Assembly: GCA_963842525.1 (NCBI GenBank)
Contig: CAWJGT010000009.1
Location: forward strand, 512,001-576,000
Origin: an uncultured Holophagales bacterium
Lineage (GTDB): Bacteria > Acidobacteriota > Thermoanaerobaculia > Multivoradales > UBA5704
DNA: 64,000 bases
Direction of reading: 5' to 3'
Below are positions 1-64,000 of this stretch, piece after piece; position 1 is the first letter of the stretch, and each line of letters starts with the position of its first letter. The translations under genes were made by a program, and so were the position numbers. The notes beneath the pieces were generated by a model. That model saw only the letters and a list, made by a program, of their open reading frames with translations, was not told the origin of the DNA and did not search any database.

Positions 1-1173
1 GCTTTGCGGTGCTCCTGCTGGTGCTCTGCTTCGCCGAGGCGTCGAGCTACTTCGACCGCCCGGGCGGCGCCTATCTTTATACAAGGCACGCCTTCGGCGA
101 GTTGATCGGCTTCGAGGTGGGGTGGATGACCTGGATCGCCCGGGTCGCCTCGGTCGCCTCGCTCTCGGTCGGCTTCGCGCAGGCCCTGACCTTCCTCTGG
201 CCGGCGGCCGAGGGAGGATGGGTACAGATCGGGGCCATCGCCGTCCCGCTCCTTGCGCTGACCGCCATCAATCTCGTCGGGGTCAAGTCGGGCGTGCGGA
301 CCGCCGTCTTCCTGGCGGTCACCAAGACCGTGCCGCTGCTGATCTTCATCGGCGCCGGGGTCTTCGCCGTGTCGCGGGCCGTGCTCGCGGCCAACGGTCA
401 GGCGCCGCGCACGGGCACGCTGAGCGAGGCCGCGCTCCTCCTCCTCTTCGCCTATGCCGGCTTCGAGAACACCGCGGCTCCGGCCGGCGAGTTCAAGAAC
501 CCGCGCCGGGACGTGCCCTTCGCCCTCATCGCCCAGATCACCATCGTCACCCTGATCTACTCCGCGGTGCAGTGGGTCGCGCTCTCGACGCTGCCGGGCG
601 TGGCCGAATCGCAGACCCCGCTGGCCGACGCGGCACGGCTGTTCCTCGGGATCCGGGGCGGGCGAGCTGCTGACCGTGGGCGCGGTGGTCTCGATCCTCG
701 GCACCAACAGCAACACGGTCCTGGCCGGGCCGCGCTATCTCTTCGCCCTCGCGGAGGACGGCTTCGGGCCGCGTGCGCTGGCTTCGCTCCACCCCCGCTT
801 CCGCACCCCCTGGGTGGCGATCCTGACGCAGACCGCGATCGCCCTCCCCCTGGCGCTCACCGGCGCCAAGCTGGTCCAGACCGGCCTCGACCTGCCGCCG
901 TTCCTCCAGGGCTCCTTCGCCCGGCTCGCCACACTGTCGGTGATCGCCCGGCTCGCCACCTACCTGGGCACGGCCGCGGCCGTCCCGGTGCTGCGCCGCA
1001 AATATCCGGATGCCCCCGGCGTGGTCCGCATCCCCGGCGGACCGCTCATCCCCGTGGCCGCCGCCCTGCTCTGCGTCGTCCTCGCCGCGAGCGCCAAGGC
1101 CGAGAACCTGATCGCCGGCGGCGTCGCCATCGCCGTCGGGCTGGTGATCTGGGCCTTCCGTCGTCGAGTGTAA
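1..1173 (+). CDS. APC-family amino acid permease, 5' partial, frameshift near 650-676
   Basis: GGAYLYTRHAFG and FAYAGFE motifs in ORF 9..1184; hydrophobic C-terminal half continues in ORF 676..1173. Confidence 0.85.
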
Positions 1174-1209
1174 AGCACACTTGACAATTTGTCTCGTCTG
1201 CTTTACTCT
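1170..1209 (+). promoter_or_regulatory. Sigma70 promoter overlapped by an inverted-repeat operator
   Basis: TTGACA 1181-1186, 17 bp spacer, TACTCT 1204-1209; GTAAAGCA (1170-1177) / TGCTTTAC (1199-1206) inverted repeat. Confidence 0.75.
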
Positions 1210-1216
1210 GGGGGCC

Positions 1217-1660
1217 ATGAACGGTTCTCCTTCCCCGGAGGTGAAAGTCATGACGAGTGCATCGACGACGAGTCCAGACCGGCCCCAGACCGGCTCACGG
1301 CTGCTGGTGGCCTCCCTCGCCTTCATCCTCTCCTACATCGCCGCGATCGCGATGCAGGAGCTCCTCACCTTGAAGGGGCTCGCGGGATTGGCGGTGTCGC
1401 TGCTTCCTGTTGCCGGCTTCGTCTTCTTCATCCTGGAGGAGGTGAAGCTCATCCGGAGCCTCGACGAGCTGCAGCGCCGGATCCAGCTCGAGGCGCTGGC
1501 CATCGGGTTTCCCTCGGCCATGGCGCTGCTGATGCTCCTGGGATTCCTCCAGAGAGTCGACCTCGTGCCGCACGCGCTGAGCACCATCCGCGACGTCGCG
1601 GGGGTGCTGCCGGTCTGCTACGGCATCGGGTTGTTCTTCGCGCGGAGGCGGTACCTGTGA
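1217..1660 (+). CDS. Small membrane protein co-transcribed with an XRE regulator (alternative start 1250)
   Basis: About four hydrophobic segments, LDELQRRIQLEA motif; stop overlaps the HTH gene start. Confidence 0.7.
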   Translation: MNGSPSPEVKVMTSASTTSPDRPQTGSRLLVASLAFILSYIAAIAMQELLTLKGLAGLAVSLLPVAGFVFFILEEVKLIRSLDELQRRIQLEALAIGFPSAMALLMLLGFLQRVDLVPHALSTIRDVAGVLPVCYGIGLFFARRRYL

Positions 1661-1878
1661 AGAACCGGCTGAAGGTCCTGCGGGCCGAGCGGAGCTGGTC
1701 ACAGGCGGATCTCGCGGAGAGGCTGGGCGTCTCCCGGCAGACGATCAATGCCCTGGAAGTGGAGAAGTACGACCCCAGCCTCCCCCTCGCCTTCAAGATC
1801 GCCCGGCTCTTCGCCAAGCCGGTCGAGGACATCTTCGATCCGGACGGGGACGGGACCGGGGACGTGCGGCCGGCGTAG
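1657..1878 (+). CDS. XRE/Cro-family HTH transcriptional regulator
   Basis: MKNRLKVLRAERSWSQADLAERLGVSRQTINALE...YDPSLPLAFKIA; GTG start overlaps upstream TGA. Confidence 0.92.
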   Translation: MKNRLKVLRAERSWSQADLAERLGVSRQTINALEVEKYDPSLPLAFKIARLFAKPVEDIFDPDGDGTGDVRPA

Positions 1879-1990
1879 CGACGGCCTCCCCCGCCCGGCA
1901 AGTGGCCCCGTGGCGGGCTTCACCACAGGACCATGGACGCTCGCTGCGGTGGCTCGCAGTGGTGCCGCGGCGTGCAGCCTCCCTGCCCCC

Positions 1991-2016
1991 AGATCCTTCG
2001 CTACGCTCAGGATGAC
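1991..2016. repeat. REP-like intergenic element
   Basis: AGATCCTTCGCTACGCTCAGGATGAC resembles a widespread REP-type repeat; single copy in this window. Confidence 0.5.
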
Positions 2017-2152
2017 ACGACGGGTCTGGGGCCCCAGGACAGACTTTGTCAGCTCGCTAGAAGGCCGCGGCGCTTCCTTGCCTCTCAGCCCATTCGGACG
2101 TACTGTAAGACGCACGATCGCGGCGGCGCGCTTTGCGATCGAGGAGGTCGGC

Positions 2153-2908
2153 ATGTCCGGATTGTTGGAGAAAAAGGTTGCTCTGGTCACGGGAGCCGGG
2201 TCGGGGATCGGGCGCGACATCGCCTACCGCTTCGCCGCGGAGGGGGCCGCCGTCGCCGTCTCCGACATCGACGAGGCCGGCGGCGGGGAGACGGCCGCGA
2301 AGATCGGCGAGCGGGGCGGGCGGGCGATCTTTGTACGGGCGGACACTTCGAAGCCCGAGGACAACGAGACCCTCGTGCGCACCGCGGTCGCCGAGCTCGG
2401 CGGGCTCCATGTCGCGGTGAACAACGCCGGGATCGGCGGGCCGTCGGCGCCGGTCGGCGAGTATCCGCTCGACGGCTGGGACCGCGTCATCGCGGTGAAC
2501 CTGTCCGGAGTCTTCTACGGCATGCGCTACCAGATCCCTGCGCTGCTCGAGGCGGGCGGCGGCTCGATCGTCAACATGGCCTCGGTGCTCGGCCAGGTGG
2601 GATTCCGCGATTCGTCCGCCTACGTCGCGGCGAAGCACGGCGTCGTCGGGCTGACGAAGAGCGCCGCCCTGGAGTACGGTCAGCGCGGGATCCGCGTCAA
2701 CGCGGTCGGCCCCGGATTCATCAAGACGCCTCTGCTGGAAAAGAACATGACGCCCGAAGCGCTCCGGATGCTCGAAGGGATGCACGCCCTCGGCCGTCTG
2801 GGAGAGTCGCCCGAGGTGACGGAGCTCGTGCTCTGGCTCGCCTCCGACCGCGCGTCGTTCGTCACCGGGAGCTATCACGCGGTCGACGGCGGCTATCTGG
2901 CCCAGTGA
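2153..2908 (+). CDS. SDR-family NAD(P)-dependent oxidoreductase
   Basis: TGAGSGIG, NNAG and YVAAK motifs; GAGGAGG RBS. Confidence 0.93.
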   Translation: MSGLLEKKVALVTGAGSGIGRDIAYRFAAEGAAVAVSDIDEAGGGETAAKIGERGGRAIFVRADTSKPEDNETLVRTAVAELGGLHVAVNNAGIGGPSAPVGEYPLDGWDRVIAVNLSGVFYGMRYQIPALLEAGGGSIVNMASVLGQVGFRDSSAYVAAKHGVVGLTKSAALEYGQRGIRVNAVGPGFIKTPLLEKNMTPEALRMLEGMHALGRLGESPEVTELVLWLASDRASFVTGSYHAVDGGYLAQ

Positions 2909-2985
2909 GGAGAACGACCATGACGCCCAGGGAAAGCTGAACTCGCGCTCGCCATCGTCGTGGCGTTCGTCAGGAGGGCGACGAG

Positions 2986-3080
2986 GTGATCGCCGCGACC
3001 ATCAACGGCGCGGACGCGCTGCGCGTGGAGATGACGGGGACGGGCGAGAACACGAGGCTCTCCGGCATCATGCGGCGCAG
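2986..3080 (+). pseudogene. Fragment of a heavy-metal P-type ATPase actuator domain
   Basis: IAATING..LRVEMTGTGENTRLSGIMR resembles a CopA/CopB segment; no surrounding ATPase sequence. Confidence 0.55.
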
Positions 3081-3084
3081 GTTC

Positions 3085-3285
3085 CTAGGGAGCCTTGGTA
3101 GGCGGAGTCGTAGGCTCGACCGCGGCCGGCTCCACGGGCTCGCCGCCGGTGTCTCCCAAGCCCAGCGTCCAGAACGGTGGGTCGCTGGCCGGGAACGACC
3201 CCGTCAGCGCCTCGTCGACGGCGGCTTGGGGAGGTTCGGTCTCGGCGTCACGAACCTGCTTGAGATGTGAGCATATTTGGGCCAT
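3085..3285 (-). CDS. Small hypothetical protein with SFPASDPP motif
   Basis: VDEALTGSFPASDPPFW; AGAGGAG RBS upstream. Confidence 0.5.
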   Translation of the reverse strand: MAQICSHLKQVRDAETEPPQAAVDEALTGSFPASDPPFWTLGLGDTGGEPVEPAAVEPTTPPTKAP

Positions 3286-3374
3286 CGGTCGCTCCTCTTC
3301 TGCGCGGCGCCTTCCTAGAGTAGCGCATGGGAGGGGTGGGTGCGAGAAACTGGCGGCGCAGCCCGCGCCGCGGA

Positions 3375-3600
3375 GCTCGCAACCGCACCGGCGTGTACGG
3401 TACGCTGCCCTATGCGGCCGGCGGCATCGTCCTCTGGCTCCTCCTTCACGAGGCCGGATTGCATGCCACGCTGATGTCCGCGATCACGCTCGGCCTGGTT
3501 GCCGGCAAGCCGGTCGGGATCGTGCTGGCCGCGTCGCTCGCCGGCTGGACTGGGCATCGCGACCAAACCGGAAGCGTACTCGTGGCGTCAATTGGTCGGC
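3375..3600 (+). pseudogene. nhaA: Spliced nhaA fragments, inverted relative to the neighbouring nhaA remnant
   Basis: [23 protein letters not shown] joined directly to [14 protein letters not shown]. Confidence 0.65.
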
Positions 3601-3719
3601 GGTCGCCGCGTGGAATCCGGGCGCTATGCAGCCGGAAGACCTCGCGGGCGCAGCATCAGATGCAAACCCAAGCGACCCTGCGGTCGACGGCGACGGCACG
3701 CCGGGTCGCCGCTGGCGAA

Positions 3720-3920
3720 ATGGTGGCGATTCCTCTCACGACCGTCTCCGTGCAGGGGAATTTCGACGCCTGGATCGACGTCCAGTTTCCGGCGCCGGGA
3801 CGAATCGTCACGGCATCGCTTCTCGTCGACTCCGGCAGTACGACGATGATCATCCCGAATGGCGAGGACCTTGTCGGCGTCCCTGGTTACAAGATCCTCG
3901 GAACAGCGACCGAACCCTGG
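3720..3920 (+). pseudogene. Aspartic-protease-like fragment
   Basis: LLVDSGSTTMIIP resembles the D(S/T)G(S/T) catalytic motif; truncated by the nhaA remnant. Confidence 0.4.
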
Positions 3921-4830
3921 CCGGCGACCAGGCCGAGCGTGATCGCGGAGATCAGCCGTCCGTGGCCCTCGAACACGCCGAGCGACCAGGCCACGCCCGC
4001 ATTCGCCAGCGCAAAGATCGGAAGCACCACATAGCTCGACCACGGCTCGACGGATCGAAGGAGCTTGTCGGCAGGCGACTCGATCCGGGTATGGATGGCG
4101 TCGAGCGCGCGCAGGGCCGGCTCGGAGGGCCCGGGCCGCATCGCTTCGCCGGCGTGGCTGTCCTCCCGGTGGATCACCGTTGACGCCTGGGCCAGCAGAG
4201 CGTTCAGGTTCGCCGGCGGGCGCGTGGGGATGAGCACGGCCAGGATCACGCCCGCCAGCGTGGCATGCAATCCGGCCTCGTGGAGGAGGAGCCAGAGGAC
4301 GATGCCGCCGGCCGCATAGGGCAGCGCTCGTCCCAGGTGCCCCTATAGCGACGGCCGCCGATGAAGAACGTGGGCGTCACCCGTGCGCCGCTGCGCTGCG
4401 CGCTCTCGATGTCCTCGCGCACCCGCGCCCGCGCCGCCGACAGGTCGGGCTCGTGCGCTGCGTCGATCGGCGGCAGGTCGAAGTCCCGCGCGATCCGGTC
4501 GAGATCGTCCTGCGAGAACGCCGGACCTCGCTCCATCAGCGCCTCGTGAACCTCCCAGAATTGGCCGGTCGTTAGGGCCGCATGTTCCGCGAGCTCTGAG
4601 GCGCGGCCCGCGCTCGCGCTGCTGGCGACGGGCAGATGGCGAAACACGTACCGCATTCGCTCGCCGAACCGGCTGCGGAGCCCCTCGACGACCTCGTGAA
4701 CCGCGTGACATTGAGGGCACGCATAGCTGCCATACTCGACCAGGGTCATTTCCGCATCGGCCGGCCCGAGTACGTGATCGCGGGAAACATCGACCGCAGG
4801 ATCGAGGCGGGTCGGATTCGCGTCAGCCAT
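3918..4830 (-). pseudogene. nhaA: DsbA/thioredoxin-NhaA Na+/H+ antiporter fusion with internal deletion and 3' truncation
   Basis: EYGSYACPQC and TPTFF DsbA motifs, jump near 4327 into [12 protein letters not shown]...[18 protein letters not shown]. Confidence 0.75.
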
Positions 4831-5013
4831 GATGGCAGGAGCGTATATCACGCTCTTCTCGGGCTGCGAGCGACCTGGCAGCGCAACTAGCTGTCGCCTC
4901 TCAGCCCGCCGCCGCCAGCGAGGTATGCGATCATGAACGATCAAGCGGCTGCGCCAGGAATGTCGGAGCAAGCCGTTCCTGTCTCGCGGGCTGCACCCTG
5001 GACATAGTGCGCA

Positions 5014-5459
5014 ATGCTTGACGCAACGCTCCTGACGAACTCGGCGCTCCTGCTGGCGCTGGACCTCATCGGGACCTTCGTCTTCGCGATCAGCGGCGCG
5101 GCGTCTGGTGTGAAGAGCCGGCTTGATGTGTTTGGTGTGAGCGTCCTCGCGTTCGTGGCGGGGAATGTAGGGGGAATGGCCCGTGACGTATCGGCGGTGG
5201 CATGATGCGCGATTTGCTCGTCAGGGAAATTCCGGTCGTGCTTCGCGCTGACTTCTACGCCGTCGCCGCGCTCGCGGGCGCAGCGGTCGTCGCGGCCGGA
5301 CACTTGCTCCACTGGCCACCCGTTCCGACGGCGATAGCGGGCGCGTGCGTGTGTTTCTTCATGCGCCTCTCCGCGATCCGACGTGGCTGGAGGCTTCCGG
5401 TCGCCAATGGCGACGCCGGACACCCCTCGGCGACGCCAAAGGGCCGCCCGCTCGGATAA
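5014..5459 (+). pseudogene. TRIC/UPF0126 membrane protein with central deletion
   Basis: DLIGTFVFAISGA...GGMARD then MMRDLLVREIPVVL in another frame; middle part missing. Confidence 0.7.
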
Positions 5460-5484
5460 GCTCTCCTCCCGGAGGAGAGCTGTC

Positions 5485-5853
5485 ATGAACCCCAACTGGA
5501 TCGTCCTCGGCGCCCTCCTGGGCGCCGTCTCCGTGATCGCCGGCGCCTTCGGCGCCCATGCCCTGGCGGCGCGCCTGGAGCCGCGGTCTCTCGAGCTGTG
5601 GGAGACCGCGGCCCGCTACCTGATGTACGGCGCGCTCTCGCTCATCCTCGTCGGGCTCTTCGCGCGGCAGGGTGCGGCACGGGGAGTGGCCGGCGCCGGC
5701 TGGTGCCTGCTGCTCGGCAGCCTGGTCTTCAGCGGCACCGTCTTCGTGCTGGCCCTCGGCGGCCCCCGGTGGCTGGGGGCGGTCACCCCGATCGGCGGGA
5801 CGCTCTTGATCGCCGGGTTGCTCATCTTCGCCTGGGCCGCCCTGCGCGGCTGA
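5485..5853 (+). CDS. DUF423 (YgdD/TMEM256) membrane protein
   Basis: GAFGAH, WETAARY, FSG and GAVTPIGG motifs. Confidence 0.9.
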   Translation: MNPNWIVLGALLGAVSVIAGAFGAHALAARLEPRSLELWETAARYLMYGALSLILVGLFARQGAARGVAGAGWCLLLGSLVFSGTVFVLALGGPRWLGAVTPIGGTLLIAGLLIFAWAALRG

Positions 5854-5858
5854 GCCGG

Positions 5859-6155
5859 ATGCCGAGCCTCCACTTCCACGCCCGGACGCAGAGGGACTTC
5901 GAGGCCTTCCGCGCCGAGATGGAGCGTGCCCTCCGGGACGCCGCGGACAAGGGGCTGCGCCACGAATGGCACGGCCGCACCCTGCGGATCACTGCGCCGG
6001 GGGCCAAGGGCTTCATCGTCTTCGACGGCGGCTCGATCGCGGCGCAGGTCCAGCTCGGCTTTCCGGCGACCCTGGTCCGGGACCGGATCGCCGACGAGGT
6101 CCGCCGCATCCTCGAACGGGTGGCTGAGGGCCCGGTGACCGTGGACGAGGTTTAG
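5859..6155 (+). CDS. Hypothetical protein, PHA-granule-region-like
   Basis: 98 aa ORF in operon position; weak family resemblance only. Confidence 0.55.
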   Translation: MPSLHFHARTQRDFEAFRAEMERALRDAADKGLRHEWHGRTLRITAPGAKGFIVFDGGSIAAQVQLGFPATLVRDRIADEVRRILERVAEGPVTVDEV

Positions 6156-6193
6156 AGATACGATCCGGTGTCCAGAAGGGCCAGGAGGAATTC

Positions 6194-7825
6194 ATGTCGA
6201 ATGCGATCTTTCACCTCGCCGCCCCGGTCAACGAGCCGGTCCGCTCGTACGCGCCGGGATCGGCAGAGAAGAAGTCCTTGAAGAAACGGCTCGACGACAT
6301 GCTCGGCGAGCAGATCGAGATCCCCCTCATCATCGGCGGGCGCGAGGTGCGGACCGGCGATACGGCCACCGCCGTCTGCCCGCACGACCACGGCCACGTT
6401 CTCGCCACCTACCACCAGGCCGGGCCCGCCGAGGTGGCCGCTGCCGCCGACGCCGCGAAGGAGGCCTGGCACGACTGGTCGGAGATGCCCTGGGAGGACC
6501 GCGCCGCGATCCTGCTGCGCGCCGCCGACCTGCTCGCCGGCCCGTGGCGCGACACCGTGAACGGCGCCACCATCCTCAACCAGTCGAAGACGGTCTTCCA
6601 GGCGGAGATCGATTCCGCCTGCGAGATGATCGACTTCTTCCGCTTCAACCCCTACTACATGCAGCAGATCTACAAGGACCAGCCGGTGTCCTCGCCGGGC
6701 ATCTGGAACCGGGTCGAGTACCGCGCGCTCGAAGGGTTCGTCTTCGCCGTGACGCCGTTCAACTTCACCGCGATCGGCGGCAACCTGTCGACCTCGCCGG
6801 CGCTCATGGGCAATACCGTCCTCTGGAAGCCGGCCTCGTCCGCGGTCTATTCCGGCTACTGGACCATGAAGCTCCTCCAGGCGGCGGGCATGCCGGACGG
6901 CGTCATCAACTTCCTCCCCGGCCGGGCGAGCAAGGTGGGAGACCCGGTGCTCGCGCACCCCGACTTCGCCGGCATCCACTTCACGGGCTCGACCCCTGTC
7001 TTCCAGGCGATGTGGAAGACGATCGCCGAGAGCCTCCCCAGGTACCGCTCCTATCCGCGGATCGTGGGGGAGACCGGTGGCAAGAACTTTGTCTTCGCGC
7101 ATCCGTCCGCCAACGTGCCCGCCTACGTGACGGCGCTGGTCCGCGGCTCGTTCGAATACCAGGGTCAGAAGTGCTCGGCGGGCTCGCGGGCGTATGTGCC
7201 GAGCTCGCTTTGGCCCAAGGTCCGGGAGATGCTCGTCGACCAGATCAAGGAGATCGACATGGGCACGCCGCTCGACTTCCGCAACTTCATGGCGGCGGTC
7301 ATCGACGAGCCCTCGTTCGACCGGATCATGGGCTACATCGACCACGCGAAGAATTCGAGCGAAGCCGAGATCCTGACCGGCGGCAACGGCGACAAGAGCG
7401 AGGGCTACTTCGTCGAACCGACCGTGGTGGTGACGACCAATCCGCACTTCAAGCTGATGCAGGAGGAGATCTTCGGCCCGGTCCTCACGCTCTACGTCTA
7501 CGAGGACGCGGACCTCGACAAGACCCTCGACCTGGTGGACACCACGAGCCCCTACGCCCTGACCGGCGCCATCTTCGCCGAGGACCGCAAGGAGGTCGAG
7601 CGCCTCGCCAAGCGGCTCCGGCACGCGGCCGGCAACTTCTACGTCAACGACAAGTCGACCGGGGCGGTGGTGGGCCAGCAGCCGTTCGGCGGCGCCCGCG
7701 CCTCGGGCACCAACGACAAGGCCGGCTCCATGGTGAACCTGCTGCGCTGGACCTCGCTGCGAGCGATCAAGGAGAGCTACGTGTCGCCCACGGAGTTCCG
7801 CTATCCGCACATGGGGGAGAAGTAA
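6194..7825 (+). CDS. pruA: L-glutamate gamma-semialdehyde (P5C) dehydrogenase
   Basis: PFNFTAI, FTGST, GETGGKNF, QGQKCSA, EEIFGP, PFGGARASGTNDKAG. Confidence 0.96.
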   Translation: MSNAIFHLAAPVNEPVRSYAPGSAEKKSLKKRLDDMLGEQIEIPLIIGGREVRTGDTATAVCPHDHGHVLATYHQAGPAEVAAAADAAKEAWHDWSEMPWEDRAAILLRAADLLAGPWRDTVNGATILNQSKTVFQAEIDSACEMIDFFRFNPYYMQQIYKDQPVSSPGIWNRVEYRALEGFVFAVTPFNFTAIGGNLSTSPALMGNTVLWKPASSAVYSGYWTMKLLQAAGMPDGVINFLPGRASKVGDPVLAHPDFAGIHFTGSTPVFQAMWKTIAESLPRYRSYPRIVGETGGKNFVFAHPSANVPAYVTALVRGSFEYQGQKCSAGSRAYVPSSLWPKVREMLVDQIKEIDMGTPLDFRNFMAAVIDEPSFDRIMGYIDHAKNSSEAEILTGGNGDKSEGYFVEPTVVVTTNPHFKLMQEEIFGPVLTLYVYEDADLDKTLDLVDTTSPYALTGAIFAEDRKEVERLAKRLRHAAGNFYVNDKSTGAVVGQQPFGGARASGTNDKAGSMVNLLRWTSLRAIKESYVSPTEFRYPHMGEK

Positions 7826-7858
7826 GGGGTAGACTGGATCGCAGAGGAGGATCCCAGA

Positions 7859-8065
7859 ATGCGCAGGACTTTCACCCTCGAATACTGGCAGGATGAGGGC
7901 TGGTACGTCGGTCGTCTCAAGGAGGTGCCGGGTGTCTTCAGCCAGGGAGAGTCTCTTCCAAAGCTGGAGGAGAACATCCGGGATGCCTATGAGTTGGTGC
8001 TCGAAGATGCCGCGGACTCGGATCGGCATGGCGCACAGCTCAAGGAGATCGAGGTCGAGGTTTGA
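7859..8065 (+). CDS. hicB: HicB-family antitoxin
   Basis: LEYWQDEGWYVGRLKEVPGVFSQGESL..LEENIRDAY. Confidence 0.88.
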   Translation: MRRTFTLEYWQDEGWYVGRLKEVPGVFSQGESLPKLEENIRDAYELVLEDAADSDRHGAQLKEIEVEV

Positions 8066-8241
8066 AGCGTAGCTCCTTTCTCCAGGAGCTGAGCCGGGCG
8101 GGATGCCGTCTCCACAGGCACGGGAAGAAGCACGACCTGTGGGTGAATCCGGTGACCAGCCTGAAAGCCCCGGTTCCCCGTCACACCGAGCTCAAGGATC
8201 GCCTTTGCGAGCTCATCCGTAAGCAGCTTGGGCTGGCTTGA
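8062..8241 (+). CDS. hicA: HicA-family toxin (59 aa, absent from the ORF track)
   Basis: Manual translation MKRSSFLQELSRAGCRLHRHGKKHDLWVNP...VPRHTEL; TTG start overlaps hicB stop. Confidence 0.85.
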   Translation: MKRSSFLQELSRAGCRLHRHGKKHDLWVNPVTSLKAPVPRHTELKDRLCELIRKQLGLA

Positions 8242-8250
8242 GGCATAGCA

Positions 8251-8508
8251 GAACCTGCTGCGCTGGACCTCGCTACGGGCGATCAAGGAGAGCTACGTGC
8301 CGCCCACGGAGCTCTGCTATCCGCACATGGGGGAGAAATAGGGAGTAGACTGCCGAGGCAGAGGAGACTTCCCATGATGCGTAGAACCTTGACCCTTGAG
8401 TATTGGCAGGACGAGGGTTGGTACGTCGGCCATCTCAAGGATGTGCCGGGTGTGTTCAGCCAGGGAGAGTCGCTGGCAGAGCTGGAAGAGAACATCCGCG
8501 ATACCTAC
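8251..8508 (+). repeat. Diverged direct duplication of 7735-7990 (pruA 3' end plus hicB 5' part)
   Basis: gaacctgctgcgctggacctcgct...tatccgcacatgggggagaa repeats 516 bp downstream. Confidence 0.9.
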
Positions 8509-8592
8509 CAGCAGGTGCTCGGGCGGGCCGAAGAGTCCGACAAGATGACGGAGCTCCTGCTGACTCCGATTGAGCGGCTATTGCCAATGTGA
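8374..8592 (+). CDS. hicB: Second HicB-like antitoxin with altered C-terminus and no hicA
   Basis: Near-identical to 7859..8065 over about 45 aa. Confidence 0.7.
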   Translation: MMRRTLTLEYWQDEGWYVGHLKDVPGVFSQGESLAELEENIRDTYQQVLGRAEESDKMTELLLTPIERLLPM

Positions 8593-8659
8593 GGCGAGCA
8601 GGTCGATCCCTGCTCGCCGACCCCGCCCTGGTCTTTCGTCTCATCCCTTCCCGCTGCTG

Positions 8660-10756
8660 TCAGGTCCGCCGCCGTAGCGTAGCCATGGCTCCCTGCACCT
8701 GCGGGTTGTCCGGCTCCAGCTCCCGCGCCTTCTCCAGGTGGCGCAGCGCCTCGTCTCTTCGCTGGTGGCGGTCGAGGACCAGTGCGTAGAGGGTGAGGAT
8801 GCCGACGTCCTCCTCCCGCCGCCGATAGGCTGCCTCGCAGTCAGCCAGCGCTCCGTGAGCGTTGCCGAGGGAGAGGCGGGCCGCGCAGCGCTGGCGCAGG
8901 ACCAGAGGGTCGTTCGTGCGCTGCTCCAGAGCCCGGCTGGCCAGGTTTTCGGCCGAGGCGGCCCTGCCGAGGCTTCCGAGGATGGCCAGATATTCGGTCA
9001 GGTACAGAGAGGCGTCCTGGCGGAGGAAGGGCCGGCTCGCCAGCCGCGCCAGGCGGCCGGGGAGCCCGCTCCGGGGGGTGAGGAACGGCACCCGCGGCGT
9101 CTCCGCAAGCACGGCCCCTCGCTTTGAAAGTGGCCCGGTCCCGTCCTCGCGCACGAACACCGAGGCTTGCGGGTCGAGGTAGACGAGGCGCCACCGGGGA
9201 TCGCTCCGGATCGCCTCGCCGAGGGGAGACCGCAGGGTCTTCGAGTAGTTGCCGAGGACGGCGGTGCGGAACCCGTAGCGCTCTTCCGCCCGGCGCCAGG
9301 CCGCGGGCTGCGACAACATCTTCTTGTAGTCCGCCACCAGCCGCTCGTCGAGGATGCGGCTGTCGATGAACAGCCGGTAGTCGGGGTGGAGCCGCCAGAC
9401 GAGGTAGCCGCCCGTGGCGAAGTCGTTGAAGATCGGGCCCGGAGGACGGTGCCGCAGGAGGAAGTCCGCCGCCCCCGGGCTCGCGGCCTGCGGGTTGACC
9501 ACGAAGAAGGATGTGCGGGGCGCCCCGGCCTCGAAGTCGGAACGGGCGATCCACAGCCCGGCGCTGGCTGCGAGGAGGAACCCGGCGAAGGCCACGGCCG
9601 CGGCCGGATAGGCGAGGCGGAGGAGGGGCCTGCGGGTCCTGCCGGCGTGCCTAGCACCGGCCGCATCGGCCGCATTGGCGATCCCGGCGAACGCGGTGGC
9701 GATCGCCAGGCCGGTGACATGGCGGACGGCCGTGGCGGCGAGCGCGGCGAGGCCGGCGAAGAGGAGCAGGCGCGTCCAGGCGCGCGGTCCGCGGGCCCAC
9801 CGGAAGCTCCATAGTCCAAGCGCCGCCAGCACCACCCAGGCGACGCGGACGGACAGATCGGACGATGAGAAGACGGGTTGCCACTCCAGCACCAGGGGGT
9901 CGCCGCCCCCGCCGGCGAGCCGCGCCGAGGCCGAGCCGAGGAGAGAGCCCAGCAGCTCCAGGCGGCCGCGGAGGAGGGACGGGTGGGCGAGGGACACCAG
10001 CAGGAGCACCGGGACCAGGCGGACGAGGAAACGCCCGTCGATCGGCGGAGCGGCACCATCCGTCCTACCCCGCCAGGGCCTGCGTTGCTCGATCCAGCTC
10101 CCGGCGGCGTACGTGAGGACCGCGAAGATCCCGAGCGGGTAGCCGCCATGCAGGTTCGCCCACAGGGCCTGGAGCCCGGCGAAGAGGACCCCCTCCCTGC
10201 GCCAGGTGAAGGGGCCCTCCCTTTCGAGGAGACGGCAGTAGACGACCAGCAGCAGCCAGGTGACCAGCTCGGATTTCAGGCTCAGCCGCTGGTGGGCCGC
10301 GGCCAGGACGCCCGCCGTCAACAGCGCATTGACCAGTCCCAGGCGGTCGACCGGCGCTGTGGTGTAGACCAGCGTGATCAGCGCGGCGACCAACAGCGCG
10401 CCGAAGACCACGACGCCTCCGAGGCCGAGGGCGCGATCGAGGAGTGCCACCAGCACCGTCCAGAGCCAGGAGTGGTGGACCCAGCCGCCCGGCTCGTCCG
10501 AGGTGTAGAGGAACGGGTCCCGCTCCGGGATTCCCCCGGTCTCGAGGATGGCCTTGCCGCTGGTCAGGTACCACCAGACGTCCTCGTTCCAGAGATAGCC
10601 CAGGGTGAGCGCACCGGCCACGGCGAGCAGGGGCGCCAGCAGCGCCAGGGAGAAGGGGGTCCAGCGAGGTTTCTCCAGGGAGCCTTCGACCAGCGGCTCC
10701 AGCCGCCGGGACGAGAAACCGGAAGACCGCTTCTTCGGAGACCGTTTGCGCGCCAT
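8660..10756 (-). CDS. Polytopic membrane protein (GT-C-like) with C-terminal TPR repeats
   Basis: [20 protein letters not shown] motifs; TPR-like tail. Confidence 0.75.
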
Positions 10757-10814
10757 CGAGGATTCAAAGATAGCATCGAGGCAAGCAGCCTGACGACGCC
10801 TATAATCCCCACCC

Positions 10815-11215
10815 ATGCCCCCCACCCCCGCAACCCACCTCGCCATCGACCCCCGCCTGGTTGGAGAGCCGCTCGACCTCGGCGAGGGGACCGCCCGTGT
10901 GGCCCTGACCACCTTGCCCGAGATGGCGGCGGACGGCCGCGGCCTGGTCCACGGCGGGTTCGTCTTCGGCCTCGCCGACTACGCTGCCATGCTCGCGGTC
11001 AACGACCCCAACGTCGTGCTGGGCGGCGCCGAGGTGCGCTTCCTGAAGCCCGTGATCGTCGGGGAGCGGCTGGTCGCCGAGGCGCATGTGATCGAGGTGA
11101 AAGGACGCCGGCAGCGCGTCGACGTCGTGGTGTCGCGCGACGACGACGTCGTGATGGCGGGCGAGCTCGCCTGCGCCGTCCTCGACCGTCATGTCCTGGA
11201 CCGGGAGGGCCGGAG

Positions 11216-11219
<4 letters not shown>
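10815..11219 (+). CDS. PaaI-family hotdog thioesterase
   Basis: [13 protein letters not shown] and VRFLKPV. Confidence 0.88.
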
Positions 11220-12964
<1,745 letters not shown>

Positions 12965-12979
12965 GGAAAGCCCGCTTCG

Positions 12980-13400
12980 CGGCCGGAGCAAGAGCGAAAC
13001 ACCAGGCAGCCGGCACCCTGGCCGGGCCGTCCGTCGCCCCGAGCACGATCCGCAGCACCAGCACGGCCGCGACGGAGAGGAGGACCGCTTTCGGATAGGG
13101 AGTCGTCGGCGCGATGTCGAGCAGCGCGAAGAAGACCACGACGAACGCCGGATGAGCAGCGTATCGAGCCCTGTGAAGTGGATCGCCAGCCGGCGGGTAC
13201 CGAGGAGTGCGACGGCGACGAGCGCTGTCACGATCAGGGTCGTGAGGCTGGTGGAGAACAGGAGCTTCGCCCAGAGAGCGGCAAAGAGAGAAGCAGCGGC
13301 CAGCCATCCGGCCCACGGGGCGGAGCCCCGGGCGGCGAACCGTACGGCGAGTGGGCGGGCGCAGAGCGCGCCGATCCCCGGGAGCGTTGGCGTTGACGAC
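12980..13400 (-). pseudogene. Frameshifted membrane-protein fragment
   Basis: Hydrophobic stretches in two minus-strand frames (WAGWLAAASLFAALWAKLL; AFVVVFFALLD); no start. Confidence 0.35.
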
Positions 13401-13842
13401 GCTCCAGGCATCGCCGCGCAGCCGGCCCGGCATGCCGTTGACGATGCGGGCGGTGAAGCGGCAGGTGCCGCCGGTGGACGGGATTTTTGATCGCAGCCTT
13501 CGCCGAGGTAGACACGGACGGGCAGCGACTTGAGCCGCACGTCGCCGGCGTCGTAGTGCTGGTCCTCGGCCGCTGCTGGTGTCTTTCCCTCCCGGAGCGC
13601 CGTTTCGGCAACTCGTTACCTGGGTCGTGCTCGCCGGCCAAACGACCTCGACCTGCAAGGCCTCAGTCCAAATCGTAGATGGTGACTTCCATGCTGATCG
13701 GCAAGCCGGAGCCAGAACTGTGGTCAAGGTTATGCGCAGTTCCGGGCGGGAGACTTTCGGCTGTAGGAATTCCGGTTTGTAACCTTCCTCTTCGTCCCTG
13801 GATTAATCTTCTATAGAGGGAGAAGATGAAAGGGCCGAGACC

Positions 13843-14490
13843 ATGAGCGAGCCGGAAATAGGACGGCTCGACCCGCAGGTGATCCTGGGTAGGCCGGGGT
13901 TGTCCTGGACGCCGACGGAGGTCGAGGTCATCTGCGATTGGTTGTTTGAGCCATCCCGCTATCGGCAATTCCTGCATTGGGGGGTACGCTTTCTCGGGCA
14001 GTACGCCGTCGCCGAGGACGCCGAGGATGCACTCTCCGAGTTCCTACAGAGCAGGCTGAAGGGAATCATCCGGAAGTTCGATCCTTCCAGGTTGTCCTTC
14101 TCAGGCTATCTCCTGGTCTGCTTCCGTCAGTTTTGCTCGCGTGCTCGCGTCCGCTTGGAGAAACGGGAAACGCGGCGGGCTCCTGGCCTCTGGCTTGTGC
14201 GGGAAGAGGAGCAGCAGACCATCGAGAACAGCCCGGAGCTCATCGTCGACAGTCGATTCGATCTCCACAGGAGTCTCGAAGACAAAGAGCAGGCGGAGGC
14301 GATCCGGCGCGCCCTTAAGGTACTCCCGCCCCAGTATTCGAGCGTGGTCGTCCTCCACCATTTCCAGGGCAAAAGTACAGCCGAAATCGCCCGGGAACTC
14401 GGGATTTCCGAGACAAACGCAAAGGTGAGACTGTTCCGCGCCCGGCATATGCTCTCGGAACGGATTCATGGCGAGGGTAAGAAAAAATGA
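13843..14490 (+). CDS. ECF-type RNA polymerase sigma factor
   Basis: Region 2 DAEDALSEF...FDPSRLSFSGYL; region 4 LPPQYSSVVVL..FQGKSTAEIARELGISETNAKVRLFRAR. Confidence 0.9.
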   Translation: MSEPEIGRLDPQVILGRPGLSWTPTEVEVICDWLFEPSRYRQFLHWGVRFLGQYAVAEDAEDALSEFLQSRLKGIIRKFDPSRLSFSGYLLVCFRQFCSRARVRLEKRETRRAPGLWLVREEEQQTIENSPELIVDSRFDLHRSLEDKEQAEAIRRALKVLPPQYSSVVVLHHFQGKSTAEIARELGISETNAKVRLFRARHMLSERIHGEGKKK

Positions 14491-16115
14491 ACGCCAGAAA
14501 CACAAAAAAGCATCTTCCGGACCTGCTGGCGGGCCTTCGCCTGTCGCCCCTGGAGAGGGTGGGGGATCATCTGACCGCCGAAGAGTTCGTCGGCTTCATG
14601 TTGGTCGAGGAGCACATTGCCACCTGCCCGAACTGCGCCGAGGAGGTGGAACAACTGACTGAGGCGGCAGAGGTGTGGCGGACTCCGGAGGCGGATAGCC
14701 GTCGCCTTGAGTTGCGCGACCGGATCAAGGAATCCTTGGCGGCGCAGCACGGCGGCCGGTATGGGGCAATCTTCCGTCCGGTCCGCCCGGAGCCAAGCCC
14801 CGATCCGGGACGTAGCACCAAAGAGTTCGGGACGTGGACAGAGCGCCCGGTCCCCTCCACTCGCCGGGCAGGACCGTTTCGCGTGTCCGCCAAGCCTGTG
14901 GTAGCCATCGATATCGGCTCCTCCAAGGTGGCGGTTCTCATCGGCCAGGTCGACAGCCGGGGAGATCTGGAGATCATCGGTAGGGGCCTAGCACCCAACC
15001 GGGGCACCCGGAAGGGGAACATCGTCAACGTCGAAGCGACCGTTGAGGCCCTCAAGGCGGCAGTCGAGGAGGCCGAAGTGATGGCCGGTGTTGAGATTTT
15101 TCGCGCCTATGTCGGGATAGCTGGTGCCGATGTCCGGAGTGTCAACTCGAAGGGCATGGTCTCCGTCGCCCGGAGCGACCAAGAGATCACCCGGGAGGAC
15201 ATCCTGCGGGTTCTCGACACGGCGAAGTCGGCTGCATTGCCGTCCGACCGCGAGATCCTCCACGTCGTGCCGCAGGAGTTTATCGTCGACGAGCAGGGCG
15301 GCATCGACGACCCGCTCGGCATGCTCGGCACGCGCCTCGAGGTCATGGTCCATCTCGTGACCGGCAACATCACTCGGTCGCGGACGCTCCTGACCTGCGT
15401 CAACCGGGCCGGCATCGAAGTCGTCGAGATGGTTTTCGAGCCGCTCGCCACGGCCGAGGCCGTGCTCACCCAGGACGAGCGCGAGCTCGGCGCCCTGCTG
15501 GTCGACGTCGGCGCTGGCACCACTGAATACGCCCTCTTCTCGAAGGGGGAGATCCAGTACAGCGGCGTGGCGCCGATCGGCGCCGGCCATTTCACCAACG
15601 ATCTGGCCATGGTGCTGCGCACGCCGTTCGCCGAGGCCGAGCGCATCAAGACCAAGCAGGGATGCTGCCTGCCGAGCATGGTCACCAACGACGAGGGGAT
15701 CGCGGTGCCGACTGTGGCGGGTAGCACATCGCGGATCGTCCCCAAGCGCGAGCTGTGCGAGATCCTGCAGCCGCGCGCCGAGGAACTGTTCAGCCTCCTA
15801 CGCGAGGACCTGCTCAAGCACTCGCCCGACGAGGACTTGCGCGGCGGCGTCGTGCTCACCGGCGGCGGCGCACAGCTCGATGGCCTGCTCGAACTCGCCG
15901 AGCAGATCTTCGACGCGGGCGTGCGCTACGGGCTGCCGCGCGGCCTGGGGGGACTGGTTGACGTGATCAGCAGCCCCTCCTGGTCGGCGGCCTCGGGACT
16001 GCTCCTCTATGCCCTCATCGCCGAGGAAGTGCAGCCACGGCCGCGGCAGAAGTCCGGGTTCGGCGTGCGCGGATTCGTGTCTTTTCTGCGAGGTATTTTC
16101 TCCGGGCTGCTGTAA
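14487..16115 (+). CDS. ftsA: Zinc anti-sigma (zf-HC2/ZAS-like) domain fused to full-length FtsA
   Basis: N-terminal EEHIATCPNC; then AIDIGSSK, VDVGAGTT, GVVLTGGGA and amphipathic tail FVSFLRGIFSGLL. Confidence 0.9.
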   Translation: MNARNTKKHLPDLLAGLRLSPLERVGDHLTAEEFVGFMLVEEHIATCPNCAEEVEQLTEAAEVWRTPEADSRRLELRDRIKESLAAQHGGRYGAIFRPVRPEPSPDPGRSTKEFGTWTERPVPSTRRAGPFRVSAKPVVAIDIGSSKVAVLIGQVDSRGDLEIIGRGLAPNRGTRKGNIVNVEATVEALKAAVEEAEVMAGVEIFRAYVGIAGADVRSVNSKGMVSVARSDQEITREDILRVLDTAKSAALPSDREILHVVPQEFIVDEQGGIDDPLGMLGTRLEVMVHLVTGNITRSRTLLTCVNRAGIEVVEMVFEPLATAEAVLTQDERELGALLVDVGAGTTEYALFSKGEIQYSGVAPIGAGHFTNDLAMVLRTPFAEAERIKTKQGCCLPSMVTNDEGIAVPTVAGSTSRIVPKRELCEILQPRAEELFSLLREDLLKHSPDEDLRGGVVLTGGGAQLDGLLELAEQIFDAGVRYGLPRGLGGLVDVISSPSWSAASGLLLYALIAEEVQPRPRQKSGFGVRGFVSFLRGIFSGLL

Positions 16116-16151
16116 GGACGGGAGCTGACTAGAAGCCGTGAGGTTAGGACC

Positions 16152-17420
16152 ATGATCCTGTTCGATGAAGACAGAACTCCTGAGGCAGTGGGGCCTGAGA
16201 GGCCGTGCGCCCCACAGGCGGAGGGCTCAGTTGTTCACATCAAGGTTATAGGCGTCGGGGGGGGGGGTGGCAACGCGGTTAATCGCATGATTGACGCCCG
16301 GCTCCGCGGAGTCGAGTTCATTGCCATCAACACCGACCTGCAGGCGCTGAACAAATGCCGGGCACCGGTGAAGCTCCCGATCGGCAAGTTGCTCACCAAA
16401 GGTCTCGGAGCTGGCGCTGACCCCGAGATTGGACGCAAGGCGGTCCTGGAGGATACTGAGGAAATCCTCAAGGTACTCGAAGGAGCGGATATGGTCTTCC
16501 TCACGGCTGGCCTGGGCGGCGGCACCGGCACGGGCGCAGTACCGATCATCGCCTCCCTGGCGGCCGAGGTCGGAGCGCTGACCGTGGCGGTGGTCACCAA
16601 ACCCTTCGGCTTCGAGGGCCGGCGCCGCATGCAATTGGCCGAGTGCGGGATCGAGGATCTGCGCAATTCGGTCGATACGCTGATCGCCATCCCCAACGAG
16701 CGCCTGCTCAACTTCGTCGAAAGGGGCACGCCGCTTTCCGAAGCCTTCCGCATCGCCGACGACGTACTGCGCCAAGCGGTGCAGGGCATCGGCGACCTGA
16801 TCACCATCCCGGGCGAGGTCAACGTCGATTTTGCGGACGTGCGGACGATCATGACCGGCATGGGCATGGCGCTGATGGGCACGGGCTTCGCGAAGGGCGA
16901 GCATCGGGCGATCGAGGCGGCGCAGCGGGCGATCTCCTCACCGCTGCTCGAAGAGACTTCGATCCAGGGCGCCAAGGGTGTGCTGATCAACATCTCCGGA
17001 GGCCTCGACCTGACGCTGCACGAAGTGGCCGAGGCGGCGCGCATCATCGCCGACGCGGTCGATCCGGATGCCAACATCATCTCAGGCATGGTGATCGATC
17101 CGCAGCTCGAAGAGACGATGAAGGTGACCGTCATCGCGACCGGCTTCGAACGCAGCCTCGACGTCGTCCGGCCATTGCCACCAGTGGTGAGCGTCCCGCG
17201 TTCGCTCTCCGCGCAGCCGGCCTACAACGCCCCATCGCCGGCCCCGGCGCTCGCCGCAGCCGCCGAGAGGGAGGAACCCGAGCGTTCGGCCGCGGACGTG
17301 CCGTTCTACCGCAAGGCCATCGCGCACCTGCGAGGGGACGACCCAAACGGCTTCGGCCCTAACTGGTTGAACGTGGACGACTACGATATTCCGACCGTGC
17401 TGAGGAAGCAGATGGATTGA
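16152..17420 (+). CDS. ftsZ: Cell division protein FtsZ, probably a second copy outside the dcw cluster
   Basis: [31 protein letters not shown]7 loop, C-terminal [11 protein letters not shown]. Confidence 0.96.
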
Positions 17421-17920
17421 TGGAGAAGATTGTGAATCGAGGTCGCCATCCGATGCTCCAACTCGAGCTTACTGACTCCTCGGCATCCGCTGCTAACCAA
17501 CCCCGCTGTCGAGGGAAGCAGTACGCCGCGGACTTCTTCATCTGTCACGCTTACGAGGACTGCGACTTCGCCGAGCTCCTCAAGATGAAGATCGAGGAGA
17601 GAGGCTACACGGCTTGGGTCGACACCGAAAGGCTCCGAGCCGGCAAGGATTGGCGGAGTGAGATCGACGAGGGAATCAGGGGTTGCTGTGCACTGATCGT
17701 GATTATGAGCCCAAATGCCAGGAAGTCGGAGTACGTGACCTATGAATGGGCCTTTGCATGGGGAGTGGGAGTCAAGGTGATTCCGATAGTGCTCAAGCCG
17801 ACGCCTCTGCATCCACGGCTTGAGGCGCTGCAGTATTTAGACTTCACAAACCGGGCGGGCCGGCCCTGGTCACGGCTCCTCGAAATGCTTGATGACGAGG
17901 CCCGGCAGGTGATTGGATAG
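17420..17920 (+). CDS. TIR-domain protein
   Basis: FFICHAYED, WVD, W..EIDEGI, SPNARKSEYVTYEW with catalytic-position Glu; TGATG overlap with ftsZ. Confidence 0.88.
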   Translation: MEKIVNRGRHPMLQLELTDSSASAANQPRCRGKQYAADFFICHAYEDCDFAELLKMKIEERGYTAWVDTERLRAGKDWRSEIDEGIRGCCALIVIMSPNARKSEYVTYEWAFAWGVGVKVIPIVLKPTPLHPRLEALQYLDFTNRAGRPWSRLLEMLDDEARQVIG

Positions 17921-18071
17921 CTGGAACCTTCAGGTCCGGCCTCCACGGCTCAGGAGAGTGCGCGGGAGGACGCGAAAGATCGCTGCGGAGGAAACGGGTA
18001 CGGAGGCGGGCACCTCTTCCATGAACGACGCCGGGAGGCATTTGGCTTTAGGCAAGTCGTGCCCGCCTCAC

Positions 18072-18254
18072 CTACCGCTTCTGATCGCCCCGGTCCCCTT
18101 GGCCCTTCGGAACCGTCGTCTTCGCTTTCTTTTTCCGATTCTGGCTGAGAGATTTGCCGACGTCGACCACTTCGGCGAACTGGCCTTTCTCGTTGCGCCG
18201 GACGTAGCGCTTGTCCGTTCCCGTGTCGATGAGCTCGCGCTTGGATGCTGCCAT
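18072..18254 (-). CDS. Small basic conserved-looking hypothetical protein
   Basis: RELIDTGTDKRYVRR..KGQF...VDVG.SL...GQGDRGD; AGGAG RBS. Confidence 0.7.
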   Translation of the reverse strand: MAASKRELIDTGTDKRYVRRNEKGQFAEVVDVGKSLSQNRKKKAKTTVPKGQGDRGDQKR

Positions 18255-18277
18255 GAGGTCTCCTTTCGGTCTTTATT

Positions 18278-18851
18278 TTATGCCGCCTTGTGGCTCAGGA
18301 GGCAGAGGGCATGGCCCTCGAGCTCTTCGGCGCGGTGGGTGGCGGTGTGCTCGCGCAGGACCCTGGCGCGGGCCCTCTGGCCGAGGGCGCGACGCTCGGG
18401 CTCTGGGATGTCCCGCAGGTAGCACAGGACGTCACCGGCGTGGCGCACGGTGAGGATCTCCTCGCCGATCTTGCAAAAGGAGCCGAGGCCCGGCCAGGAG
18501 TCGGAGAGGATCGGCGTTCCGCAGGCCGCGGCCTCGAAGAGCCGCACGCTTGGCAACCAGCCGGCCGCGATCATGTCGGCCCGCGTCATGGTCAAGCTGA
18601 AGCGCTGGGCGTTGTAGAAGCGCCGGTGTTTGGCGGGCGCCAAGTGCTGGAACCGCTTGACGCTCTTCGGCCAACGGATCGCCTTCGGATATTGTGGACC
18701 GGCCACCACGAAGCGCCCTTCGCTCCAGCGGCGCGCCGGCTCCACCAGCAGCCGGTCCAGCGGTCGGCTGGCGGTCGTCGCTGTAGGTGCCCATGTAGCC
18801 GAGGTCCCAGCGGTGCTCCACCTCTTCCGGATAGTAGGGGTCGGGATCGAG
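18278..18851 (-). pseudogene. CgeB-like glycosyltransferase 3' fragment
   Basis: DLGYMGTYSDDRQP, AGPQYP, PSVRLFEAAACG; frameshift near 18765; 5' end cut by the repeat. Confidence 0.75.
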
Positions 18852-19798
18852 CAAGCGGAAGGAAGCGCTGCGCGAGGCCGACCTGGTCCTCCTCGCGGGC
18901 ATCCCGAGCGACTTCCGCCTCGACTATGGCCGCCAGGTCGGCCGCAAGACCGAGCTGATCTCGGTCAACCGCAGCGAAGAAGACCTGCGGAAGAACCGCA
19001 AGCCGGACCTCGCCGTCCATGCCGATCCCGCCCTCTTCCTGCGCGGCCTCGCCGTGGAGCTCGGTGCAGAGAAAGGCGAGCGCTGGAAGGAGTGGCTCGG
19101 GGACCTGCGCACCCGCGACCTGCAGCGCGAGCGGGAGATCGGCCAGCAGGCCCAAGTCGCCCCGGAGGCCCCGGAGACCACGGAGACCCCGGAGAGCCCG
19201 GAGAGCCCGGAAGACACCGAGCTGGTCAACCCCATCCACCTCTGCCGCGAGATCGACCGCCTGCTCGCGCCGGACAGCGTCCTGGTGGCCGACGGCGGCG
19301 ACTTCGTGGCCACCGCCGCCTACACCGTGAGCCCGCGCAAACCCCTCTCCTGGCTCGACCCGGGCGTCTTCGGCACCCTGGGGGTCGGCGGCGGCTTCGC
19401 CCTGGGCGCCAAGCTCTGCCGGCCCGAGGCGGACGTCTGGATCCTCTACGGCGACGGCTCCGTGGCCTACAGCCTGGCCGAGCTCGACTCCTTCGCCCGC
19501 CACGGCGTCCCCGTCCTGGCGGTCGTCGGCAACGACGCCGCCTGGATGCAGATCGCCCGCGAGCAGATCGAGATCTTCAAGGACGACGTCGGCGTCGTCC
19601 TCGCCCGCACCGACTACCACAAGGTCGCAGAGGGCTACGGCGGCCGGGGCCTGGTGGTGACCCGGAACGCCGACGTCCGCGCCGTCCTCGAAGAGGCCCT
19701 CGCCCTCGTCCGCGCCGGCCACCCGATGCTGGTCAACGCCCACCTCGCAAAGACCGAGTTCCGCAAGGGCTCGATCTCGATGTAAGGAAAGCCCGCTT
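18852..19798 (+). pseudogene. Right repeat copy: 3' half of the TPP-enzyme gene with a 36 bp longer repetitive linker
   Basis: Near-identical to 12067-12977; VAPEAPETTETPESPESPEDT replaces TGTETLEDT. Confidence 0.93.
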
Positions 19799-20256
19799 TG
19801 CGCGCGCCGCGAAAGCCTTGGGGCAGTCATTGCCCTTCGGACGTGTGCCGCAGGACCCTGACAGTTTCGAGACGGACCTGGCCAGCAAAAGGCGACGTCT
19901 CTCCAATCAATTTGGCGCTCTGCCCAATGTGCCGCCGAACGATCCAGTCTTGCCGCCAAGTGGTGGCAGACCATTGCGGCATACCTGGAGCTAGTTAGAG
20001 AATTGGATTTGAAGCCTCAAAACGGGTATGATATGCCGCGAACAGTCGGCAAGCTCTCCCGAGTTTGGACGGGCCATGCCGCCTATTGCAGGAGACTCGC
20101 GGCAAATTGACCGGGAGTGGCACTCTCCAGTCCGGCAGTCGATACCTGCCTGGGTCTGGAAGACGGACGCTGGACCGGACCGCCCAGTAGCTGGCGCAAA
20201 GTCGCAGCCGGAGAGCCGCGAGTCGCCGCTCGTTGTTCGGGACAGGAGGAGGGTTG

Positions 20257-20763
20257 ATGCGAGCCAACCGATCCATTGCCGACCTTGTAGCCCGATTGGA
20301 GGCCCAGGCCGCCTTCCATCGGGAGCGGGAGGCCCTTCATGCCAAGCAGGAAGACCTGCACCGGCAGCAGCGCACCCACCACGCTGCCGAGCTCGAGCAG
20401 ATCGCCGTACGCCTGGACGCCTTCCGGTCCGCCTCCGCCGCCGTCCTGGAGCTCGCCGACCGGATCGTGCCTCCCGACCCTGGAGAAGACGGCGAGGACT
20501 TCGGCCCCGCCTACCGTCCCCGGCTCGGCCGGATGGTCAAGAGAGTGATCGAAGGCCTAGGCGAAACCGGCCGCTTCGGCCCCGCCTGGGTCACCAGCGA
20601 GATCAACCGCCGCTTCGGCCAGGGCCTCCGCAAACCCGTCAAGGCCCGCCAGATCTCGGTCGTCCTCCGCCGCATGCACCGCTACGGCCGCATCCACCTC
20701 GTCCGCGAGGGCCGCCCGCACCACGAGGCGCTGTACAGCCGGACGGCGGGTGGGGCGCGTTGA
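20257..20763 (+). CDS. Hypothetical coiled-coil plus winged-helix-like protein
   Basis: AGGAGG RBS; helical N-terminus, basic C-terminus. Confidence 0.65.
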   Translation: MRANRSIADLVARLEAQAAFHREREALHAKQEDLHRQQRTHHAAELEQIAVRLDAFRSASAAVLELADRIVPPDPGEDGEDFGPAYRPRLGRMVKRVIEGLGETGRFGPAWVTSEINRRFGQGLRKPVKARQISVVLRRMHRYGRIHLVREGRPHHEALYSRTAGGAR

Positions 20764-20837
20764 CTCTGTAGAATAGGGGCCATGATTCCCCGATTCTCGT
20801 GGAATCTTCTTGACCCGACCCAGCGAGGCGACACCCC

Positions 20838-21050
20838 ATGAGCGCGAAGCCCCGAACCGCCACCCTGGAAACGGAAGTGCCTGCCCACCTGCTCGGCCAG
20901 ATGAAGTCGCTCGTAGAGTCTGGATGGTTCCGGGACCTCGACGAGATTGTCGTGCATGCCTTGCGGCGTTTTCTGGATTCCCACCGCAGTGACCTGATGG
21001 AGGAGCTCATCCGGGAGGACGTGGAGTGGGGCCTCCATGGAGCCGATTGA
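20838..21050 (+). CDS. RHH/CopG-like antitoxin
   Basis: LVESGWFRDLDEIV..ALRRFL; overlaps downstream PIN gene. Confidence 0.75.
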   Translation: MSAKPRTATLETEVPAHLLGQMKSLVESGWFRDLDEIVVHALRRFLDSHRSDLMEELIREDVEWGLHGAD

Positions 21051-21561
21051 CTCGCAAGCGGAAGCCGTGTGCGATGCCGGGCCGTTGATCCATCTCGACG
21101 AGCTGGGCAGCTTGGATTTCCTATCTGATTTCGCGGCAGTCTTCGTGCCCGGCGCGGTTTGGGAAGAGGTGGAACGGTATCGACCGGGGGTTCTGGGAAA
21201 GGCCTCCTTTCCTCTGATCTACCTGCCTGTCGAGATTTCCCGAGATGCAGGATTCGAGACCCTTGTCCGGGCCTTCAATCTCGGAGCCGGCGAGCAGGCG
21301 GCGCTCTCCTTGATGGGATCGCATCCGGGTGCGATCTTTCTCTCTGACGATGCCGCTGCCAGGTTGGCAGCCAAAGCCCTCCATTTTCGATCTCAGGGGA
21401 CGCTCGGAGTTCTCCTGCGCTCCCTTCGGCGCGGTCTCTGCACCCGAGCGCAGGTACTCGGGCTCCTCCGAGAGATCCCGGAGAAGTCGACCCTCCACAT
21501 TCGGCCGGGGCTCCTGCAGAGCGTGATTGAGGAGGTCGAGGAGTCCGGGGTAGGTGCCTGA
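21037..21561 (+). CDS. PIN-domain (DUF3368-like) toxin
   Basis: VCDAGPLIHL, GAGEQAA, SDDAAAR, GTLGVL. Confidence 0.82.
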   Translation: MEPIDSQAEAVCDAGPLIHLDELGSLDFLSDFAAVFVPGAVWEEVERYRPGVLGKASFPLIYLPVEISRDAGFETLVRAFNLGAGEQAALSLMGSHPGAIFLSDDAAARLAAKALHFRSQGTLGVLLRSLRRGLCTRAQVLGLLREIPEKSTLHIRPGLLQSVIEEVEESGVGA

Positions 21562-21609
21562 GCTCTTCTAAGGCCGCCCTCCGCAAGAACGTTTTTCAGG
21601 GCGCATCGT

Positions 21610-23130
21610 ATGAAGGGCATGAAAAACACACTCACGGCACTTTTCGTCACCCTGGCAAGCCTCTCTCTGGGTCATACCGCCCAGGCTCCTGCCGCGGCGC
21701 CGCTGGCGAAGGACGCCGCCTTCGAAGCCCGCATCCACCGCGTCGAGAACGGGCTGCTGCCGGCCGTCCTCGTCAAGGGCGCGCCGCCGGCAACGATGAG
21801 CCTGGCCGAGCGGATGCAGTTCTACAAGGTGCCGGGCGTGAGCGTCGCGGTCATCAACGAAGGCCGCGTCGAATGGGCGCGCGGTTTCGGCGTCAAGGAA
21901 GCGGGCAAGAGCGATCCGGTCACGCCCGAGACGCTGTTCCAGGCCGGCTCGATCAGCAAGCCGGTCGCGGCGCTTGCCGCGCTCCGCCTCGTACAGGACG
22001 GGCGGCTCAGCCTCGACGAGGACGTGAACGCGAAGCTCGTCTCGTGGAAGGTGCCGGAGAACGAATTCACCCGCGAGCAGAAGGTGACGTTGCGCCGTCT
22101 CCTGAGCCACACCGCCGGCCTGACCGTGCACGGCTTCCCCGGCTACGCGGCGGACGTGCCCGTGCCCACCGTCGTCCAGGTGCTCGACGGTACGAGCCCC
22201 GCGAGTCCTGCGAACCCCGCAAACACCGCGGCCGTCCGCGTGGACACCGTGCCTGGCACGCTGTGGCGCTATTCGGGGGGCGGCTACACGGTCATGCAGC
22301 AGCTCCTGGTCGACGTGACCCAAAAGCTGTTTCCCGACCTCCTGCAGCAAACAGTCTTCGAGCCGCTCGGCCTCCGCCACAGCACCTACGAGCAGCCGCT
22401 GCCCACGTCGTTTGCCGTACTGGCCGCGACCGCGCACAACAACGGCCAACCCATCCCGGGGCGCTGGCACATCTATCCCGAAATGGCCGCCGCCGGCCTG
22501 TGGACGACGCCCGCGGACCTGGCGCAGATTGCCATCGAGATCCAGCGCACCCTCGCCGGCCACTCCAACAAGATCCTGACACCGGCGACGGCGCGGCAGA
22601 TGGTCACCGTGCAGATGGAGGACTACGGGCTCGGGCCTGGCGTCGAGGGCACGGGCGCCTCTGCGCGTTTCAGCCACGGCGGCGTGGACGAGGGCTTCGA
22701 GGCCTTCTGGATCGCCTATGAGAGCACGGGGCAGGGCGCGGTCGTGATGACGAACGGCGCCGGCGGCACGGCCCTCGTCATGGAGGTGATCCGTGCGGTC
22801 GCGCGCGAGTACAAATGGCCCGACTTCGCACCCCAGGAGCGCGCGCTCGCCACCGTCGATCCCAAGACGCTCGCGGCCTACGCCGGCACCTACGAGCTCC
22901 GGGTGTCGCCGGAGCGCACCATCACGCTCGCTGTGACCAGCGAGCAGGGCAAGATCTACACCCTGCAGGAGGGCGGTTCGAAAAACGAATGGCTGCCGTC
23001 CTCCGAGACCGAGTTCTTCCGCACCGCCTCGGGGACCACCCTGCAATTCGTCAAGGACGAGCAGGGGCGCATCGGCGAGCTCGTCATCCATCAAGGCGGA
23101 CAGGACTATCGCGGGCAGAGGGTCAAGTGA
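21610..23130 (+). CDS. Secreted serine hydrolase (beta-lactamase class C-like) with C-terminal DUF3471-like domain
   Basis: Signal peptide; GSISK (SxxK), LLSHTAG, YSG, HGG motifs. Confidence 0.9.
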   Translation: MKGMKNTLTALFVTLASLSLGHTAQAPAAAPLAKDAAFEARIHRVENGLLPAVLVKGAPPATMSLAERMQFYKVPGVSVAVINEGRVEWARGFGVKEAGKSDPVTPETLFQAGSISKPVAALAALRLVQDGRLSLDEDVNAKLVSWKVPENEFTREQKVTLRRLLSHTAGLTVHGFPGYAADVPVPTVVQVLDGTSPASPANPANTAAVRVDTVPGTLWRYSGGGYTVMQQLLVDVTQKLFPDLLQQTVFEPLGLRHSTYEQPLPTSFAVLAATAHNNGQPIPGRWHIYPEMAAAGLWTTPADLAQIAIEIQRTLAGHSNKILTPATARQMVTVQMEDYGLGPGVEGTGASARFSHGGVDEGFEAFWIAYESTGQGAVVMTNGAGGTALVMEVIRAVAREYKWPDFAPQERALATVDPKTLAAYAGTYELRVSPERTITLAVTSEQGKIYTLQEGGSKNEWLPSSETEFFRTASGTTLQFVKDEQGRIGELVIHQGGQDYRGQRVK

Positions 23131-23198
23131 GCGGCTGCCCTGTGAAACAATTCGGGGAGATCTCCCACGGAGGGTAGAGGCGTTCACACGGAGGGCCG

Positions 23199-24181
23199 AT
23201 GCTCAAGATCCTGATCTCGGGTGGGTTCAACGAAGAAGACAAGAAGTCCCTCGACGCCGTGCAGACGTTTGCGCGGCACCTGGGGGAGCAGGTCGTGCGC
23301 AGGGGGCACACCCTGTTGAGCGGCTGCCGGACGAGCCTGGATGCAGTGGTGGCGGAAGGGGCCGGCGCGGCTGCCGAGGACCTGAAGCTGGAGCCGGAGA
23401 CCCGGCTCATCAGCTATGTGATGGCCGGAGAGCAGCAGGCGTTCGGCCGCGGCAGCGTCCTCATGTCGCGGCTGAGCGATTGGGAAGCGGGAGCCCGCGC
23501 CTGCGCGTTCCGGAGCCGATCGAACAAGCGGACGCGGTCATCCTCCTCGGCGGCTTCAAGGGGACCCACCGCGCCGCGAACTGGGCCCGGATCGCCAGGA
23601 AGCCGATCCTGCCCATCCCGCGCTTCGGCGGCGCCGCGAAGGACATCTATCACGAAGAGCTCGACTCGTTCCGGGCCTCGCATCTCGAACAGAGCGACTT
23701 CGAATCGCTCTCGGAGATGACCCCCGATCTCGAAAAGCTGGCAGGCCGGATCATCAGCCTGGCCGAGAAGGCCTGCATCTCCAGCAATGTTTTCGTGATG
23801 ATGTCCTTTTCGGAAGAGCCGGCCCTGGCGGATGCTCTCGAGTCGTTCCAGACGGTCTGCGACCGCTTCGGTTATCGGTGTCGCCGGATCGACGAGGAGA
23901 ACGATGTCGAACGGATCCTGCCGGAGATGCTGTCGCGCATCCGAAACTGCGCCTTCGTCATCGCCGATCTGAGCGAGCCGAGGCCGAACGTCTACTATGA
24001 GCTCGGCTACGCGGAGGGACAGGGCAAGCCGCTGATCGTCACGGCGAAGAAGGACACTGTGCTGCCCTTCGACACCAAGGACATCCCGGTGATCTTCTGG
24101 GAGAACCAGAAGGGACTCAAGGACAAGCTCGCCAAAAGGGTGGCCCACATCGCGGCCCGGCAGGGGCGGTCGGCTGCCTGA
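23199..24181 (+). CDS. SLOG/LOG-like domain fused to nucleoside 2-deoxyribosyltransferase-like domain, frameshift near 23485
   Basis: ADAVILLGGFKGT...PILPIPRFGGAA; VFVMMSF...VIADLSEPRPNVYYELGYA. Confidence 0.75.
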
Positions 24182-24314
24182 AGCTATCGTGTGAGAAAAG
24201 CGCTCGTCACCCTGCTCATCGCGCTGGCAGGCCTGTCCGGCTGCCTTGACGCGCAGGCGCCGCCGAGTAAGTGAGCCGGACGATCCATCCCCTTCCTGCT
24301 GGTAAGATCGCGCC

Positions 24315-24512
24315 ATGGCTGAACAAGGCTCTGCTGGAAACGTCCTTGCCGCCCTTGCGAGCTTCTTCATCCCCGGATTGGGACAGCTCCTTCAGGGGCG
24401 CGTGCTCGTGGCGCTCGTCCACTTCGTGCTGGCAGGCGTACTGTGGATCTTCTTGCTGGGCTGGATCGTCCACATCTGGTCGATCATCGACGCGGCACGC
24501 TGGAAGGCGTAA
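24315..24512 (+). CDS. Small membrane protein
   Basis: LASFFIPGLGQLLQGR, two hydrophobic segments. Confidence 0.75.
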   Translation: MAEQGSAGNVLAALASFFIPGLGQLLQGRVLVALVHFVLAGVLWIFLLGWIVHIWSIIDAARWKA

Positions 24513-24565
24513 ACGGGTCCACATGACCTCGGCGGTGAGCCCAGGCGTTCAGGGGGAGTGACAAT

Positions 24566-24970
24566 ATGCGACTGGATATCTATTTGAACTATCGCGGGAA
24601 CTGCGAAGAGGCGTTCCGCTTCTACGAGCAACACCTTGACGGCAAGATCACGGGGATCGTACGGCATGGGGAACAGCCCAATCCGAGCATCCCGGCTGAT
24701 TGGAAGGAAAAGGTCCTTCACGCCCGCATCGAGATCGGCACAACAGTGCTCATGGGTGCGGACATTCCGACCGCCGAACCGATGCGAAGCGCCTACCTGA
24801 CGCTCACTCTGGATCGTGAGGAGGACGCGGAGCGCGTATACGCCCTGCTTGCGGACGGGGGTGAAATCTTCATGAAGATGGAGAAGACACCCTTCGCCAA
24901 TCGCTTCGCCATGCTCAGGGACAAGTTCGGCACGTCTTGGATGCTCCTTCATCAACCTGGCGGAGCGTAG
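24566..24970 (+). CDS. VOC/PhnB-family protein
   Basis: YLNYRGNCEEAF.FY, LHAR, DKFGTSW. Confidence 0.9.
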   Translation: MRLDIYLNYRGNCEEAFRFYEQHLDGKITGIVRHGEQPNPSIPADWKEKVLHARIEIGTTVLMGADIPTAEPMRSAYLTLTLDREEDAERVYALLADGGEIFMKMEKTPFANRFAMLRDKFGTSWMLLHQPGGA

Positions 24971-25001
24971 AAGGTTCCGGAACCGTCATAGGGGCCGAGG
25001 C

Positions 25002-25066
25002 CGGTCAACGGCACCGAGGCTGATCAGCGGCGAGGCGTTGCTGACGACGGTCAAGATCGGCCGAGG
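25002..25066 (+). repeat. 65 bp direct repeat, second copy at 27912-27976
   Basis: cggtcaacggcaccgaggctgatcag...gttgctgacgac..tcaagatcggccgagg. Confidence 0.85.
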
Positions 25067-25067
25067 A

Positions 25068-25481
25068 TCACCCACGCAGCTCTAGCGTGTAGTTCCAACC
25101 GAGGAACGAGTCTATATGGCGGACGAGCCGGAAGGAGACGCCCAGCCGGGGCGAGCGTAACCAGCCGCCTACACTGGGCCTGACTCGTGTGTAGACACCA
25201 CCCTTGAGGGTGTGGATGTCGAACCGGTCGATGAAGAGATATCCGAGCTTACGTTCGGCGATCAGGATGCCGAGGCCCAGCGCGAAAGCGCTTTTGACGA
25301 GGCTGTGCGTCGAGATCTCTTCCGGGCTCATGTCCGCATCCACGTCGCCCGCCAGGTAATCGATGCGCCCGTTCTCGGGGAAGGTGTCCGACTGCGCCCA
25401 CCTCCGGAAACCCTCGAAGGTGAAGGCGGCGGCCGGTATCTGGAAGCTCCCCTTGGACGAAGCTGCGTGCGCTCGAGCCAT
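25068..25481 (-). pseudogene. Uma2-family endonuclease with internal deletion
   Basis: FRRWAQSD.FPENGRIDY..G...DMSPE...H; the central PD-(D/E)xK region appears missing after FIDR. Confidence 0.6.
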
Positions 25482-25608
25482 GAGACGATCTTACTCCACT
25501 CGATCTGTGTTCCGTTGCGGAACAAGATGCCTGGAGAGCCTGAAGAGGTGCAACCCGCTCCGGGGGTGACGGCTTGACGAAATGGGAGACCTGTGGAAAC
25601 CTTGAGCC

Positions 25609-25797
25609 ATGACGGACGCTGCCCGCCGGATCGTCGAGACGTTCGAGGCACTGCCCGAAGAGGACAGGCAGACTGTTGTCGTAGAGATCCTTCGCCGGAC
25701 CGCGGCCGATGTCTACCCAGCCCTGGAAGATAAGGATCTCGTGCTCGCGGCCGAGCAGGTATTCCTTGAGCTCGATCGCCGCGAGCAAGAGGAGTGA
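25609..25797 (+). CDS. Putative antitoxin
   Basis: 62 aa acidic ORF overlapping the MazF-like gene by 4 bp. Confidence 0.72.
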   Translation: MTDAARRIVETFEALPEEDRQTVVVEILRRTAADVYPALEDKDLVLAAEQVFLELDRREQEE

Positions 25798-26123
25798 GAT
25801 CTCCGCAAAGGGGCGAGGTCTGGCTCGTCGACCTCGGCCAGGCCGCCAAAGTTCGCCCCTGCCTCGTCCTGAGCATCCCTCTGGAGGACATTGACCGGGC
25901 CTTGGTCACTCTCGTACCCCATACGACGAGCCTCCGGCACTCTCGCTTCGAGGTCTCTCTGCGAGCGCACTTCCTCCGCCCCGGCGGATTTGATGCGCAA
26001 AACCTGGTAACGGTCCCAACCGCGAAATTGCTGCGGCTCCTTGGCAGACTGGCCCCGGCACAGCTTTCCGAGGTCGAAGCGCGAGTGCGCACCTGGTTGG
26101 GCCTTGCGGATCGACAAGGCTGA
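25794..26123 (+). CDS. mazF: PemK/MazF-family toxin
   Basis: RGEVWLVDLG..AKVRPCLVLS...VPHTTS. Confidence 0.88.
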   Translation: MRSPQRGEVWLVDLGQAAKVRPCLVLSIPLEDIDRALVTLVPHTTSLRHSRFEVSLRAHFLRPGGFDAQNLVTVPTAKLLRLLGRLAPAQLSEVEARVRTWLGLADRQG

Positions 26124-26190
26124 CCCCTCTTCCGACTCAGAAGGCGAAGCGGTCGTGATCCCGCTCGCGGAAGTCTTTCGCTGAGCCCGC

Positions 26191-27165
26191 CTACAGCCCC
26201 CCGTCCAGCAGAGGCCAGACAACTCCCGCAAGAAACGGCCGATGGAAGAGGATGGGGAGGGGGAGCACGAGCCAGAAGAGCGTCCAGGTGCGACCGATCC
26301 AGGCGCGTTGGGACACGGGATGGCCGGTTCGCTCCAGCCGCCGCTCGGTCAGCATCAGGACGCCGTGCAGGGCGAAGTAGGAGAGCGGCAGGCCGAAGCC
26401 GCGGTTCACCGGCAGGCTGATGGCGATCTCATGAAGAAGGCCTGAGGCGAGAAAGGCGGCCACGGTGGCGGCCGGCCGGCCCACTCGAGGCAGGAGGGGC
26501 CGGTAGATGCCGAGCGCCGTCATCTCCGAGAAGGCGAGGTTCCAGCGTCGGCCCCAGAACTCCGTCAGGCTCCGGGAGCGGAGAGGAGCCCGGAAGAGCG
26601 TTTCGCAGCGGGCTCCGGCCAGCCGCCAGCCGCCCGCCAGGATGTTGCAGAGCCCGAAGTGGAGGATGAGGCTCAGACCCGGCAGGGCCAGGACGGTGGC
26701 GGCGACGGCGTAGCCCTCGGCCCAGACCCGGCGGGCGGCCAGGAGAAGGACCGCACCCACGGCGAGGCGGACGAGGCCGCTGCCGATCAACCGGAGACCT
26801 CCGGGCTGCGAACGGGCTCCCAGGCTCGCGAAGAGGCTGGGTCGCATCCCCGGCCAGGCGGCGGCGAAGGCGAGCCAGCGGAGCGGAGAGAGGGTCTTCC
26901 CCGCGGCGGCCTCCTCGACGCTGACCACCGCCTTCATGCCGAAGAGGAGCGCTCCCAGGATGCCGAGCATGCGGAACCCCGCGGGCTCGCTCGCGGTGAG
27001 GCGCTCGGCACCGGCGAAGGCGAGGATCACGAGCGACCAGGCCGCGACCCGGGCGCGAGGCAGGGAGGCGATGCGGCGGATGACGAGGCCGAGCGCGAGG
27101 GTGACGGCGAGGAGCGCCACGCCGGCCCATGCGATCAGGGGGTCCGACGGCGTATAGGCGCTCAT
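26191..27165 (-). CDS. MBOAT (wax-synthase-like) membrane acyltransferase
   Basis: SLTEFWGRRWN and FLASGLLHE. Confidence 0.85.
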   Translation of the reverse strand: MSAYTPSDPLIAWAGVALLAVTLALGLVIRRIASLPRARVAAWSLVILAFAGAERLTASEPAGFRMLGILGALLFGMKAVVSVEEAAAGKTLSPLRWLAFAAAWPGMRPSLFASLGARSQPGGLRLIGSGLVRLAVGAVLLLAARRVWAEGYAVAATVLALPGLSLILHFGLCNILAGGWRLAGARCETLFRAPLRSRSLTEFWGRRWNLAFSEMTALGIYRPLLPRVGRPAATVAAFLASGLLHEIAISLPVNRGFGLPLSYFALHGVLMLTERRLERTGHPVSQRAWIGRTWTLFWLVLPLPILFHRPFLAGVVWPLLDGGL

Positions 27166-27587
27166 CCTCCACCAGCGCGCAGATGGCTCACCAGCGCGGC
27201 TCCGTAGACCGCCACGAGGTAGGCGAAGAGGGTGACGAGAGCGGCCTCGGCAGCCCGGAACTTGAAGCCGGTCGGCGCGGATCGGCGATCGAGCAAGGCG
27301 AACTGCAGGACGAGCCGGGCGCCCCAATAGAGTGCGATGAACCCGCAGACGGCGGCAGCCAGGGGTGTGCGGTCGAGGAGCCAATCCGGCGCGAGCAGGG
27401 AGAGGAGCCCGAAGCAGATATGGAAGCACCAGATATAGGCGGCATACACCCAGAAGACCTGGCGGGTGAGCGGCTGCAGCCGCGCCGTGTCCTCGCGCCA
27501 TCCCAGGGCGCGAGGAATGGCGAGGCTCGCCGCAGCGAGGGCGAGCTGGCCGAGTCCCGCCGCCATCAAGAGTGAGCGGAGCAGCAT
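27162..27587 (-). CDS. Membrane hypothetical protein
   Basis: Four hydrophobic segments, LTRQVFWVY; coupled to the MBOAT gene. Confidence 0.7.
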   Translation of the reverse strand: MLLRSLLMAAGLGQLALAAASLAIPRALGWREDTARLQPLTRQVFWVYAAYIWCFHICFGLLSLLAPDWLLDRTPLAAAVCGFIALYWGARLVLQFALLDRRSAPTGFKFRAAEAALVTLFAYLVAVYGAALVSHLRAGGG

Positions 27588-27606
27588 CGAAGGTCTCCTT
27601 GGTTTA

Positions 27607-27844
27607 GAAGGCGTTTGGAAAATCAGCCCCGCCAGGGGCGGCCGAGATTAGCCCGGGATTTCAATCCCGGGAACGAGCGCATTCCAAACCCCCCGGAGCC
27701 CCGCCAGGGGCGACAGGAACCCGATCGGCGATGTCCTGCCGCCCCTACCGGGGCTGGATGGTGGGTTTGCGCCTCCCAACCCGGCACTGAAGTGCCGGGC
27801 TAATTTCGTCCGCCCCTTGCGGGGCTCGATTTCCAAACACCCTC
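27607..27844. mobile_element. MITE with IS5-like terminal inverted repeats and TTA target duplication
   Basis: tta-GAAGGCGTTTGGAAA ... TTTCCAAACACCCTC-tta; internal palindromes; no transposase. Confidence 0.7.
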
Positions 27845-27886
27845 TTAGATCGAGCGTCTTCTATCTTGGTTCAAACCTCTACCGCT

Positions 27887-27964
27887 TCAGAGCTGATGCA
27901 ACAGCTCAAGACGGTCAACGGCACCGAGGCTGATCAGAGGTGAGGTGTTGCTGACGACGATCAA
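27887..27964 (-). pseudogene. Truncated DUF3368 PIN toxin start
   Basis: Manual translation MIVVSNTSPLISLGAVDRLELLHQL-stop, overlapping the antitoxin stop. Confidence 0.6.
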
Positions 27965-28206
27965 GATCGGCCGAGGCTGCGCAGGGTCGAGAGGTCCTGC
28001 TCGAATTCCTCGACGTCATAGTGGATGGGGATGCCGCGGCTGGCCAGGAGGTGCTGGAAACGGAGGCGGTCCAGTCCGGCCAGGCTCGTGGCCTGCCCCA
28101 GGGTGAGGCGGTCTTTCTGGAAAAGCAGGACAGCCAATTCCTGGCGCAGCTCTCCCGCGGACATCCGAGCCGCTTGGAGGATCTCGTCTGGAATCGTGAC
28201 GCTCAT
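27961..28206 (-). CDS. UPF0175-family antitoxin
   Basis: ELRQELAVLLFQKDRLTLGQA..LAG..R..FQHLLASRGI. Confidence 0.85.
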   Translation of the reverse strand: MSVTIPDEILQAARMSAGELRQELAVLLFQKDRLTLGQATSLAGLDRLRFQHLLASRGIPIHYDVEEFEQDLSTLRSLGRS

Positions 28207-28290
28207 GATGAATGCCCCGATCCTCAATGTACCACGCAGGCCAGATCATCGGGGATTGTGCCAGGTCCTGGACGTTCGTGGTGGCGGGGG

Positions 28291-28365
28291 ACGGAGACGC
28301 CCTGACCGTGTCGTAACCGGTAAGGTGTGGGAACGGACTAGGGCGTCTCTACGGCGCGTTGCACA
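28291..28365. repeat. GTAG-type REP-like hairpin
   Basis: gagacgccct ... agggcgtctc inverted arms followed by tacgg. Confidence 0.5.
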
Positions 28366-28373
28366 GGATTTGT

Positions 28374-30557
28374 CTACGGCTCGCCGCCCTCTTCCTCCTC
28401 GCCTCCCGGGCAGGTCTCCACCTCCGGAATCCACCGCTTCTCCGCGGCTTCCAGGCCGAGGTCGGTGTTGCGGCAGCAGCGGACGAGCTCGCGATAGAAG
28501 CGGTCCGCGGAGCCCGGGGCGCGCTTTTTGATCCAGGTGCCGGCGGTGGCGAGCGCTTCGGCCTTCTGGTCGCTGCCGTCGGGGAGGAGAGCGGCGGCTT
28601 CCCAGGCGAGGTCGGCGGCCTTGTAGCGGTAGTGGAAGCGCAGGTAAGGATTGAGCCGGCTCTGCTTCACCCGCTCTTCCTCGTCCGGGCCGGGGACCAG
28701 ATGCTTGTTCTTCCGGCGCATTTCGAAGGGTATGGGAAAACCGTTCATCTCGTACTGGCCGTCGTAGATCCGCCAGTCGGGGCCGATCTCGGTGCCCTGG
28801 AGCGCCAGGCCATAGTGGCGGGCCACACAGGCGGCCTCGAAGAGGGCGCGGGAGCGGTCGGCTGCCGGCTTTGCGGCGTCGCGTCCCTGGCCCAGGTTCT
28901 TGTCCAGCGCCGCGATCCAGGGTTGGGAGGCGGCGGGCAGATATGCCGCGGCTTCGCGGAGGCGGCCGGCGCGGGCGAGGCGGCGGCCCAGCAGGTACCG
29001 GATGTCGTGGGCCACGCCCATGGGATCCGGCGAGGTGACGCCCTCGAACCAGTCGGGCGGCTTGTCGCCGGTGCGGCCGGGCGGCCATTGCTCGTCCACG
29101 TAGGTTTTCAGCTCGTCGAGCGTCAGCACCTGCTCGGCCAGGTAGGCGGCGTCCAGCCAGAAGCCGCCGCGCAGGAAATTGTGGAGCGCCTCGGGGTAGC
29201 GCCCCTGGGTGGTGAGGACCACGCCGCGCTCGCCGGACGCGAGCGGCCCGGCCGCAATCCTGCCGCCCGTGCCCCAGGGGCGGTAATGGTCCTCGTCCTC
29301 GGAGGCCAGCTTCGCGGCGCCGAGCCGGCTCGCGGCCTGGGCGAGAAGGTCTTCGGCCTGGGCCAGCTTGCCGTCGCGGAGCAGCAGCTTGGCGCGGACC
29401 CAGGACGTCATCCCGAGGCCCTCGGACGCCAGCTTCAGCCACTCGCGGGCCGCTTCGTAGTCGGCGCCCTGGTAGGCGACCCAGGCGAGCCGCTCGGCGC
29501 CGCCGACGTCCTTGACCCCGGCCGCCTTGACCGCCGCGAGCCACCGGGAGACCTCGGGGTCCGGCGCCTCGGCAGCTCCTCCCTCAACATCCTGGATGCC
29601 GTACTGCGAGCCCCAGGGCGCCTCGTGCCGCCAGGCTAGGAACGCCGTGAGGATTCCGCGCGACTCCGGCGAGCGGGCCACCGGGAGGAGCGCGTCGGAG
29701 CCGGCCTTGAGTGCCTGCCGGGAGGTGTACTGGAGCGAGGAGAGGGCGAGCGGATCGCCGCTCTCGGCGTGGCGGGCATAGAGCACGAGGGCCTTGTCGT
29801 AGTGGCCTTGCCCGAGGCTCGCCCGCGCCTCCCAGCCCAGGCTGGCGGCGGCGAGGCCGAGGCTGTCCTCCAGCTCCTTTTCGGCGAGCTCTCGGGTGCG
29901 TTGGAACCAGGGCACGGCCGCTTGCGGATCCTTCCGGCGCAGGGCGGTCTTGCCGAGCATGAAGGCCGCCCAGGTGGACCGCCACCGCCGCTGGTCCTCC
30001 GGCCTCTGGAGGAGCCTCTCCCAGGCGGCGCGCGCCGCGTCGAGACGCCCCTGGTGGTAGGCAATCGCCCCTTCCAGGTAGTCGGCGAATTCGGCAGGCA
30101 CCCCGGCCGGCGTCCGGAGATCGGCCGGCAACGGTGTTGGAGGGGGTGGCGGCGCCGGCTCATCTCCCCTTTGGAAGACGCCGGCGGACTCGGCATGCTC
30201 GCGCAGCCGGGTGCGGACCCGGGAGTACTCGGCGACCAGCGCCTGTCGCGGCGCGGCCGTCATGCCGCCCTTTTCGAGCGCCTTGCGCAGGTCCGCCAGG
30301 TCCGTTGCCGCGGTCTGGGCGAAGGGGTCGTTGTCGGCTGGCGGCACGGACTTGAACGGCGTCCGGAGGAACCGGAGCCATGCCGCGAGCTCCTGCCGCA
30401 AGGGAAGGGCCGCCGCGTCGAGGACGGATGCCTCGTCGCCGGTCAGCCAGTTGGGGAAGAACGGCCCGCAGGCCCACAAGGCGAACGTCCCCGCGGCGGC
30501 TAGGACGAGGACGGCGAGGACGCGGGCGGCGAAAGGCCGGAGGCGGAGGGGCTCCAT
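28374..30557 (-). CDS. Exported helical-repeat (TPR-like) hypothetical protein
   Basis: Signal-like N-terminus ending ACGP; helical repeats; RFHYRY motif. Confidence 0.75.
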   Translation of the reverse strand: MEPLRLRPFAARVLAVLVLAAAGTFALWACGPFFPNWLTGDEASVLDAAALPLRQELAAWLRFLRTPFKSVPPADNDPFAQTAATDLADLRKALEKGGMTAAPRQALVAEYSRVRTRLREHAESAGVFQRGDEPAPPPPPTPLPADLRTPAGVPAEFADYLEGAIAYHQGRLDAARAAWERLLQRPEDQRRWRSTWAAFMLGKTALRRKDPQAAVPWFQRTRELAEKELEDSLGLAAASLGWEARASLGQGHYDKALVLYARHAESGDPLALSSLQYTSRQALKAGSDALLPVARSPESRGILTAFLAWRHEAPWGSQYGIQDVEGGAAEAPDPEVSRWLAAVKAAGVKDVGGAERLAWVAYQGADYEAAREWLKLASEGLGMTSWVRAKLLLRDGKLAQAEDLLAQAASRLGAAKLASEDEDHYRPWGTGGRIAAGPLASGERGVVLTTQGRYPEALHNFLRGGFWLDAAYLAEQVLTLDELKTYVDEQWPPGRTGDKPPDWFEGVTSPDPMGVAHDIRYLLGRRLARAGRLREAAAYLPAASQPWIAALDKNLGQGRDAAKPAADRSRALFEAACVARHYGLALQGTEIGPDWRIYDGQYEMNGFPIPFEMRRKNKHLVPGPDEEERVKQSRLNPYLRFHYRYKAADLAWEAAALLPDGSDQKAEALATAGTWIKKRAPGSADRFYRELVRCCRNTDLGLEAAEKRWIPEVETCPGGEEEEGGEP

Positions 30558-30614
30558 GGCATCTATCTTAGCCGGGCGTGAGATAGGATTCGACCTTCAC
30601 CCGGGAGGGTCTCC

Positions 30615-31835
30615 ATGCGACGCGAGCACCTGCACTTTCCTGGCGCCCACGGCGGCATGCTGGCCGGCCGCCTGGAGAGCCCTGACACCGAGCCCACGGC
30701 CTACGCCCTCTTCGCCCACTGCTTCACCTGCTCGAAGGACCTGAAGGCTGCCGGTTGGATCAGCCGTGCCCTGGTGGAGCGAGGGATCGCCGTGTTCCGC
30801 TTCGACTTCACCGGTATCGGCGAGAGCGAGGGCGACTTCGCCGCGACCAACTTTTCGTCGAACCTGGACGACCTGGTCGCCGCGGCGGACTTCCTGCGCC
30901 GGGAGCGCGAGGCCCCGCGGCTCCTGGTCGGGCACAGCCTCGGCGGGACCGCCATACTGGCCGCGGCCGAGCGGATCCCCGAGTCGAAGGCCGTCGCGAC
31001 GCTCGGCGCGCCGAGCGACACCGAGCACCTGCGCGACGTCCTCGTCCGTCTCTCCCCCGAGCTGGAGGCCCGCGGCGAGGCCGAGATCGACCTCGGCGGC
31101 GGGCACCCGTTCCGCATCCGCCGGCAGCTCCTGGACGACCTGGCCGCGGACCATCTCCAGGGCGTCCTCTCCAGGCTCCACCGGCCGCTCCTGATCTTCC
31201 ATTCGCCCGTGGACAACGTCGTCGGCATCGAGCATGCGAAGCGCATCTTCGAGGCGGCCCGCCATCCCAAGAGCTTCATCTCGCTGGGGATGGCCGACCA
31301 CCTCCTCTCCCGCGAGCGGGATGCCCGCTTCGCCGGCGAGACCCTGGCCGCCTGGGCGAGCCGGTATCTCGAAGAAGAGGAGCTGGAGATCGAGACCCTC
31401 CCCGCAGCAGGCAAGCAGGGAGAGGTCCTGGTCGTCGAGGTCCAGAAGCTCGCCCAGGAGATCGTGGCGCGCCGGCACCGCCTCGCCGCCGACGAGCCTG
31501 CCGAGCTCGGTGGGACCGACACCGGCCCGACCCCCTACGAGCTGGTCCTCGCCGGCCTCGGCGCCTGCACTTCCATGACCTTGCGCCTGTACGCCGACCG
31601 CAAGGGGTTTCCGCTCGAAGGCGTGCGGGTCCGTCTCCGCCACTCCAAGGTCCACGCGCTGGACTGTGCCGCCTGCGAGACCAAGGAGGGGAAGATCGAC
31701 CGCATCGAGCGCGAGATCGAGGTGCTCGGCCCCCTGACCGAGGAGCAGCAGGCCCGGCTCCTCGAAATAGCGGACAAGTGCCCCGTCCACCGGACGCTCA
31801 TGTCGGAGATCGACGTGCCGACCCGGCTGGTGTGA
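30615..31835 (+). CDS. Alpha/beta hydrolase-OsmC fusion protein
   Basis: AHCFTC, GHSLGG; ADEP..GG...GPTPY, LGACT, KCPVH. Confidence 0.92.
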   Translation: MRREHLHFPGAHGGMLAGRLESPDTEPTAYALFAHCFTCSKDLKAAGWISRALVERGIAVFRFDFTGIGESEGDFAATNFSSNLDDLVAAADFLRREREAPRLLVGHSLGGTAILAAAERIPESKAVATLGAPSDTEHLRDVLVRLSPELEARGEAEIDLGGGHPFRIRRQLLDDLAADHLQGVLSRLHRPLLIFHSPVDNVVGIEHAKRIFEAARHPKSFISLGMADHLLSRERDARFAGETLAAWASRYLEEEELEIETLPAAGKQGEVLVVEVQKLAQEIVARRHRLAADEPAELGGTDTGPTPYELVLAGLGACTSMTLRLYADRKGFPLEGVRVRLRHSKVHALDCAACETKEGKIDRIEREIEVLGPLTEEQQARLLEIADKCPVHRTLMSEIDVPTRLV

Positions 31836-32091
31836 GTCCCGTCCTCCTGCAGAGGCCGCGCCGGCCGTTTCCTCGTCCCCCGCAGGTGACGTACACGGCC
31901 GTCCGTGGGCTGTCCAAGAGCCGCGCTGCCGCCTAACCTGCTGCAAACAAAAGATCTCTTCGCTCCACCGCCGCCTTGGCACGCATCGTGGATCAGGAGA
32001 AAAATCGAAGGGGTCGAATCCAGGAACAGCAAGAGACACACAGCCATGCAGAACCAGGAAACGACCCAAACCGAGCTCCTCTCCCTCCGGT

Positions 32092-32137
32092 GCCAGGGCG
32101 GGTCTTAAGCCCTCCGCCCGCCCTGGCCCTCTTTTTT
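32092..32137 (+). terminator. Intrinsic terminator-like hairpin
   Basis: gccagggcggg ... cccgccctggc followed by cctctttttt. Confidence 0.6.
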
Positions 32138-32207
32138 CTCCTCCCTAGTGCGACGAGGCCGAGCGCCCCAAAGGCAGATTCCGGGGCCTGTCCCATATAA
32201 TCACCCT

Positions 32208-33512
32208 GTGAGCGACGCCAATGGGGGGGAGCCTCGCATCGTCCCGCGATCCGAGCACCCCATCTCCCGCAGAGACATCAACACCAGCGCCGTCAAGGTC
32301 CTGTACCGGCTCAACAACGCGGGCTACCTGGCCTACATGGTGGGCGGCAGCGTCCGCGACCTGATTCTGGGCCGCACGCCGAAGGACTTCGACGTCGGCA
32401 CCAACGCGCGGCCGAACGAGATCCGGCGCCTGTTCAGCAACTCGCGGATCATCGGCCGCCGGTTCCGCCTGGTGCACGTCTATTTCCATGACGGCAGCGC
32501 CGTCGAGGTCTCGACCTTCCGCCGCGATCCCGACCCGGACGAGCAGCGCGGCGAGCCGGGCGAGCTCCTGATCACCAGCGACAACACCTACGGCACCCCG
32601 CGCGAGGACGCCTTCCGCCGCGACTTCACCATCAACGCACTCTTCTACAACATCGCCGACTACTCGGTGATCGACCATACCGGGGGCATCGAGGACCTGC
32701 AGCGCAAGCTCGTCCGGGTGATCGGGGATCCCGACCTGCGGTTCCGCGAGGACCCGGTCCGCATGCTGCGCGCCTGCGAGTTCGCCGGCCGCCTGGGGTT
32801 CGGCATCGACCAACAGACGCAGGAGGCTATCCAGCGCCACCGCAAGGAGCTGGAGAAGGCCTCGCCGGCGCGGGTGACCGAGGAGATCGCCCAGCTCCTG
32901 CGCTGCGGCCACGCCGGCGCCGCCATGCAATGGATGCTGGAGCTCGGCCTGCTCGAGGTCCTGCTCCCCGAGGCCGATGCCATGCTGACCGCCGGGCGGC
33001 GGGGGATGGGGGACTTCGGCCAGATCCTGCCGGTGATCGACCGCATGGTCGCCGCCGAGCGGGCGCTCCCCGATTCGGCGCTGCTCGCCGCCCTGCTGCT
33101 GCCCAAGGTCATGCTCCGGCGCGACGACCTCGAGGCGGCGCTCAAGCGGCCGATGAGCCGGTCGGAGATCGAGGTCATGATCCAGGAGGAGATCAGCCCG
33201 TTCTTCGCCCGCTTCACCGTCTCGAACCTGAAGACCCTGCAGATCAACCAGGCCCTGATCGGCTTCCAGCGCCTCTGCGAGCCCGGCTGGGCCTTCCACG
33301 AGCGGGTGAAGCTCTCCCGCAAGCCCTGGTTCGAGGACGCGCTGCTGCTCTTCGAAATCCTGGTCGAGGCCACGGGCGAGGGCGGCGAGGCGCTCGCCGA
33401 GTGGCTGGCCGCGGCGCGGCGCCGGCCTCCCCTCAAGGCTCCTCCGGGAGCAGAAGCGCGCTCCCGGCCACGCCGCCGGCGCCGGCGGCGTCCGGCCGGC
33501 GCGGCGGTTTAG
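32208..33512 (+). CDS. pcnB: Poly(A) polymerase PcnB
   Basis: VGGSVRD, KDFDV, IIGRRFRLVHV signature, RRDFTINAL; TATAAT just upstream of GTG. Confidence 0.9.
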   Translation: MSDANGGEPRIVPRSEHPISRRDINTSAVKVLYRLNNAGYLAYMVGGSVRDLILGRTPKDFDVGTNARPNEIRRLFSNSRIIGRRFRLVHVYFHDGSAVEVSTFRRDPDPDEQRGEPGELLITSDNTYGTPREDAFRRDFTINALFYNIADYSVIDHTGGIEDLQRKLVRVIGDPDLRFREDPVRMLRACEFAGRLGFGIDQQTQEAIQRHRKELEKASPARVTEEIAQLLRCGHAGAAMQWMLELGLLEVLLPEADAMLTAGRRGMGDFGQILPVIDRMVAAERALPDSALLAALLLPKVMLRRDDLEAALKRPMSRSEIEVMIQEEISPFFARFTVSNLKTLQINQALIGFQRLCEPGWAFHERVKLSRKPWFEDALLLFEILVEATGEGGEALAEWLAAARRRPPLKAPPGAEARSRPRRRRRRRPAGAAV

Positions 33513-33609
33513 GATCCCATTCCCGCCCTTGTGACGACTGTCACAAACTCGGCGCAGTTGACATAGGATACGGACGGGGCGCGCGCTTCGAGCCCCGAGA
33601 GGAAAGGGA

Positions 33610-34287
33610 ATGTCCTGGTTTTCCGAGCTCTACAGATCCGCGGTCGGCAAGAAGGCGGTGATGGCCGTGACCGGCATCATCCTCTTCGGCTTCGTGCTGC
33701 TGCACATGATCGGCAACCTCCATCTGTACGAAGGTCCGGGCCATCTCGACGACTATGGCGTGTTCCTGCGCCAGGTCGGAGCGCCGGCGATTCCGCCGAA
33801 CGGCGTTCTCTGGATCATGCGGCTCGTGCTGCTCGCCTCCGTCGTCCTCCACATCTGGGCCGCCTGGCAGGTCACGCGGATGAGCCGGCAGGCGCGCCCC
33901 GTCGCCTACCGGAAGCGCGACCGGGTGGCGATAAGCTATGCGTCGCGGACCATGCGATGGGGCGGCGTCATCATCGCCCTGTTCATCATCTACCACATCC
34001 TGCACTTCACGACGGGGACCGTCCATCCGGACTTCCAGGAAGGGGCCGTCTACCATAACGTGGTGGTTGGCTTTTCGATCTGGTGGGTGTCGCTCTTCTA
34101 CATCGTGGCGCAGGTCGCCCTGGGATTCCACCTCTACCATGGGGTCTGGAGCCTGTTCCAGTCGCTGGGGTGGAACCATCCGCGGTTCAACCGCTGGCGC
34201 GACACCTTCGCCCATGCCTTCGCCTGGATCGTCACCGTGGGCAATATCTCATTTCCGTTGGCCGTGCTGACCGGCCTGGTCCAATAG
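33610..34287 (+). CDS. sdhC: Succinate dehydrogenase cytochrome b subunit
   Basis: GKKAVMAVTG..HMIGN; heme His residues; operon position. Confidence 0.92.
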   Translation: MSWFSELYRSAVGKKAVMAVTGIILFGFVLLHMIGNLHLYEGPGHLDDYGVFLRQVGAPAIPPNGVLWIMRLVLLASVVLHIWAAWQVTRMSRQARPVAYRKRDRVAISYASRTMRWGGVIIALFIIYHILHFTTGTVHPDFQEGAVYHNVVVGFSIWWVSLFYIVAQVALGFHLYHGVWSLFQSLGWNHPRFNRWRDTFAHAFAWIVTVGNISFPLAVLTGLVQ

Positions 34288-34307
34288 CCCGCTAGGAGCC
34301 GTCCGTC

Positions 34308-36218
<1,911 letters not shown>

Positions 36219-36219
<1 letters not shown>

Positions 36220-36986
36220 TGGACCTCAAGCTCTACGTCTGGCGTCAGGCCGGACCCGGCAAACCGGGCAAGATGGTGCGCTACGAGGCGAAGGGGGTCA
36301 ACGAGCACGCCTCGTTCCTGGAGATGCTCGACGTCCTCAACCAGCAGCTCATCGAGCGGGGGGAGGACCCGATCGCCTTCGACCACGACTGCCGCGAAGG
36401 GATCTGCGGCTCCTGCGGCTTCATGATCAACGGCGAGGCGCACGGCCCCTTGCCGCACACGACCGTCTGCCAGCTCCACATGCGCCATTTCAAGAGCGGC
36501 GACACCCTGTACCTGGAGCCCTGGCGGTCGCGGGCATTCCCTCTCGTCAAGGACCTGATGGTCGACCGCGCCGCCTTCGACCGCATCGTCCAGGCGGGCG
36601 GCTACATCTCGGTCTCGACCGGCAGCGCGCCGGAGGCGAACCTGATCCCGGTGCCCAAGCCGCTGGCCGATCGCGCCTTCGAAGCCGCCGAGTGCATCGG
36701 CTGCGGAGCCTGCGTGGCCCAGTGTCCCAACGGCGCCGCGCAGCTCTTCACCGGCGCCAAGGTCTCCCACCTCGGCCTCCTGCCGCAGGGCCAGCCCGAG
36801 CGCGACCAGCGCGCCGTCTCCATGGTCGAGGCCATGGAGCTGCAGGGCTTCGGCGCCTGCTCCAACTACCGCGAGTGCGAAGCCGTCTGTCCCAAGGGGA
36901 TCTCCATCGACTTCATCGCCCGTATGAACCGCGACTACCTCAAGGCCAAGGCGCGCGGCGAGGTCAAGGTGCCGCTGGGGGAGTAG
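36219..36986 (+). CDS. sdhB: Succinate dehydrogenase iron-sulfur subunit
   Basis: [29 protein letters not shown]. Confidence 0.95.
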
Positions 36987-37027
36987 GGGCGAATCATCTC
37001 GGGCGCTTTTCTTCGCAGGCCGCCATT

Positions 37028-37149
37028 CGCGTAGGGGCGGGTTTGGGGGAATGGGTGGTGGGGCAACCCGCCCTGGGTGGGGGAAATCTCCGCCACCCAC
37101 CCGGGGCGGGTCGCGCCACCGCCCGCCCGTCCAGACCCGCCCCTACGCG
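37028..37149. repeat. REPIN-like long palindrome, copy 1
   Basis: cgcGTAGGGGCGGGtttgg ... ccagaCCCGCCCCTACgcg. Confidence 0.85.
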
Positions 37150-37652
37150 AGGCGGACAGGGTTTTCCTGGTCCATGTCCCATTTCGCGGGATTCTCAAGA
37201 ATGTAGCGTCTGGCTCGCACCAATTCCTCCTCATCCCGTAAGACTCGTTCGTAGTAATTGCGCTGCCATACCGGGATGCCTTTGGTGCCGTTTCTTGCAT
37301 TGATTCGTCGTGCGGAAAATGCCTTGAAGGCTCGGATGGCTTCTGACAGATCATGTCGCCGGGTGGCAGCCGAGATCGGCAGCTCTCTGAGCTCGAAGAT
37401 CCCATGGACATGATTCGGCATGACCACGAAGACATCCAAGGCTACATGCGGGTAGTGCTTGGGTAGGTCCGCCCAGCAATTGGCCACTGTGGTACCAGCC
37501 CGGTTCAGGCGCATTTCTCCATTCACGATCTCCCCGAATATGCAGCTCCGGTCGTGCGAGCAGAAAGTGACGAAGTAGAAGCCTGTTCTGGAGTAATCGT
37601 ATCTGGGGAGCCGTATCGATCGGCGGTGGTGTTTCTCCGCATCGAATTTCAT
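37143..37652 (-). mobile_element. REP-associated tyrosine transposase (RAYT, Y1 HUH)
   Basis: RRSIRL..YDY, YFVT, VVMPNHVHGI, WQRNYY, YI.ENP; flanked by REPINs. Confidence 0.9.
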
Positions 37653-37688
37653 GGAGACGTATTCTACGTTACTTCGGAGTGCGTGTTT

Positions 37689-37905
37689 CGCGTAGGGGCG
37701 GGTTTGGGGGAATGGGTGGTGGGGCAACCCGCCCTGGGTGGGGGAAATTCCCGCCTCCCCCCGGGACGGGTCGCGCCATCAGCCGCCCACCCAGACCCGC
37801 CCCAACGCGAGGTAGACGGATCTTTCTGTCGGGATCGTGGGCAGTCCCCTCCCACCCGGGGCGGGTCGCGCCACCAACCCGCCCGTCCAGACCCGCCCCT
37901 ACGCG
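37689..37905. repeat. REPIN-like palindrome, copy 2, with duplicated right arm
   Basis: Same left arm as 37028; right arm present twice (ending near 37810 and 37905). Confidence 0.85.
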
Positions 37906-37918
37906 AGGCGCGCCATGT

Positions 37919-39136
37919 TCACCGGTTCCCTCCCGCCATCTTCGCCGCCTCGGGCAACCGCCGCAGGCGCAGCATGCTCCAGATGCCGAAGGCCGGCCCG
38001 AGGGCCAGGACTGCGAAGGCCCATTGCCAGCCGATGAGGTCGCGCAGGGGCGGGATCATGCGGATGGTGAAAAGGGTGAGGAGGAAGCCGAGGCTGGTCT
38101 GGAGGGTCAGGGCCGTTCCCACATAGCGCGGATCGGCCAGCTCGCTCACCGCGGCGCTGAACTGGGCGCTGTCGGCGACCACCGCGAAGCCCCAGAAGAG
38201 GCAGAGGGCCGTCAGGAGCCCGGGCCGGTGAAAGAGGAAACCGGCGGTCAGCGCGCAGGCGCCGGAGGCGACCAGGCTCCACACCGTGACCCGTGAGCGG
38301 CCCAGACCGTCCGCCAGCTTGCCGGCGAGCACACAGCCGACGCTCCCCGCGGCGAGCACGCCGAAACCGGCAAGGCGGGCCGCGCGCGGGCTCCAGCCGG
38401 CCGCTTCGTAGCTCGCCAGCAGGAAGAGGGGCGCCCAGGTCCACATGGCGTAGAGCTCCCACATGTGACCCAGGTAGCCGAAGTTGGCGAGCCGCGTCGG
38501 CCGGTCCGTGAGCACGCGGCCGGCGAACCGCCAGTCGAAGGGTGGTGCCTTGCCCAGGTAGGGGCCGGGCCGGACGAAGAGGCCGCCGAGGACGGCCGCG
38601 GCCAGGGCGAACGCCGAGGTGAGCCAGAGGACGCCGCGCCAGGGGGGCATCCCTCCGGGCGTGACGTTCAGGAGGTGCGGGAGCCCCGAGCCGATCGTGA
38701 TCGCCCCGACGAGAAGGCCGATCCCCAGGCCGCGGTCGAGCCTGCACCACGAGGCCACGAGCTTCATCCCCGGCGGATAGACGCCGGCCAGCGCCATCCC
38801 GGTCAGGCAACGCAGGAGGAGAGCCGGGCCGGCCGCGTCCAGGAGCGGGACCGCCGCGTTGAAGCCTGCCGCGGCGAGAGCGCTCAGGCCGAACAACCGC
38901 TCCGCGGGGATCCGGTCGGAGAGGCTCAGCACCGCGGAGAGCAGCGCGCCGGCCACGAAGCCGATCTGGACGCTCATCGTCAGCCACGACTGCAGGCTGC
39001 CCGACAGGCCCCAGGCGGCCGTGAGCTGCGGCACCACGGCCGAGGCCGAGAACCAGACCGACATGGCGAGGAGCGAGGCCAAGGCGAGGAGGCCGATGGT
39101 CCGCCATTTGCCCGGGATTGGAGGATCGGTAGCCAT
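37919..39136 (-). CDS. MFS transporter
   Basis: MSVWFSAS, GVYPPGMK, GYLGHMWELY, ADSAQFS. Confidence 0.9.
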   Translation of the reverse strand: MATDPPIPGKWRTIGLLALASLLAMSVWFSASAVVPQLTAAWGLSGSLQSWLTMSVQIGFVAGALLSAVLSLSDRIPAERLFGLSALAAAGFNAAVPLLDAAGPALLLRCLTGMALAGVYPPGMKLVASWCRLDRGLGIGLLVGAITIGSGLPHLLNVTPGGMPPWRGVLWLTSAFALAAAVLGGLFVRPGPYLGKAPPFDWRFAGRVLTDRPTRLANFGYLGHMWELYAMWTWAPLFLLASYEAAGWSPRAARLAGFGVLAAGSVGCVLAGKLADGLGRSRVTVWSLVASGACALTAGFLFHRPGLLTALCLFWGFAVVADSAQFSAAVSELADPRYVGTALTLQTSLGFLLTLFTIRMIPPLRDLIGWQWAFAVLALGPAFGIWSMLRLRRLPEAAKMAGGNR

Positions 39137-39234
39137 GGGGCGGCCGGTATCGTAGCAGGCCGTTCGGATGTATATTCTTCGTCGACGACCTGCCGTATCC
39201 GTCACAGGATGCTGTCTTCGACAGGGAGGAATCA

Positions 39235-42201
39235 ATGCCAAGGATCTGGCGTATCGTGGGGCTCAGTCTCATGCTGGTCCTGGCCTCGGCCGTGGGCGCG
39301 TCCGCCCAGTCCCAGGCCACCACCGGCGTCATCGAAGGGACAGTCATCGATCCGGAAGGGGGTGTGCTGCCGGGCGCGACCGTCACTCTCCGCAACACGG
39401 CGACCAACTTCGAGCAGGTCGTCACCACCGGACCCGAGGGCCGCTTCCGCGCCGTCCTGCTGCCGCTCGGCCCGTACCGCATCGCCGTGAGCCTCGACGG
39501 GTTCGCGAACCTGGTGCGCGAGGGAATCGAGCTGTCGGTCGGCCAGACGATCAACCTGCCGATCACGATGCAGCTCGCCGGCGTCGAGCAGGAGATCACC
39601 GTCACCGGCGAGGCGCCGGTCATCGAGACCAGCCGCACCGAGGGGATGGTCCGCATCGGCACCGACGCCGTCGAGGGGCTCCCCAACAACGGCCGCAACT
39701 TCCTCGACTACGCCAAGCTCACTCCCGGCGTGACCATCGTGCAGGGCCCCGACGGCGACGAGCTGTCGATCAACGGCCAGAAGGGCATCGCCAACAACAT
39801 CTCGGTGGACGGCGCCGACTTCAACAACCCCTTCTTCGGCGAGCAGCGCGGAGGCCAGCGCCCGCCCTTCACCTTCAATCTCGACGCGGTGCAGGAGGTG
39901 GTGGTGGTCGCCGACGGCGCCCCGGCCGAGTTCGGCCGCTCCGCGGGTGGCTTCGTCAACGTGGTCACCAAGTCGGGCACCAACCAGCTCTCCGGCACCG
40001 CCCACGTCTTCTTCAAGAACGACAGCCTGTCCTCGGACCCGCAGAAGCCGGGCGGCGGCACAATCCCGAGGAGGGCGACTCCAGCCAGAACCAGTTCGGC
40101 TTCACGCTCGGCGGGCCGCTCGTGCCGGACAAGGTGTTCTACTTCCTCGCCGCCGACGCGCAGCGCGGCGACGAGACCAAGCAGACCCAGGCCGGCCGCA
40201 TGGACGCGCGTCTGGTCGACTTCCTCGACTCGATCGGCATTCCGCAAGACGACGGCCCGATCGAGCGCTCCAACGACGCCGAGGTGGCGCTCGCCAAGCT
40301 CGACTGGTCTGTGTCGAATTCCAACCTCTTCACCCTCCGCTACTCCTATACCAACTCCGAGCAGCTCAACGGCACCTTCGACGTCGATCCTATGGCCGCT
40401 CCTCGAACGGCGTCGAGCAGGACTATTCGCACGCCGGCACCATCACCTGGATCTCGACGCTTTCTTCCTCGAACCTCAACGAGCTGCGCGCCCAGTACGC
40501 CAAGGAATGGCGGCCGCGGCCCTACGAGGGGCCGAACATCCCGGGCCAGGACCGGCCGTTCCCGGATACCTCGATCCTCTCCGTCGACAACCGCTTCGGC
40601 CTGCCGTTCTTCCTGCCCGTCGAGTACGACGACGACCGCACGCAGTTGACCGACAACTTCTCGATGCTGCGCACCAAGCACAACATCAAGATGGGCTTCG
40701 ACTACAACGAAGTGGCGTCGTCGCAGACGTTCATCGGCTTCGCCAACGGCAAGTTCTTCTTCACCAGCGTGGACGGCTTCATCAATTACGTCAACAACCC
40801 GAGCTACGTCGAATGCTCGAACGCCGCCGGCCAGTTCGTCACCGGCTCACAGAGCGGCGTCTGCCCGGCGGGCCTGACGGTCTCCGGCCCGGTGGTCCTC
40901 TACCTGCAGCAGGCGGGCGTCGGCAACCTGACGGCGGAGGACGCCGGCACGCAGACCATCAAGCAGAAGGAGCCGGCGCTCTTCGTGCAGGACGAGTGGC
41001 ACCCGACCGCCAACCTGACCGTCCAGATGGGGCTGCGCTGGGAGGGCCTCGACAACCCCGACACGCGCACTCCGGCCGATGAGGTCTTCTTCGCGCCGTT
41101 CATCGGCCAGACCCGCAACGGCCAGGAATTCCCCTCGGACGGCAACATCCCCGACGACATGGAGATGTGGCAGCCGCGCCTCGGCATCTCGTGGGCGCCC
41201 GACGACAAGAGCGTGGTGCGCATGACCGCCGGCGTCTTCCACGCCCGCCTGCCGGCCTTGAACCTGGCCTCGACGCGCTCGACCAACGGCTCGATCGGCC
41301 AGACGCTCTTCCGCAACAGCTTCCTGGGCTCGATCGGTGCGCTGCCGCCGCCGCCGGACTACCGCACCTTGATCGATGCGCGCGGCGCGCCGGTTTTCTT
41401 CCCCGACGTCTTCGTCTACGACAAGGACTGGCAGACTCCGCGCACCACGGCGACCTCGCTCTCCTGGGAGCGTGAGGTGGCGCCCGGTCTGGCGCTGCTC
41501 GTCAAGGGCAACTACGCCAAGACCGACCACATCACGCGCTTCGTCAATCGCAACGACGCGCGCTTCGGCTCGCCCTGGACGACTCCGGTCTGCCGCCGGG
41601 CGGGGCCAACGGCATCAACACCCTGACCTCGGTCGAGTCCACCGCCAAGAGCCGCTACTGGGGCGTGACGGTGGGCGCCAACAAGCGGATGACGGGCAAC
41701 TACTCCTTCCAGGCCTACTACACCTACTCGCAGGACAAGTCGGACGACGACAACGAGCGCGACCCATTCACCTTCCGCTACGTCGACCCCCGGCACCTCG
41801 ACCGCGAGTACAACTGGTCCGACCGCGACCAGCGCCATCGCTTCAACGGGCTGGCGCTCTTCCGCCTGCCCTGGGATCTGGATCTGAACGCCCGCTATTC
41901 CTACCGCTCGGCGCAGCCCAGGTCGGTCGCCAACCGCGTGCGACCCGACGGCACCATCATCCTGCGCAACACCGAGCGCAAGGACAACGAGTTCAACTCG
42001 CTCGACCTGCGGCTGGCGAAGACCTTCGACTTCGGCCGCATCGCGCTCGAGCCGATCGTCGAGGTCTTCAATGTCTTCGACGAGCCGAACTTCCTCCGCC
42101 CGGAGGTCACCAACGGCGTCGCGGCGAGCTTCGACGGCACCATCCGCTCGGGCGGCGGCGACCCGCGGCAGGTGCAGGTGGGCGTGCGGCTGGTGTTCTG
42201 A
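39235..42201 (+). CDS. Oar-like TonB-dependent receptor, frameshifts near 40065, 40390 and 41590
   Basis: Signal peptide, carboxypeptidase-regulatory domain, LPNNGRNF, AEFGR..GG, FVQDEW, terminal VRLVF. Confidence 0.88.
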
Positions 42202-42263
42202 TCCTCACCCTCCGGTCCCCCGTCTCCCATCGCTCTTTTCCGATCGGGAGAGGGGGGCCTCGC

Positions 42264-42662
42264 TCACGCCGGATTCGAGCCGTCCGGCGCGGCCTTGTAA
42301 TAGGTAATCTCCAGTGGATTGCCGTCGGGGTCGTCGAAATAGATCGACCAGGCGATGTCATGGTCGACCGGACCCCGGAAGGGAACGCCCAGCTCTCGCA
42401 GGTGCTCCTGCGCGGCCGCGAAGCCTTCCGGACCAGTCTGCCAGGCGGTGAGGTGCCAGTGCGGCGCGGAGCCGTTCGCCCCTCTCTCGCCGCGCGCCTG
42501 AAAGAGCGCGAGCATCGTGCCGCCGATGCCGATCATGATCGGGTGAGGCTCGAACCGGCAGACCTCCCGCAGGCCGAGCACCTCGGCGTACCAGCGCACC
42601 GAGGCCTCCAGGTCCTTCACGAACACCTCTACATGGTCGATCTGCCGGACGGAGAACGGCAT
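42264..42662 (-). CDS. VOC/glyoxalase-family protein
   Basis: IDHV..FVKDLEAS..WY, SIYFDDPDGNPLEI. Confidence 0.88.
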   Translation of the reverse strand: MPFSVRQIDHVEVFVKDLEASVRWYAEVLGLREVCRFEPHPIMIGIGGTMLALFQARGERGANGSAPHWHLTAWQTGPEGFAAAQEHLRELGVPFRGPVDHDIAWSIYFDDPDGNPLEITYYKAAPDGSNPA

Positions 42663-42753
42663 GGGGGGAATTGTACTGAAACAGGGTGCTTCCTGCTCTA
42701 TTAGGATTAGGAGCACCCATGGCCCGCGACCGGCGCTTGGCCTTCAAGCTCAC

Positions 42754-43089
42754 CTATCTCTGGCAGCGGTAGAGCCGCGGCGGCGCGCCGCGGCGCTCTG
42801 CGATCTCGCGTTCCAGATCGTCCCAGTCGAGCAGAGGAACACCCGACCTCTCGATTTCCTCCCGAGCGCGCAGCATCTTCTGAACAAGCGCTGCTTGGGT
42901 CTCTTCATCGAGCTCTTTTTCCGGCGGACGCTCCAGGGAAAGCGGGAGGCCGAAGAGGCCCGAGAGAAGGAGGAGCGGCGGGAGAGGCGGAACCGAGAGG
43001 CCCGGGAGCGGCGCCAGCGCCGGAAGACGGAGGCCCGCAAGTAGCAGGATCGGGGGTGGTCGATGGGCCGCCCCCTCATTCCCATCCAA
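42754..43089 (-). CDS. Small hypothetical protein, antitoxin-like C-terminus
   Basis: SGVPLLDWDDLEREIAERRG; Leu/Pro-rich N-terminus. Confidence 0.45.
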   Translation of the reverse strand: MDGNEGAAHRPPPILLLAGLRLPALAPLPGLSVPPLPPLLLLSGLFGLPLSLERPPEKELDEETQAALVQKMLRAREEIERSGVPLLDWDDLEREIAERRGAPPRLYRCQR

Positions 43090-43269
43090 TACATCACCTT
43101 ACATCACCTCTGACTTGAGCGGATCCCACGCCGTCACCGGGTCGGGGATCGAAACGGCCCGATGGCTCCTCCAGTGCTGTCAGCGCGGATACGAGCTTTC
43201 AACCCTTGGGGGCCGGCTTTCTGCCGGCCCCGTCACCCCGCTTGGAGCTGCGCTAGACTCTCTCTACGA

Positions 43270-44238
43270 ATGACCAAAAGCTTCGACGTCTTCCTGAGCC
43301 ACAACAGCAAGGACAAGCCCGCCGTCCGCGAGCTTGCCGAGGCGCTTCGTGCCCGGGGCCTGAAAGTGTGGCTGGACGAGTGGGAACTGGTCCCGGGCCG
43401 CCCCTGGCAGGAAGCGCTGGAAGAGGTCGTCGAGACTACCCGGTCTTCGGCCGTGCTGGTCGGCAAGGACGGTCTTGGTCCCTGGCAAGACGCAGAGATG
43501 CGAAGCTGTCTCACTGAGTTCGTGGCCAGCAACCTGCCCGTGATCCCCGTGCTCCTGCCTGATGCTCCTTCCGAGCCTAGGTTGCCTCTTTTCCTGAGGC
43601 GGTTCACATGGGTCGATCTGCGAGGTGGGCTGACCGAGGAGGGGCTCGACCGACTCCAGTGGGGAGTTACCGGCAATCGACCCGATCGGTCGAAGCTTCC
43701 AGTGCTTCCTACTGTGCCCCCAGAAGTGGCGGTAGCTGCGGCGGAGGCGCAACCGGCATCTGCGGCGCCACCTGAGCGCGCCCGCAACAAAGTAGGGCTC
43801 CCAACCGAACTCTCTCAAAAGGGCTGGGTCCGCCTTGGGCACGAGGATAAGGCCTATGTTTTCATCAGCTATTCGCATGTGGACAAGAACCATGCTGCCG
43901 AGCTGGCTCGGCGACTCGAAAGGGCTAGAATTCAGTACTTCCTCGACATAGAGGAGTCTATTGCTCTTGGAACTAGACTTGACACAATAGTTAGAGAATC
44001 TCTAGACAACGCGAGCCATATGGTTGTTCTGATTTCGCCGGCAATGGCACAGTCCGCATGGGTACCGTATGAGATGGGGTATGCTCGGGCCAAAGAAATC
44101 ATCGTGATACCGTATCTGCTGCATGGCGACATGTCAGTCCCTGCGTTCATTGCTAATCATCGGTATGTAAGGGAGGAAGATATAGACGCTCTGATCAATA
44201 TGTTGAAGGGATATCGTAGAACGGTTAGCTCTGGATAG
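43270..44238 (+). CDS. Tandem TIR-TIR protein
   Basis: FDVFLSHNSKDK...GPWQDAEM and YVFISYSHVD...SAWVPYEMGYA. Confidence 0.85.
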   Translation: MTKSFDVFLSHNSKDKPAVRELAEALRARGLKVWLDEWELVPGRPWQEALEEVVETTRSSAVLVGKDGLGPWQDAEMRSCLTEFVASNLPVIPVLLPDAPSEPRLPLFLRRFTWVDLRGGLTEEGLDRLQWGVTGNRPDRSKLPVLPTVPPEVAVAAAEAQPASAAPPERARNKVGLPTELSQKGWVRLGHEDKAYVFISYSHVDKNHAAELARRLERARIQYFLDIEESIALGTRLDTIVRESLDNASHMVVLISPAMAQSAWVPYEMGYARAKEIIVIPYLLHGDMSVPAFIANHRYVREEDIDALINMLKGYRRTVSSG

Positions 44239-44569
44239 ACCCTTCTGCTTGCTCCACCTCTTCCCGCTTCTCTTCCTCTTCCCGCCCCCTGAACCACCAA
44301 AAAAGACCGCCGGCCATCGGCCGCTTCCGGTTCAATCGGCCCGCTGGGTCAGCCTCGACACGACACCCTCGCCCCTGCCCCCGCCCACCCTCCTCCCCGT
44401 GCGGCTCTGTGTGGCCCCAGGCTCCTGGGCCATGCCACGGGCCAGCCACCGAAACGTCCTAAGTATCTGTACTGTAGTGAGTTACGCGATGCCCAGGGAC
44501 AGAATTGCACTGCCGACACCGTGATTTTCAGTCCGATGCCCTGCTCCGGTGGCAGCCGGTTGCGGGGCA

Positions 44570-44835
44570 TTTACCGGTCTTTACCGGCATTTACCGGGTT
44601 TCACCGGGGATTCATGAGGGAGGCCCGGCAACCGCGGCATTTCGGCGTGCACGGTCCGAGATAGCGACAAACCGTCGGAGTTAGCCGTGAACAGGACGAG
44701 TTAACCACTAACTCGACGAGTTAACGGCTATCTCGACCGAGTTAACCGTTAACCGGGCTGGATAGCGGTAAACAGGACGAGTTAACGGCTATCCGCGGCC
44801 GTTTAGCCGCTAACGGGACGAGATAGCGGTGAAAC
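44570..44835. repeat. Degenerate short tandem repeats (10 bp and ~20-21 bp units)
   Basis: ttaccgg-type unit x4, then recurring gacgagttaac-type units. Confidence 0.65.
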
Positions 44836-44905
44836 GGCGGGGCTCAGCTTCACCTGGGCCCTGCGGCCCTGAAACAGGGCGCTCCCTGCTCTCGTAGGAG
44901 CACGC

Positions 44906-45598
44906 ATGACCGTCAACTCTGCACCGCCGCTGGCGCGCTGGCGCCAGAGCCCCTGGCTGGCGGTCGTTGAGGTCGCGCTCGCTGTCGCGGTGATCGTCGC
45001 GGACCGCTACGGCCTGGTGCCTCTCAGCAATACGCCGTTTCTTCTCATCCTGGGCTGGATCTCGCTGCGGCTCCGCGGCCTGCGGTGGCGCGACGTCGGC
45101 TTCGTCCGGCCGCGCAGTTGGCTGCGGACGCTCGCGATCGGAAGCGCTGCCGGCATCGGCCTGGAGCTGCTCGCGCTCTCGGTCACCGAGCCTCTGTTTG
45201 CCCGGCTCGTGGGGACGCATCCAGACCTTTCGGACTTCCGGCCGCTGGTGGGGAACCTCGGGCTCCTGTTCGTGTTCCTGGTGCCGATGTGGCTGCTGGC
45301 GGCCTTCGGCGAGGAGATGGTCTACCGGGGGTACCTGATGAACCGCGTCGCCGGCCTCAGCCAGGGCAGGCGGGAGGCCTGGCTCCTGAGCCTGATCGTG
45401 GTCAGCGCCTTCTTCGGATGGGCTCACGGGGAGAGCCAGGGGATCACCGGCATGCTGCAGGAGGGATTCGCAGGACTGCTCCTGGGCCTCCTCTATCTTG
45501 GCTGCGGCCGCACGCTGGCCGTGCCTATCGTCGCTCACGGGGTCTCGAACACGCTGGCGTTCGTGCTGATCTACCTCGACCGCTATCCCGGCGTGTGA
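44906..45598 (+). CDS. CPBP (CAAX/Abi) intramembrane protease
   Basis: GEEMVYRG, FGWAH, AHGVSN. Confidence 0.9.
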   Translation: MTVNSAPPLARWRQSPWLAVVEVALAVAVIVADRYGLVPLSNTPFLLILGWISLRLRGLRWRDVGFVRPRSWLRTLAIGSAAGIGLELLALSVTEPLFARLVGTHPDLSDFRPLVGNLGLLFVFLVPMWLLAAFGEEMVYRGYLMNRVAGLSQGRREAWLLSLIVVSAFFGWAHGESQGITGMLQEGFAGLLLGLLYLGCGRTLAVPIVAHGVSNTLAFVLIYLDRYPGV

Positions 45599-45607
45599 AG
45601 GCCGCTG

Positions 45608-46210
45608 TCAAGCGAACAGAGAGTTGATGTACATCCGGTGGAATAGAGCGACTGTAGGGCTGCGATCTCCATGCATCGCCGCAGCGGAGGCGCGGTCGTA
45701 TCCGCCTCCCGGCCTCGGGCGAATGCGCAGAAAGGGCGGCAGGCCATAGCGCATTGCAATACTGTTCACCCAAAGCCGAGCGGTACGTCCGTTGCCGTTG
45801 GCGAAGGGGTGAATGCGAACCCACTCGGCATGAGCCCAGGCGCACAGAGTAATGATCGCGGCCAGATTGTCACCCGTCAGATCCTGACCTGGCTTAATCA
45901 GATGATCCAACTCAGCGATGGCCAGCCGGACCTTTCGATCGAATTCAGCCAGCTCAGCCGGCACTTCGGGTGCCCGGACACCGGGGATATCGCCGACTCT
46001 GACGTTGTAGTTCTCGAGCCCGGCCTCGCCTCGAAATCTTCCCACCAGCTTCGGATCTGGCGGAACAAGCCCCTGCATGATTTCGAGCTGCCAGCCGCGA
46101 GCGGCCTCGATCGTCAGCGGCTCCCGGCGTAGAGCTTCGTCTCGGACCCTGCCAAATACCCTGGCGAGATTGCTGCGCAGCTGGGGCGTGTCGTCGTCCC
46201 AGTTAACCAT
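45608..46210 (-). CDS. Fic-domain toxin
   Basis: HPFANGNGRTAR. Confidence 0.9.
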   Translation of the reverse strand: MVNWDDDTPQLRSNLARVFGRVRDEALRREPLTIEAARGWQLEIMQGLVPPDPKLVGRFRGEAGLENYNVRVGDIPGVRAPEVPAELAEFDRKVRLAIAELDHLIKPGQDLTGDNLAAIITLCAWAHAEWVRIHPFANGNGRTARLWVNSIAMRYGLPPFLRIRPRPGGGYDRASAAAMHGDRSPTVALFHRMYINSLFA

Positions 46211-46526
46211 CGAGCAGTTCGAGAATCCTCGTTTGAGCGGGGCCGATGTCCATCTGCCCTTCTGCCGGGTCCTCCTTTAGCGAGGCCTCCGCATCGACGT
46301 AATCTGCAATCGCTCGCTCGAAGTTGGGATCGCTTTTGCGGTAGGCACGCAAAGCTTCAAGGGTCGCTTCGAGGTCCATCTCGACCTCTCTGCTGCGTCT
46401 TGCGACGAAGTCACGGACCGCCTCGTTGACGAGCTGGTTCAGCGGCCGGCCCAATACTTTGCTCAGTGTGAATAGGCCAGCCTGAACGACGGGGTCGATC
46501 CTGTAGGTGGTGGCTTTCCTGGTCAT
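46203..46526 (-). CDS. RHH-like putative antitoxin of the Fic toxin
   Basis: ATTYRIDP..Q..L..LS....RPLNQLVNEAV; overlaps the fic start. Confidence 0.72.
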   Translation of the reverse strand: MTRKATTYRIDPVVQAGLFTLSKVLGRPLNQLVNEAVRDFVARRSREVEMDLEATLEALRAYRKSDPNFERAIADYVDAEASLKEDPAEGQMDIGPAQTRILELLDG

Positions 46527-46558
46527 CTGTGTAGCATAGTGCCGACCAGTCTGTGATG

Positions 46559-48394
46559 TCAATTTTGTGTTTTGACGCCAGCCTGCGTCTGTGGCCGCCG
46601 CAGAAGGACGGCAACCCTCTGGCCGACCGGCGGCGCCTGGATGCGGCGGGTGCGGACCCCGTCGTAGGAGAGCAGCCAGACCTGCGGGTCGTCGAGGTTG
46701 CGCGGGAAGCGGACGGTGATCACGGTGGGATTGCCGTCGCGGACCTCCTCCACCCAGACCGTGAGGCCGCGCTTCTCGAACCGCTCTCCTGCATGGAAAT
46801 CAGGGTTCCGGCGCACGAGCGCAGCCATGGCGCGGGAGAAATAGCCGCTGAAGAACCCCTGGGTGGACCGCAGGCGGATCGTCGACGGACCCAGCCGCGT
46901 CATCTCGTAGTCGACGGCCTGGAAGAGGACTGGAATGTAGTCCCGCACGAGCCGCCGTTCGATCCGGTAGTCCCGGTACGGCAGGAAGAGGCTCGACCAG
47001 GCGCCGGGGGAGCTGAGGAGGTAGACATCGGCCGCCTCCCGGCCCTCCGGCCAGTCGACCGACTGCCGCCACTGCTCGCGGGTCTCGAGAAAGGCGACCC
47101 GCTGGAAGGATTGCGTGGAGAAGAGGGTCTCGAACGGCGTCCTGACCCCGTGGATCACCACGATCAGCGCCACCGCGGTCCACAGGCCCGCGCGCCGCCA
47201 CCCGCCGGGCGGGTTCGTGCGCAGCCGTCGCACGGTCCCGGCCACGAAGGAGGCCAGGACCAGGGAGACCGCGGCAGACGGGAAGAGCAGCTTGTAGCTG
47301 AAGGGCAGGACGATGCAGAGGAACACCATCGAGCCGAGCGCCGCGGCAGCCACGTAGCGTTGGAGAGGGCGCTTCCAGACGTACGGCACCAGCCCCGGTA
47401 GGAGGGCGAAGGCGAGCAGCATCCCAACCGACGGCAACGGGCCCGGCGTCATGTGCGAGCTCTCGGGGGGAATCGGCGTCAGCGCCCCCATGACGTACGC
47501 GGACAGCCGTTCGGGGATAGCGCGCAGGAATTCGACCGGCCGGTCGAAAGGGCTCAGGTACCAGCTCGATCCGGCCGTGCCGTAGCCGGCGGCCGTGTAA
47601 AAGACGGCAAAGCCGAGGAGCAGAGCCACCAGCGGAGCACTGTACAGGAGCCGACTCCCCATCCTGTCCCGGGCCAGGAAAGCCTCCCAGGCCGCGATCC
47701 AGAAGATCATGGAAAAGGCTGTCTCTCCAGCGAGGAGAGCCAGGGCCAGGCAGGCGACCGCGAGCAGCAGGTGCCAGACCCCTCCACGCTGCCGAAAACG
47801 GTCGTAGAAGACCAGGCTCGTCACCGAGAGCAGCGCACTGAGCAGCTCATGCCGGGCCGCGATCCAGGCGATGGCTGCCACGTGGCCCTCGTCGAAGACG
47901 AAGAAGAGGCCGGCTAGCAGGAGGGCCAAGCGGTGGTCGGGCGTGTCGGGGAGCAGCCTCCGATGGAGCACCAGGACGGCCGCCACGAGCAGCAGCCAGA
48001 GCACGAGATTGACGATGTGGTAACCGAGGGGGCCCGAGCTGGCCAGCCGGTGGTTGAGGAGGAGCGTCCAGCCGGTGAGGGGCCGGAAGAACCGGATCTT
48101 CAGGTCGGGGTCTTTGAACCAGGGCAGCGCGTAGGGGGAACCGGCGCGGAGGTATCCCGGGCCCGAGGGCGCCGGGATGCCGGCATCGAGCGACCAGAAG
48201 TCCAGGCAGAGCTCCAGCGTCCCCCGGTTGTCCACGCCGCGGGCATGGACGTCCAGGAGCGTCTGGTGCCACAGGTCGTCGGCATAGAAGCCCACCCGCA
48301 GGCTGGGCAGGAAGAGCAGGAAGGCTGCCGCGAGGCAGACCAGGATGTAGTGACGCAGAGCAGCCCGGTAGAGGCGACGGAGGAGGGACACCAT
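46559..48394 (-). CDS. Polytopic membrane protein, GT-C glycosyltransferase-like
   Basis: GFYADD, FFRPL, YHIVNL, WIAAR motifs. Confidence 0.7.
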   Translation of the reverse strand: MVSLLRRLYRAALRHYILVCLAAAFLLFLPSLRVGFYADDLWHQTLLDVHARGVDNRGTLELCLDFWSLDAGIPAPSGPGYLRAGSPYALPWFKDPDLKIRFFRPLTGWTLLLNHRLASSGPLGYHIVNLVLWLLLVAAVLVLHRRLLPDTPDHRLALLLAGLFFVFDEGHVAAIAWIAARHELLSALLSVTSLVFYDRFRQRGGVWHLLLAVACLALALLAGETAFSMIFWIAAWEAFLARDRMGSRLLYSAPLVALLLGFAVFYTAAGYGTAGSSWYLSPFDRPVEFLRAIPERLSAYVMGALTPIPPESSHMTPGPLPSVGMLLAFALLPGLVPYVWKRPLQRYVAAAALGSMVFLCIVLPFSYKLLFPSAAVSLVLASFVAGTVRRLRTNPPGGWRRAGLWTAVALIVVIHGVRTPFETLFSTQSFQRVAFLETREQWRQSVDWPEGREAADVYLLSSPGAWSSLFLPYRDYRIERRLVRDYIPVLFQAVDYEMTRLGPSTIRLRSTQGFFSGYFSRAMAALVRRNPDFHAGERFEKRGLTVWVEEVRDGNPTVITVRFPRNLDDPQVWLLSYDGVRTRRIQAPPVGQRVAVLLRRPQTQAGVKTQN

Positions 48395-48443
48395 GAAAGG
48401 CCGGGGCTCTGCGCGATCGAGATAGGTCGAAGCCCTAGTGAGC

Positions 48444-48773
48444 TCACTGGAGCTTGCTTTGCGTCTTCGAACGATTGCCGGCGGCTCGAGACTTCGTCTG
48501 CGCCGACTGCTGCGTCCTGAGCTTCGCTGGGATGAGCGTGATCAGCGAACGGAGGGCCCTGTTCACCGACTCTGCATCTGGAAAATATTTGCGCACGTCG
48601 GGTTCGAGGAGGACCATTCCCTCTCGCGGCTTCACCTCTTTCACAACAGTCGTACCGTCCTCCCGATGGACCGTTATCGTATAGCCCGCCTGCATTGCCT
48701 GGTAATGCTTACCGCGCACGCCCCCAGAGAAGTCGTATTCGGCGCGCAGATCCTTGTCTTCCACGTCATCCAC
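48444..48773 (-). CDS. Orphan BrnA-like antitoxin
   Basis: LRAEYDFSGGVRGKHY, LEPDV...FPDAESVNRALR; no toxin gene upstream. Confidence 0.65.
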   Translation of the reverse strand: MDDVEDKDLRAEYDFSGGVRGKHYQAMQAGYTITVHREDGTTVVKEVKPREGMVLLEPDVRKYFPDAESVNRALRSLITLIPAKLRTQQSAQTKSRAAGNRSKTQSKLQ

Positions 48774-48799
48774 CCCGTCATGCTACCGCCAAGATGCCT

Positions 48800-50359
48800 T
48801 CACCGGAACATCCGGAACCACCACTCGAACGCTTTTTTCACACCGGGAGTGAGCTTACCCCGGCGCCAGGTGTCCGCGGCCTTCTTCACGGCCTCTCCCT
48901 GGGTGGGGTAGGGATGGATCACGCTCGCGATCCTGCCCAGGCCGATGCCGTGGGTGGCCGCCAGGCAGAGCTCGCCCAGCATGTCTCCCGCGTGCTCGGC
49001 GACCAGCGTGGCGCCGAGGATCTTGTCGCCTCCCTTCTGCAGGTGGACGCGCAGGAAACCTTCATCGGCGCCGTCGAGAATCGCGCGATCGACCGTCGAG
49101 AGCGGCACGGTGAGGGTCTCGACCTCGAGGCCCTTCTCCTTCGCGTCCTTCTCATAGAGGCCGACATGGGCGACCTCCGGGCTGGTGTAGGTGCACCAGG
49201 GGATGGTCAAGGCGCTCGCCTTCGACCGGCCGAAGAAGAGGGCGTTCTGGATCACGATCCGCGCCTGGGCGTCCGCGGTGTGGGTGAACTGGAAGCGCGA
49301 GGCCACGTCGCCGCAGGCATAGATCCTCTTGCTGCTGGTGCGCAGCCGGTCGTCCACCTCGACGCCCTTCGGGTTGTACCTCACCCCCGCGGCCTCGAGC
49401 CCGAGGCCTTCGACGTTGGGCGCCCGGCCCACGGCGATCAGGATGCGGTCTACCGCGACCTCGTGGCGCTGGCCGCCGGACTCGAAGACCACGACCCGCT
49501 CCGCCCCGCGGCTCCGCACCTCGACGACCTGAGCGTGGAATTCGAGCTGGACGCCGTCGCGCAGCAGGGCCTTCTGGACGATCCCGGCGGCGTCGGTGTC
49601 CTCGCGCGGCAGCACATGGGCGTCCTTGTCGAGCAGCGTGACTCGGCTGCCGAAGCGGGCGAAGGCCTGCGCCAGCTCGCAGCCGATCGGACCGCCTCCG
49701 AGCACCGCGAGCCGCGGCGGCAGCTCGGTGAGGTTGAAGACCGTCTCGTTGGTGAGGTAGCCCGCCTCGGCGAGGCCGGGGATCGGCGGCACCGCGGCGC
49801 GCGCCCCGGTCGCGACCACCGCGCGGCGGAAGCGCAGGCGCCGGCCGTCCACCTCGACCGTCCCGGGATCGACGAAGCGCCCCTCGCCCAGGAAGACATC
49901 GACTCCCAGGCTGCGGAACCGGGCAGCACTGTCGTGCACGCTGATGCCGGCCCGCAGCCGGCGCATCCGCTCCATGACGAGGCCGAAGTCGCCACGGCTC
50001 CCGTCATTCCCGTCACTCCGGCCGTCCACGGCCGGCCCACCGAAGCGCTCGCGGGCTTCGCGCGCATCGTGCCACGCCCGGGCCGCGCGGATCACCCCTT
50101 TCGACGGGACGCAACCGACGTTCAGACAGTCGCCGCCCATCAGGTGCCGCTCGATCAGGGCCACCTTCGCACCGAGCCCCGCCGCTCCCGCGGCCGAGAC
50201 CAGGCCCGCGGTCCCGGCGCCGATCACGACGAGGTGATAGCGCCCGGCCGGCTCGGGGTTGACCCAGTCCGGGGGATGGACGTTGGCGAGGAGCTTCCGG
50301 TTGTGGTCGTCGAGAGGCTCGACAGGGGAGGGGATATGCGCCAGAGCAGGCTCGGTCAT
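48800..50359 (-). CDS. Flavoprotein disulfide oxidoreductase (mercuric-reductase-like/LPD family)
   Basis: GAGTAG, GGDCLNVGCVPSK, GGGPIGCE, HPYPT..E. Confidence 0.9.
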   Translation of the reverse strand: MTEPALAHIPSPVEPLDDHNRKLLANVHPPDWVNPEPAGRYHLVVIGAGTAGLVSAAGAAGLGAKVALIERHLMGGDCLNVGCVPSKGVIRAARAWHDAREARERFGGPAVDGRSDGNDGSRGDFGLVMERMRRLRAGISVHDSAARFRSLGVDVFLGEGRFVDPGTVEVDGRRLRFRRAVVATGARAAVPPIPGLAEAGYLTNETVFNLTELPPRLAVLGGGPIGCELAQAFARFGSRVTLLDKDAHVLPREDTDAAGIVQKALLRDGVQLEFHAQVVEVRSRGAERVVVFESGGQRHEVAVDRILIAVGRAPNVEGLGLEAAGVRYNPKGVEVDDRLRTSSKRIYACGDVASRFQFTHTADAQARIVIQNALFFGRSKASALTIPWCTYTSPEVAHVGLYEKDAKEKGLEVETLTVPLSTVDRAILDGADEGFLRVHLQKGGDKILGATLVAEHAGDMLGELCLAATHGIGLGRIASVIHPYPTQGEAVKKAADTWRRGKLTPGVKKAFEWWFRMFR

Positions 50360-51144
50360 GAGCGGTCCTCTGAAGTCTCCGGCTCGCCGATCTGCTGGCG
50401 CAACGCCCGGCCCGCGAGGCGGGTGATGAAGGCGGTGACCACCACGGTCGCGGCCAGCCCCACGCCGAGGGTGATCCAGTACCCGGTGCCCCGCCCGGTC
50501 TGGGCGCCGCCGGCGACCGCGGCCAGGCTGCCGGCGGCCTTGCCGTAGTAGACGTAGAGCAGCGTGCCGGGGAGCATGGCGATCGAGGCGAGGAGGTAGT
50601 CGAGGAAGCGGACCCGCGTCAGCCCCAGCGAGTAGTTGAGGAGGTTGAAGGGGAAGACGGGGGACAGCCGCAGCAGCGCGACGATCTTGAACCCCTCCCG
50701 GCCGACCGCCCGGTCGATGGCCGCGAACTTCGGATTGCCGGCGATCCTGTGCTCGATGCGCTCGCGGGCCAGATAGCGCGCCACCAGGAAGGCGGCGGAG
50801 GCGCCGAGGGTGGCGCCCAGCAGGGTGTAGACCGTCCCTCGCACGAGGCCGAAGATGGCCCCGGCCGCCAGCGTGAGCAGCGAGCCCGGGATGAATGCCA
50901 CCGTGGCCACGGCATACCCCAGCACGAAGACCACTGGTCCCCAGACGCCGAGCCCCTCCACCCAGGCGGCGAACCGGGGAACGTACTGGCCCGCCTGGCG
51001 GCCGGCGAAGATCAGGGCAACCACGCCCGCGACGACGGCGAGGTAGATGGCAAAGCGTTTCCACCTCGGCCTGGAAGCGTTCTTCGAGGCGGCGGTGGCG
51101 GTCGTGGTGTCCACGTCGGCGGCTCCTGTCAGGATCTCGGACAT
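50356..51144 (-). CDS. TVP38/TMEM64 (VTT/DedA) membrane protein
   Basis: PGSLLTLAAGAIFG, LRLSPVFPFNLLNY. Confidence 0.9.
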   Translation of the reverse strand: MSEILTGAADVDTTTATAASKNASRPRWKRFAIYLAVVAGVVALIFAGRQAGQYVPRFAAWVEGLGVWGPVVFVLGYAVATVAFIPGSLLTLAAGAIFGLVRGTVYTLLGATLGASAAFLVARYLARERIEHRIAGNPKFAAIDRAVGREGFKIVALLRLSPVFPFNLLNYSLGLTRVRFLDYLLASIAMLPGTLLYVYYGKAAGSLAAVAGGAQTGRGTGYWITLGVGLAATVVVTAFITRLAGRALRQQIGEPETSEDRS

Positions 51145-51207
51145 GGGACCGGCCAACACCGGCCCGCAGGATCTACGTCCGCGCCGGCCTGAATGGATGG
51201 GGCGGGC

Positions 51208-51549
51208 CTATGCCGCGGCCCAGAGCGCGACGGCGAGGAGGACGCCGCCCATCCCCACGAGCATGGCCCCGATCGAGGCCAGGTTCCCCCACCAGGTCCC
51301 CTCCTTGGCTGTCTTGCCGAGCAACATCAGGCCGCCGCAGGAGACGGCGAGATGGGCGAAGACGAAGAGCGGTGTCAGGCCGGCGGGGAAGGGCGCCCCC
51401 GGCGGCTTGGTCTGGACGACGGCGAGGTTGGCGCCGGTGAGGACGAGGCCCAGCACCAGGGCCCCGATTGCGAACCAGTCCCACCGGGCCGGGCGCGGCA
51501 GCGCGATCTTCGGCAGCTTGAACGAAGGCATCTTCTTTACGGCCTCCAT
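51208..51549 (-). CDS. Small membrane hypothetical protein
   Basis: Three hydrophobic segments. Confidence 0.55.
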   Translation of the reverse strand: MEAVKKMPSFKLPKIALPRPARWDWFAIGALVLGLVLTGANLAVVQTKPPGAPFPAGLTPLFVFAHLAVSCGGLMLLGKTAKEGTWWGNLASIGAMLVGMGGVLLAVALWAAA

Positions 51550-51771
51550 GGCGGACCCCCCCAATTGAGCTCCAAAGGCGGCGGAATCGTAGCACAGCCG
51601 CCCGCCCCGCTCGGGGTGAGTCGGCGTCATCCTGGTCTGTGAATGCCTTTCTGCCAAGGGTCTTCAGGTGTAGACTCGGACCATCCAAACAGGCTGGCGA
51701 TTGGCGGGCACTCCAGAGGCGCCGCCTGCCGCCTGCCTGGCTGCGTTGCGCGCGGCCACTTGGAGCCTGAA

Positions 51772-53079
51772 ATGAGCAAGGACCGATTTGGCAGCCCAAA
51801 ACATCCGGCGTTTGCGCGGCATGCGCCATCCCTGCCTTCGCGGCATCCGGCGCCCCATGTCCAGGCAGCTCTCGCTTCGAGCGTGCAGCCCAAAACGGCT
51901 TCGCCGCCATCCGCGACCCGTGCGCCGGCTCCGCACGTCCAGGCAGCGCTCCGGGCCACCCGGCCGGAGCGGGCGAGCGCCGTTGGGGCGGTTCCCCAGG
52001 CGGCTCTCGCTTCGAGCCTACAGCCCAAAACGGCTTCGCCGCCATCCGCGACCCGTGCGCCGGCTCCGCACGTCCAGGCAGCGCTCCAGGCTACCCGGCC
52101 GGAGCGGGCGAGCGCCGTGATTTCGCGGGCGGTTCCGGGGACGCCGCCAAGGCCCATGGCCCCCCACGTCCAGGCAGCCGTCGGCGCCGCCCAGGCGAAG
52201 GAATCGGCCTCGCGGCTCAAAGCATCCCAACGCAAGCCTCCTGCCGATCCCCGACCGGCCCCTTGTCGACCCGGCGCAGTCCAGCGTGCTTCCCTCACGA
52301 CCTATCAAAAACTCTACAGCAACGAGCAACCCGAGTATCCAGCCCTGCGCTTCCACAAGAATAGGGACTGGAAGAAAGCGCTGGAGGAAGAAGGCGAGTT
52401 CAGAGGGGACGCCTATGCGCTCCGCGACCCGGACTACGATCCGCTCCTGCGGCATCCCTTAGGGAAGCATGTGCTCGAATCCCGTCGGATGGGTCCTTGG
52501 TTTCCCCACGAGGATTACGGAGAGCACGGAGGCTACAACGCGTCGCTGGCAGCCACGGTCGAGAGGGCAATCCACCGCAGCATCATGGAACACTCCGAGA
52601 ACCTTCATGTGCAAGGAAGAACCGTGGCCGATCTGGTGCAACAGCTCCTGGATTCGGGCCCCCTTCTCGTCGTGGACGTCGGCAGTTCCGCGGGGAACGA
52701 GCGCTACAACAGCCCGACGATGGGGCATAAAAGCTTCGGCAAGGTCGGCAAGCAGGTCTTCAAAGCGAAACAAGTGCTCACGGACATTCCCCTGATCACG
52801 GAGGCCGTGTTGGAGAATCTGCAAGACATGATGTCCGTCACATTGGACAATGAGAGCCTGCCCAAGGTGCGTGAGATCCTGATCGGAGAAGCCCTGAGGA
52901 ACGTCAGCAACTTTCTGGAGACCCGATACGGGCTTCCGAACACCAAGCCTCGTCTCCAGCAGATTCCACAGCAGGTCAATAACTCCAATGTCGCCCTCCA
53001 CTTCGAGTACGACGAGAGCTTGTTGGACGACCTCCTCGATGACGATGAGGTCCCGGGCTATCTCCAGGACTGGGTCTAG
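51772..53079 (+). CDS. Hypothetical protein: APHVQAA-repeat N-terminus, VQR motif, unknown C-terminal domain
   Basis: Four APHVQAA motifs; composition switches after GAVQR. Confidence 0.7.
   Translation: MSKDRFGSPKHPAFARHAPSLPSRHPAPHVQAALASSVQPKTASPPSATRAPAPHVQAALRATRPERASAVGAVPQAALASSLQPKTASPPSATRAPAPHVQAALQATRPERASAVISRAVPGTPPRPMAPHVQAAVGAAQAKESASRLKASQRKPPADPRPAPCRPGAVQRASLTTYQKLYSNEQPEYPALRFHKNRDWKKALEEEGEFRGDAYALRDPDYDPLLRHPLGKHVLESRRMGPWFPHEDYGEHGGYNASLAATVERAIHRSIMEHSENLHVQGRTVADLVQQLLDSGPLLVVDVGSSAGNERYNSPTMGHKSFGKVGKQVFKAKQVLTDIPLITEAVLENLQDMMSVTLDNESLPKVREILIGEALRNVSNFLETRYGLPNTKPRLQQIPQQVNNSNVALHFEYDESLLDDLLDDDEVPGYLQDWV
51862..52118 (+). repeat. 135 bp in-frame tandem duplication
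   Basis: Units begin at 51862 and 51997. Confidence 0.9.
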
Positions 53080-53600
53080 TGAGCACGCAGGCCCAGGTCT
53101 ATATCGCTGCGATCCTGGCCGCGCTCGGCGCGCGCGATCCGCTGGAGGTCCTGCGCGAGATGCCGGGCGCGCTGCGGAACGCCATCGCCGGGCTTTCTCC
53201 TGCCCAGCTTGCAACGCCCGAAGCTCCCGGGAAGTGGTCCATGTGCCAGGTCGTCCAGCATCTGTCCGACTCGGACATTGTGGGGGCGTTCCGCTTCCGC
53301 ATGGTGCTGGCGCAAGACTCCCCCACACTGGCGGGTTACGACCAGGACCTCTGGGTGGAGCGGGTGCATCGCAACGACACCGACATCGAAACGGCGCTGA
53401 TCGAGCTCACCGCGCTGCGCCAGGCCAATGTGCGGCTGCTCGAGCGGCTGACGCCGGAGGAGCTCGACCGCGTTTCTCTGCACGCCGAGCGCGGGCCAGA
53501 GAGCCTCGGGCACATGGTGCGGCTGTATGCCGGCCACGACATCGTCCACCTCCGGCAGTTGGCCCGCATCCGCAAGGCGGTCGCCCCTGCCGAGGCGTGA
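53079..53600 (+). CDS. DinB-family protein
   Basis: PGKWS..QVVQHL.D, GYDQD.W, AGHDIVH. Confidence 0.88.
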   Translation: MSTQAQVYIAAILAALGARDPLEVLREMPGALRNAIAGLSPAQLATPEAPGKWSMCQVVQHLSDSDIVGAFRFRMVLAQDSPTLAGYDQDLWVERVHRNDTDIETALIELTALRQANVRLLERLTPEELDRVSLHAERGPESLGHMVRLYAGHDIVHLRQLARIRKAVAPAEA

Positions 53601-53603
53601 GCG

Positions 53604-54254
53604 GTGACGCTCCTCTCACGAGCCCTGTTGGTGCTCAACCCCCGGCGACGCATCCGGGCCGTCTTCACGCAGCACTACCGCTCGCGCGGCTGGCAGGAGC
53701 CGGAGACCGTTTCGGGCCACGGCTCGACCCTCGACCGCACCGCCTCGATCCGGCGCGAGCTGCCCGCGCTGTTTCGCGAGCTCGGCGTCCGCAGTGTCCT
53801 CGATGCAGGCTGCGGCGACTTCAACTGGTTCCACGCGATGGAGACCCCGCTGGACAGCTATGTCGGAGTCGAGGTCGTCGAAGAGCTGGCGGCGATTAAT
53901 CAGGAGCGCTACGGAGCTGATCAATGCCGGTTTGTCTCTTTGGACGTCACCCGCGATGACCTGCCGCGCGTCGATCTGATTTTCTGCCGGGACTGCCTCG
54001 TGCACCTGAAGAATGCTCAGGTGCGTGCGGCGCTCCGCAACTTTCGGCGCAGCGGATCGACTTATCTCCTCGCAACCACGTTCACGGAGGACCATCCGAA
54101 TGAGGATGTCCCGCTCGGAGGATGGCGTCCCCTGAACCTCGCGCGAGATCCGTTCGGCCTGGGGCCGCCGCTACGGTTGATCAGCGAACGTGAGTCCGTC
54201 GAGGACGAAAGATACTTCGACAAGAGCCTGGGATTATGGGCACTGCAAGGTTGA
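53604..54254 (+). CDS. Class I SAM-dependent methyltransferase
   Basis: SG.GS, VLDAGCGDFNW, CRDCLVHL. Confidence 0.85.
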   Translation: MTLLSRALLVLNPRRRIRAVFTQHYRSRGWQEPETVSGHGSTLDRTASIRRELPALFRELGVRSVLDAGCGDFNWFHAMETPLDSYVGVEVVEELAAINQERYGADQCRFVSLDVTRDDLPRVDLIFCRDCLVHLKNAQVRAALRNFRRSGSTYLLATTFTEDHPNEDVPLGGWRPLNLARDPFGLGPPLRLISERESVEDERYFDKSLGLWALQG

Positions 54255-55042
54255 TGGACACCGCAGCCTACCTCGAACGCATCAGATATCATGGTCCGCT
54301 GGAGCCAACCGCCGGGACGCTACGGCAGTTGCAAGTGGCGCATCTCCTCTCCGTCCCTTTCGAAAACCTGAGCATTCACGTGGGAGAGCCGATCGAGCTG
54401 ACCGATGAAGCCCTTTTCGAAAAAATCGTGACGCGCCGGCGTGGCGGTTTCTGCTATGAGCTCAACGGGCTGTTCGCCGCCCTGCTGCGCGCCCTGGGCT
54501 TCGACGTCGTGATGCTTTCGGCCGCCGCGATGCGCGCGGACGGGTCGTTCGGGCCCGAATTCGATCACATGGCGCTCCTGGTCAATCTCGCGGAGCGCTG
54601 GCTGGCGGACATCGGCTTCGGCGACTCGTTCCGCGAGCCGCTGCAGTTGGATGAGCGTGGGGAGCAGGCGGAGGTCCGGCGTGCCTATCGGATCGATGCT
54701 GCCGACGAGGACCGCCTGGTCCTGATGCAGCGCGACGAGGGCGGTGTATGGAAGGGTGAATATCGCTTCAGCCTGGAGCCGCACGCGTACGCCGACTACG
54801 CCGGGATGTGCCACTACCACCAGACCTCGCCGGAATCACACTTCACGCAGCGCAGCGTCTGCTCCCTGGCGACGCCGGATGGGCGCGTGACGTTGAGCGG
54901 AATGCGGCTCATCACCACCAGGGACGGCGAGCGGCAGGAGCGTGAGTTGGCGGATGAAGAGGAGTATGCCGCGACGCTGAGGAATTACTTCGGGATCGTG
55001 CTGCTAGGAACGGTGGACAGCGGCCCGATCAGCACGACCTGA
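54254..55042 (+). CDS. Arylamine N-acetyltransferase
   Basis: PFENL, RGGFCYELN, HMAL, ADIGFG (Cys-His-Asp triad). Confidence 0.93.
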   Translation: MDTAAYLERIRYHGPLEPTAGTLRQLQVAHLLSVPFENLSIHVGEPIELTDEALFEKIVTRRRGGFCYELNGLFAALLRALGFDVVMLSAAAMRADGSFGPEFDHMALLVNLAERWLADIGFGDSFREPLQLDERGEQAEVRRAYRIDAADEDRLVLMQRDEGGVWKGEYRFSLEPHAYADYAGMCHYHQTSPESHFTQRSVCSLATPDGRVTLSGMRLITTRDGERQERELADEEEYAATLRNYFGIVLLGTVDSGPISTT

Positions 55043-55177
55043 GGAGACCTCCTGGGCCGAAATCGTCGTCTCCTCTGCTTGATCCTCGACCACCTGCTCG
55101 AACATCTCGAGCAGGGGGGACGCGTAGGAGGCCTCGCCAAGCCGTCAGCAGGAGCGTGCGCCGCTCCGGCAAGCTGC

Positions 55178-55702
55178 TCAGATCTCGCAGCTCACTTCGG
55201 ATTCCGCGTTGCAGGTGTCGGTACCGGAGCCGCCGTCGGCGTAGTCGTCGCCCGTGTCGCCGGTCAGGTTGTCGTTGTCGCCCTCACCGTACAGGCAGTC
55301 GTTGCCGGAGTCGCCGTAAGCCGTATCGGTGCCGGACCCGCAATAGATGGTGTCGTCGCCGGCATTGCCGTCGATGGTGTCGTTGCCGCCCAATCCATTG
55401 ATGCACTCATGAGCCGAAGTGCCGTTCAACGTGTTGCCGCTGCTGGTCCCGTTGATGGTCGAGGTGCAGGAGGTCGCGAGGCATGAGCCGCAGAAGTCGA
55501 TACAGGTAGGGCCAGACATCCCACAGGTCGACTCGTTGCACTCGGGACAGTCGGGAATTTCGGGACCGCTGGTGCACACCTGGCTGCAACTCGAAGAACA
55601 ATTGCATAAGCCGCAGAGGAGCCCGGAAGCCGGGGGGGCCGCCAGCATCAAGACCAGTCCCAGGGCGAACACGACTGCGATACCACAGTCTCTCTTGCTC
55701 AT
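55178..55702 (-). CDS. Secreted Cys-rich protein with RTX-like Ca-binding repeats
   Basis: Signal peptide, Cys-dense segment, GLGGND/GNAGDD/GDSGND nonapeptides; AGGAGG RBS. Confidence 0.8.
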   Translation of the reverse strand: MSKRDCGIAVVFALGLVLMLAAPPASGLLCGLCNCSSSCSQVCTSGPEIPDCPECNESTCGMSGPTCIDFCGSCLATSCTSTINGTSSGNTLNGTSAHECINGLGGNDTIDGNAGDDTIYCGSGTDTAYGDSGNDCLYGEGDNDNLTGDTGDDYADGGSGTDTCNAESEVSCEI

Positions 55703-55783
55703 CGGCTCCTCCTGTTCGCGTAGAACAATCTCTACTCTGCTGTAAGATAGCACATGCGTAGCTCAGCTTGTCAAGGAGGTCTC

Positions 55784-58700
55784 ATGCAGTGGCTCATCAG
55801 GCTCGCGGTCCTCAGCGCCTGCGTTCTCGCTCCGGCCGCTGCCGGCGCGACGCCTGCACCGCTCGAAGTTTCCGGGCTGGTCGTCCGGGCCGGTGGGGCT
55901 CCAGCCGCTGTACGGGCGGTGCTCCTGCCTCTGCCGGGCAACCATGCCTGGCGGCGCGCCGTGCTTGCCGGGGCGGCGCCCGATCCCGCGGCGACGGTCG
56001 ACGCCGGCAGCGACGGGCGGTTCGTCCTCACGGCGCCGGCGGTGGGAGTGTGGTCGGTGGTGGTGACGGCTGCGGGCCGGGTGCCGATGCGCTACGTGCC
56101 CTTGCCGGTGACGGACCCCGTCGAGCTGCCGCCGCTCGAGCTGGTGCCCGATGCCGGCGTCGAGGTCACGGTGCGATGGCGAGACGGAAAGCCCGCGGCC
56201 GGCGTCTGGGTGCTGCTCACGACCGGGTCTCCGGAAGCTCATGCAAGGACTGCGGGCCGACGGCTGGCAGGTCGACTCGCGGCTCGGGCGCACGGACGCG
56301 GCAGGGCGGATGAGGTTGCCGCGCCTGGCTGGCGAGGAGGTGAAGGTCCATGCGTTCGCCGGGGACGCCCGCGCAGCCGCTGCCGTCTCGGCCGGCATGG
56401 CGCGGGCGGAGCTGGTCCTGGAGCCCGCGGCCGGCGGTCGCCTCGTCGAGATCCGCGAGGCGTCCGGCGCTCCTGTCGCTGGCGTCGCGGTCTCGGTGGG
56501 CAGCCCGGCGTGGCCCGCCGGCATCGCGGACCGCGACGGCCGGCTGTCCCTTCCGCTCGATCAAGGGCCGTTCAACCTCCTCCTCGCGGACGGCCGCCGC
56601 TACAAGCTGGAGTCGTTGCCGGTCGCTGGCGGTGCCGCAGGCGATCCCCTCCGCATCGATCTGGCGCCGTTGCGGCGCCTCGATGGCAAGCTGCTCGACG
56701 CCGCGACCCGGCGGCCTCTCGCCGGAGCGCTGGTGTGGCCGGGCGACGATCCGGGGAACGCCACCTTCACCGACGATCGGGGCCTCTATACCGTCGCGGA
56801 ACGCGCCGGCAGCGCCTGGGTGCGGGCCGCGGCGAGGGGCTTTCTACCGCAGGTCGCGACACTGCTGCGAGCTGACGCCGCCACCGCCCGGATCCCCACT
56901 CTCGCTCTCGAGACCGCCAACTCGCTCGCTGGGCGCGTGGTCGACACGGCGGGAGCGCCGCTCGGCGGCGTGGTCCTCACCGTGGCTCCGGATCGCCGCC
57001 CGCGGGACGAGGTCTTCCGTCTCGACCGTGCCGCGAGCCGGGCGGTGAGCGACGCCCAAGGCCGCTTCCTCCTGCGTGGCCTCGCCGCGGCGGCGTCTTA
57101 CGACCTAACCGCGAGCCGGCCGGGCTATCGGGCGACGAAGGCGACCGCGGCGGCGCGCGGCGAGGTCCGACTCATCCTCGAACGGGCCCGGTCCGCGCGT
57201 GGCCTCGCCGCCGACACCCGCGAGCGCCCGCTGGCCGGCGTCGAGGTGACGATCCGGCCTTCCCCCGCCGGCTCCGCTCCCGGCGAGACCGTGACCGCCG
57301 TCACCGACCCACGAGGGCGCTTCGAGGTGCCGGCGCTCCCCGGCGACCGGGTGGACCTCGAGGCCCGGCGGCAAGGCTTCGCCCCTACGATCGTTCCGGG
57401 AGTCGCGATCGCTCCGGGTCCGGGCTCCGTCGATCTCGGAACCCTGACCCTCGCGCCCGGCGTGCGGATCGAAGGCCGGGTCGCCGACGCCGCAGGCCGG
57501 CCGCTCGCCGGGGCCGGGGTGTGGTTGACTGAGGCAGATCGCCTGCCGAGCCGCGCGCTGGCCGAGACGCTCCGGCCGCAGGAGCCCGCCGCGGTGAGCG
57601 ATGAGGCCGGCCGCTTCGCGATCGCCGATCTCACCAGAGGGCGGATGGTGAACGTCCTCCTCGCGCGCGAGGGATACCTGCCCGCCTGGGTGGCGCGCGT
57701 CGAGGCGCCGCCCGCCAGGCCGCTCGCGGTGGTGCTGGAGCCGGCTTCCGGTATCCGCGGGCGGGTCGAAGACGAATCCGGCGAGCCGGTGCCGGGGGCG
57801 AGCGTGCGCCTGCGCCCCGCAACGCCTCCGCCTGGGACCGTCGGCGTGGAGCGACGGCGATCCGAGAACACGATGGACGTCCGGTCCGACCGCGACGGGA
57901 CCTTCGCCCTGGCCGAGGTCGCGCCGGGCCAGGTGACGCTCGAAGCCTCGGCGGAGGGGTTCCTGCCCCTCGAGCCCGTCGAGATCCAGGTGCCGCTGAG
58001 AGGCGCGGTCGAGGACGTGCGCCTCGTCCTCGACCGCGGCGCCACCGTCAGCGGCCAGGTCACCACCACCGGCGGCGAGCCGGTCGCCGGTGTGAGCCTC
58101 CGCATCGGTCCGGCCAGCGGCGAGTCCGATGCCGAGGGCCGTTACCGCCTGGCGGGCGTCCCTCTCGGATTGAAGGGACTGTACCTCAGCCATCCGGCCT
58201 ACAAGGGGAAGGCCCGGGAGGTCGACGTCCAGCCGGGAGAGAACCGGGTCGACGTCACGCTGGAGAGAGGGGCGACGGTCTCCGGCCGCGTGGTCGACGA
58301 GGCGGGGACGCCGAGGATCGGCGCCGCGTTGACGTTGAGAAACCGCAGCGAGCGCGGTCCGCGCGGCTACCGGGCTCTGGCCGGCGCCGATGGCCGCTTC
58401 GAGATCCTCGCGGTCGCCGACGGCAGCTTCGACCTGGAGGCCGAGGCCGACGGCTTCGCGCCCACGGTCCACCCCGCCGTCGTCGAGGTGGCGGGGCGAG
58501 ACGTCGCGGGCCTCGAGCTGGTACTGCGGCGCGGGGCGACCGTCTTCGGCCGGATCCGGGGTCTCGATCGCACGCAGACGGCGGCGGTCGAGGTCACGGC
58601 CGAACGCGACGGACGGCCTGCGCGGACCGGGATGGTCGACCACGAGGGCCGCTACGAGATCGCCTCGCTCGAAGCCGGCGACTGGCACCTGCGGGGGCGG

Positions 58701-59819
58701 CTGGCCGGCGGTCGGCGCGAGGCCGAAGCGTGGGTGACGATCACGCCCGGCGACCGGAGAGTCGAGCGCGATCTGAAGCTCGGAGGCGGTTTGGCGCTCG
58801 ACGGGCTGGTGCTGGTGGAGGACCGGCCGCTGCCGCAATCCCACGTCAGCCTCCGCGGCCTCGACGTGACCGCCGAGCGCGGCGTGACCACCGATCATCA
58901 GGGCGCCTTTCGGATCGAGGACCTGGAGCCGGGCCGTTATCGCGTCGAGGTGGTCCACGGCGAGCGGATGTTGAGCCACACCGAGGACCTGGATCTCGAC
59001 GCCGACCGCGAGGTCGTGATCGAGATCGCCACCGCGGTGCTCTCGGGCACCGTCGTCGACGCCGGCTCCGGCGAAGGCGTGGCGGACGCGCTGGTCTACC
59101 TCGAGCGGCAGCTCGGCGGGGCCGAGGCCGGGCCGCTGACCACCGTCGGCACGAACGCCGCCGGCTCGTTCGTCACCGCCAGCCTGGCCCCGGGCCGCTA
59201 CCGGCTCACCGTACGCGGTAACGGCTATGCGCCGGAAGAACGCATCGTCGATGCCGAAGCCGGCGTTGCCGCCGAACCGTTGACGATCGAGCTCAAACCG
59301 ACCGCCGGTCTGACTCTCACCGTCCGGCGGGCCTCCGGCGAGCCACCGCTATGGGCGACCGTCGTCGTGCTCGACGAGAGCGGCCGCCCGGTTCACGTCG
59401 AGGAGCCGCGCCTGAGCGCCTACGGCAATGGGTATCTCCAGCAGATCCCGCCCGGCCAGTGGACCATCCTGGTCAAGGCAGCCGGCTCGGCCACCGCGCT
59501 CGCCAGGGCCACCGTCCCCGGCGAGAGGCTGGAGGTGACGTTGCCCCGCGGGGCAACGCTCACGGCTCGCGTCCCGCCGCTTCTGGAGTCCCGCGTCGCC
59601 GCCGCCCTGGCCCTCGTTGCCGCGGACGGTACTCCTTATCTCGGCATCAACCCCGGCGGGTACTTCCAGCAGTCATGGCCGTTGGTCGGAGGTGCGGCCA
59701 CCATCACCGACGTCCCCGCCGGTGTGTGGCGGCTGGAGGTCACCGCCGCCGATGGCCGGGTGTGGGCCGGCTCCGCGATCACGACCGGCGAGACGGCGGT
59801 GACCGCGGTGATCGAATGA
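55784..59819 (+). CDS. Large exported protein with many carboxypeptidase-regulatory-like repeats, frameshift near 56245
   Basis: Repeated GRVVD..G.P..G..V and TD..GRF units. Confidence 0.85.
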
Positions 59820-59873
59820 GAGGCCCGGGAAGAGGGACCGATTTCGCCCCTGCTTGGTGCGCGCCGCGCCGGC

Positions 59874-61430
59874 TCAGGAGGTCAGGTTGTCAGCCTGATG
59901 CTCGGGACGCAGCAGGTCCATCACCGTCTTGACCGGGGCGAAGGTCTCGTCCGGGATCTCGACGAAGACGGTGTTCCAGCCTGCCATGGCGCCGTTCCAG
60001 AGCCCGGGGCGCTCGAGGGCCTTGAGCGGTCTGCCCTCGTGCGACTTGTGGGAGATGAAGACGGTTGCCGGATCGACGCGGCGCCGCAAGTCGTAGGGCT
60101 GGCCGTGGCGGTCGCGCAAGGCGCAGGCGAGGTCGGTCGGGTTGAAGTAGGTGGACGCCGCGAGGATTTTCTGCTGCTCCGGCGACGCGGGGTCGATCTG
60201 TGAGGTCTCGACGATCTGGAGCGACACGTCGCCCGTCTGCGACTCCACCCAGAAGGGGCCGCCTCCGGGCTCGCCCAGGTTGCGTACCATGCCGCAGACC
60301 CGCAAGGGCCGGTCCAGGGCGTGGATCAGGTACTGCCGCCGCGTTTCGCTGCCCGCGATGGCGATGTCCGGCGGCACCGTGCGGCACAGGTCGTCAGCCA
60401 GGAATCTGTCGACTTCGTCCAGCAGCTCGAGGGGGGCGGGGCCGGCCTCCAACCTCTCCAGACAGCCGAAAACCCGCTTCTGCAGGGCGACCAGGGCGCC
60501 GGCCATGAGCTTCTTCCACAGGATGCCCGTGTCTTTACGGCTGTCCGGGACCACGTTGTCGATGTTCTTGAGCAGGACGATGTCCCAGCCCAACGCGGCA
60601 AGGGCCTGCAGGTTCTCGATCAGCGAGCCGTGCCCGCCGGGACGGAAGAGGAGCGTGCCGTCCTCCTGCCGGAAGGGGCGGTTCTCGGGATCGACCGCCA
60701 GGGTGTCCGTGGACCTCGACTGGTCGGAGAAGGTCACCAGGAATCGGCAGCCGTAGCGCTCCTCATAGCGCGGGCGGACGGCGTCGAGGAGCCGGGCGAA
60801 CCCCTCCTCGTGCTGGGGCGAGACGGTCAGGTGCAGACGGCAGGCGCCGTCCGCGTCCCGGGTGTAGGCCGCGGCCTCGACCAGGTGCTCCTCGAAGGCG
60901 GTCCGCGAGCCTTCCGGATACCGGTGGAATTTCAGGAGTCCCTTGGGCAATTCGGCATAGCCCAGGCCTTTTTCGGTGAGCAGCGCCGTCAGGATCGTCC
61001 GCCAGTCGCCCTGCTGCGCCAGCTTCATGAGATCGCGGCCGTCCCGTGCCAGGACGGCAGCGAGATCCTCGAAGAAGGCAAAGCGGGGAAGGTTGTCGAG
61101 GACCTTCCGCACTTCGGCCGGCGCCTCGGCCTGCTGTGGGTTGTTGAGGCACGAGATGAGCGATTTGAACATCCGGGTGGCCGCACCGGAAGCGGGAACG
61201 AATTTGCCGATCCGCCCCTGGGCCGCGGCCCGCTCGAAGACGGCCAGCAGCTCGGGATGATCGCTGTCGAAGAACCGCCGGATCCCGTCGCCGGGCGTGC
61301 AGGGCCGTAGCACCCGGGTGAAGAGCGACGGATTGCGGAACAGCTCGACCTGGCGGGCCGCTTCCTCGGGCGCAATGCCGAGGCCGTGCATCTGCCGCAG
61401 GTCGTTTTCGGTGAAGAGGTCTTCGGCCAT
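59874..61430 (-). CDS. DUF4301-family protein (nucleotidyltransferase-like)
   Basis: KFVPASGAATRMFK, FRPGGHG, KNIDN, GEPGGGPF, LWNGAM, PVKTV.DLLRPEH. Confidence 0.88.
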   Translation of the reverse strand: MAEDLFTENDLRQMHGLGIAPEEAARQVELFRNPSLFTRVLRPCTPGDGIRRFFDSDHPELLAVFERAAAQGRIGKFVPASGAATRMFKSLISCLNNPQQAEAPAEVRKVLDNLPRFAFFEDLAAVLARDGRDLMKLAQQGDWRTILTALLTEKGLGYAELPKGLLKFHRYPEGSRTAFEEHLVEAAAYTRDADGACRLHLTVSPQHEEGFARLLDAVRPRYEERYGCRFLVTFSDQSRSTDTLAVDPENRPFRQEDGTLLFRPGGHGSLIENLQALAALGWDIVLLKNIDNVVPDSRKDTGILWKKLMAGALVALQKRVFGCLERLEAGPAPLELLDEVDRFLADDLCRTVPPDIAIAGSETRRQYLIHALDRPLRVCGMVRNLGEPGGGPFWVESQTGDVSLQIVETSQIDPASPEQQKILAASTYFNPTDLACALRDRHGQPYDLRRRVDPATVFISHKSHEGRPLKALERPGLWNGAMAGWNTVFVEIPDETFAPVKTVMDLLRPEHQADNLTS

Positions 61431-61451
61431 GCGGGGTGAAGGCGCGGTCCG

Positions 61452-62018
61452 TCAGGGACCGGCGAGCCGGAGCTTTTGCACGATCTCGGCCAGGCGGGGG
61501 GCGTTGCGATCCTTGTCGTTGAGGACCGGGTCCTGCACGGGCCACGCGATCCCGATCTCCGGATCGTTCCAGACGATGGCGATCTCGTCGTCGCGGTCGT
61601 AGGGCTTCGTGCACTTGTACTGCACGTGCGCCGTGGCGGAGAGGACGCAGAAGCCGTGGGCGTAGCCGGGCGGGATGTAGAGCTGGTGGAAGTTCTCGCC
61701 CGACAGGACCGCGCCCACCCACCGGCCGAAGGTCGGCGACTCCGGACGGATGTCGACCGCCACGTCGAAGATCTCTCCCAGGATCACCCGCACGAGCTTG
61801 CCCTGCGGCTGCCGGAGCTGGGCATGGAGCCCGCGCAGGATCCGGCCGGCGGAGAAGGAGTGGTTGTCCTGGACGAAGGGATCGGGGATGCCGCCGGCCT
61901 GGTACTTCTCCTGGTGGTAGGTCTCCAGGAAGAACCCGCGGGTGTCGGGCCACACAACCGGCTTGACGAGGACGACCCCGTCGAGGCCCAGGCGCTCGAA
62001 TTCAATCTCTCGTCTCAT
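61452..62018 (-). CDS. rfbC: dTDP-4-dehydrorhamnose 3,5-epimerase
   Basis: DTRGFF.E, FVQDNHS, LRGLH, GYAHGF. Confidence 0.93.
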
Positions 62019-62022
62019 CGGG

Positions 62023-63104
62023 TCAGCTCCGGACCAGCCCGAGACGCTCACGCCCGTAGCGGCCCGCCTGCACGGCTTCGCACCAGGCGCGGTTGGCGAG
62101 GTACCAGCGCACGGTCGCGCGCAGGCCCGCGGCGAAGTCGTACCGCGGCTCCCAGCCGAGCTCGGTCCGCGCCTTGGTGTCGTCGATGGCATAGCGCCGG
62201 TCGTGGCCAGGCCGGTCGGCGACGAAGGTCTTGAGGTCCTTGTAGGAGGAGATCCCGCTGCAGGGCGCGCCGCAGGGTGCTCCTGGTCGAGGACCTCGCA
62301 GAGGGTGTCGACGAGCTGGAGGTTGGTCTTCTCGCTCCGCCCGCCGAGGTTGTACTTCTCGCCCGGCCGGCCCCGCTGCAGGACGGCGAGGACGCCGCGG
62401 CAGTGGTCCTCGACGTAAATCCAGTCGCGGACGTTGCCGCCGTCGCCGTAGATGGGCAGCGGTTTGCCTTCCAGGGCATTGAGCGTCATCAGGGGGATCA
62501 GCTTCTCGGGAAACTGGTAGGGGCCGTAGTTGTTCGAGCAGTTGGTGATCAGGACCGGCAGCCCGTAGGTCTCGTGCCAGGCGCGCGCCAGGTGGTCGGC
62601 GCCGGCCTTGGAGGCCGCGTACGGCGAATTCGGTGCGTACGGCGTGGTCTCCTGGAAGGCGCCGGTCGGCCCCAGGCTGCCGTAGACCTCGTCGGTCGAC
62701 ACGTGCAGGAAGCGGAAGCCGGCCCGCTCGTGCTCTGCCAGTCCCGCGAGGTACCGGCGCGCCGCCTCGAGCAGCTCGAAGGTGCCGACGATGTTCGTCT
62801 GGACGAAGGCGCCCGCGTCCTCGATCGAGCGGTCGACGTGGCTCTCGGCGGCGAAGTTGACGACCGCCGTGGGGCGGTGCTCGGCAAAGAGCCGCCGGAC
62901 CAGCTCGCGGTCCGCGATGTCGCCCTGGACGAACGCCAAGCGCGGGCTGTCGAGCACGCCGGCCAGACTCTCCAGGCTCCCCGCGTAGGTCAGCTTGTCC
63001 AGCACGATGATTCGCGGGGCGCGGGCGCCGGTCTCGGACAGGAGGAGCCGTACGAAGTTGCAGCCGATGAATCCGGCGCCGCCGGTGACCAGAAGGGTTT
63101 CCAT
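62023..63104 (-). CDS. rfbB: dTDP-glucose 4,6-dehydratase, frameshift near 62275
   Basis: [39 protein letters not shown]. Confidence 0.93.
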
Positions 63105-63142
63105 GGGCGGGGAAGTATATCGGACGTATACAATCCGCGCCC

Positions 63143-63972
63143 ATGATGCCGCAACCTTTGAGCCCCCTCCAGGCGATCGTGCTCGCCGTTGTCCAGGGGG
63201 TGACCGAGTTCCTCCCCGTCAGCTCCTCGGGGCACCTGATCCTGGTCCCCTATTTCCTGCGCTGGCCCGACCAGGGGCTGACCTTTGACATCGCCACCCA
63301 CACGGGGACGCTGCTGGCGATCCTGGCCTACTTCCGCCGCGACGTGCGCGACCTGGTCGTCGGCTTCTTCACCGGGCAGCCGCGCTCGGGCGACGGCGAC
63401 TTCTCGCCGCGCAGGCTCGCCTGGGCCATCCTCCTCGCCACGATTCCCGCCGGACTCGCCGGCCTGTTGTTCAAGGACTGGATCTCCACCCAGGCGCGCA
63501 GCCCGTTGCTGATCGCCGGTACGACGATCTTCTACGCGCTGGTGATGGCGGCGGCGGACCGCATGGGCCGGCAAGAGCGGAGCATCGGCGACATCGGCTG
63601 GGCATCGGCCCTGCTGATCGGCACGGCCCAGGCTCTCGCCCTCGTGCCGGGCACCTCGCGCTCGGGGATCACCATCGCCGCCGCCCTCTTCCTGGGGTTC
63701 GCCCGGCCTGCGGCGGCGCGCTTCTCGTTCCTCATGATCATCCCCATCAGCGTGCTGGTGGCAGCGATGGACGCAAAGGATCTGATCGAGGAGGGGGTGA
63801 CAACGGCGAGCTCGTGCCCATGGCCATCGGCCTGGCCGTCTCGGCGGTGGTGGGGTACCTGGTGATCGCCTGGCTCCTCGCCTGGCTGCGTCGGCAGCGC
63901 CTCACGGTGTTCGTGGTCTACCGGCTCCTGCTGGGGGCCGTCATCCTGGCGACGGTGCTCTTCCGAGGCTAG
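63143..63972 (+). CDS. uppP: Undecaprenyl-diphosphate phosphatase, frameshift near 63805
   Basis: [28 protein letters not shown]. Confidence 0.92.
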
Positions 63973-64000
63973 TTGCGAATTTCTTCACTTTCCTCTCGGC

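Follow-up and report, generated by a model that had tools for sequence, protein, structure and literature searches.

We describe an operon in an uncultured Holophagales bacterium in which an ECF sigma factor, an anti-sigma (ZAS)::FtsA fusion, FtsZ, and a TIR protein are encoded by four intact, tightly coupled genes on the + strand. The reading we favor, to which we give somewhat less than an even chance, is that these genes form a selected, horizontally moved cassette in which a polymer of dedicated FtsA and FtsZ controls an ECF sigma/anti-sigma switch and the TIR protein acts as effector.

Operon layout and genomic setting

A 1.98-Mb contig surrounds the locus, which shares upstream synteny with genus relatives. 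Its features are collected in Table 1, numbered from the first letter of the window, the whole 64,000-nucleotide stretch that was analyzed. ORF calling recovered all four genes where the original prediction had placed them, with the close spacing it had described. The sigma/FtsA overlap is the same as that in the ordinary sigma/ZAS gene pair of another genome (G637), and the ATG of the TIR gene shares the A of the ftsZ stop codon (TGATG), a TTG at 17417 being an alternative TIR start. A sigma-70 scan returned one weak internal site, and neither a promoter nor a transcript or regulon could be assigned to the operon. A G+C-rich hairpin downstream of the TIR gene is a possible operon end; it escaped the terminator scan because no T-run follows it.

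Table 1. Features of the operon and the surrounding insert (positions in the window)
Feature	Position	Strand	Remarks
TPP-enzyme gene, intact	11216-12964	+	Pfam TPP_enzyme_N/M/C
Direct repeat, left copy	12067-12981	+	3' part of the intact TPP-enzyme gene
Insert leader	12982-13842		No recognizable gene; G+C falls immediately before the sigma gene
Sigma gene	13843-14490	+	ECF-type, P0001, 215 aa
FtsA fusion gene	14487-16115	+	4-nt ATGA overlap with sigma gene
ZAS-like anti-sigma domain and Pro-rich linker	14487-14897	+	FtsA fusion residues 1-137
FtsA paralog body	14898-16115	+	ATP motifs, C-terminal amphipathic membrane helix
ftsZ	16152-17420	+	36-nt gap after FtsA fusion gene
TIR gene	17420-17920	+	P0004, single TIR domain, 167 aa; ATG at 17420
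G+C-rich hairpin	18003-18069	+	Inverted repeat I9, 23-nt arms, 78% complementary, 3' of TIR gene
Glycosyltransferase fragment, C-terminal domain only	18278-18745	-	Glyco_trans_1_2 2.2e-32, nearly the whole 155-aa ORF
Direct repeat, right copy	18852-19802	+	Partial second copy of TPP-enzyme gene 3' part; TPP_enzyme_C 2.7e-28

The operon had been thought to sit in a repeat-bounded insert, and a flanking direct repeat was indeed found, its two copies being 92.5% identical over the first 335 bp and 99% identical over the last 607 bp (blastn). The TPP-enzyme gene to which the repeat belongs is single-copy in five of five genus relatives. At the right border, the glycosyltransferase gene has apparently lost its 5' part, cut where the repeat starts. 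At the left, three ORFs in and around the leader, at 12912-13727(-), 13152-13490(+), and 13234-13641(-), gave no Pfam match, and the leader itself holds no Rfam family or tRNA and has no further copy in the genome. The operon's neighbors encode an aldehyde dehydrogenase, a TPR protein, the TPP enzyme, and a beta-lactamase-family protein. These are of a metabolic or housekeeping type, and the locus is not a defense island; as had been noted, no ftsQ, ddl, or mur gene adjoins the operon, which is not next to a dcw cluster.

The FtsA and FtsZ paralogs

Both division proteins are assigned clearly to their families. The FtsA paralog matches TIGR01174 at 423.1 bits (cut-off 175.85) over residues 138-508 and contains SHS2_FTSA at 1e-30, while FtsZ matches TIGR00065 at 429.3 bits (cut-off 295.2). 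The ATP, GTP, membrane-helix, and C-terminal-peptide motifs claimed from the sequence could all be located: in FtsA, DIGSSKV at 142-148, DVGAGTTE at 340-347, LTGGGAQL at 457-464, and an amphipathic tail at residues 524-542; in FtsZ, motifs at 34-44, 120-129, and 224-230, comprising the GTP-binding motifs and T7 loop, and a C-terminal peptide at 410-422.

The genome is large and carries a canonical ftsA-ftsZ in a full dcw cluster on another contig (C25); the pair in the operon is therefore an extra one, as had been proposed. The extra FtsA and FtsZ are 86% and 84% identical to their own dcw counterparts, and the two ftsAZ copies are 84% identical in DNA, with homology that begins at 14907 and ends at the ftsZ stop codon at 17420. 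A 14-row DNA tree places the extra pair beside the genome's own dcw copy as its sister, with support of 100/100 and on a branch 3.3 times longer than that of the dcw copy. Neutral decay, which in an arrangement unique to this contig would have refuted the original prediction, was not seen: the extra ftsZ has a dN/dS of 0.15 and the extra ftsA one of 0.21, indicating purifying selection that has acted over a dS of 0.39-0.64.

Composition varies along the operon. GC3 is 0.70-0.78 in the sigma gene (0.74), the ZAS and TIR parts, and the 5' parts of ftsA and ftsZ, and about 0.9 in the central tracts of ftsA and ftsZ, native genes having 0.89-0.95. These central tracts are the closest to the dcw copy (segment trees were also run), with third-position differences of 0.21 versus 0.34 in ftsA (p 0.016) and 0.32 versus 0.47 in ftsZ (p 0.011); the G004-dcw control was not significant. 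This pattern suggests an older, compositionally foreign cassette that was partly overwritten by gene conversion. Support for conversion is modest (p about 0.01-0.02), and GC3 and third-position differences are not fully independent measures.

The sigma factor and its ZAS-like partner domain

We called a protein an ECF sigma factor if it had sigma-70 regions 2 and 4, no region 3, and a score above the cut-off. P0001 falls in this class (TIGR02937 73.8 bits, cut-off 42.9), with a strong region 4 (Sigma70_r4_2 1.9e-17) and a weak region 2 (17.6 bits, under the Pfam cut-off of 24); among 60 relatives it has no close relative, the best being 35% identical.

Several lines of evidence point to the N-terminus of the FtsA fusion acting as an anti-sigma domain for this sigma, as had been predicted. 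It is a helical domain carrying HIATCPNC at residues 43-50, the ZAS zinc motif HxxxCxxC. Pfam zf-HC2 gave no match to it at E <= 0.01, and NF052375 scored 19.3 bits on the fusion, far under its cut-off of 100. A profile search with residues 1-137 returned 42 matches, headed by P0245 (528 aa) and P0246 (524 aa), both of them likewise ZAS::FtsA fusions and from independent metagenomes; H43, C47, and C50, and likewise H28, are invariant across the three fusions. All four of the shorter matches that were scanned (P0247-P0249, P0251), among related proteins of 80-280 aa, are zf-HC2 anti-sigmas. A model of the sigma/ZAS complex scored 0.76 against 0.00 for the best of three controls, although it may score through likeness to solved sigma/anti-sigma complexes; of 78 solved complexes, 51 attain the mark for such scores, as do 2 of 108 mismatched pairs. 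At least 41% of the contacts are common to the runs, the partner's pLDDT is at least 52, and fusion residues 57-88 are placed on sigma residues 24-76, within sigma region 2 only. The FtsA paralog is thus predicted to begin with a ZAS-like anti-sigma domain that, in the model, binds the adjacent sigma.

The TIR protein

P0004 contains TIR_2 (E 1.2e-24) and shares 52-66% identity with the second TIR in a family of tandem-TIR proteins (~300 aa, P0125-P0244), one of which, P0130, shows two TIR_2 stretches. P0004 has one such domain and, in seven of seven comparisons, aligns only with residues ~136-311 of its tandem-TIR homologs. As judged from these alignments, the TIR gene is the linker and second TIR domain of this family, cut free, so that a TIR gene is present in the operon and coupled to ftsZ as predicted but is a truncated derivative and not a whole ancestral gene. 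Of 53 columns conserved to 90% or more across 120 homologs, P0004 nevertheless agrees with 51. Its E110 lines up with the YEL Glu in the AbTIR chains 7uxr, 7uwg, and 8g83, which we take to be the catalytic residue; catalytic TIRs of the NADase type carry such a Glu in a WxxxE-like helix, and P0004 is a putative member of this class. The best PADLOC models for P0004 are Aga_TIR (9e-17) and PDC-S66 (3e-15), those for ThsB being weak matches; separately, the ThsB_TIR family model scored 26.8 bits.

Distribution

The complete four-gene operon was missing from every other genome among 60-61 relatives, nor was it found with the ZAS profile in 300 genomes of the order, 401 of the class, and 401 of the phylum, sets that overlap and in which 9-13 first-look candidates were scored per genome. 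The whole arrangement was thus seen in one genome only among those searched. Parts of it do recur: the ZAS::FtsA architecture is present in P0245 and P0246, and independent TIR-FtsZ fusion proteins exist in the same phylum, pairing FtsZ paralogs with TIR domains. TIR domains were also encountered fused to a full DnaA and to ATPases of the DnaB type.

Comparison with known systems

SigR-RsrA and SigE-ChrR are examples of pairs of an ECF sigma and a class I zinc-binding (ZAS) anti-sigma. The operon resembles such pairs in the 4-nt gene overlap with the partner and in the N-terminal HxxxCxxC helical domain, modeled against sigma region 2, whose homologs are ordinary zf-HC2 anti-sigmas. In ordinary anti-sigmas, however, this domain is followed by a transmembrane helix and an external sensor, or by a short soluble tail, whereas in this operon a complete FtsA follows it. 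Regulation of a sigma factor through the division ring has a parallel in Bacillus sporulation, where SpoIIE-FtsZ controls sigma F and a regulator tethered to the ring makes transcription follow the state of the septum. That likeness is conceptual, since the proteins are unrelated and work through a phosphatase and a partner-switching cascade, whereas here the anti-sigma domain is fused to FtsA. In the available main text of two family surveys (PMC7826278, PMC7406223), FtsA and FtsZ receive no mention; the latter, in the part available, reports zinc motifs to be over-represented among soluble anti-sigma domains, which its authors relate to redox sensing.

The paralogs share families, gene order, retained motifs, and 84-86% identity with the dcw ftsA-ftsZ but differ in having no ftsQ or mur gene nearby, an N-terminal fusion on FtsA, a faster branch, and a place in a repeat-bounded insert. 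A lineage-restricted second FtsZ kept by selection beside the essential one is also known from Hyphomicrobiales, where, according to the available part of PMC13732431, paralogs such as the truncated FtsZ1 tune or block division; those described there have truncated GTPase domains and lack FtsA, sigma, and TIR partners, whereas the operon's FtsZ is full length and has its own FtsA.

Among defense systems, Thoeris ThsB, SPARTA TIR-APAZ, and AbTIR-type NADases share the TIR_2 fold with a conserved Glu, but here the partners are FtsZ, FtsA, and sigma in place of ThsA, APAZ, Argonaute, or SAVED. A Thoeris locus must encode, beside a ThsB-type TIR, a ThsA with SLOG and either SIR2 or Macro, and SIR2, Macro, and SLOG are absent from the ORFs scanned in the insert and flanks. 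SPARTA requires a TIR-APAZ fusion next to a short Argonaute; Aga_TIR matches in its TIR part only (positions 6-135 of 430), and no Argonaute-type domain occurs among the neighboring ORFs scanned. Kaur et al. 2020 (PMC7159879) place cell-division-related domains in predicted NTP-dependent conflict systems, but these, in the portion of the paper available, are built on MoxR-vWA or paired GTPases, neither of which is present here, and their description there includes no sigma/anti-sigma::FtsA module. Literature and PADLOC searches yielded no described system with a sigma, ZAS::FtsA, FtsZ, and TIR architecture, in line with the earlier claim that none was known.

A model for the operon and its alternatives

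In the favored reading, the FtsA body would take the place of the usual transmembrane and sensor part of an anti-sigma, and the fusion would keep the sigma at the membrane on polymers of the FtsA and FtsZ paralogs (FtsA* and FtsZ*), held through the FtsA amphipathic helix and the FtsZ C-terminal peptide, both retained. A change in the polymer, perhaps triggered when stress or a phage product blocks or disturbs FtsZ/FtsA assembly, would free the sigma. By driving its own operon, the sigma would then raise the amounts of FtsA* and FtsZ* and of the co-translated TIR enzyme, with division arrest and/or NAD+ consumption as the output. A defense role is possible. The earlier interpretation survives here in part: the pair is extra and selected, the ZAS domain holds up, FtsZ and TIR are linked independently elsewhere in the phylum, and no described system of this architecture was found, while the four-gene arrangement did not recur in the genomes searched, the locus is not a defense island, and the TIR gene is a truncated derivative. 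Another reading, which we think rather unlikely, is that the private FtsA/FtsZ serves as bait for phage factors that attack the divisome, in the manner of an integrated-decoy immune sensor: the sigma would be released, the FtsZ polymer would gather the TIR, NAD+ would be depleted, and the infection aborted.

An auxiliary division or arrest module with no role in conflict is fairly unlikely. Here the extra FtsA/FtsZ would join or poison the Z-ring in a sigma-controlled stress or developmental programme, with the TIR as a passenger of rearrangement. The retained FtsZ* peptide and FtsA* helix mean that both could enter the normal ring, the Hyphomicrobiales paralogs set a precedent in the available part of PMC13732431, the neighborhood is metabolic, and the TIR gene is truncated. 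Yet this TIR shows no decay, keeping 51 of 53 conserved columns and its Glu, its start overlaps the ftsZ stop, TIR-FtsZ fusions elsewhere suggest that the pairing is not chance, and foreign composition with a very patchy distribution would be unusual for a developmental gene set. We consider it doubtful that the ZAS domain works simply as a redox or zinc switch, with thiol oxidation freeing the sigma as in soluble ZAS proteins and FtsA supplying a membrane or septum address while polymer state carries no signal. The invariant H43, C47, C50, and H28 in three of three fusions fit such a switch, as does the enrichment of zinc motifs in soluble anti-sigma domains (PMC7406223, available part), but it leaves unexplained both a selected private FtsZ with an intact FtsA-binding peptide and the retained ATP motifs of the FtsA body.

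Since the insert also holds glycosyltransferase and TPP-gene fragments and the TIR is a cut half, rearrangement may have left some of this layout behind as a scar. That the whole is one, with a duplicated ftsA-ftsZ inserted next to an anti-sigma gene on one side and a tandem-TIR gene on the other to leave chimeric, unconnected genes, seems to us decidedly unlikely. Both junctions do cut older genes (the anti-sigma gene is broken off after ~137 codons, and the tandem TIR within its linker), the insert contains further fragments, and the complete set was seen in one genome only; against this stand the two further fusions with a homologous N-terminus in independent metagenomes, the purifying selection over a dS of 0.39-0.64, the conserved TIR, and the intact frames and tight coupling throughout. 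An assembly artifact, whether the dcw copy was joined chimerically to foreign sequence or the assembly went wrong at the 607-bp, 99% repeat, is suggested by the near-identical flanks but is very improbable: the ftsAZ copies are too divergent in DNA for collapse or cross-joining, the locus is embedded in a long contig with conserved upstream synteny, and the fusion architecture recurs in independent metagenomes.

Implications

Anti-sigma factors normally sense the state of the envelope or redox state, and with FtsA as the basis of such a factor, transcription would be coupled directly to the division cytoskeleton, a link of a type for which we found no example in the literature. The locus also offers a probable example of gene conversion keeping a functional paralog near its essential parent. 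If the TIR protein is the output, the operon would be among the first bacterial cases of a spare essential housekeeping protein used as a sensor, which, if true, is the logic of the integrated decoys of plant NLRs. Under the decoy reading, the TIR-FtsZ, TIR-DnaA, and TIR-DnaB fusions would be single-chain versions of the same arrangement, with the paralog of an essential cell-cycle protein as the immune receptor, and these fusions suggest that the principle may be wider in Acidobacteriota.

An Intact Four-Gene Operon

The locus is real, intact and selected, and we found no published description of its architecture. It lies in a 1.98-Mb contig of a 9.95-Mb genome, where four ORFs encoding an ECF sigma factor, a fusion of a zinc-motif anti-sigma domain to FtsA (ZAS::FtsA), an FtsZ and a TIR protein run in the same direction (13843-17920; Table). 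The ATGA overlap, the 36-nt gap and the TGATG overlap are as originally predicted, the last placing the TIR start on the stop codon of ftsZ. FtsA and FtsZ likewise retain their nucleotide-binding motifs, and with them an amphipathic C-terminal tail (FtsA) and the C-terminal peptide (FtsZ).

Table. Features of the operon, its surroundings and related loci; positions without a prefix are those of the window.
Feature	Position	Product	Description
TPP-enzyme gene	11216-12964		3' 915 bp repeated downstream
Sigma gene	13843-14490	P0001, 215 aa	ECF sigma, TIGR02937 73.8 bits (cut-off 42.9); region 4 strong, region 2 weak
ftsA fusion	14487-16115	P0002, 542 aa	FtsA starting at residue 138, TIGR01174 423 bits; SHS2 insert 1e-30; 137 additional N-terminal residues
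ftsZ	16152-17420	P0003, 422 aa	TIGR00065 429 bits
TIR gene	17420-17920	P0004, 167 aa	TIR_2 1.2e-24
Glycosyltransferase fragment	18278-18745		C-terminal fragment, opposite strand, cut at repeat junction
Partial TPP copy	18852-19802		In-frame open for 311 codons; 36-nt length difference to first copy
Further ORF	23480-24181	233 aa	Weak nucleoside 2-deoxyribosyltransferase-like match, 25.5 bits, below cut-off
GmrSD-type restriction endonuclease gene, G003	L010:6277-8118 (- strand)		Head to head with the extra ftsZ
Extra ftsZ, G003 (same genus)	L010:8445-9662 (G003:C329)	405 aa	70% identical to window FtsZ
Sigma/anti-sigma pair, G637 (same family)	L067:764-2484 (G637:C251)	anti-sigma, 369 aa	4-nt overlap; sigma 27% identical to the window's
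TIR-FtsZ gene, G038 (same order)	L011:8410-9900 (G038:C15)	496 aa	Solitary, flanked by a sulfatase gene and a gene of unknown type
FtsZ fragments, G009 (same family)	G009:C185:22948-24767		Two short C-terminal-domain fragments (75, 43 bits)
TIR gene, phage contig	L069:1782-2516	244 aa	Single N-terminal TIR, 56% identical to window TIR

The genome holds exactly two full matches each to FtsZ and to FtsA. The second ftsA-ftsZ pair, on contig C25, ends a complete dcw cluster (ftsI, murE, murF, mraY, murD, ftsW, murG, murC, ftsQ, ftsA, ftsZ), so the reading of the window pair as the sole ftsAZ of the genome is rejected and the canonical copy sought by the original prediction is present. Among the scanned ORFs of the insert and its flanks, no dcw-type neighbours stand beside the window pair, as had been claimed. 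The window and dcw proteins share 86% (FtsA) and 84% (FtsZ) identity, and their DNA homology (84% identity over 2537 columns) begins at 14907, near FtsA codon 141, and ends exactly at the ftsZ stop, 17420.

An Anti-Sigma Domain Fused to FtsA

The FtsA paralogue bears an anti-sigma-type domain adjoining a sigma factor. A word-based search with FtsA residues 1-137 returned no match except the protein itself; an exhaustive profile search with the same residues returned 42 proteins at E ≤ 0.001. The best two, P0245 (528 aa, 3.4e-19) and P0246 (524 aa, 2.7e-11), are FtsA proteins with a similar N-terminal extension, from separate metagenome sources (contigs of 4588 and 1962 bp), and all four of the shorter matches scanned are zf-HC2 anti-sigma factors. 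An alignment of the three fusion N-termini shows no variation at H28, H43, C47 or C50 or in an RLEL helix. With the FtsA body of the window, that of P0245 shares 63.5% identity and that of P0246 54.4%; they are equally distant from housekeeping FtsAs, and a quick tree places them on long unresolved branches (0.89 and 2.17). The ZAS::FtsA fusion thus recurs.

A model of sigma in complex with FtsA residues 1-137 scored 0.76, with the best of three controls at 0.00, a score that speaks for likeness rather than binding because sigma/anti-sigma complexes have already been solved. The mark used for such models is attained by 51 of 78 solved complexes and by 2 of 108 mismatched pairs. Contact agreement between runs was at least 41% and partner pLDDT at least 52, and the modelled contacts join sigma residues 24-76 with FtsA residues 57-88.

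A distant, ordinary relative of this pair occurs in G637, where a zf-HC2 anti-sigma gene follows a sigma gene and its product lacks a clear domain in the C-terminal part; this arrangement may be the unfused ancestral form of the window pair. Elsewhere, a metagenome scan with alignment A1 gave five weak anti-sigma loci, all without FtsA, a scan of genome contigs with sigma gave one weak match, and viral scans with either query gave none.

A Repeat-Bounded Insert

The insert is bounded by repeats, as first proposed. These are direct repeats of part of a TPP-enzyme gene, in which the second copy matches the 3' 915 bp of the first at an identity of 92.5% and then 99%. Between them come, in order, a leader of 860 bp in which no gene is recognisable, the four genes, a hairpin and the glycosyltransferase fragment. 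The TPP-enzyme gene is single-copy in 5/5 genus relatives, and synteny with these stops at its stop codon, with nothing shared downstream, so that an empty site cannot be defined in them. The partial TPP copy and the glycosyltransferase fragment mark a recent rearrangement at this synteny break. It may have arisen, for example, through one crossover with a circular molecule that bore the TPP 3' end of a close relative. Identity between the repeats far exceeds that between the two ftsAZ copies, and the cassette therefore predates its arrival here.

The scanned ORFs within and next to the insert carry no integrase or transposase domain, the window contains no tRNA, and 12000-21000 matches no Rfam family. 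Placement in a defence island is not supported, the neighbouring genes being of other kinds. Farther downstream, the 233-aa ORF of the Table weakly resembles nucleoside 2-deoxyribosyltransferases, a fold common among nucleotide-targeting effectors.

Selection and Mosaic Origin

The extra pair is under purifying selection, without decay. Comparison of window and dcw genes (Nei-Gojobori) gave dN 0.095 and dS 0.639 for ftsZ (ratio 0.15) and dN 0.082 and dS 0.386 for ftsA (ratio 0.21); with the conserved TIR, these ratios of 0.15-0.21 reject neutral decay, which the original prediction had named as an outcome that would count against it.

A 14-row DNA tree of ftsA plus ftsZ joins the window copy and the dcw copy of the same genome as sisters (100/100), with branches of 0.19 vs 0.058. 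The divergence is mosaic: in segment trees, ftsA columns 376-1000 give a short branch (0.056) sister to the dcw copy (100/99), and the window copy is unplaced, on long branches, with ftsA columns 1-330 (0.41) and with ftsZ columns 76-450 (0.31). Composition parallels this pattern. Sigma, the ZAS domain, TIR and the 5' portions of ftsA and ftsZ have a GC3 of 0.70-0.78, and the central tracts of the latter two genes about 0.9; the references are 0.94 for dcw ftsA, 0.89 for dcw ftsZ and 0.89-0.95 for two native neighbours. When third-position differences to the dcw copy were counted in tracts delimited by GC3, they numbered 30/87 in the low-GC3 tracts vs 68/317 in the central tract for ftsA (p 0.016) and, likewise, 59/125 vs 56/174 for ftsZ (p 0.011), and the control pair of G004 and dcw showed no tract contrast (p 0.26 and 0.79).

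A recent simple duplication, as a full account of the window copy, is weakened by the mosaic divergence, by GC3 and by the older ZAS::FtsA fusions. Since the GC3 and third-position measures are not fully independent, we find moderate support for a cassette of greater age and foreign composition, in which gene conversion from the resident genes has replaced parts of ftsA and ftsZ.

The TIR Gene and Its Relatives

Of the 459 matches to the window TIR, the best 120 are 50-70% identical to it and 294-404 aa long. It aligns with the C-terminal half (linker and second TIR) of 7/7 relatives tested, and one tandem-TIR protein, P0130, has two TIR_2 stretches, indicating that the window gene is a second TIR cut free. 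Tandem-TIR open frames, 300-360 aa in length, occur in several of the related genomes. The domain is not degenerate: 51 of 53 columns conserved at 90% or more match the family, 30% of homologues mismatch as much or more, and E110 aligns with the Glu of AbTIR-type NADases. A single TIR is also encoded on a 9213-bp IMG/VR phage contig that has genes for portal, terminase and prohead protease (L069; Table), from which it follows that the TIR clade is mobile and also works outside the tandem form. The prohead protease, encoded next to the TIR gene, carries a fused 2'-5' RNA ligase-like domain.

The nearest PADLOC models to the window TIR are SPARTA-type and PDC-S66 TIR; sigma and FtsZ match no defence-system model there, and the match of FtsA is limited to a short actin-fold stretch (PDC-M61B). 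A tblastn search of the host genome with the TIR protein gave 25 further weak matches (23-33% identity) on 11 contigs, which makes this genome rich in TIR-domain genes.

Distribution

The original prediction proposed a search for the same neighbourhood in other genomes, and the full operon has so far been found in the host genome alone. Of 61 genomes (the host and 60 relatives), three have a second full FtsZ that scores over the cut-off: the host, G003 and G038. That of G003 is a lone, fast-evolving protein (branch 1.35) with no FtsA, and that of G038 is a TIR-FtsZ fusion. In G009, the two FtsZ fragments lie a few kb from the housekeeping ftsZ. For sigma and TIR, the 60 relatives contain no close homologue (identity at most 35%), and the host genome no close paralogue. 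Across genomes of the order (300), class (401) and phylum (401), overlapping sets with 9-13 candidates scored per genome, the ZAS profile found no further fusion.

A Proposed Mechanism

We suggest that sigma would be held at the membrane on assemblies of the window FtsA and FtsZ, that a change in these assemblies would free it, and that the freed sigma would drive the operon, with TIR as the putative effector. Candidate triggers are phage attack, division stress or redox, and it is mainly here that the rival explanations differ. A role in defence is an attractive possibility with circumstantial support.

The original prediction knew of no described system with this architecture, and neither the literature nor PADLOC yielded one. 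Literature searches returned nothing joining Acidobacteria, a TIR domain and FtsZ, no such system for FtsZ, TIR domain and anti-phage, and unrelated work only for anti-sigma/ECF fusions with FtsA. The main texts of an ECF classification (PMC7826278) and an anti-sigma survey (PMC7406223) contain 0 mentions of FtsA or FtsZ, and their supplements might list such a context. In the parts consulted, Kaur et al. 2020 (PMC7159879) describe rare FtsZ/tubulin domains in other conflict systems, and PMC13732431 describes FtsZ paralogues that tune division.

TIR Fusions to Cell-Cycle Proteins

The TIR-FtsZ fusion is conserved, with a length of 496-499 aa in G038, P0012 and P0287. Two such proteins, P0005 and P0012, share 57% identity from end to end; each has a tail-less FtsZ core, 45-48% identical to housekeeping FtsZ, that keeps the GTP motifs, and the TIR keeps its conserved Glu. 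The TIR of the G038 fusion belongs to an N-terminal TIR family with 471 matches. Among the 120 listed, precomputed domain lists give as partners FtsZ in two (P0005 and P0012), DnaB_C-type ATPases in six and DnaA domains in four, two of the last with DnaA N-terminal, AAA+ and C-terminal domains. The DnaB_C and DnaA fusion proteins are P0011, P0013-P0016, P0060, P0029, P0048, P0058 and P0099, and some of their records name Thermoanaerobaculia. In a phylum-wide scan with the TIR-FtsZ fusion, the 150 matches listed of 405 were all ordinary FtsZ, with no further fusion among them. The TIR-FtsZ fusions link the two proteins independently of the window operon and show that, in this phylum, TIR has been brought together with FtsZ-type polymers by selection more than once. 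The joining of TIR to paralogues of essential proteins of the cell cycle may extend more widely.

Follow-up and report, generated by a model that had tools for sequence, protein, structure and literature searches.

The locus described here raises the question of why a cell division protein would carry, within the same polypeptide, a domain of the kind that normally keeps a stress sigma factor inactive, and whether such a protein is natural at all. It is encoded at positions 14487-16115 of the + strand of the window, the 64,000-nucleotide stretch of DNA that was analyzed, by a single uninterrupted frame of 542 codons in which an anti-sigma domain (ASD, residues 1-95) is followed by a linker (residues 96-132) and a complete FtsA (residues 133-542), here termed FtsA'. 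An earlier note on this DNA had described an HIATCPNC motif in an N-terminal part lying right behind an ECF sigma gene and then a Pro/Arg linker and FtsA, and all of these are present in the one open frame, the motif at residues 43-50.

The fusion, its recurrence, and its start

The search for homologous fusions that the earlier note had recommended yielded two, the metagenomic proteins P0002 (528 aa) and P0003 (524 aa), which come from other sources (a JGI contig of 4,588 nt and a Logan contig of 1,962 nt) and have the same ASD-linker-FtsA layout with 58% and 49% identity, respectively. The in-frame ASD-FtsA fusion is thus confirmed, and since two more diverged proteins have the same architecture it goes beyond chance. 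The fusion is natural and it is rare, as the three proteins are singleton sequences among 5.8 billion clusters. Searches for the module in 40 relatives and in a further 400 genomes of the phylum came up empty, viral contigs gave no relative, the protein atlas returned only ordinary FtsA clusters (score 0.80), and a profile of the three fusions run against metagenome and genome contigs gave, among the matches listed, only generic zinc-motif anti-sigma loci and one standalone homolog locus (L052, discussed below). A search of the literature found no published description of an anti-sigma-FtsA fusion. It is highly improbable that a mis-assembly or a sequencing indel has joined two separate genes. 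The genome does contain a second ftsAZ copy that is 84% identical, but the two copies share no exact match longer than 59 nt (15603-15661) and none of at least 25 nt before 15387, which makes it unlikely that the assembly joined two sequences at the junction, and the JGI and Logan assemblies, which are independent, give the same architecture.

The linker (14772-14882, + strand) is rich in Pro, Arg, and Ser and is unstructured in AlphaFold2 predictions, with a pLDDT of 58-67 in one model and below 50 in another. The linkers of P0002 and P0003 are of similar length and share with it a weak S-[ST]-x4-G-[ST]-x-E pattern. Comparison with the region 5' of the housekeeping ftsA gene, which lies in the dcw cluster, gave a best local score of 14, within the range of shuffled sequences (11.3 +/- 1.5, maximum 17), and hence no homology between the two.

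The end of the linker is also where the earlier note had placed a second start, from which it argued that two isoforms may be made. The in-frame GTG (codon 133, 14883-14885, + strand) does have AGGA nine nt upstream (14870-14873), and it does lie about where a native FtsA would begin, with the Met of the housekeeping FtsA aligning with S134 one codon later. The GTG and its AGGA are real, yet as a candidate start they are no better than chance: such a motif precedes 460 (10%) of the 4,548 start-like in-frame internal codons in a set of 357 confident genes from the contig that carries the fusion, the background rate is about 1.3 such internal sites per 250 codons, and the fusion ORF itself contains six. 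The site is not kept in the other two fusions, as neither P0002 nor P0003 has a Met or Val at the position equivalent to codon 133, and a GAGG is also available to the long form, nine nt 5' of an ATG that shares four nt (ATGA) with the TGA of the sigma gene. It is therefore quite unlikely that a 542-residue tethering form and a plain FtsA' of ~410 residues from GTG 14883 are both made in meaningful amounts.

The anti-sigma domain and the neighboring sigma factor

The gene overlapped by the fusion gene (13843-14490, + strand) encodes a 215-residue ECF-type sigma factor (TIGR02937, 73.8 bits against a cut-off of 42.9). Its region 4 is well matched (Sigma70_r4_2, 63 bits) while region 2, preceded by a conserved N-terminal extension, gives a weak match (17.6 bits against a cut-off of 24). 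Five orthologs with 53-70% identity are present in metagenomes. Locus L052, from an Acidobacteriota MAG, encodes a sigma factor that is 32% identical (E 1e-24), and directly 3' of its gene lies that of a standalone ASD homolog of 224 aa that is 38% identical, so that this homolog is partnered with the same unusual type of sigma factor.

The assignment of residues 1-95 (14487-14771, + strand) as an ASD is based on phmmer homologs, AlphaFold2 modeling, co-folding, and the ATGA overlap with the sigma gene. Four helices are predicted (residues 4-18, 31-46, 48-64, and 67-87), with a pLDDT of 93-97 over residues 31-80. A phmmer search with the domain gave 42 representatives at E<=0.001, namely 39 proteins of 80-311 aa, the two other fusions, and one spurious match. 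The standalone homologs (P0004-P0043 and the L052 protein) are 29-47% identical over the ASD, and the zinc-type motif H43-x3-C47-x2-C50 (14613-14636, + strand) is invariant in all 39 aligned family members, with P21, G26, H28, L29, and W64 being near-invariant. In contrast to the fusions, the standalone proteins have a C-terminal part of 100-190 residues, and in P0004-P0006 no Pfam domain other than zf-HC2 and RskA_N is matched. As 36 of the 40 standalone homologs have no strongly hydrophobic 19-residue window, they are probably soluble.

The zf-HC2 scan that the earlier note had called for gave a divided answer. The fused ASD itself falls below the Pfam cut-off (PF13490, 22.2 bits), scoring 19.0 bits when residues 1-132 are scanned and 13.6 bits when the whole protein is, whereas the homologs P0004 (28.0), P0005 (22.4), and P0006 (24.7), which are related to it with phmmer E-values of 2.5e-10 to 1.4e-9, all pass. 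The best PDB profile matches of the ASD family are likewise anti-sigma factors, DdvA at the top followed by RslA and ChrR, at marginal E-values of 0.012-0.2; Foldseek with the isolated ASD gave no match in the PDB at E<=0.001. A word-indexed protein search with residues 1-135 returned only the protein itself, a sensitivity limit revealed by the full HMMER search.

In zf-HC2 class I ASDs the usual first His or Cys ligand lies about 23-26 residues before the motif. The earlier note had counted only 14 residues from the first His, and this is indeed the gap between H28 (14568-14570) and H43 in all three fusions and in no other of the 39 aligned members, while in the 36 standalone homologs the first ligand is separated from H43 by 24 residues in 35 and by 26 in one. 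The short spacing results from a 10-residue deletion common to the three fusions, which would merge the predicted ASD helices 1 and 2 into one continuous helix. H28 is unlikely to be able to coordinate the same metal as H43, C47, and C50, and the zinc site of the fused ASD may therefore be altered.

When the sigma factor was co-folded with residues 1-100, the ipSAE was 0.75 (0.74, 0.77, and 0.75 in separate runs), compared with 0.01 for the best of three controls, with a partner pLDDT of at least 62 and at least 49% of the contacts agreeing between runs. The mark applied is one that 116 of 157 solved complexes and two of 215 mismatched pairs attain, counts that are only rough where own alignments are used, and because sigma/anti-sigma complexes have already been solved, the high score may partly reflect structures known to the predictor. 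A class I ASD binds regions 2 and 4 of its sigma factor and prevents it from binding RNA polymerase. The predicted interface places ASD residues 52-64 and 69-88 on sigma residues 24-76, and all confident contacts are with sigma region 2 and none with region 4. It corresponds to the mode of class I ASDs in which, according to the part of the source available, helix 4 packs on sigma region 2 (PMC7406223). The modeling thus supports binding of the ASD to the neighboring sigma factor. Together with homologs that pass zf-HC2, one of which adjoins a sigma factor of the same type, it upholds the reading of the N-terminal part as an anti-sigma domain.

The arrangement resembles that of the ChrR/sigma-E (2q1z), RslA/SigL (3hug), DdvA/DdvS (8rlz), and RsrA systems in that the fusion gene lies directly 3' of an ECF sigma gene and overlaps it. 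As in class I zinc-motif anti-sigma factors, H-x3-C-x2-C is at the turn between helices 2 and 3 and the model places the next helix on sigma region 2, as far as the available portion of PMC7406223 describes that contact. Apart from the ligand spacing and the low zf-HC2 score, the fusion differs from them in having an extra N-terminal helix and in having neither a transmembrane segment nor a known sensor domain, its C-terminal partner being a whole FtsA.

The second ftsA-ftsZ pair and its island

The FtsA' core (residues 133-542, 14883-16115, + strand) matches TIGR01174 over residues 138-508 with 423.1 bits (cut-off 175.85), as well as the Pfam domains FtsA (133.9 bits) and SHS2_FTSA (106.4 bits; PF14450 and PF02491), with the SHS2/1C domain at residues 213-292. 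Its C-terminus is predicted to form an amphipathic helix (residues 527-541, 16065-16109) with a hydrophobic moment of 0.59, compared with 0.49 for the 95th percentile of 15-mers of the dcw FtsA, which points to a helix of the membrane-targeting type. Thirty-six nt past the fusion gene begins ftsZ' (16152-17420, + strand), encoding 422 residues with Tubulin (163.4 bits) and FtsZ_C (121.5 bits) domains (PF00091 and PF12327).

The earlier note had treated the fused protein as the FtsA of the cell, and this does not hold. The housekeeping ftsA-ftsZ genes lie in an intact dcw cluster on another contig (C25:253518-256082). FtsA', by comparison, is not placed between ftsQ and ftsZ but has the sigma gene ahead of it and ftsZ' behind, and its position outside the dcw cluster marks it as a paralog. 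FtsA' and FtsZ' are 86% and 84% identical, respectively, to the dcw copies. They share with them the domains, the gene order, the kind of C-terminal amphipathic helix, and the FtsZ C-terminal peptide, the last 15 residues of FtsZ' being identical to those of the dcw FtsZ, whereas FtsA' carries the ASD and has lost the native ftsA start. Both retain the invariant residues of their families, and dN/dS values of 0.21 (FtsA') and 0.15 (FtsZ') indicate purifying selection. This second pair evolves faster than the first. In the trees FtsA' is sister to the dcw FtsA of its own genome on a branch about five times longer, FtsZ' is sister to its own dcw FtsZ with a branch of 0.36 versus 0.058 (so that the two branches are 5-6 times longer), and among columns with a conservation of 90% or more FtsA' carries 19 private changes where ordinary FtsAs have 0-9. 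By segment identities, the three fusion proteins do not resemble one another in their FtsA cores any more than they resemble ordinary FtsAs. Five of the 19 derived residues of FtsA' are common to P0002 and two to P0003, with control FtsAs being similar (e.g., 3/4), while a single clade of the three fusion cores is not rejected by an AU test (p 0.27).

The four genes for the sigma factor, ASD-FtsA', FtsZ', and a TIR-domain protein are packed in an operon-like manner apart from the dcw cluster, within a 5.9-kb island of lower GC content. Its borders are formed by a direct repeat, the left copy (12067-12981, + strand) being the 3' part of an intact thiamine-pyrophosphate enzyme gene that ends at 12964, and the right copy (18852-19802, + strand) a truncated 3' copy of the same gene with TPP_enzyme_C in the ORF at 19054-19785. 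The two copies are 94% identical over 951 alignment columns, while orthologs from the same genus are only 77-83% identical. In five genomes of the genus the synteny 3' of the thiamine-pyrophosphate enzyme gene has nothing in common with either side of the island. Between the left repeat and the sigma gene, where the GC content drops from 0.71 to 0.58, is a stretch with no Pfam-recognizable gene (12982-13842), and a minus-strand ORF of 271 aa at 12912-13727 has no Pfam match. The promoter of the operon presumably lies in this stretch. Visual inspection of the DNA 5' of the sigma gene gave no convincing ECF-type promoter, and a sigma-70-type scan found no promoter-like site in 12982-13842 and one site inside the FtsA core.

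The gene fragments in the island and the direct repeat that flanks it give it the look of a rearrangement scar, and this bears on the possibility that the fusion is a neutral by-product, in which a spare ftsA-ftsZ pair landed in frame downstream of the beginning of a gene for a soluble anti-sigma factor, giving a physical link that has no role. The products would be a short FtsA' from GTG 14883 (or no working FtsA') and at most a soluble anti-sigma function. Such an origin would fit the mosaic nature of the island, the GTG with its AGGA one codon ahead of the housekeeping Met position, and the failure to find the module in 40 relatives, and by a rough estimate about 1 in 8 junctions of 40 codons at 67% GC would keep the frame and lack stops by chance alone. 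Nevertheless, we consider it unlikely. The frame is open in three proteins with 49-58% identity even though their linkers have diverged almost beyond recognition, the deletion in the ASD is common to all three, the internal start is at background frequency and has no counterpart in P0002 and P0003, and FtsA' and FtsZ' are under purifying selection.

The last gene of the operon (17420-17920, + strand) encodes the TIR-domain protein of 166 aa (TIR_2, 87.6 bits, cut-off 28). It has the lowest GC content in the island (0.56-0.60) and its start overlaps the ftsZ' stop (TGATG). A MazF-type toxin gene is also present near the module in this variable, lower-GC region. PADLOC gave only generic TIR matches, and none of the six neighboring proteins scanned is a partner of the ThsA kind; for want of such a partner among these six, assignment to Thoeris or another named TIR defense system was rejected. 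The coupled TIR gene, its TIR-type matches, and the toxin gene nearby would be in keeping with a guard or decoy, in which FtsA'/FtsZ' serve as bait and a phage or toxin that hits FtsZ or FtsA frees the sigma factor to make more of the TIR effector and possibly other gene products. A precedent for defense under such control exists in Myxococcus xanthus, where the ECF sigma/anti-sigma pair DdvS/DdvA controls a defense island, according to the part of the report available (PMC11506125), and DdvA heads the PDB profile matches of the ASD family. We rate this role as improbable, however, given the generic nature of the TIR matches and the faster evolution of FtsA'/FtsZ' than of the housekeeping pair, the opposite of what a faithful bait needs. 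A bait-and-switch sensor, in which disruption of the FtsZ/FtsA polymer by a phage division inhibitor or toxin would free the ASD-held sigma factor and switch on both the TIR effector and a wider response, is a long shot, but if true it would constitute a sigma-factor-based guard of the bacterial cytoskeleton.

A proposed mechanism and what it would mean

On the basis of the architecture, homologies, and recurrence described above, we lean towards the view that the protein is a chimeric anti-sigma factor, real and rare, whose class I ASD binds the adjacent ECF sigma factor and in which the usual C-terminal domain has been swapped for FtsA'. Specifically, the first ~95 residues would form a class I zinc-motif ASD directed at the ECF sigma factor from the overlapping upstream gene, and a complete FtsA paralog would have replaced the C-terminal domain of the soluble standalone relatives by way of a flexible linker of ~40 residues. 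The sigma factor would then be sequestered on FtsA'. FtsA' would retain its predicted membrane-binding C-terminal helix, and FtsZ' the peptide by which FtsZ binds FtsA, and with the sigma factor so held, the amount that is free would depend on the state or location of FtsA'/FtsZ', or on another route of release such as oxidation of the His/Cys site, loss of its metal, or cleavage of the linker. Once free, the sigma factor would turn on its regulon, probably including its own operon. We infer the tethering of the sigma factor to the membrane or divisome, the release signal, and the autoregulation from this arrangement. A working analogy, and only that, is the SpoIIE/sigma-F system of Bacillus subtilis, in which the FtsA/FtsZ machinery places a sigma-control protein at the asymmetric septum such that transcription follows division, as described in the available part of the source (PMC10990147). 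SpoIIE differs in being a membrane phosphatase of a partner-switching cascade; it is not an ASD, it is not joined to FtsA, and there is no homology. It should be noted that the central claims of the proposed mechanism are open to ordinary binding and transcription assays, as the ASD is a small domain and the gene for its partner is adjacent.

[quoted passage not shown] The chimeric anti-sigma factor proposed here, with a complete actin-like division protein that comes with its own FtsZ in place of the usual C-terminal domain, would offer a concrete example, open to testing, of how one polypeptide could make a sigma factor answer to polymer state, membrane binding, or location at the divisome, a comparable outcome being reached in B. 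subtilis through the separate SpoIIE system. In addition, the presence of a second, sigma-linked ftsA-ftsZ pair that selection maintains alongside the housekeeping pair is informative about the way in which division proteins become duplicated and acquire new uses.

The probable sigma-anti-sigma-FtsA operon

The fusion gene is a single open frame of 542 codons that runs without interruption at 14487-16115 (+ strand), and its ATG has four bases in common (ATGA) with the stop codon of the preceding gene (13843-14490), with GAGG lying nine nt 5' of the ATG. That gene encodes a sigma factor of the ECF type (TIGR02937, 73.8 bits, cut-off 42.9; Sigma70_r4_2, 63 bits). Residues 138-508 of the fusion match FtsA (TIGR01174, 423 bits, cut-off 175.85), the Pfam FtsA and SHS2_FTSA domains are both present, and residues 43-50 read HIATCPNC, with an H28-to-H43 spacing of 14 residues. 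A full ftsZ gene, ftsZ' (16152-17420; Tubulin and FtsZ_C domains), follows after a 36-nt spacer, and its stop codon is overlapped by a TIR-domain gene (17420-17920, 166 aa; TIR_2, 87.6 bits). Every element described in the earlier note (the ORF, the sigma gene, HIATCPNC, the H28 spacing, the GTG with its AGGA, and FtsA) is found in the sequence, and translation of the sigma gene is coupled to that of a gene whose product joins an anti-sigma domain to FtsA', the window FtsA.

On the N-terminal part of the window protein, zf-HC2 stays below threshold (residues 40-51, 19.0 bits with this part alone, cut-off 22.2); the three homologues scanned (P0004-P0006) exceed the cut-off. A full HMMER search with residues 1-132 against 1.84 billion cluster representatives returned 42 proteins at E≤0.001, comprising 39 of 80-311 aa, two further fusions from metagenomes (P0002 and P0003, ~525 aa) and one of 1,105 aa, which we rejected as a relative as it aligns to the low-complexity linker only. 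The short homologues align over fusion residues ~4-100. A strongly hydrophobic 19-residue window is absent in 36 of the 40 non-fusion matches (the 1,105-aa non-relative counted), and these 36 are, from sequence, probably soluble. Across the 39-member alignment H43, C47, and C50 never vary, His occupies position 28 in 37 members and Cys in two, and P21, G26, L29, and W64 are nearly invariant. The best matches of the family profile in the PDB, DdvA (8rlz, E 0.012), RslA (3hug_B, 0.015), and ChrR (2q1z, 0.21), have marginal E-values, yet they are consistently anti-sigma factors. On an Acidobacteriota MAG contig (L052), a 224-aa standalone homologue (38% identical) lies directly 3' of, and overlaps, a sigma gene whose product aligns with the window sigma from end to end, unusual N-terminal extension included, at 32% identity (E 1e-24); this kind of sigma and this kind of anti-sigma domain therefore go together. 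The N-terminal domain of the fusion is an anti-sigma domain. Just upstream of the complete pair, L052 also carries a truncated second sigma copy (1003-1380, 33% identical to window sigma residues 9-107).

The AlphaFold2 model of this domain (39-row alignment) has helices at residues 4-18, 31-46, 48-64, and 67-87, with pLDDT 93-97 over residues 31-80 and an unstructured tail from residue 95. In the full-length model the FtsA core is folded, residues 88-134 have pLDDT <50, and a C-terminal helix spans 527-541. Co-folding of the sigma (6 alignment rows) with residues 1-100 (39 rows) gave an ipSAE of 0.75 (runs 0.74, 0.77, and 0.75), against 0.01 for the best of three controls, with partner pLDDT of at least 62 and contacts agreeing between runs by at least 49%; a score of this kind can stem from resemblance to sigma/anti-sigma complexes already solved, and the mark is attained by 116 of 157 solved complexes and by 2 of 215 mismatched pairs, counts that are only rough with custom alignments. 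The confident interface places residues 52-64 and 69-88 on sigma residues 24-76, which agrees with class I anti-sigma domains, in which helix 4 contacts sigma region 2 as described in PMC7406223. No confident contact with sigma region 4 was reported in the co-fold. The modeling supports binding of the domain to region 2 of its sigma.

The earlier note had also suggested a second, shorter isoform from an internal start. Codon 133 is indeed GTG (14883) with AGGA nine nt upstream, and the housekeeping Met aligns one codon later. A signal above chance did not emerge, as 460 of the 4,548 start-like codons that lie in frame inside 357 confident genes of the same contig (10%) have a comparable motif, six such internal sites occur in the fusion ORF, and neither P0002 nor P0003 has Met or Val at the equivalent position. 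A short isoform from GTG 14883 is possible, although the sequence gives no indication of it beyond chance.

The spare ftsA-ftsZ pair and its island

The window genome (9.95 Mb, 34 contigs, 96% complete, 3.4% contamination) contains two full FtsA matches, the second of which, on contig C25, closes an apparently complete dcw cluster with ORFs consistent with mraW through murC and ftsQ, then ftsA and ftsZ; the ORFs upstream of ftsA were named on visual inspection of gene order and initial residues rather than by family scan. The C25 ftsA encodes 417 aa as listed, probably 412 from an ATG, and the C25 ftsZ 420 aa. To these the window FtsA core is 86% and the window FtsZ 84% identical, and DNA likeness of the two ftsAZ copies (84%) is confined to ~14907-17420, beginning at the first FtsA strand and ending with the ftsZ stop codon. 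Among 40 relatives (5 of the same genus, 19 of the same family, and 16 of the same order), 39 have one FtsA match above the cut-off and one (82% complete) has none, so that a second was found in the window genome only. The window FtsA is not the main FtsA of the cell.

Each of FtsA' and FtsZ' groups in its tree as sister to the dcw copy of the same genome (support 96/83 for FtsA; SH-aLRT 91 for FtsZ), on branches 5-6 times longer (0.24 vs 0.043 for FtsA; 0.36 vs 0.058 for FtsZ). The dN/dS between copies is 0.21 for FtsA and 0.15 for FtsZ, compared with 0.12-0.21 for within-genus pairs of housekeeping orthologues, so both proteins evolve under somewhat relaxed purifying selection. Of the columns that ordinary FtsAs conserve to at least 90%, 19 carry a change private to FtsA'; the figure for any ordinary FtsA is 0-9. 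The interaction elements are kept: FtsZ' ends in the same 15 residues as the housekeeping FtsZ, and the C-terminal helix of FtsA' is strongly amphipathic (hydrophobic moment 0.59). Synonymous divergence in 60-codon segments is uneven (0.12-0.82 in ftsA, 0.22-1.34 in ftsZ), which would fit an older duplication refreshed in part by gene conversion. The tubulin signature is the classical GGGTGTG in FtsZ' (16152-17420) and GGGTGGG in the housekeeping FtsZ (C25, 254820-256082).

The four genes lie within a 5,870-nt stretch (12982-18851) with a GC content of mostly 0.56-0.67 against 0.70-0.73 in the flanks, and a direct repeat marks both borders (12067-12981 and 18852-19802), with 94% identity between its copies across 951 alignment columns. 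Both copies correspond to the 3' part of a thiamine-pyrophosphate enzyme gene, the second being a truncated gene; as the intact gene is only 77-83% identical to same-genus orthologues, the duplication arose within this lineage. On the minus strand, overlapping ORFs in two frames at 12982-13700, with hydrophobic membrane-protein-like stretches and no Pfam match, are possibly remnants of a degraded gene. The interval from the TIR gene to the right repeat contains, both on the minus strand, a Lys-rich ORF of 60 aa (18072-18254, no family match) and a C-terminal fragment of a Glyco_trans_1_2 glycosyltransferase (18278-18745, 112 bits). The island is a rearranged, variable spot; an empty site could not be demonstrated in the relatives' DNA compared. 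Downstream, an ORF with no family match (20233-20763) contains a stretch (20247-20748) that recurs three times on contig C13 of this genome at 80-85% DNA identity and is a repeated element or gene family. A variable gene set follows (21610-26123), with a beta-lactamase-family protein with DUF3471, a glyoxalase-family protein, a weak nucleoside 2-deoxyribosyltransferase-like protein and a PemK/MazF-type toxin ORF (25794-26123).

Recurrence and origin of the fusion

The search for homologous fusions is answered by P0002, a 528-aa protein encoded on a single 4,588-nt JGI contig, and P0003, which has 524 aa and comes from a single Logan contig of 1,962 nt. Both have the same architecture as the window protein: an anti-sigma domain, a linker of ~40-50 residues, and a complete FtsA (FtsA and SHS2 domains). 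P0002 is 58% identical to it overall and 52% over the anti-sigma domain, P0003 49% and 35%. An in-frame, stop-free junction of 40 codons has a chance of about 1 in 8 at this GC by our own rough estimate. Nothing near the junction could have misled the assembler, because exact matches of at least 25 nt between the two ftsAZ copies start at 15387 or later, the longest being 59 nt (15603-15661). The open frame is kept through barely alignable linkers in three fusions diverged to 49-58% identity, which speaks for a maintained protein.

The spacing from the first ligand to H43, which the earlier note had thought too short, is 14 in all three fusions, 24 in 35 of the 36 other aligned members and 26 in the remaining one; it therefore reflects a 10-residue deletion common to the fusions. 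This deletion marks the fusion family and argues for a single origin of the anti-sigma part. Because it merges helices 1 and 2, H28 is probably no longer a co-ligand of the motif metal. A His or Cys lies near residue 9 in all three fusions, and any His or Cys occurs in that stretch in 7 of 36 standalone members; we speculate that this residue might replace H28 as ligand.

The FtsA cores of the three fusions are no more like each other than like ordinary FtsAs, and that of P0002 has a long branch inside the family to which the window genome belongs. One clade of all three is not rejected by the AU test (p 0.27). The cores may have a single origin followed by conversion, or they may reflect repeated capture of a local ftsA. 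A profile search of 5.8 billion 90% clusters (3 matches, 7,999 scored candidates) found no fusion beyond these three, the fusion profile matches one of 401 genomes of the phylum, the window genome itself, and the window N-terminal part was not found in the 40 relatives, where three marginal matches (E 0.003-0.007) include two with internal stops. The window sigma has five orthologues (53-70% identity), all metagenomic, and a few more loci of this kind therefore probably exist on short contigs. The anti-sigma-FtsA fusion is rare but recurrent.

Known systems and a proposed mechanism

It is already known that class I anti-sigma factors can be soluble and carry other C-terminal domains; ~35% of class I anti-sigma domains are predicted to be soluble, 72% of those with a zinc motif (PMC7406223). 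In a full-text literature search we found no published description of an anti-sigma-FtsA fusion or of an FtsA with such an N-terminal domain, and the term FtsA is absent from the main text of PMC7826278 (ECF re-classification) and of PMC7406223; the supplements of both may list anti-sigma architectures. The nearest working analogy is SpoIIE of B. subtilis, which PMC10990147 describes as tying the activation of sigma-F to the division septum.

We propose that FtsA' would retain the sigma, either at the membrane or on polymers of FtsZ/FtsZ'. Release of the sigma could come from a change in that assembly, from oxidation or metal loss at H43/C47/C50, or from cleavage of the exposed linker, and the freed sigma would then turn on its regulon, probably with this operon included.
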